Positions 1 through 64,000 of a stretch of 64,000 nt of DNA are shown here, in pieces. A model generated the notes under the pieces. That model was not told the origin of the DNA and did not search any database. It worked only from the letters and a program-made list of their open reading frames with translations. The stretch lies in NCBI GenBank assembly GCA_910577505.1, contig CAJTLN010000001.1, forward strand, positions 385,223-449,222, in the 5' to 3' direction. Source of the DNA: an uncultured Bacilli bacterium. Lineage in GTDB: Bacteria > Bacillota_I > Bacilli_A > RF39 > UBA660. Every line of letters starts with the position of its first letter. The first letter of the stretch is position 1. A program made the position numbers and the translations under genes.

Positions 1-37180: not shown

Positions 37181-38550
37181 GTGGTAATAATGAAAAAATG
37201 GTCTATTAGAATTTCTTTAGTAATAATATTTTTTAGTTGTTTAATTTTTACAAATATTTCAAACATAAAAGCTTTAGATGATAAAATTACTATTAATTTT
37301 AGAGTATATGATGAAAGTAATGGAAATGTATATAATGTTGGAAGTGAAGAAATACAAAAATTAGAAAGTTCTACTATTCAATATCATTTGCCTTCTTTAA
37401 GTAGTATTCTCGTTCTTCTGCGTCATATGGAAGAGTTACTAAAGTTGTAGGCAATTGGTATTTCCCCTCACATGACTGTCTTGAAGGAGCAAATGTTGAA
37501 TTTTCAAATGATTCATCACAAAAGACAATTACATATTGGGTAACCTGGTATTTGCCAGGAAGTGGAACAGGATCAGGTTCAAATCAAAGTGGTACAATTG
37601 ATCTGGGCGGTAGTGGTAGATATAGTTTGACCGAAACAATCGTATATCATTCTAATTATCCAAATGGGAAAGACTATACATATACTATTACTTACAAAGT
37701 AAAAGCATATACAACTATGTATAATAGCTTTAATCTTATTAAATCACTAGAGCAACTAAACTTTTCTGTCCCTGATGGATATACATTAAAATCTCCTATG
37801 TGGAGTACAAATAAAAATGGAGGCGGTACAGGATATAATTCGGGAGGTACTTTTGTGTTTTACCAATCAAATAACGGAAAAACAACCCATTTATATGCTC
37901 AATATAAACTTGATAGTATTAATGAAAATCCTATTAGTCCAATAAAATTAACATATATGGATGGAAAAACAGTATATACATCATCAACTCTTTTTGAAGG
38001 AGATACTGTAATCATAAAAAAATGTACAAACAACCATGATGGTTATACTTTTGTTGGTTGGGACACAGCTAACTCAGCACAAACGGTTGTTTATAGACCA
38101 GGAGAAAGTATTACTCTCGAAAAAGATACAACTTTATATGCTGTTTGGGAGAAAGAAACGTTAGATGGACAATATCAAGTAAAATGGTATGATGCAGACA
38201 CTGAAAAAGAGATAAAAGAACCAGCCATTAGAAATGGTACTATTGGAAATATAGTTACTGTAACTGAAGAAGATAAAATAATAGATGAATATATTTTTGA
38301 TGAAACTAATGAAAAGAATGTTCTAAGTAAAGAACTAACTAATTCAGAAACAATTCTAAAACTATATTTTAAAAAGAAAACCGATACATCAGAAACACCA
38401 AATGATTCAGAAGACCCAAATAAACCATCAACAGAAATAGAAAACCCTATAACAGGAGATAACTTAATATTAACAATACTAACTTTTACTATATCAGTAA
38501 TAACTATTACATTCATTAGTAAGAAATATAAAAAGATTAAAAGAATTTAA
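37181..38550 (+). pseudogene. Frameshifted cell-surface protein gene: signal peptide, Listeria-Bacteroides (Flg_new) repeats, MucBP-like C-terminal repeat, sorting-signal-like NPITGD plus TM plus basic tail.
   Basis: Frame 2 ORF 37181-37450 carries the signal peptide. Frame 1 is open from 37405 and carries the rest. The frames overlap at 37405-37450 with no homopolymer. Flg_new signature ...GYTFVGW...TLYAVWE. Confidence 0.5.
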
Positions 38551-38579
38551 GTCATAGAAAATATGACTTTTTTCTTTTT
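38550..38579 (+). terminator. Intrinsic terminator after the first surface-protein gene.
   Basis: agtcata-gaaaa-tatgact then TTTTTT. A near-identical element recurs at 41829-41852. Confidence 0.65.
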
Positions 38580-38749
38580 AAAATCGACAAAAAACGACAA
38601 TAATAAACATTTTTCTAATAAATAGGTATATAAAAATGTCATATGGGAAAAATATAAAAATAAGTAAATAGATGTATAAATAGTATCCTTTATATTGTAC
38701 AAGACAATTATTTGTTTTATACTTTAAATATAGTAGTGGAGTTGATTGT

Positions 38750-40042
38750 ATGAACAAAAAATCATTCATTTCAATTATTTTATTAGTCGGATTTTTATTT
38801 TTATCATTTGCAGTATTAATAAAAAAAGATAATATAAGTCTTAATAATGAATTAGATATACCATATAAAACTAAATACTCAGAAGAAGATGTTGAAACAA
38901 GTATAAGACCATTAGTAAATATTAACTCCAAAAATGATGAAGAATTAAGTCTTTCATCTTTAATTAAAGTAAAAGATTTTCAAGCAAAAGATAATTTACA
39001 GATGATTGCTGAAAAAACTCTTTCTTTTTCTCTTAAATATGATGCTAACGGAGGTTCAGAAGCACCATCAAATCAAACAGCAACATCTACTACAAGCAGT
39101 TATAATTTTATAATTTCCGATAAAGAACCAACAAGAAGTGGCTATGAATTCAAAGGTTGGTCTACTTCATCAACAGATCCATCTCCAAATTACCATGTTG
39201 GAGAAACAATTAATGTGACAGGAACAACAACACTCTACGCTGTTTGGGAAGCAATACCTAGATATTATAATTTAAAAAAGATATTTGTGGGACTAGATGA
39301 AATTGATGATAATTTCTATATGGACTATACTGCAACAGCAGGAGATAAAGAAATCTCAACGAGACTAGATTTAAAAAATGCTGAATTTATTGATGAAGAT
39401 ACTATGACAATAACGTGGAAAGCGCCATACTATTACAATACTGGATATAATAATCAAGTAGTAATAAAAGAACATAGTGATGTTATTGGATATTCATATC
39501 ATGCATCATCGTCCTCTGGAAGTACAGATAAGAATATTATAAGATTTACTCTTAGTTCAATGTTAAGTGGAGCAACAAGAACAATAACTAATTATTACCA
39601 AAAGGATATTTCTAATCAAACTACATACTTAGTAAAGTGGTATAATGCAGACACTGAAAAAGAGATAAAAGATTCAGACATCAGAAATGGTATTATTGGA
39701 AATATGGTTACTGTAACTGAAGAAGATAAAATAATAGATGAATATATTTTTGATGAAACTAATGAAAAGAATGTTCTAAGTAAAGAACTAACTAATTCAG
39801 AAACAATCCTAAAACTATATTTTAAAAAGAAAACTGATACCCCAGAAAATACAGATAATCCAGAAAATCCAGGAGCATCAGAAAATCCAGAAATACCAAA
39901 TGATCCAGAAGATCAAAATAAACCATCAACAGAAATAGAAAATCCTATAACAGGTGATAACTTAATATTAACAATACTAACTTTTACTATATCAATAATA
40001 ACTATGACATACTTTTGTAAAAAAATAACATATAAAGGATAA
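38750..40042 (+). CDS. Cell-surface protein with Flg_new (Listeria-Bacteroides) repeat, MucBP-like repeat and C-terminal sorting signal.
   Basis: Signal peptide MNKKSFISIILLVGFLFLSFAVL. LKYDANGGSEAPSNQ...GYEFKGW...TLYAVWE. C-terminal ENPITGDNLILTILTFTISIITMTYFCKK. Confidence 0.6.
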   Translation: MNKKSFISIILLVGFLFLSFAVLIKKDNISLNNELDIPYKTKYSEEDVETSIRPLVNINSKNDEELSLSSLIKVKDFQAKDNLQMIAEKTLSFSLKYDANGGSEAPSNQTATSTTSSYNFIISDKEPTRSGYEFKGWSTSSTDPSPNYHVGETINVTGTTTLYAVWEAIPRYYNLKKIFVGLDEIDDNFYMDYTATAGDKEISTRLDLKNAEFIDEDTMTITWKAPYYYNTGYNNQVVIKEHSDVIGYSYHASSSSGSTDKNIIRFTLSSMLSGATRTITNYYQKDISNQTTYLVKWYNADTEKEIKDSDIRNGIIGNMVTVTEEDKIIDEYIFDETNEKNVLSKELTNSETILKLYFKKKTDTPENTDNPENPGASENPEIPNDPEDQNKPSTEIENPITGDNLILTILTFTISIITMTYFCKKITYKG

Positions 40043-40165
40043 AAAAATCCTTTTTTATTTGGAAATCTTTTCTAATTAATAATGGATAATAATATCTTTA
40101 TCAAAATAAGAAATAATAATAGTAAGCTTTAACTACCTCACCTCAAAACATAAAGTTATCCACAG

Positions 40166-40194
40166 TTGACAAGTGGTCGGGGGGGGGGTAAAAT
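40166..40194 (+). promoter_or_regulatory. Promoter TTGACA-17-TAAAAT whose spacer contains a G10 homopolymer. Candidate slipped-strand phase-variation switch for the downstream surface-protein gene.
   Basis: ttgaca agtggtc gggggggggg taaaat. RBS AAGGAG at 40208-40213, ATG at 40221. G10 is extremely unexpected in this AT-rich sequence. Confidence 0.6.
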
Positions 40195-40220
40195 ATATTT
40201 AATAGTAAAGGAGTAGACAT

Positions 40221-41780
40221 ATGAAAAGAATAAAAAAAGTTATTTTTTTAAGTTTCTTATTGCTTATTAGTTTTTTTATTAATAGTCAAAATAATTTTTT
40301 GAAAGAAAACGTTATAAGAAACATTGATAGAAATAGTAATCAAAATTTGCCTTCAATTGTTAATGATGAAAATAGTATTATTCAACCACTAGCTTTAGTT
40401 CAAGGAGAAAGCTTTACTGTTAAAGTAGTTAAAGTTGTAAATGGAGCAATAGTAGATTCAAAAACCTTAACATCACGATGTTTACAATCAACAGGACACT
40501 CAGGATTTAATCATTCAACTAACTTGAGGAATCTTGCTAATCAATCAGGATTTTCTGGATACAAAGGGTACAATTGGAGCAAATATACTACAGTTCCTAG
40601 TTCTTATACAACTGGATTAGCACCTAATAATAATTATGCATCAATACATTATAATATAACAGGATCACCTCCATATAAAGGAGATGAAACATTATTTTTA
40701 TTCTTTGAAGCATCACATACATTTCAACTTAAATATGATGCTAACGGAGGTTCAGGAGCGCCAGATTCTCAAACAGCAACATCTACTACAAGCAGTTATA
40801 ATTTTATAATTTCTGATAAAGAACCAACAAGAAATGGCTATGAATTCAAAGGTTGGTCTACTTCATCAACATCTCCATCTCCAAATTACCATGTTGGAGA
40901 AACAATTAACGTGACAGGATCAACAACTCTATATGCTGTATGGGAGCGAGTCACAGAAAAAGTAACTCTAACATATATGGATGGAAAAGAAATTGTAGGA
41001 AATGTTGAAGAATACGAAAAAGGTTCAATAGTAAAGGTAAAATATAATGATAACAATCATGGACAAGCTTATATTTTTCGAGGTTGGGATACTGACCCTT
41101 CTGCTCAAAATGTAGTATATAAACCTAATGCAGAATTTACAATAACAGAAAATACAATTCTTTACGCTGTGTGGTATTTTGCACCAGACTTAGTCACTTT
41201 AGATTACAATCCTAATGGTGGTAAAGATGAACCAGGACTTCAAACAGAGTCATACAATGGAGATAGTGTAACTTTTTCTATTTCTAGAAAAGTACCAAAC
41301 AAAACAGGGTTTAAATTTCAAGGTTGGACTAATAATCAAAAAGATTTAGAAACACCTACTCATCAACCTGGAGGAAAAATAACAACTGATAATGATATAA
41401 TCCTATATGCAGTATGGGAAGAAAGATTAGAAACAGATTATGATTATAAAGTTGAATGGTATGATATAGAAGGTAACCTTATTCAAGAAATCGAAACAAG
41501 AACTGCTCCTCTTGGAGAAAAGATATATGTAAAAGAAGATGATAAAAAAATTGATGGATATATTTTTGCAGAAGATTTTGATAAAAATATTTTAACTGAT
41601 ACGTTAAAAGAACAAGATACGGTATTAAGATTATACTTTTACAAAGTTGAAGAAATCACAGAAAATCCAACAACAAGCGATAAAATAATACCTATCTCTA
41701 TAATAGTAATCTCTTTAATATTACTTATAATATATTTATCAAAGCATAAATTTGTTAGTAAATATTATTCTAACAATTAG
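40221..41780 (+). CDS. Cell-surface protein with three Flg_new repeats, a MucBP-like domain and a C-terminal TM anchor.
   Basis: Signal peptide. Repeats ...GYEFKGW...TLYAVWE, ...IFRGW...ILYAVW, ...FKFQGW...ILYAVWE. C-terminal NPTTSD plus hydrophobic segment plus KHK. Confidence 0.6.
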   Translation: MKRIKKVIFLSFLLLISFFINSQNNFLKENVIRNIDRNSNQNLPSIVNDENSIIQPLALVQGESFTVKVVKVVNGAIVDSKTLTSRCLQSTGHSGFNHSTNLRNLANQSGFSGYKGYNWSKYTTVPSSYTTGLAPNNNYASIHYNITGSPPYKGDETLFLFFEASHTFQLKYDANGGSGAPDSQTATSTTSSYNFIISDKEPTRNGYEFKGWSTSSTSPSPNYHVGETINVTGSTTLYAVWERVTEKVTLTYMDGKEIVGNVEEYEKGSIVKVKYNDNNHGQAYIFRGWDTDPSAQNVVYKPNAEFTITENTILYAVWYFAPDLVTLDYNPNGGKDEPGLQTESYNGDSVTFSISRKVPNKTGFKFQGWTNNQKDLETPTHQPGGKITTDNDIILYAVWEERLETDYDYKVEWYDIEGNLIQEIETRTAPLGEKIYVKEDDKKIDGYIFAEDFDKNILTDTLKEQDTVLRLYFYKVEEITENPTTSDKIIPISIIVISLILLIIYLSKHKFVSKYYSNN

Positions 41781-41828
41781 ATATATAATAAGAGTGTAAC
41801 AATAAAAACATAAACAAAATCTTAAAAA

Positions 41829-41852
41829 AGTCATATCACTATGACTTTTTTC
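41829..41852 (+). terminator. Intrinsic terminator after the third surface-protein gene.
   Basis: agtcata-tcac-tatgact then TTTTTT. Confidence 0.65.
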
Positions 41853-41929
41853 TATTGCAACAATCTATATTTCTTGAAGTTTTTCTATCTATAATTTATA
41901 CTATAAATATAGTAAAGTAGTGTGATTAT

Positions 41930-43633
41930 ATGAAAAAGAATTATTTGTTATTTGTACTTTTATTATTAATACCTTCACTTGTATTTGCCAACTCTAAATA
42001 TGAAATAAAAAGTTATGATACAGAAATAACAGTTAACAAAGACGATTTAATATATCACGATGTAGTAGAAGTTGATTTTAAAAATGAACTATTAATATTT
42101 TCTCGTGAGCTGCCAAAAAGTATTAAAGATTTAAAAGTCAGTGATGACTACATAATAAGTTCACCATATAATAAGGTTGTTGAAATAAGTATTTTTGACA
42201 TTGGTACTAAAGTAATTGATTATAATTATACAAATAATTATCAAAAAAAAGATAATGACATATATGAGCTAGAAATAAAAAATACTTTTGAAGATAATTT
42301 AAATAATATAAAATTTACTATTAATTTACTATCTCCAGTTAATAAAAATAATTTAGAATTTTATTTAAATGATCAAAAAATAGAAGACATCAATTATAAT
42401 ATAAAAGATAATAAAATAACAGGAGAATTAAGTTTACTAAAAGAAAACGAGTCTTTAAAAATTAAAATTAATTATGGCATTATATATTTAAATAATATTT
42501 CTATTATAGCAATAATTGTTCCTATCATATTATCATTATTATGTTTATTATTATGGTATATTTATGGAAAAGATCTTCGTATACCAATTGAAAAAGTATC
42601 AAAGATTTCTAATAAGTTTAATCCACTTGATGTATCTTTAATATCTAATGGTAAAGTAGAAGAAAGTGATACTTTCTATTTACTTCTATCTTTAGCTAAT
42701 AAAGGATATATAAAGATAGTTGAAAATTCTAATAATGATTACACTCTAATAAGAGATAAAAAATATGATGGAAAGAAATATAGTGAAGCAACTTTTATCA
42801 AAGAGTTATTTAAAAAAAGAGATTCTGTATCTTTAGCAGATTATGTAAATATAATATCTGAAAGAAAGAAAAGCAAAAAAACAATGGAATTAGAACAGGA
42901 AATAGGTATTAGTTCTTTAGCAACTAGATTTCATCAAGCAAGCAATACTGTTTTATCTATTATAAATACTCCAGAAGAACGAAATAAATATTTTGAAGAT
43001 ATATCAGAAAAAATGAAAATATTTTTAGTGCTTTCAATTGCAATAATATTAGTTTTAGTTACGTCATTACCTTTTATTGAAATAAATAACTTAGTGTTTT
43101 TGCCATTATCAGTAATTTTTAGTATAACAACATTATTCGTTTTAATGAAATTTGTAGAAACATATGATTTTAATAAGAAAAATAGCAAAATAACTATTTT
43201 AGTTATTTTATCTATTATAGTATTATTGATAATTTTAATTCCTTCCTTTAAAAGAAATCGTATATATTTATTAGCTTATTTAATTAGTTGCATAAGTGTA
43301 ACATTTATTCTTTTCTTATACAAATATATGCCAAAAAGAACTTTATATGGCACTAAAGAATATACTAAGATTGAAGGATTTAAATTATTTATAAAAGAAT
43401 TGTCTAATAAGGAATTAGATTCAATACTTGAACTTAATAATAATTATTTGTATGACATACTTCCTTATTCATATATGTTCAAATTAAGTGATCCAGTATT
43501 AAGAAAGCTAAAGGAAAGAAAATCTCAAGAGCCATCATGGTTTGTTTTAAAAGATTCCTTTTCTATTCAAAAATTACATAACGCAATGAATAGATTAAAA
43601 ATTATTTTGGAAGATTATGAAAAGAAGAATTAA
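41930..43633 (+). CDS. DUF2207-like membrane protein (signal peptide, extracellular domain, multiple TM helices).
   Basis: N-terminal signal LLFVLLLLIPSLVFA. Hydrophobic block mid-protein and three to four more TMs. Architecture typical of DUF2207. Tentative. Confidence 0.4.
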   Translation: MKKNYLLFVLLLLIPSLVFANSKYEIKSYDTEITVNKDDLIYHDVVEVDFKNELLIFSRELPKSIKDLKVSDDYIISSPYNKVVEISIFDIGTKVIDYNYTNNYQKKDNDIYELEIKNTFEDNLNNIKFTINLLSPVNKNNLEFYLNDQKIEDINYNIKDNKITGELSLLKENESLKIKINYGIIYLNNISIIAIIVPIILSLLCLLLWYIYGKDLRIPIEKVSKISNKFNPLDVSLISNGKVEESDTFYLLLSLANKGYIKIVENSNNDYTLIRDKKYDGKKYSEATFIKELFKKRDSVSLADYVNIISERKKSKKTMELEQEIGISSLATRFHQASNTVLSIINTPEERNKYFEDISEKMKIFLVLSIAIILVLVTSLPFIEINNLVFLPLSVIFSITTLFVLMKFVETYDFNKKNSKITILVILSIIVLLIILIPSFKRNRIYLLAYLISCISVTFILFLYKYMPKRTLYGTKEYTKIEGFKLFIKELSNKELDSILELNNNYLYDILPYSYMFKLSDPVLRKLKERKSQEPSWFVLKDSFSIQKLHNAMNRLKIILEDYEKKN

Positions 43634-43737
43634 TATGAAATGAACTATTTTGAGTTCACATCAAATAATTCTTCTTTTTATATTTTTTAAAATAGTATGA
43701 CATGGTATAATAACATATATAGTAGGGTGGGATATAT

Positions 43738-45987
43738 ATGTCTTTTTTATTATTGTTGTTAGTAGTACTTATTGCCATAGAAAATTCCAAATTAAAAAAG
43801 GAAAATATTGAATTAAAAGAAAGACTAAATAACTGGAATCAAGCAAGATTATCTAATAATTATTCAGTATTTCAAAGGACTAATAATACTCAATCAATGC
43901 CTGTTAATGTACAAACTGAAATACAGAACAATCAAAATCAACTTTCTATTTCAAAAAACAATCAAATACAAAAGAAACAATCGCCATCAGCTCTTTTTAT
44001 TATTGGAGCAATTCTAGTAATATTTGCATCCATAATATTTTTATCATCATCATGGATGTTTTTGCCAGGAATAATAAAAACTGTTTTTTTAATAATTCTT
44101 CAATTTATTTTTGGCTTTTTATCAAAAATGTGCCTTGAAAAGTTTTCACTAGATAAGGCTTCTAAAGCTTTTAAATACATTTTTTTAGCTTTCATTCCAG
44201 TTGTTTTACTATCTTTATCATTTTTTGAATTAGTTGGTTATTTCTTATCAATAGGATATGATGGTTTTACATTATATATATCTTTAACCTTTGTCATAAC
44301 ATCTATAATATATAAGTATATTGCTAAAAAAGAAAGTGACTTATTTTTAAATATAATTAGTTTAATTTGTGAAATTTTATCACTAACATTTGCAGTTATT
44401 TTCTTTGAATTTGACATTTTTACATATTTATTAATAATATCAATTTATAATATTATCATTTCTATTCTTTTACAAAAAAATTATTTAGATAAGAGAATTT
44501 ATGAAAAAATAAATCAAATAATGATATATTGTACTTTAATATTTTTAACCTTTTCACTTACATATGGTAAAATAATCTCTCACATAAATGTTATTATTTA
44601 CACAATATATTTCTTATATAATGCCATAAAGTCATCAGAAAAGAAAGAAAAGAAAAAATATACAATATTAAGCTTAATAGGATATACACTTTCTATAAAT
44701 ATAATTAATTTATTACTAAATAATACAGTCTACATAATAAGTTTAATTGCTATATTACCTTTATTTTTATTCAATAAACTTATTCAAGAAGATTATTTAA
44801 AGAAAATTATTATTAACGGAGCAGGTATAATTACTTCTATTATTTTAATATTTATAATTTTTAATCCAGAGAAAACTATAATCTTTATTTTGTCTTTCTT
44901 AATATCGACAATTATTTATGTTATTACATTGTTCTTAAGTAAAAATAATGCATATAAATATTTATCATATTTTAGTTTCTTGTTATTTTTAGCAGCAATT
45001 AACTATATAACAGAAATTGAGACTTTTGGAAAATATATTCCTTTAATAGTAGCATCGATTATCTATTTATTTGAAAGTATTCTTCCTTCTTTAAAAGACT
45101 CAGCATCAAATATAATTATAATTCTACTTATAACTTTAGAATCTATACTTCTGATAAATTCGTATTCAGTTTTAATACCTTTAATATTATTAATTATTTT
45201 TGTAATTACTGAGAAAGAAAAGGATGCCTGTTTAATAGTTCCAATCCTATGTGCATTATCAATCATTTTTATAAAAGATAATATAGTACCTAAGACATTT
45301 GGCTTCTTGACTTCCATTTCTTTAAGTTCAATATCTATTTATAAAAAGAAAGTTAATCAATATTCAATATTATCTCTAATTTATTTCTTTACAATAACAG
45401 TAGCATTTGACTATCCAATAGAAATTCTATTTTTATTAATCCTTATATGGAGTATAACTCATTTTATAATTAACAAAGGAGATAGCAAATTCTATAAAAT
45501 AACAGCTATTATTAGTTTTTTAGGTTTATATACATCTCTTTTACTTAACTCTAACATAGAAATAATATCTTTATATGCTGTTGGTTACTATTTTGGTTTA
45601 ATTTATACAACTAGATACATAATAAAAGATGATTTTATCGATTGTAAGTTTTTAGAATATTATGGATTTTCTATAATAACTTTAATAAGTTTAATAAATA
45701 TTGAATTTATCTATGACGGACTTTTATTAACTATAACTTTAATTGCAATAAGTTTCTTAAGTTACGCATTAAAATATAATTCATATTTTAAAGTATCAAA
45801 TATTTTTATATTTATTAATTTGCTTTTTCTAACGTCTAAATATCTATTCCAAATTCCATGGTATATATATATTTTAATTATTGGCTGCACATTCTTATCA
45901 TACGCTATTTATGATGAAAAAAAGAAAAAACAAGATAGCAGAAATAAATTTAATAAAAATAATAACGAATATATTTATAAAAAATAG
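43738..45987 (+). CDS. Large polytopic membrane protein (hypothetical), ~20 predicted TM helices.
   Basis: 749-aa ORF dominated by hydrophobic helices. N-terminal coiled-coil/Q-rich segment. Confidence 0.4.
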   Translation: MSFLLLLLVVLIAIENSKLKKENIELKERLNNWNQARLSNNYSVFQRTNNTQSMPVNVQTEIQNNQNQLSISKNNQIQKKQSPSALFIIGAILVIFASIIFLSSSWMFLPGIIKTVFLIILQFIFGFLSKMCLEKFSLDKASKAFKYIFLAFIPVVLLSLSFFELVGYFLSIGYDGFTLYISLTFVITSIIYKYIAKKESDLFLNIISLICEILSLTFAVIFFEFDIFTYLLIISIYNIIISILLQKNYLDKRIYEKINQIMIYCTLIFLTFSLTYGKIISHINVIIYTIYFLYNAIKSSEKKEKKKYTILSLIGYTLSINIINLLLNNTVYIISLIAILPLFLFNKLIQEDYLKKIIINGAGIITSIILIFIIFNPEKTIIFILSFLISTIIYVITLFLSKNNAYKYLSYFSFLLFLAAINYITEIETFGKYIPLIVASIIYLFESILPSLKDSASNIIIILLITLESILLINSYSVLIPLILLIIFVITEKEKDACLIVPILCALSIIFIKDNIVPKTFGFLTSISLSSISIYKKKVNQYSILSLIYFFTITVAFDYPIEILFLLILIWSITHFIINKGDSKFYKITAIISFLGLYTSLLLNSNIEIISLYAVGYYFGLIYTTRYIIKDDFIDCKFLEYYGFSIITLISLINIEFIYDGLLLTITLIAISFLSYALKYNSYFKVSNIFIFINLLFLTSKYLFQIPWYIYILIIGCTFLSYAIYDEKKKKQDSRNKFNKNNNEYIYKK

Positions 45988-46083
45988 TGTAGATATCTAA
46001 ATTGTTTTTTCATTTATCTCTATACAAATTTGACAAAGTTAAGTATAATAATATAGAGAGTAGAAAGATACGGAGGTACATCT

Positions 46084-47409
46084 ATGAACATAGTTATTCC
46101 AAAACCAGTTAATGAAGTATTAAATGTTATCAACGAAAATGGCTATGAAGCATATATAATAGGTGGAGCAGTACGAAATTGGGTTATGGGATTAAAACCA
46201 TCTAATTATGATATAAGTACCGACGCCGAATTAACTGCAGTAAAGAAAGCTTTAAAAGATTATAATACATTTTTTTGTGGAGTAGGTAACTCTCGTTTAG
46301 GAATTGTAAACTCTAAATTTCCAATGGAAGTATCAAAGTATCGTACTCGCGAGAATACTTTAGAATCTGATTTAGCATCACGTGATTTCACAATGAATGC
46401 CTTGGCTTATTCAGATGAAGATGGTTTAATAGATTACAGCACAGGGTTACAGGATATAAAAAATAAAATAATTAGACTTAATGGTGAAGACGATAAAGTT
46501 TTTCAAGAAGATCCATTACGTATATTAAGAGCAATTCGTTTATCAGCCGAGTATGGAATGAAAATAGATACTCAAACTCAAAGATTTATGAATGAAGATA
46601 AAGAATTATTAGCTGATGTAGCAAACGAACGTATAAGAGATGAACTATCTAAATTGCTAGTCGTTCCTCGCTGTGAATTTTATCTAAAAAAATATTTTGA
46701 GATAATACTAGAAGTATTACCAGAGTTATCTTTATTAGAAAACTTTAATCAAAATGATCCTCATCATATTTATGATGCTCTTGAACATACTTTTGTATCT
46801 TTAAAATCAGTAGAGCCAAAATTAGAATTACGATTAGCTATGTTATTCCACGACATATCAAAACCATTCACATATACCAAAAATAGTAACGGAACTGCAT
46901 ACTATAAAGACCATGGTAAAAAAAGTTCTGATATGGCAAGAGAAATAATGAATCGTTTGAAATTTAGTAAAAAAATAATTCAACGTGTTACTAAATTAAT
47001 TGAATATCATGATTATGAAATACCAGATAATGATGCTAAGATTAAACAATTTTTGACTAAGTTTGGAACAGAAGACATAGATGATTTATTCAAAGTGAAA
47101 AAAGCCAATTGGTATGCTAAAAATCCAGCATATAGTTCTGAAATAAGCAAACTAGAAAATGATTACAATAGATTAAAAAAATCAACAAGAAAAACTTCCT
47201 TCATTAAAAAGAATGAAATTAAAATTGATGGTAGTGATTTAATTAGCCTTGGTGTAGAACAAGAAAATGTTGGAGAAGTAATAAATAGAATTTATTATGA
47301 TATTTTAGCTAATAATGTAAAAAACAATCATGAGAAATTGATTGATTATGTTATAAATGAGATTCTTCCAAAAGGCTATGATGAAGATTTATTTAAAGAA
47401 ATAATATAG
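46084..47409 (+). CDS. cca: CCA-adding tRNA nucleotidyltransferase (PolyA-pol head domain plus HD domain).
   Basis: IIGGAVRNWVMGLKPSNYDISTD (nucleotidyltransferase head), RDFTMNA, and HD-domain HDISKP. Confidence 0.8.
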   Translation: MNIVIPKPVNEVLNVINENGYEAYIIGGAVRNWVMGLKPSNYDISTDAELTAVKKALKDYNTFFCGVGNSRLGIVNSKFPMEVSKYRTRENTLESDLASRDFTMNALAYSDEDGLIDYSTGLQDIKNKIIRLNGEDDKVFQEDPLRILRAIRLSAEYGMKIDTQTQRFMNEDKELLADVANERIRDELSKLLVVPRCEFYLKKYFEIILEVLPELSLLENFNQNDPHHIYDALEHTFVSLKSVEPKLELRLAMLFHDISKPFTYTKNSNGTAYYKDHGKKSSDMAREIMNRLKFSKKIIQRVTKLIEYHDYEIPDNDAKIKQFLTKFGTEDIDDLFKVKKANWYAKNPAYSSEISKLENDYNRLKKSTRKTSFIKKNEIKIDGSDLISLGVEQENVGEVINRIYYDILANNVKNNHEKLIDYVINEILPKGYDEDLFKEII

Positions 47410-47458
47410 GAGTGTTAACACTCCTTTTTATGTATAAAAAAAGACAACATTGTTGTCT

Positions 47459-64000: not shown

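Follow-up and report, generated by a model that had tools for sequence, protein, structure and literature searches.

Antigenic variation by gene conversion is known from Neisseria pilE/pilS, Borrelia vlsE and Mycoplasma genitalium MgPa/MgPar, and transcriptional phase variation through a poly-A tract from the vlp genes of Mycoplasma hyorhinis. Homopolymer tracts located between the -35 and -10 elements are an established mechanism of phase variation, for example, in Neisseria fetA and porA (PMC5320596). Firmicutes proteins that combine InlB B-repeats (PF09479/TIGR02543) with MucBP domains (PF06458), such as the L. lactis YwfG stalk, Listeria lmo0835 and Lactobacillus Mub, bear an N-terminal head on a chain of beta-grasp modules and a sorting signal at the C-terminus. 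Substrates of class B sortases include IsdC from B. anthracis (DNPKTGDE) and from S. aureus (NPQTN), and recognition of DNPKTGDE by B. anthracis SrtB requires the Asp at P2' (PMC11987632). The locus analysed here belongs to a gut bacterium that is uncultured and falls in the order RF39, near Candidatus Coprovivens. It represents a familiar type of surface-protein locus and not a new mechanism. Our favoured reading, in which we have moderate confidence, is that three paralogous genes for modular cell-surface proteins form an array specific to this lineage, and that one of these genes is a fixed pseudogene.

The array lies in a 64-kb window (the whole stretch of DNA analysed), where the open reading frames support the initial annotation of three tandem signal-peptide genes on the plus strand; the paralogs are present, in the same arrangement, in three independent assemblies. 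Each gene has the same layout: a signal peptide and an N-terminal head of its own come first, Flg_new (InlB-B-repeat) modules and a single MucBP-like module follow, and an acidic/Pro linker leads to the NPxTG-D type sorting signal, a transmembrane (TM) helix and a basic tail. As in the Firmicutes proteins above, the chain of beta-grasp modules carries a head and a C-terminal signal. Gene 1 (37190-38550) is split by a frameshift into a 5' part encoding the signal peptide and the start of the head (37190-37450, from the ORF list and three-frame translation) and a 3' part in a second frame (37405-38550, from ORFs and Pfam), which contains a stretch resembling a degenerate B-repeat (37639-37905, identified by eye and without a Pfam match), a Flg_new repeat (37942-38151), a MucBP-like module (38173-38379) with the linker next to it, and NPITGD (38443-38460) ahead of the TM helix and basic tail. 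Gene 2 (38750-40042) is intact and encodes 430 aa. Its signal peptide and unique N-terminal region precede Flg_new cassette A (39032-39250); a middle region that is likewise unique (39254-39607) separates this cassette from the MucBP-like module (39626-39832), and the PEN-rich linker, with a 15-aa insertion (39842-39886; PENTDNPENPGASEN, 45 nt), leads to NPITGD (39941-39958), the TM helix and the tail. Gene 3 (40221-41780; 519 aa), likewise intact, encodes a signal peptide, a conserved head (40386-40724), three Flg_new repeats (A, 40728-40946; B, 40962-41177; C, 41193-41420), the MucBP-like module (41445-41648) and NPTTSD (41664-41681), again followed by a TM helix and tail.

Flg_new (PF09479) exceeded the Pfam gathering score of 27 in every gene (32.9, 43.6 and 88.4 bits, with 1, 1 and 3 copies in genes 1, 2 and 3, respectively), which bears out the Flg_new repeats annotated in all three. 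The MucBP-like C-terminal module needs qualification, as it scored 19.2 bits, 15.6 bits and no match in the three genes, all below the Pfam MucBP threshold of 23 bits and unlike the YwfG/lmo0835/Mub-type proteins in this respect; we retain the label because homologous repeats in the related proteins P0002 and P0003 pass Pfam MucBP and because the folds match. The AlphaFold model of gene 3 is confident for the B-repeat and MucBP-like modules (pLDDT 82-96), and Foldseek matched it to YwfG, the InlB B-repeat, the MucBP domain of lmo0835 and an R. gnavus Ig-binding protein; the array thus agrees with YwfG, InlB and lmo0835 in fold, besides passing Pfam for Flg_new. It differs from the YwfG/lmo0835/Mub-type proteins in its anchor signal, which is of the NPxTG-D and not the LPxTG type, and in the heads of genes 1 and 2, for which neither relatives nor functionally characterised homologs were detected and whose structure models were of low confidence. 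The InlB-type B-repeats and the single MucBP-like module would form a stalk of beta-grasp modules for the head, the presumed ligand-binding part of each protein, and the array probably encodes adhesins.

The C-terminal motifs read ENPITGDN in genes 1 and 2 and ENPTTSDK in gene 3, with a hydrophobic helix and then a Lys-rich tail behind each, in agreement with the NPITGD/NPTTSD sorting-signal-like motif, TM helix and basic tail annotated for all three genes. ENPITGDN matches the substrate signal of class B sortases, with which it shares the N-terminal Asn-Pro, the Thr-Gly cleavage site, an acidic P5 and the P2' Asp as well as the ensuing hydrophobic helix and basic tail, and it aligns with VPQTGDN in one homolog, others having LPKTG or APETGD before the C-terminal helix. 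Judged from these motifs, wall anchoring by a class B-type signal is plausible, and a sortase would then display the proteins on the surface. Unlike IsdC, however, the array carries adhesin-like repeat proteins as cargo instead of a NEAT haem-binding protein, encodes no sortase next to its genes and has Ser at P1' in gene 3. An alternative is that the NPxTG-like motif is a relic and that the proteins are not wall-anchored but held in the membrane by their C-terminal helix, as would fit the reduced, Mollicutes-related RF39. The Gly needed by the sortase signal is replaced by Ser in gene 3 (NPTTSD) and by Lys in the ortholog at locus L095 of a related species (NPITKD), so that these two members may depend solely on the membrane helix; no sortase gene of this genome was found in the 64-kb window, and the sortase search gave only close relatives of the query; and peptidoglycan precursor pathways are incomplete in RF39 (PMC10868615). 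We nevertheless consider this alternative unlikely, since E-NP(I/V)TG-DN, including the P2' Asp, is conserved not only in genes 1 and 2 but also in P0216 of another species, a related MAG encodes a class B sortase (TIGR03064, 176.6 bits; cut-off 153.75), and most RF39 genomes are predicted to have a wall, with lack of srtA/B reported for RFN20 and ML615J-28 but not for RF39 (PMC10868615).

Two related species have a single gene at the position of the array, with different heads. At the syntenic locus L095, one gene (P0004) sits between the same flanking genes on both sides, and in L101 a family gene directly follows the same upstream flank gene, on a contig that ends just beyond it. Because the related species have a single gene, we infer that duplication and recombination of whole domains produced the array within this lineage. 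The locus would have grown to three genes through tandem duplication and recombination at domain boundaries, events that would account for the stalk end and anchor common to genes 1 and 2 and the first B-repeat common to genes 2 and 3, with promoter, leader and terminator pieces copied as well; gene 3 is the member that keeps the ancestral head.

The unequal divergence of the paralog segments bears out the description of the array as a mosaic family of surface proteins. The 3' module common to genes 1 and 2 (38178-38546 and 39631-40040, plus strand, by alignment) is 92.9% identical over 351 aligned nt with a 45-nt indel, and is therefore shared and mosaic as the initial annotation had it, although not ~95% identical and not interrupted by 54 nt. 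The Flg_new cassette of genes 2 and 3 (39032-39250 versus 40728-40946) is also shared, but at 92% identity it is not nearly identical. The remaining module pairs of the three genes show 58-68% nucleotide identity; dS is 0.12-0.19 in the two shared cassettes and 0.7-1.1 in every other module pair, and the identity boundaries are sharp and coincide with domain edges. Outside the coding regions, the conserved promoter-region block upstream of gene 1 (37060-37136), which alignment also recognises upstream of the single-copy ortholog in L095, has a copy of 85% identity before gene 2 (38584-38663); the wider copied region also takes in an A6 tract (38585-38590), immediately 5' of the aligned block, for which two other assemblies have A5. 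The leader and start codon of gene 2 (38714-38757) duplicate the leader (41893-41936) of the DUF2207 gene that lies downstream. The terminator hairpins after gene 1 (38549-38573, -11 kcal/mol) and gene 3 (41824-41851, -10.4 kcal/mol) are indeed copies of one element, AGTCATA-N4/5-TATGACT-T6, of which the terminator of the ortholog is another copy, and gene 2 is followed by an unrelated, weak terminator-like hairpin (40034-40056; -5.8 kcal/mol, z-score -0.8).

The mosaic had been taken as a sign of ongoing cassette exchange in an antigenic or adhesin variation locus, in which gene conversion would continue, with gene 1 silently donating sequence to genes 2 and 3, which are expressed. Like the known gene-conversion systems, the array has paralogs with common cassettes and one non-expressible copy, and besides the mosaic divergence several observations point the same way: the gene 1/gene 2 module holds a perfectly identical stretch of 101 nt, which exceeds those in 99.6% of mismatch permutations; a frame of 381 codons has stayed open behind the gene 1 frameshift; heads at the same locus differ between species; and gene 3 has four substitutions within 16 nt (41141-41156) in three Logan samples. 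This cluster, with one E-to-K change and two synonymous changes, may be a short recombination tract, but the window contains no donor for it within three mismatches. The shared cassettes, moreover, are 7-8% diverged, about 100 times more than strains, which differ by ~0.1% (18 differences in 21 kb). A comparison of strains for cassette shuffling, as the initial annotation had proposed, revealed the same arrangement and sequence wherever contigs cover them (five samples for gene 1, three assemblies for gene 2), a weak test as the compared strains are nearly clonal. Unlike pilE/pilS, vlsE and MgPa/MgPar, the array has three copies only, and these show no cassette differences among the sampled strains; searches for further members in the 64-kb window and for a close one in the protein database found none. 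We accordingly give continuing gene conversion little credence, and by sequence divergence the exchanges are old relative to the separation of present strains.

Nor does the frameshifted gene 1 act as a reversible switch. The change of frame, equal to a 1-nt deletion, falls within 37405-37447, an interval in which we found no homopolymer, repeat tract or slippery heptamer; it stops the 5' ORF, which assemblies annotate as an 86-aa gene, at 37450 and is identical in five samples (seen in L003, L004, L099 and L100). Because the frameshift is fixed and lacks a repeat or slippery site, we conclude that gene 1 is a pseudogene.

The G tract ascribed to one member was borne out in its promoter-like setting and its length difference between assemblies. 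A G10 tract (40179-40188, plus strand) occupies the spacer of a promoter-like site for gene 3 predicted by consensus match (TTGACA, 17-nt spacer, TAAAAT; 40166-40194, plus strand), and it reads G9 in the otherwise near-identical assembly GCA_964018015.1, a difference between two assembled consensus sequences at a poly-G, which is error-prone in short reads. The site is the best consensus match of the locus (11/12 positions), and the tract is the sole run of G or C of at least 6 nt in the window. A slipped-strand change in length would alter the spacer from 17 nt (G10) to 16 nt (G9) and should thereby make gene 3 transcription stronger or weaker. Like the poly-G of Neisseria porA and the poly-C of fetA and opc, the tract is a long mononucleotide run between the -35 and -10 elements of a surface-protein gene and differs in length between strains; unlike the Neisseria and Mycoplasma cases, the host is an uncultured RF39 bacterium, two tract lengths were seen and there is one such tract in 64 kb. 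We propose that the present-day variability of the locus comes mainly from this tract.

Alternatively, the paralogs would be static, the products of an old duplication and later divergence without programmed variation, and the G10/G9 difference would be an error of sequencing or assembly in a homopolymer. The near-invariance of the locus among strains is consistent with this explanation, as are the weakness of short-read data at poly-G, illustrated by the contigs of GCA_965647905.1, which break at the tract (one begins inside it), and the chance frequency of promoter-like matches in this AT-rich region (39 found versus 36.8 expected). It is improbable, however, given that the G10 is far from chance in a genome of ~25% G+C (0.05 matches to G8 expected per window; a comparable tract in 0/100 shuffles), that it lies exactly in the spacer of an 11/12-match promoter 27 nt upstream of gene 3, whose ribosome-binding site is good, and that of the 102 homopolymers of at least 6 nt in the 21 kb compared only the G tract and the A6 upstream of gene 2 vary in length, the other 100 being the same in both assemblies. 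Finally, it is practically out of the question that the repeats are an assembly artefact, be it a collapsed or a chimeric duplication, since the copies differ at 7-8% of positions and, although Logan short-read contigs terminate inside them (within exact-identity runs at 38283 and 40880, as expected of real repeats), two independent assemblies span the whole array in the same arrangement, which GCA_965647905.1 also shows over its two contigs.

The three genes on the + strand that the initial annotation described are all present, and each follows the same modular plan of head, Flg_new/InlB B-repeats, MucBP-like module, linker and C-terminal sorting signal. Gene 2 (38750-40042, +) encodes 430 aa, and gene 3 (40221-41780, +), which is preceded by an AGGAG ribosome-binding site, encodes 519 aa. 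Gene 1 (37190-38550, +) starts with the ATG at 37190 after a GGTGG ribosome-binding site and encodes a signal-peptide-like N-terminus that meets a stop at 37450, while the remainder is open in a different frame (37405-38550). The change of frame is confined to 37405-37447, and we rejected a programmed frameshift because this interval holds no slippery heptamer and no repeat, homopolymers included. The frameshifted gene 1 is a fixed pseudogene; frameshift included, it is identical across five samples.

All three genes exceed the Pfam gathering score of Flg_new (PF09479, 27 bits), with 32.9 bits for gene 1 (one copy), 43.6 for gene 2 (one copy) and 88.4 for gene 3 (three copies). The MucBP-like module, about 69 aa long and placed before the linker in each gene, does not reach the gathering score of MucBP (PF06458, 23 bits) as an isolated unit (19.2 bits in gene 2, 15.6 in gene 3, no match in gene 1); the equivalent repeats of two homologous proteins, P0002 and P0003, pass the same model at 45.8 and 72 bits. 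In an AlphaFold model of gene 3 the B-repeat and MucBP-like modules are confident (pLDDT 82-96), and a Foldseek search with this model retrieved YwfG of L. lactis, the InlB B-repeat (2y5p, TM 0.71 on the target), the lmo0835 mucin-binding domain (2kt7/2kvz, probability 1.00 but E 0.02-0.08) and an Ig-binding protein of R. gnavus. A sequence search of the PDB gave nothing beyond a marginal InlB match, and a cluster look-up returned no names for the array proteins.

Gene 3 has a head of 113 aa (40386-40724, residues 56-168), a domain with no Pfam match and a fold that is unclear in the model (pLDDT 50-77). It is rare, being matched by only 30 of 1.84 billion cluster representatives, about 20 of which are 69-80% identical within the head stretch, and one Cys and two His are conserved (CLQSTGHSGYNHS). 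The proteins that carry these close heads vary in length between 124 and 1480 aa (several at the short end resemble fragments), include Lachnospiraceae proteins and all fall into different 50%-identity clusters. This pattern suggests strong constraint on the head, or its horizontal spread among gut Firmicutes.

A 3' module is common to genes 1 and 2 (38178-38546 and 39631-40040), as had been proposed, at an identity of 92.9% over 351 aligned nt rather than about 95%, and the in-frame insertion that distinguishes gene 2, earlier put at 54 bp, measures 45 nt (PENTDNPENPGASEN). The Flg_new cassette common to genes 2 and 3 (39032-39250 and 40728-40946) is likewise real, though at 92% identity "nearly identical" overstates the likeness. 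Both shared segments begin and end abruptly at domain edges. The copying extends beyond the coding sequence: the hairpins after genes 1 and 3 (-11 and -10.4 kcal/mol; terminator A) are copies of one element, unlike the weaker hairpin after gene 2 (-5.8 kcal/mol), and gene 2 is preceded by a copy, 85% identical, of an 80-nt block that lies upstream of gene 1. The stretch that holds the gene 2 leader and start codon (38714-38757) duplicates, at about 85% identity, the leader of the DUF2207 gene that follows the array (41893-41936), which places one duplication breakpoint at the start of that downstream gene. Only the non-coding leader is common to the two genes, and we dismissed an origin of the gene 2 N-terminus from the DUF2207 protein. 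The non-coding parts of the array are mosaic as well. The repeats are not assembly artefacts, since the copies differ by 7-8% and two independent assemblies span the array identically; the Logan short-read contigs end exactly within the longest runs of exact identity.

Two related species bear on how the array arose. At locus L095, whose DUF2207 protein is 62% identical, only one gene, encoding P0004, stands between the flanking genes found here, and in it a gene 3-type head is followed by B-repeat A, B-repeat B, the MucBP-like module, a PEN linker and NPITKD; upstream of this gene the sequence is similar to the block that precedes genes 1 and 2, and downstream of it the terminator is similar to terminator A. 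At locus L101, from a third species (flank gene 62% identical), a family protein with a different head and an ENPVTGDN anchor, P0216, follows directly after the same upstream flank gene, and the contig ends just past it. The homology of the gene 1 head with that of P0216 is not significant (E = 0.03). Given the single gene in L095 and the differing head in L101, the three-gene state is derived, and it is the head that varies from species to species.

Divergence at synonymous sites differs sharply from module to module. The MucBP-like module and the tail of genes 1 and 2 have dS values of 0.12 and 0.17, respectively, and B-repeat A of genes 2 and 3 has a dS of 0.19, whereas all remaining module pairs, including those with P0004, lie at 0.7-1.1. 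Such discordance marks segmental exchange and not whole-gene duplication alone, and it bears out the description of the family as a mosaic. The locus is a clear example of a family growing from one gene through duplication and domain shuffling.

Strains available for comparison share about 99.9% identity (18 differences over 21 kb, 13 over 11 kb), and only four differences separate them within the array: an A6/A5 tract, a G tract, one non-synonymous SNP in gene 3 and a cluster of four substitutions. The A6 tract (38585-38590), which falls within the promoter-region copy that precedes gene 2, is A5 in two other assemblies of near-identical strains (GCA_964018015.1 and GCA_965647905.1). Divergence between copies of the shared cassettes exceeds that between the strains about 100-fold, and the exchanges are therefore old. 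Two weak hints point to later conversion, namely a stretch of 101 nt without a mismatch in the module common to genes 1 and 2 (permutation P ~0.004) and the four gene 3 substitutions, which are clustered within 16 nt in three Logan samples; no donor for this cluster exists in the window within 3 mismatches. The initial annotation's "ongoing cassette exchange" is not supported, in that no difference in cassettes came to light among the 3 assemblies and 9 Logan contigs. Formally, the locus thus shows the invariance among related strains that the initial annotation had named as a ground for refuting its reading, but strains this close give the comparison low power. With the DUF2207 neighbour as query, a scan of genome contigs returned nothing and a metagenome scan with alignment re-found only the L095 contig; as these yielded no set of moderately diverged orthologous loci, the test for gene conversion is a weak one.

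The tract that varies upstream of gene 3 is a G10 run (40179-40188), the sole run of G or C of at least 6 nt in the 64 kb. It takes up most of the spacer, 17 nt long, that separates TTGACA from TAAAAT in a predicted promoter (40166-40194); this is the best promoter match of the region (11 of 12 positions), and the start codon of gene 3 follows 27 nt after the end of its -10 hexamer. Comparison of consensus sequences revealed G10 in the window and in assembly ERZ778489 and G9 in GCA_964018015.1, with otherwise identical flanks; one contig of GCA_965647905.1 begins inside the tract. Among 102 homopolymers of at least 6 nt in the 21 kb compared, only two differ in length, namely the G10 run and the A6 run before gene 2. 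No G tract precedes the family gene in either related species (L095, L101). Phase variation through a homopolymer tract in the promoter spacer is a classical mechanism, for example at fetA and porA (PMC5320596), and the gene 3 tract resembles such tracts in lying between -35 and -10 elements, here predicted ones. A promoter-spacer switch is a credible reading. We infer that tract length would affect the expression of gene 3, the "G-tract-controlled member" of the initial annotation.

The C-termini agree with the sorting signal claimed for each gene, as all three have the tripartite arrangement of pentapeptide motif, hydrophobic stretch and positively charged, Lys-rich tail: NPITG-D, 20 hydrophobic residues and KKYKKIKRI in gene 1; NPITG-D, a helix and KKITYKG in gene 2; and NPTTS-D, a helix and KHKFVSK in gene 3. 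In genes 1 and 2, E-NPITG-DN fits the signal of class B sortases (N-terminal Asn, NPxTG or NPQTN type, P2' Asp), from which NPTTSD of gene 3 departs at P1'. It is of the same type, P2' Asp included, as DNPKTGDE, on which B. anthracis SrtB acts and whose P2' Asp this enzyme needs (PMC11987632). The motif is retained in another species, as E-NPVTG-DN in P0216, and one Clostridia homolog has VPQTGDN at the aligned position; LPKTG or APETGD precedes the C-terminal helix in other homologs. Because the Gly of the signal has been lost in gene 3 and in P0004, we regard wall anchoring as putative, that of gene 3 above all.

Among 96 loci scanned, one class B sortase was found, in the related MAG locus L067 (TIGR03064, 176.6 bits against a cut-off of 153.75), and the 64-kb window contains no TLxTC sortase signature. 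The L067 SrtB, used as a query, did not retrieve the sortase of the window's genome, the matches listed being only relatives at least 84% identical to the query. The L067 gene (1500-2549 of that locus, from the 'uncultured Tenericutes' MAG UMGS1739) lies directly upstream of nrdD, and an unrelated gene occupies this place in the window (55452-56609).

The window has a G+C content of about 25%, and its NrdD shares 97% identity with the NrdD of an "uncultured Bacilli" MAG from mouse gut and 89-91% with those of Candidatus Coprovivens MAGs, a genus assigned to order RF39, family CAG-1000 (PMC8035907). Judging from their genomes, most RF39 bacteria are predicted to have a peptidoglycan wall, and loss of srtA/B is reported for RFN20 and ML615J-28 only, not for RF39 (PMC10868615). 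RF39 bacteria are common uncultured inhabitants of the gut, and almost nothing is known of how they attach to or interact with the host. The locus offers a candidate adhesin family with an anchor signal of the class B sortase type and, in the poly-G promoter spacer, a candidate on/off switch. It belongs to known kinds, modular sortase-type adhesins and simple-sequence-repeat phase variation, in a little-known lineage; none of the mechanisms is new in itself, and the value is descriptive for this lineage. A bolder reading, which we think improbable, is that the site between the 240-aa gene and the DUF2207 gene is an RF39 head-swapping hotspot, at which recombination would act through the conserved stalk and anchor modules to capture, stack and exchange new N-terminal heads, the frameshifted gene 1 would act as a silent donor and the poly-G promoter switch would toggle the copy with the ancestral head. 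If true, surface variation in this walled, uncultured sister lineage of the Mollicutes would be governed by a contingency system of the Mycoplasma kind.

Several observations concern other parts of the window. Between the DUF2207 and CCA-adding enzyme genes lies a gene for a 749-aa polytopic membrane protein without a family match (43738-45987); it is missing from the syntenic locus L095, and a C-to-A change at 45797 shortens the protein to 686 aa in three Logan samples (L008, L011, L012). An A8 tract (50348-50355) near the 5' end of a 195-aa gene without assigned function (50332-50919) is A7 in one sample (L009, SRR31374192), which splits the gene into ORFs of 44 and 121 aa; it may be a phase-variable tract within a coding region or a sequencing error. 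Upstream of the array, on the - strand, a conserved cluster (33540-36268) encodes uracil-DNA-glycosylase-family, NUDIX and PHP-domain proteins with several unknowns, and the gene at 198-1520 has a partial match to the 'rSAM_link_UDG' radical SAM family far below threshold (72.8 bits against a cut-off of 343.5); together these may represent a DNA modification or repair module. The GroEL-like gene at 2230-3816 looks unusually divergent, scoring under every NCBIfam GroEL cut-off (for example, 332 against 352 bits). Finally, this lineage of small genomes has a LigD-type protein (8584-10005) that combines phosphoesterase and polymerase domains, as used in non-homologous end joining.

Follow-up and report, generated by a model that had tools for sequence, protein, structure and literature searches.

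INTRODUCTION

Most known simple-repeat switches belong to pathogens, among them Neisseria, Haemophilus, Campylobacter, and Mycoplasma, and surface proteins are the usual cargo of these contingency loci. In gut commensals, most of the known cases of phase variation involve inversion of DNA and come from Bacteroidales and Clostridia. Repeats located in the spacer of a promoter have been experimentally established as switches for the poly-G tract of porA in Neisseria meningitidis, the TA repeats of hifA/hifB in Haemophilus influenzae, and in Bordetella pertussis and Mycoplasma hyorhinis (PMC3899988). In the meningococcal porA gene, the transcript level tracks how many G's the spacer contains (PMC3899988), and the 17-nt optimum was used in engineered meningococcal promoters (PMC4577077). 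Invertons of gut Bacteroidales and Clostridia provide stochastic heritable switching of surface-molecule genes (PMC7641763). For another gut commensal, Bifidobacterium breve, replication slippage is reported to act as an ON/OFF switch of sortase-dependent pilus clusters (PMC9187656).

Here we describe a run of ten G's in the spacer of a predicted promoter that precedes a surface protein gene of an uncultured low-GC bacterium, and compare this candidate contingency promoter with the known systems. No report of phase variation in the order RF39, to which the host probably belongs, and no paper citing the assemblies that carry the tract were found in the literature.

RESULTS

Genome and host

The analyzed window, a 64-kb stretch of DNA with a GC content of 25.2%, is a part of a 638-kb contig of the ENA assembly ERZ778489 with 41x coverage. 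The best named relative of the anaerobic ribonucleotide reductase encoded in this genome was found in Candidatus Coprovivens excrementavium (89% amino acid identity). The genus Coprovivens corresponds to UBA11963 of the family CAG-1000, order RF39, in GTDB (PMC8035907), and Candidatus Coprovivens is listed as Bacilli incertae sedis in the NCBI classification. The host is probably an uncultured low-GC member of Bacilli of the order RF39, and, judging by the sources of its relatives, it should inhabit the gut.

Architecture of the predicted promoter

The features of the locus are as follows:

37191-38550, + strand: paralog 1, split into an 86-aa ORF with a signal peptide and a 332-aa ORF in a different frame
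38750-40042, + strand: paralog 2, 430 aa, with Flg_new; stop codon at 40040-40042
40034-40059, + strand: weak hairpin with a T-run 3' of the upstream paralog, likely terminator
40166-40171, + strand: -35 hexamer TTGACA, 6/6 to consensus
40172-40188, + strand: 17-nt spacer between the hexamers, composed of agtggtc and G10 (from the sequence and a consensus scan)
40179-40188, + strand: G10 homopolymer, the last 10 nt of the spacer, adjoining the -10 hexamer; proposed slippage-prone element
40189-40194, + strand: -10 hexamer TAAAAT, 5/6 to consensus
40209-40213, + strand: Shine-Dalgarno sequence AGGAG, 7 nt 5' of the ATG (from the sequence)
40221, + strand: start codon ATG of a 519-codon ORF, which ends at 41780
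40221-41780, + strand: gene of a 519-aa secreted surface protein, controlled by the predicted promoter
41824-41857, + strand: hairpin with a T-run 3' of the 519-aa gene, likely terminator

The G10 tract is the sole run of six or more G's or C's within the 64 kb, while the number of runs of at least ten G's expected in the window from its base composition is 4e-5. The promoter that bears the tract is the best consensus match (11/12) in the region of 38-43 kb and, with both strands of all 64 kb scanned, one of only three matches of at least 11/12. The probability that a randomly placed G10 would lie wholly within the 16-18-nt spacer of a promoter of at least 11/12 in the window is 3e-4, and chance is excluded as the origin of this arrangement. 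The first-pass annotation had placed both hexamers, the spacer, the G10 run, the ribosome-binding site, and the ATG at positions that agree with the sequence base for base, and its view of the run as improbable by chance is borne out by the above figures.

Another of the three matches is located upstream of hsp20, which suggests that the organism uses canonical sigma-A promoters of the TTGACA-17-TATGAT kind. No further promoter match of at least 9/12 was found in the 178-nt intergenic region at 40043-40220. Judging by the typical separation of a -10 hexamer and the start site, transcription would begin at about 40201, leaving a leader of about 20 nt. Around the -35 box, CCAC...GTGG forms a short and imperfect inverted repeat.

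The possibility that the tract belongs to an RNA element or a structured RNA was considered and rejected, since no relevant Rfam family was matched in the tract region and this region folded no better than shuffled sequences (z-score of -0.6). Neither the rest of the window nor any of the compared loci contained a homolog of the sequence from 40043 to 40330, and therefore a mobile promoter cassette was rejected as well. Surveys of tandem repeats and homopolymers revealed no comparable repeat-based switch in the window, and a second run of six or more G's or C's was not seen in about 69 kb of the genome, including the window. Therefore, nothing points to a set of such switches spread over the genome. 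Scanning of JGI metagenomes with the promoter flank CACAGTTGACAAGTGGTCGGG returned two chance matches only, both in unrelated high-GC DNA.

Paralogous genes and transcription unit

The tract-bearing gene is the last of three mosaic paralogs arranged in a row (37191-38550, 38750-40042, and 40221-41780), which share segments that are 89-98% identical. The regions upstream of paralogs 1 and 2 are AT-rich, homologous to each other, and free of G tracts; the tract is thus present at the third paralog only (1/3).

The hairpin behind the upstream paralog has a 7-bp stem formed by 40034-40040 and 40047-40053 and is followed by UUUUUU. Its folding energy is -5.8 kcal/mol (z-score of -1.3), and it is suggestive of a terminator that isolates the 519-aa gene transcriptionally. 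The hairpin downstream of the gene, at 41824-41851, has a 12-bp stem, AAAAAAGUCAUA/UAUGACUUUUUU. Since hairpins with T-runs are located on both sides and no other promoter match of at least 9/12 is available, the gene looks monocistronic and dependent on the predicted tract-bearing promoter.

Predicted surface protein

In the 519-aa protein, the signal peptide is followed by an N-terminal domain rich in beta structure, three Flg_new repeats, a C-terminal domain that is likewise beta-rich, the NPTTSD motif, a transmembrane helix, and a tail of basic residues. The Pfam family Flg_new (PF09479, InlB B-repeat) was matched in three stretches with a score of 88.4 bits (gathering cut-off, 27). The signal peptide, MKRIKKVIFLSFLLLISFFINSQNN, contains no cysteine and none follows it; hence, a lipobox is missing.

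The AlphaFold model (17 sequences) had a mean pLDDT of 69, with values above 90 for repeat 1 and about 90 for the C-terminal beta domain (residues 393-475). Helices were modeled at residues 2-35 and 491-515. The Foldseek matches of the model were Gram-positive surface proteins, including the InlB B-repeat (structures 2y5p and 7pv9), YwfG of Lactococcus, and an immunoglobulin-binding protein of Ruminococcus gnavus. Resemblance to the mucin-binding domains of Listeria lmo0835 and to the MucBP domain of Lactobacillus LBA1460 was seen at the fold level only. All these matches had low TM-scores because the model consists of several domains.

Two properties ascribed to the protein by the first-pass annotation, a surface protein with Flg_new repeats and a place in a cluster of mosaic paralogs, were thus recovered, the former by the signal peptide and the three Pfam repeats, while two others, MucBP and a wall anchor, were not. 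The Pfam family MucBP (PF06458) was found neither in the whole 519-aa protein nor in its C-terminal 120 aa at E-values up to 10, leaving the fold-level resemblance; PF06458 is present in some homologs of the protein. The C-terminus consists of NPTTSD, the hydrophobic helix at 491-515, and the basic tail, and paralogs 1 and 2 have NPITGD instead. These motifs resemble the NPxTG signals of class-B sortases. The LPXTG motif was missing at the C-terminus, and no sortase was encoded among the annotated ORFs, which span part of the window. The label "adhesin-like surface protein" is reasonable.

Length of the tract in near-identical genomes

Identical or near-identical genes were found in two further assemblies, GCA_964018015.1 and GCA_965647905.1. 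In the first of them, the tract is located in a 489-kb contig and consists of nine G's, giving a spacer of 16 nt, with flanks identical to those of the G10 tract in ERZ778489. The two genomes are 99.94% identical over 34 kb, differing by 19 SNPs and four single-base indels: G10/G9, A6/A5 at position 38589, and two that were not unambiguously assigned to a homopolymer. If four indels were placed at random, one of them would hit the 10-nt tract with a probability of about 1e-3. Among 187 A/T runs of at least 6 nt, only one differed between these genomes; therefore, the G9/G10 difference does not reflect general homopolymer noise, and GCA_964018015.1 is not generally unreliable at homopolymers. 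The full-length measurements of the tract number two, both being consensus assembly sequences, and the one-base difference could stem from miscalling of a long G run in a consensus. The length polymorphism between near-identical genomes may be considered the first comparative sign of tract instability.

The contig of GCA_965647905.1 begins inside the tract with GGGTAAAAT, that is, with three G's, followed by the same downstream flank. No repeat was found that would explain this break. A technical cause, for example quality trimming or loss behind the poly-G run, could account for it in place of a mixed population, and we count it only as consistent with instability. In the Logan metagenomes, seven contigs of the same strain share a start at position 40880. 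These breaks were rejected as a sign of instability since they are fully explained by exact 31-mers common to paralog 2.

Distribution of the tract among relatives

In a sister lineage represented by nine Logan contigs, in which the adjacent DUF2207 protein is 93% identical, the locus contains one Flg_new gene encoding 336 aa. The sister species GCA_011262095.1, with 62% identity of the neighboring protein, has one 482-aa gene at this locus, an ortholog of the 519-aa gene with 58% identity from residue 1. In both cases, the upstream region of the same locus is AT-rich and contains no G tract.

Farther away, homologs that match parts of the protein at 58-79% identity were found in Lachnospiraceae/Hungatella (47-54% GC) and in Peptococcaceae MAGs, and G tracts were absent upstream of these genes. 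Scanning of a genome collection with the 519-aa protein did not return the source species but revealed Flg_new matches in Lachnospiraceae and other high-GC genomes, with no comparable upstream tract, and two further homologs from genomes with 56-61% GC were also devoid of the tract. Among the compared sequences, the tract is therefore restricted to one lineage. Since both sister and distant relatives lack it and the promoter region has no homolog elsewhere, the predicted poly-G promoter is of recent origin and confined to a single sublineage.

DISCUSSION

Possible mode of action

Several features of the locus are those of promoter-spacer contingency loci: a tract of at least about 8 G/C residues, its location between predicted hexamers, a length that differs between identical flanks (in two consensus sequences), and a surface-exposed product. 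Judging by this architecture, we consider it fairly probable that the tract forms a contingency promoter operating by slipped-strand mispairing, of the well-known meningococcal porA type.

Such a promoter would work in the following way. During replication, slipped-strand mispairing would add or remove single G's in the tract. With the tract directly adjoining the -10 hexamer, every such change would shift TTGACA by one base relative to TAAAAT and alter nothing else. G10 would provide the optimal spacing of 17 nt and correspond to the high-expression state. Expression would be lowered with G9 (16 nt) or G11 (18 nt) and effectively turned off with G8 or shorter (15 nt) and G12 or longer (19 nt) tracts. 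In this reading, the predicted promoter would be in use, its output would depend on tract length, and switching would be reversible and frequent. A clonal population would then always contain cells making differing amounts of the InlB-B-repeat protein, and these differences in protein dose could be adaptive as bet-hedging against host immunity, phages, or a change of niche in the gut.

Spacers of 16, 17, and 18 nt are all within the working range of sigma-70/sigma-A promoters. Therefore, the effect of one-step changes from G10 to G9 or G11 is probably graded, acting as a "volume control" rather than a strict on/off switch, and their phenotypic consequences may be modest for the same reason. 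A graded effect would agree with the behavior described for meningococcal porA (PMC3899988). Of the phase variation proposed in the first-pass annotation, the promoter architecture, the kind of product, and now the G9/G10 difference between near-identical genomes speak in its favor, while strict on/off switching by a single G is unlikely, and the MucBP and wall-anchor components were not established.

Other explanations of the tract

The G run could instead be a recent mutational accident or an insertion scar in a strong, essentially constitutive promoter, with G9 and G10 having arisen by neutral drift and no selection for switching. The youth of the tract and its presence in a single sublineage, with a different AT-rich upstream region in the sister lineages, would agree with such an origin, as would the lack of other tracts of this kind in about 69 kb and the workable spacers produced by both G9 and G10. 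However, the appearance of G10 by chance in DNA with 25% GC, and precisely inside the spacer of an 11/12 promoter, is very improbable, and the tract accounts for one of merely four indels in 34 kb. Runs of 9-10 G's are, moreover, intrinsically hypermutable in bacteria where this has been measured, and the tract would modulate expression even without selection. We therefore regard a neutral accident as unlikely. It is still less probable that the tract is a static functional part of the spacer, such as a regulator site, a DNA-structure element, or a GC-rich segment tuning open-complex formation, in which case its length would be irrelevant. Promoter strength is known to vary with the composition of the spacer, and the imperfect inverted repeat CCAC...GTGG around the -35 box would fit such an element. 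On the other hand, a static element would be expected neither to be missing from every relative, with an intergenic region that has no homolog in the compared sequences, nor to differ between genomes in length rather than in sequence, and the folding z-score of -0.6 and the absence of Rfam matches give no hint of a structure.

A further explanation is an error of sequencing or assembly, for example the poly-G produced by two-color Illumina chemistry. Artefacts of this type exist, and one assembly, GCA_965647905.1, does break at the tract. The tract, however, is internal to a 638-kb contig with 41x coverage and has unique sequence on either side; it recurs in an independent 489-kb contig, and the contig of the third assembly begins inside it. 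In addition, the flanks form a perfect promoter, which would be unexpected of an artefact, so that this explanation is hardly credible.

Implications

The mechanism considered here is a textbook one, and what would be gained concerns its breadth rather than its principle. If the reading of the tract as a slippage-driven promoter is true, uncultivated commensals with small genomes share the simple-repeat switching trick with the pathogens, the InlB-repeat protein is flagged as a likely target of selection by the host or phages, and the distribution of tract lengths provides a simple metagenomic read-out of the state of a population. If the switch is also of recent origin, a young contingency locus would have been caught soon after its birth. 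Its absence from the corresponding locus of sister lineages also makes the tract a tidy case for studying how contingency loci originate.

In a broader form, the proposal is that uncultured gut Bacilli with reduced genomes, probably of the order RF39 and thus relatives of Mollicutes, vary the dose of an InlB-B-repeat adhesin by means of a young poly-G promoter at one of three paralogs, which would be the first simple-repeat promoter switch of this kind for both the order and the protein family; close relatives of the protein are present in distant gut Lachnospiraceae as well, apparently through lateral transfer. We give this complete scenario about an even chance of being correct.

Comparison with known systems

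Invertons act by site-specific inversion of DNA between inverted repeats, whereas the element described here is a homopolymer in a promoter spacer. Inverted repeats flanking the tract-bearing promoter were not found, and for this reason its identity as an inverton was rejected. The slippage of a G tract in Bifidobacterium breve is similar in that it concerns a surface structure of a gut commensal, but the host is a high-GC actinobacterium. The pilus tract of B. breve reportedly lies within a coding sequence, where it works by frameshift rather than through a promoter spacer.

In H. influenzae hifA/hifB, with TA repeats, and B. pertussis fim, with poly-C, the distance between the promoter elements of an adhesin or fimbrial gene is likewise determined by a simple repeat (PMC3899988). 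These systems differ from the present locus in the type of repeat, the layout of the promoter, which is bidirectional or activator-dependent, and the phylum.

The porA (poly-G), opc, and fetA (poly-C) genes of N. meningitidis are similar to the tract-bearing gene in having a tract of about 9-11 bases within the promoter spacer of a surface gene; in these meningococcal genes, transcription changes when a single base is gained or lost (PMC3899988). In Neisseria, a Gram-negative proteobacterial pathogen, the cargo consists of porins and other outer-membrane proteins, measurements of the effect on expression exist, and there are many such loci per genome, whereas here an InlB-B-repeat protein is encoded by an uncultured low-GC member of Bacilli at one locus known from sequence alone.

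To our knowledge, the closest precedent by lineage is the vlp system of M. hyorhinis. Its tract is poly-A rather than poly-G and is present at every vlp gene, in contrast to one of three paralogs here, and the Vlps are lipoproteins, whereas the 519-aa protein has no lipobox cysteine. Membership in the Mycoplasma Vlp family was therefore rejected. The two systems are alike in the combination of a homopolymer in the promoter spacer, mosaic paralogous surface proteins, and a small low-GC genome (PMC3899988).

Upstream paralogs and their repeats

The Flg_new gene for the 519-aa protein is preceded by two paralogs, of which paralog 1 is split and paralog 2 carries a short tandem repeat. The features concerned are as follows (window positions unless stated).

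37060-37075, 38584-38599, and about 5760-5785 of the sister-lineage locus L045: direct-repeat motif (T/A)CGACAAAAA(A)
37191-38550: paralog 1, an 86-aa signal-peptide ORF (37191-37451) followed in a different frame by a 332-aa ORF (37552-38550)
39842-39893: 9-nt tandem repeat CCAGAAAAT, 5.8 copies, inside paralog 2

The 332-aa ORF has its ortholog in a sister-lineage gene of 336 aa that is intact, and paralog 1 is split in the same way in the second, nearly identical assembly, GCA_964018015.1. No homopolymer was found at the junction of the two ORFs. Paralog 1 is thus either a pseudogene disrupted by a frameshift or a case of recoding at this site. The repeat of paralog 2 encodes a Pro/Glu/Asn-rich stalk immediately N-terminal to the C-terminal anchor, where in-frame length variation is possible.

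The direct-repeat motif is conserved 5' of both paralogs and of the sister-lineage ortholog, and may be a regulator site. Its copy at 38589 contains A6 in the window versus A5 in GCA_964018015.1.

Small differences among strains

In the 34 kb compared, the window and GCA_964018015.1 differ by four indels, one of which is a one-base deletion in GCA_964018015.1 at about 59694 (L057 12630) that leaves the ORF 59664-60068 with 107 aa instead of 134. A C-to-A nonsense SNP at 45797 cuts the DUF2157-like membrane protein (43738-45987) from 749 to 686 aa; it is present in Logan data from three metagenome runs (SRR32673433, SRR32673434, and SRR32673436).

Other genes in the window

A complete-looking NHEJ gene set occupies 6855-10005 in this small low-GC genome.

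6855-7685: Ku
7687-8580: ATP-dependent ligase
8584-10005: LigD phosphoesterase-plus-polymerase protein

At 198-2266, a radical-SAM protein with a match to a putative DNA modification/repair family adjoins a DUF4130 protein; downstream of them (2230-3816) comes a divergent GroEL-like protein scoring under the NCBIfam GroEL cut-offs.

Relatives of the 519-aa protein

Proteins with 58-79% identity to the 519-aa protein are encoded by MAGs of 47-54% GC labelled Hungatella, Lachnospiraceae, and Peptococcaceae, some of them from a mouse-gut catalogue.

L015 (Hungatella MAG MGBC105340), 5800-7400: homolog of the 519-aa protein
L016-L018: further homologs

In L015, GC content dips locally across the gene (41-47% versus about 55-60% in the flanks); the window's 519-aa gene is slightly GC-richer than its surroundings (29-33% versus 20-23%). 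These observations suggest that the adhesin module moved laterally between distant gut Bacillota.
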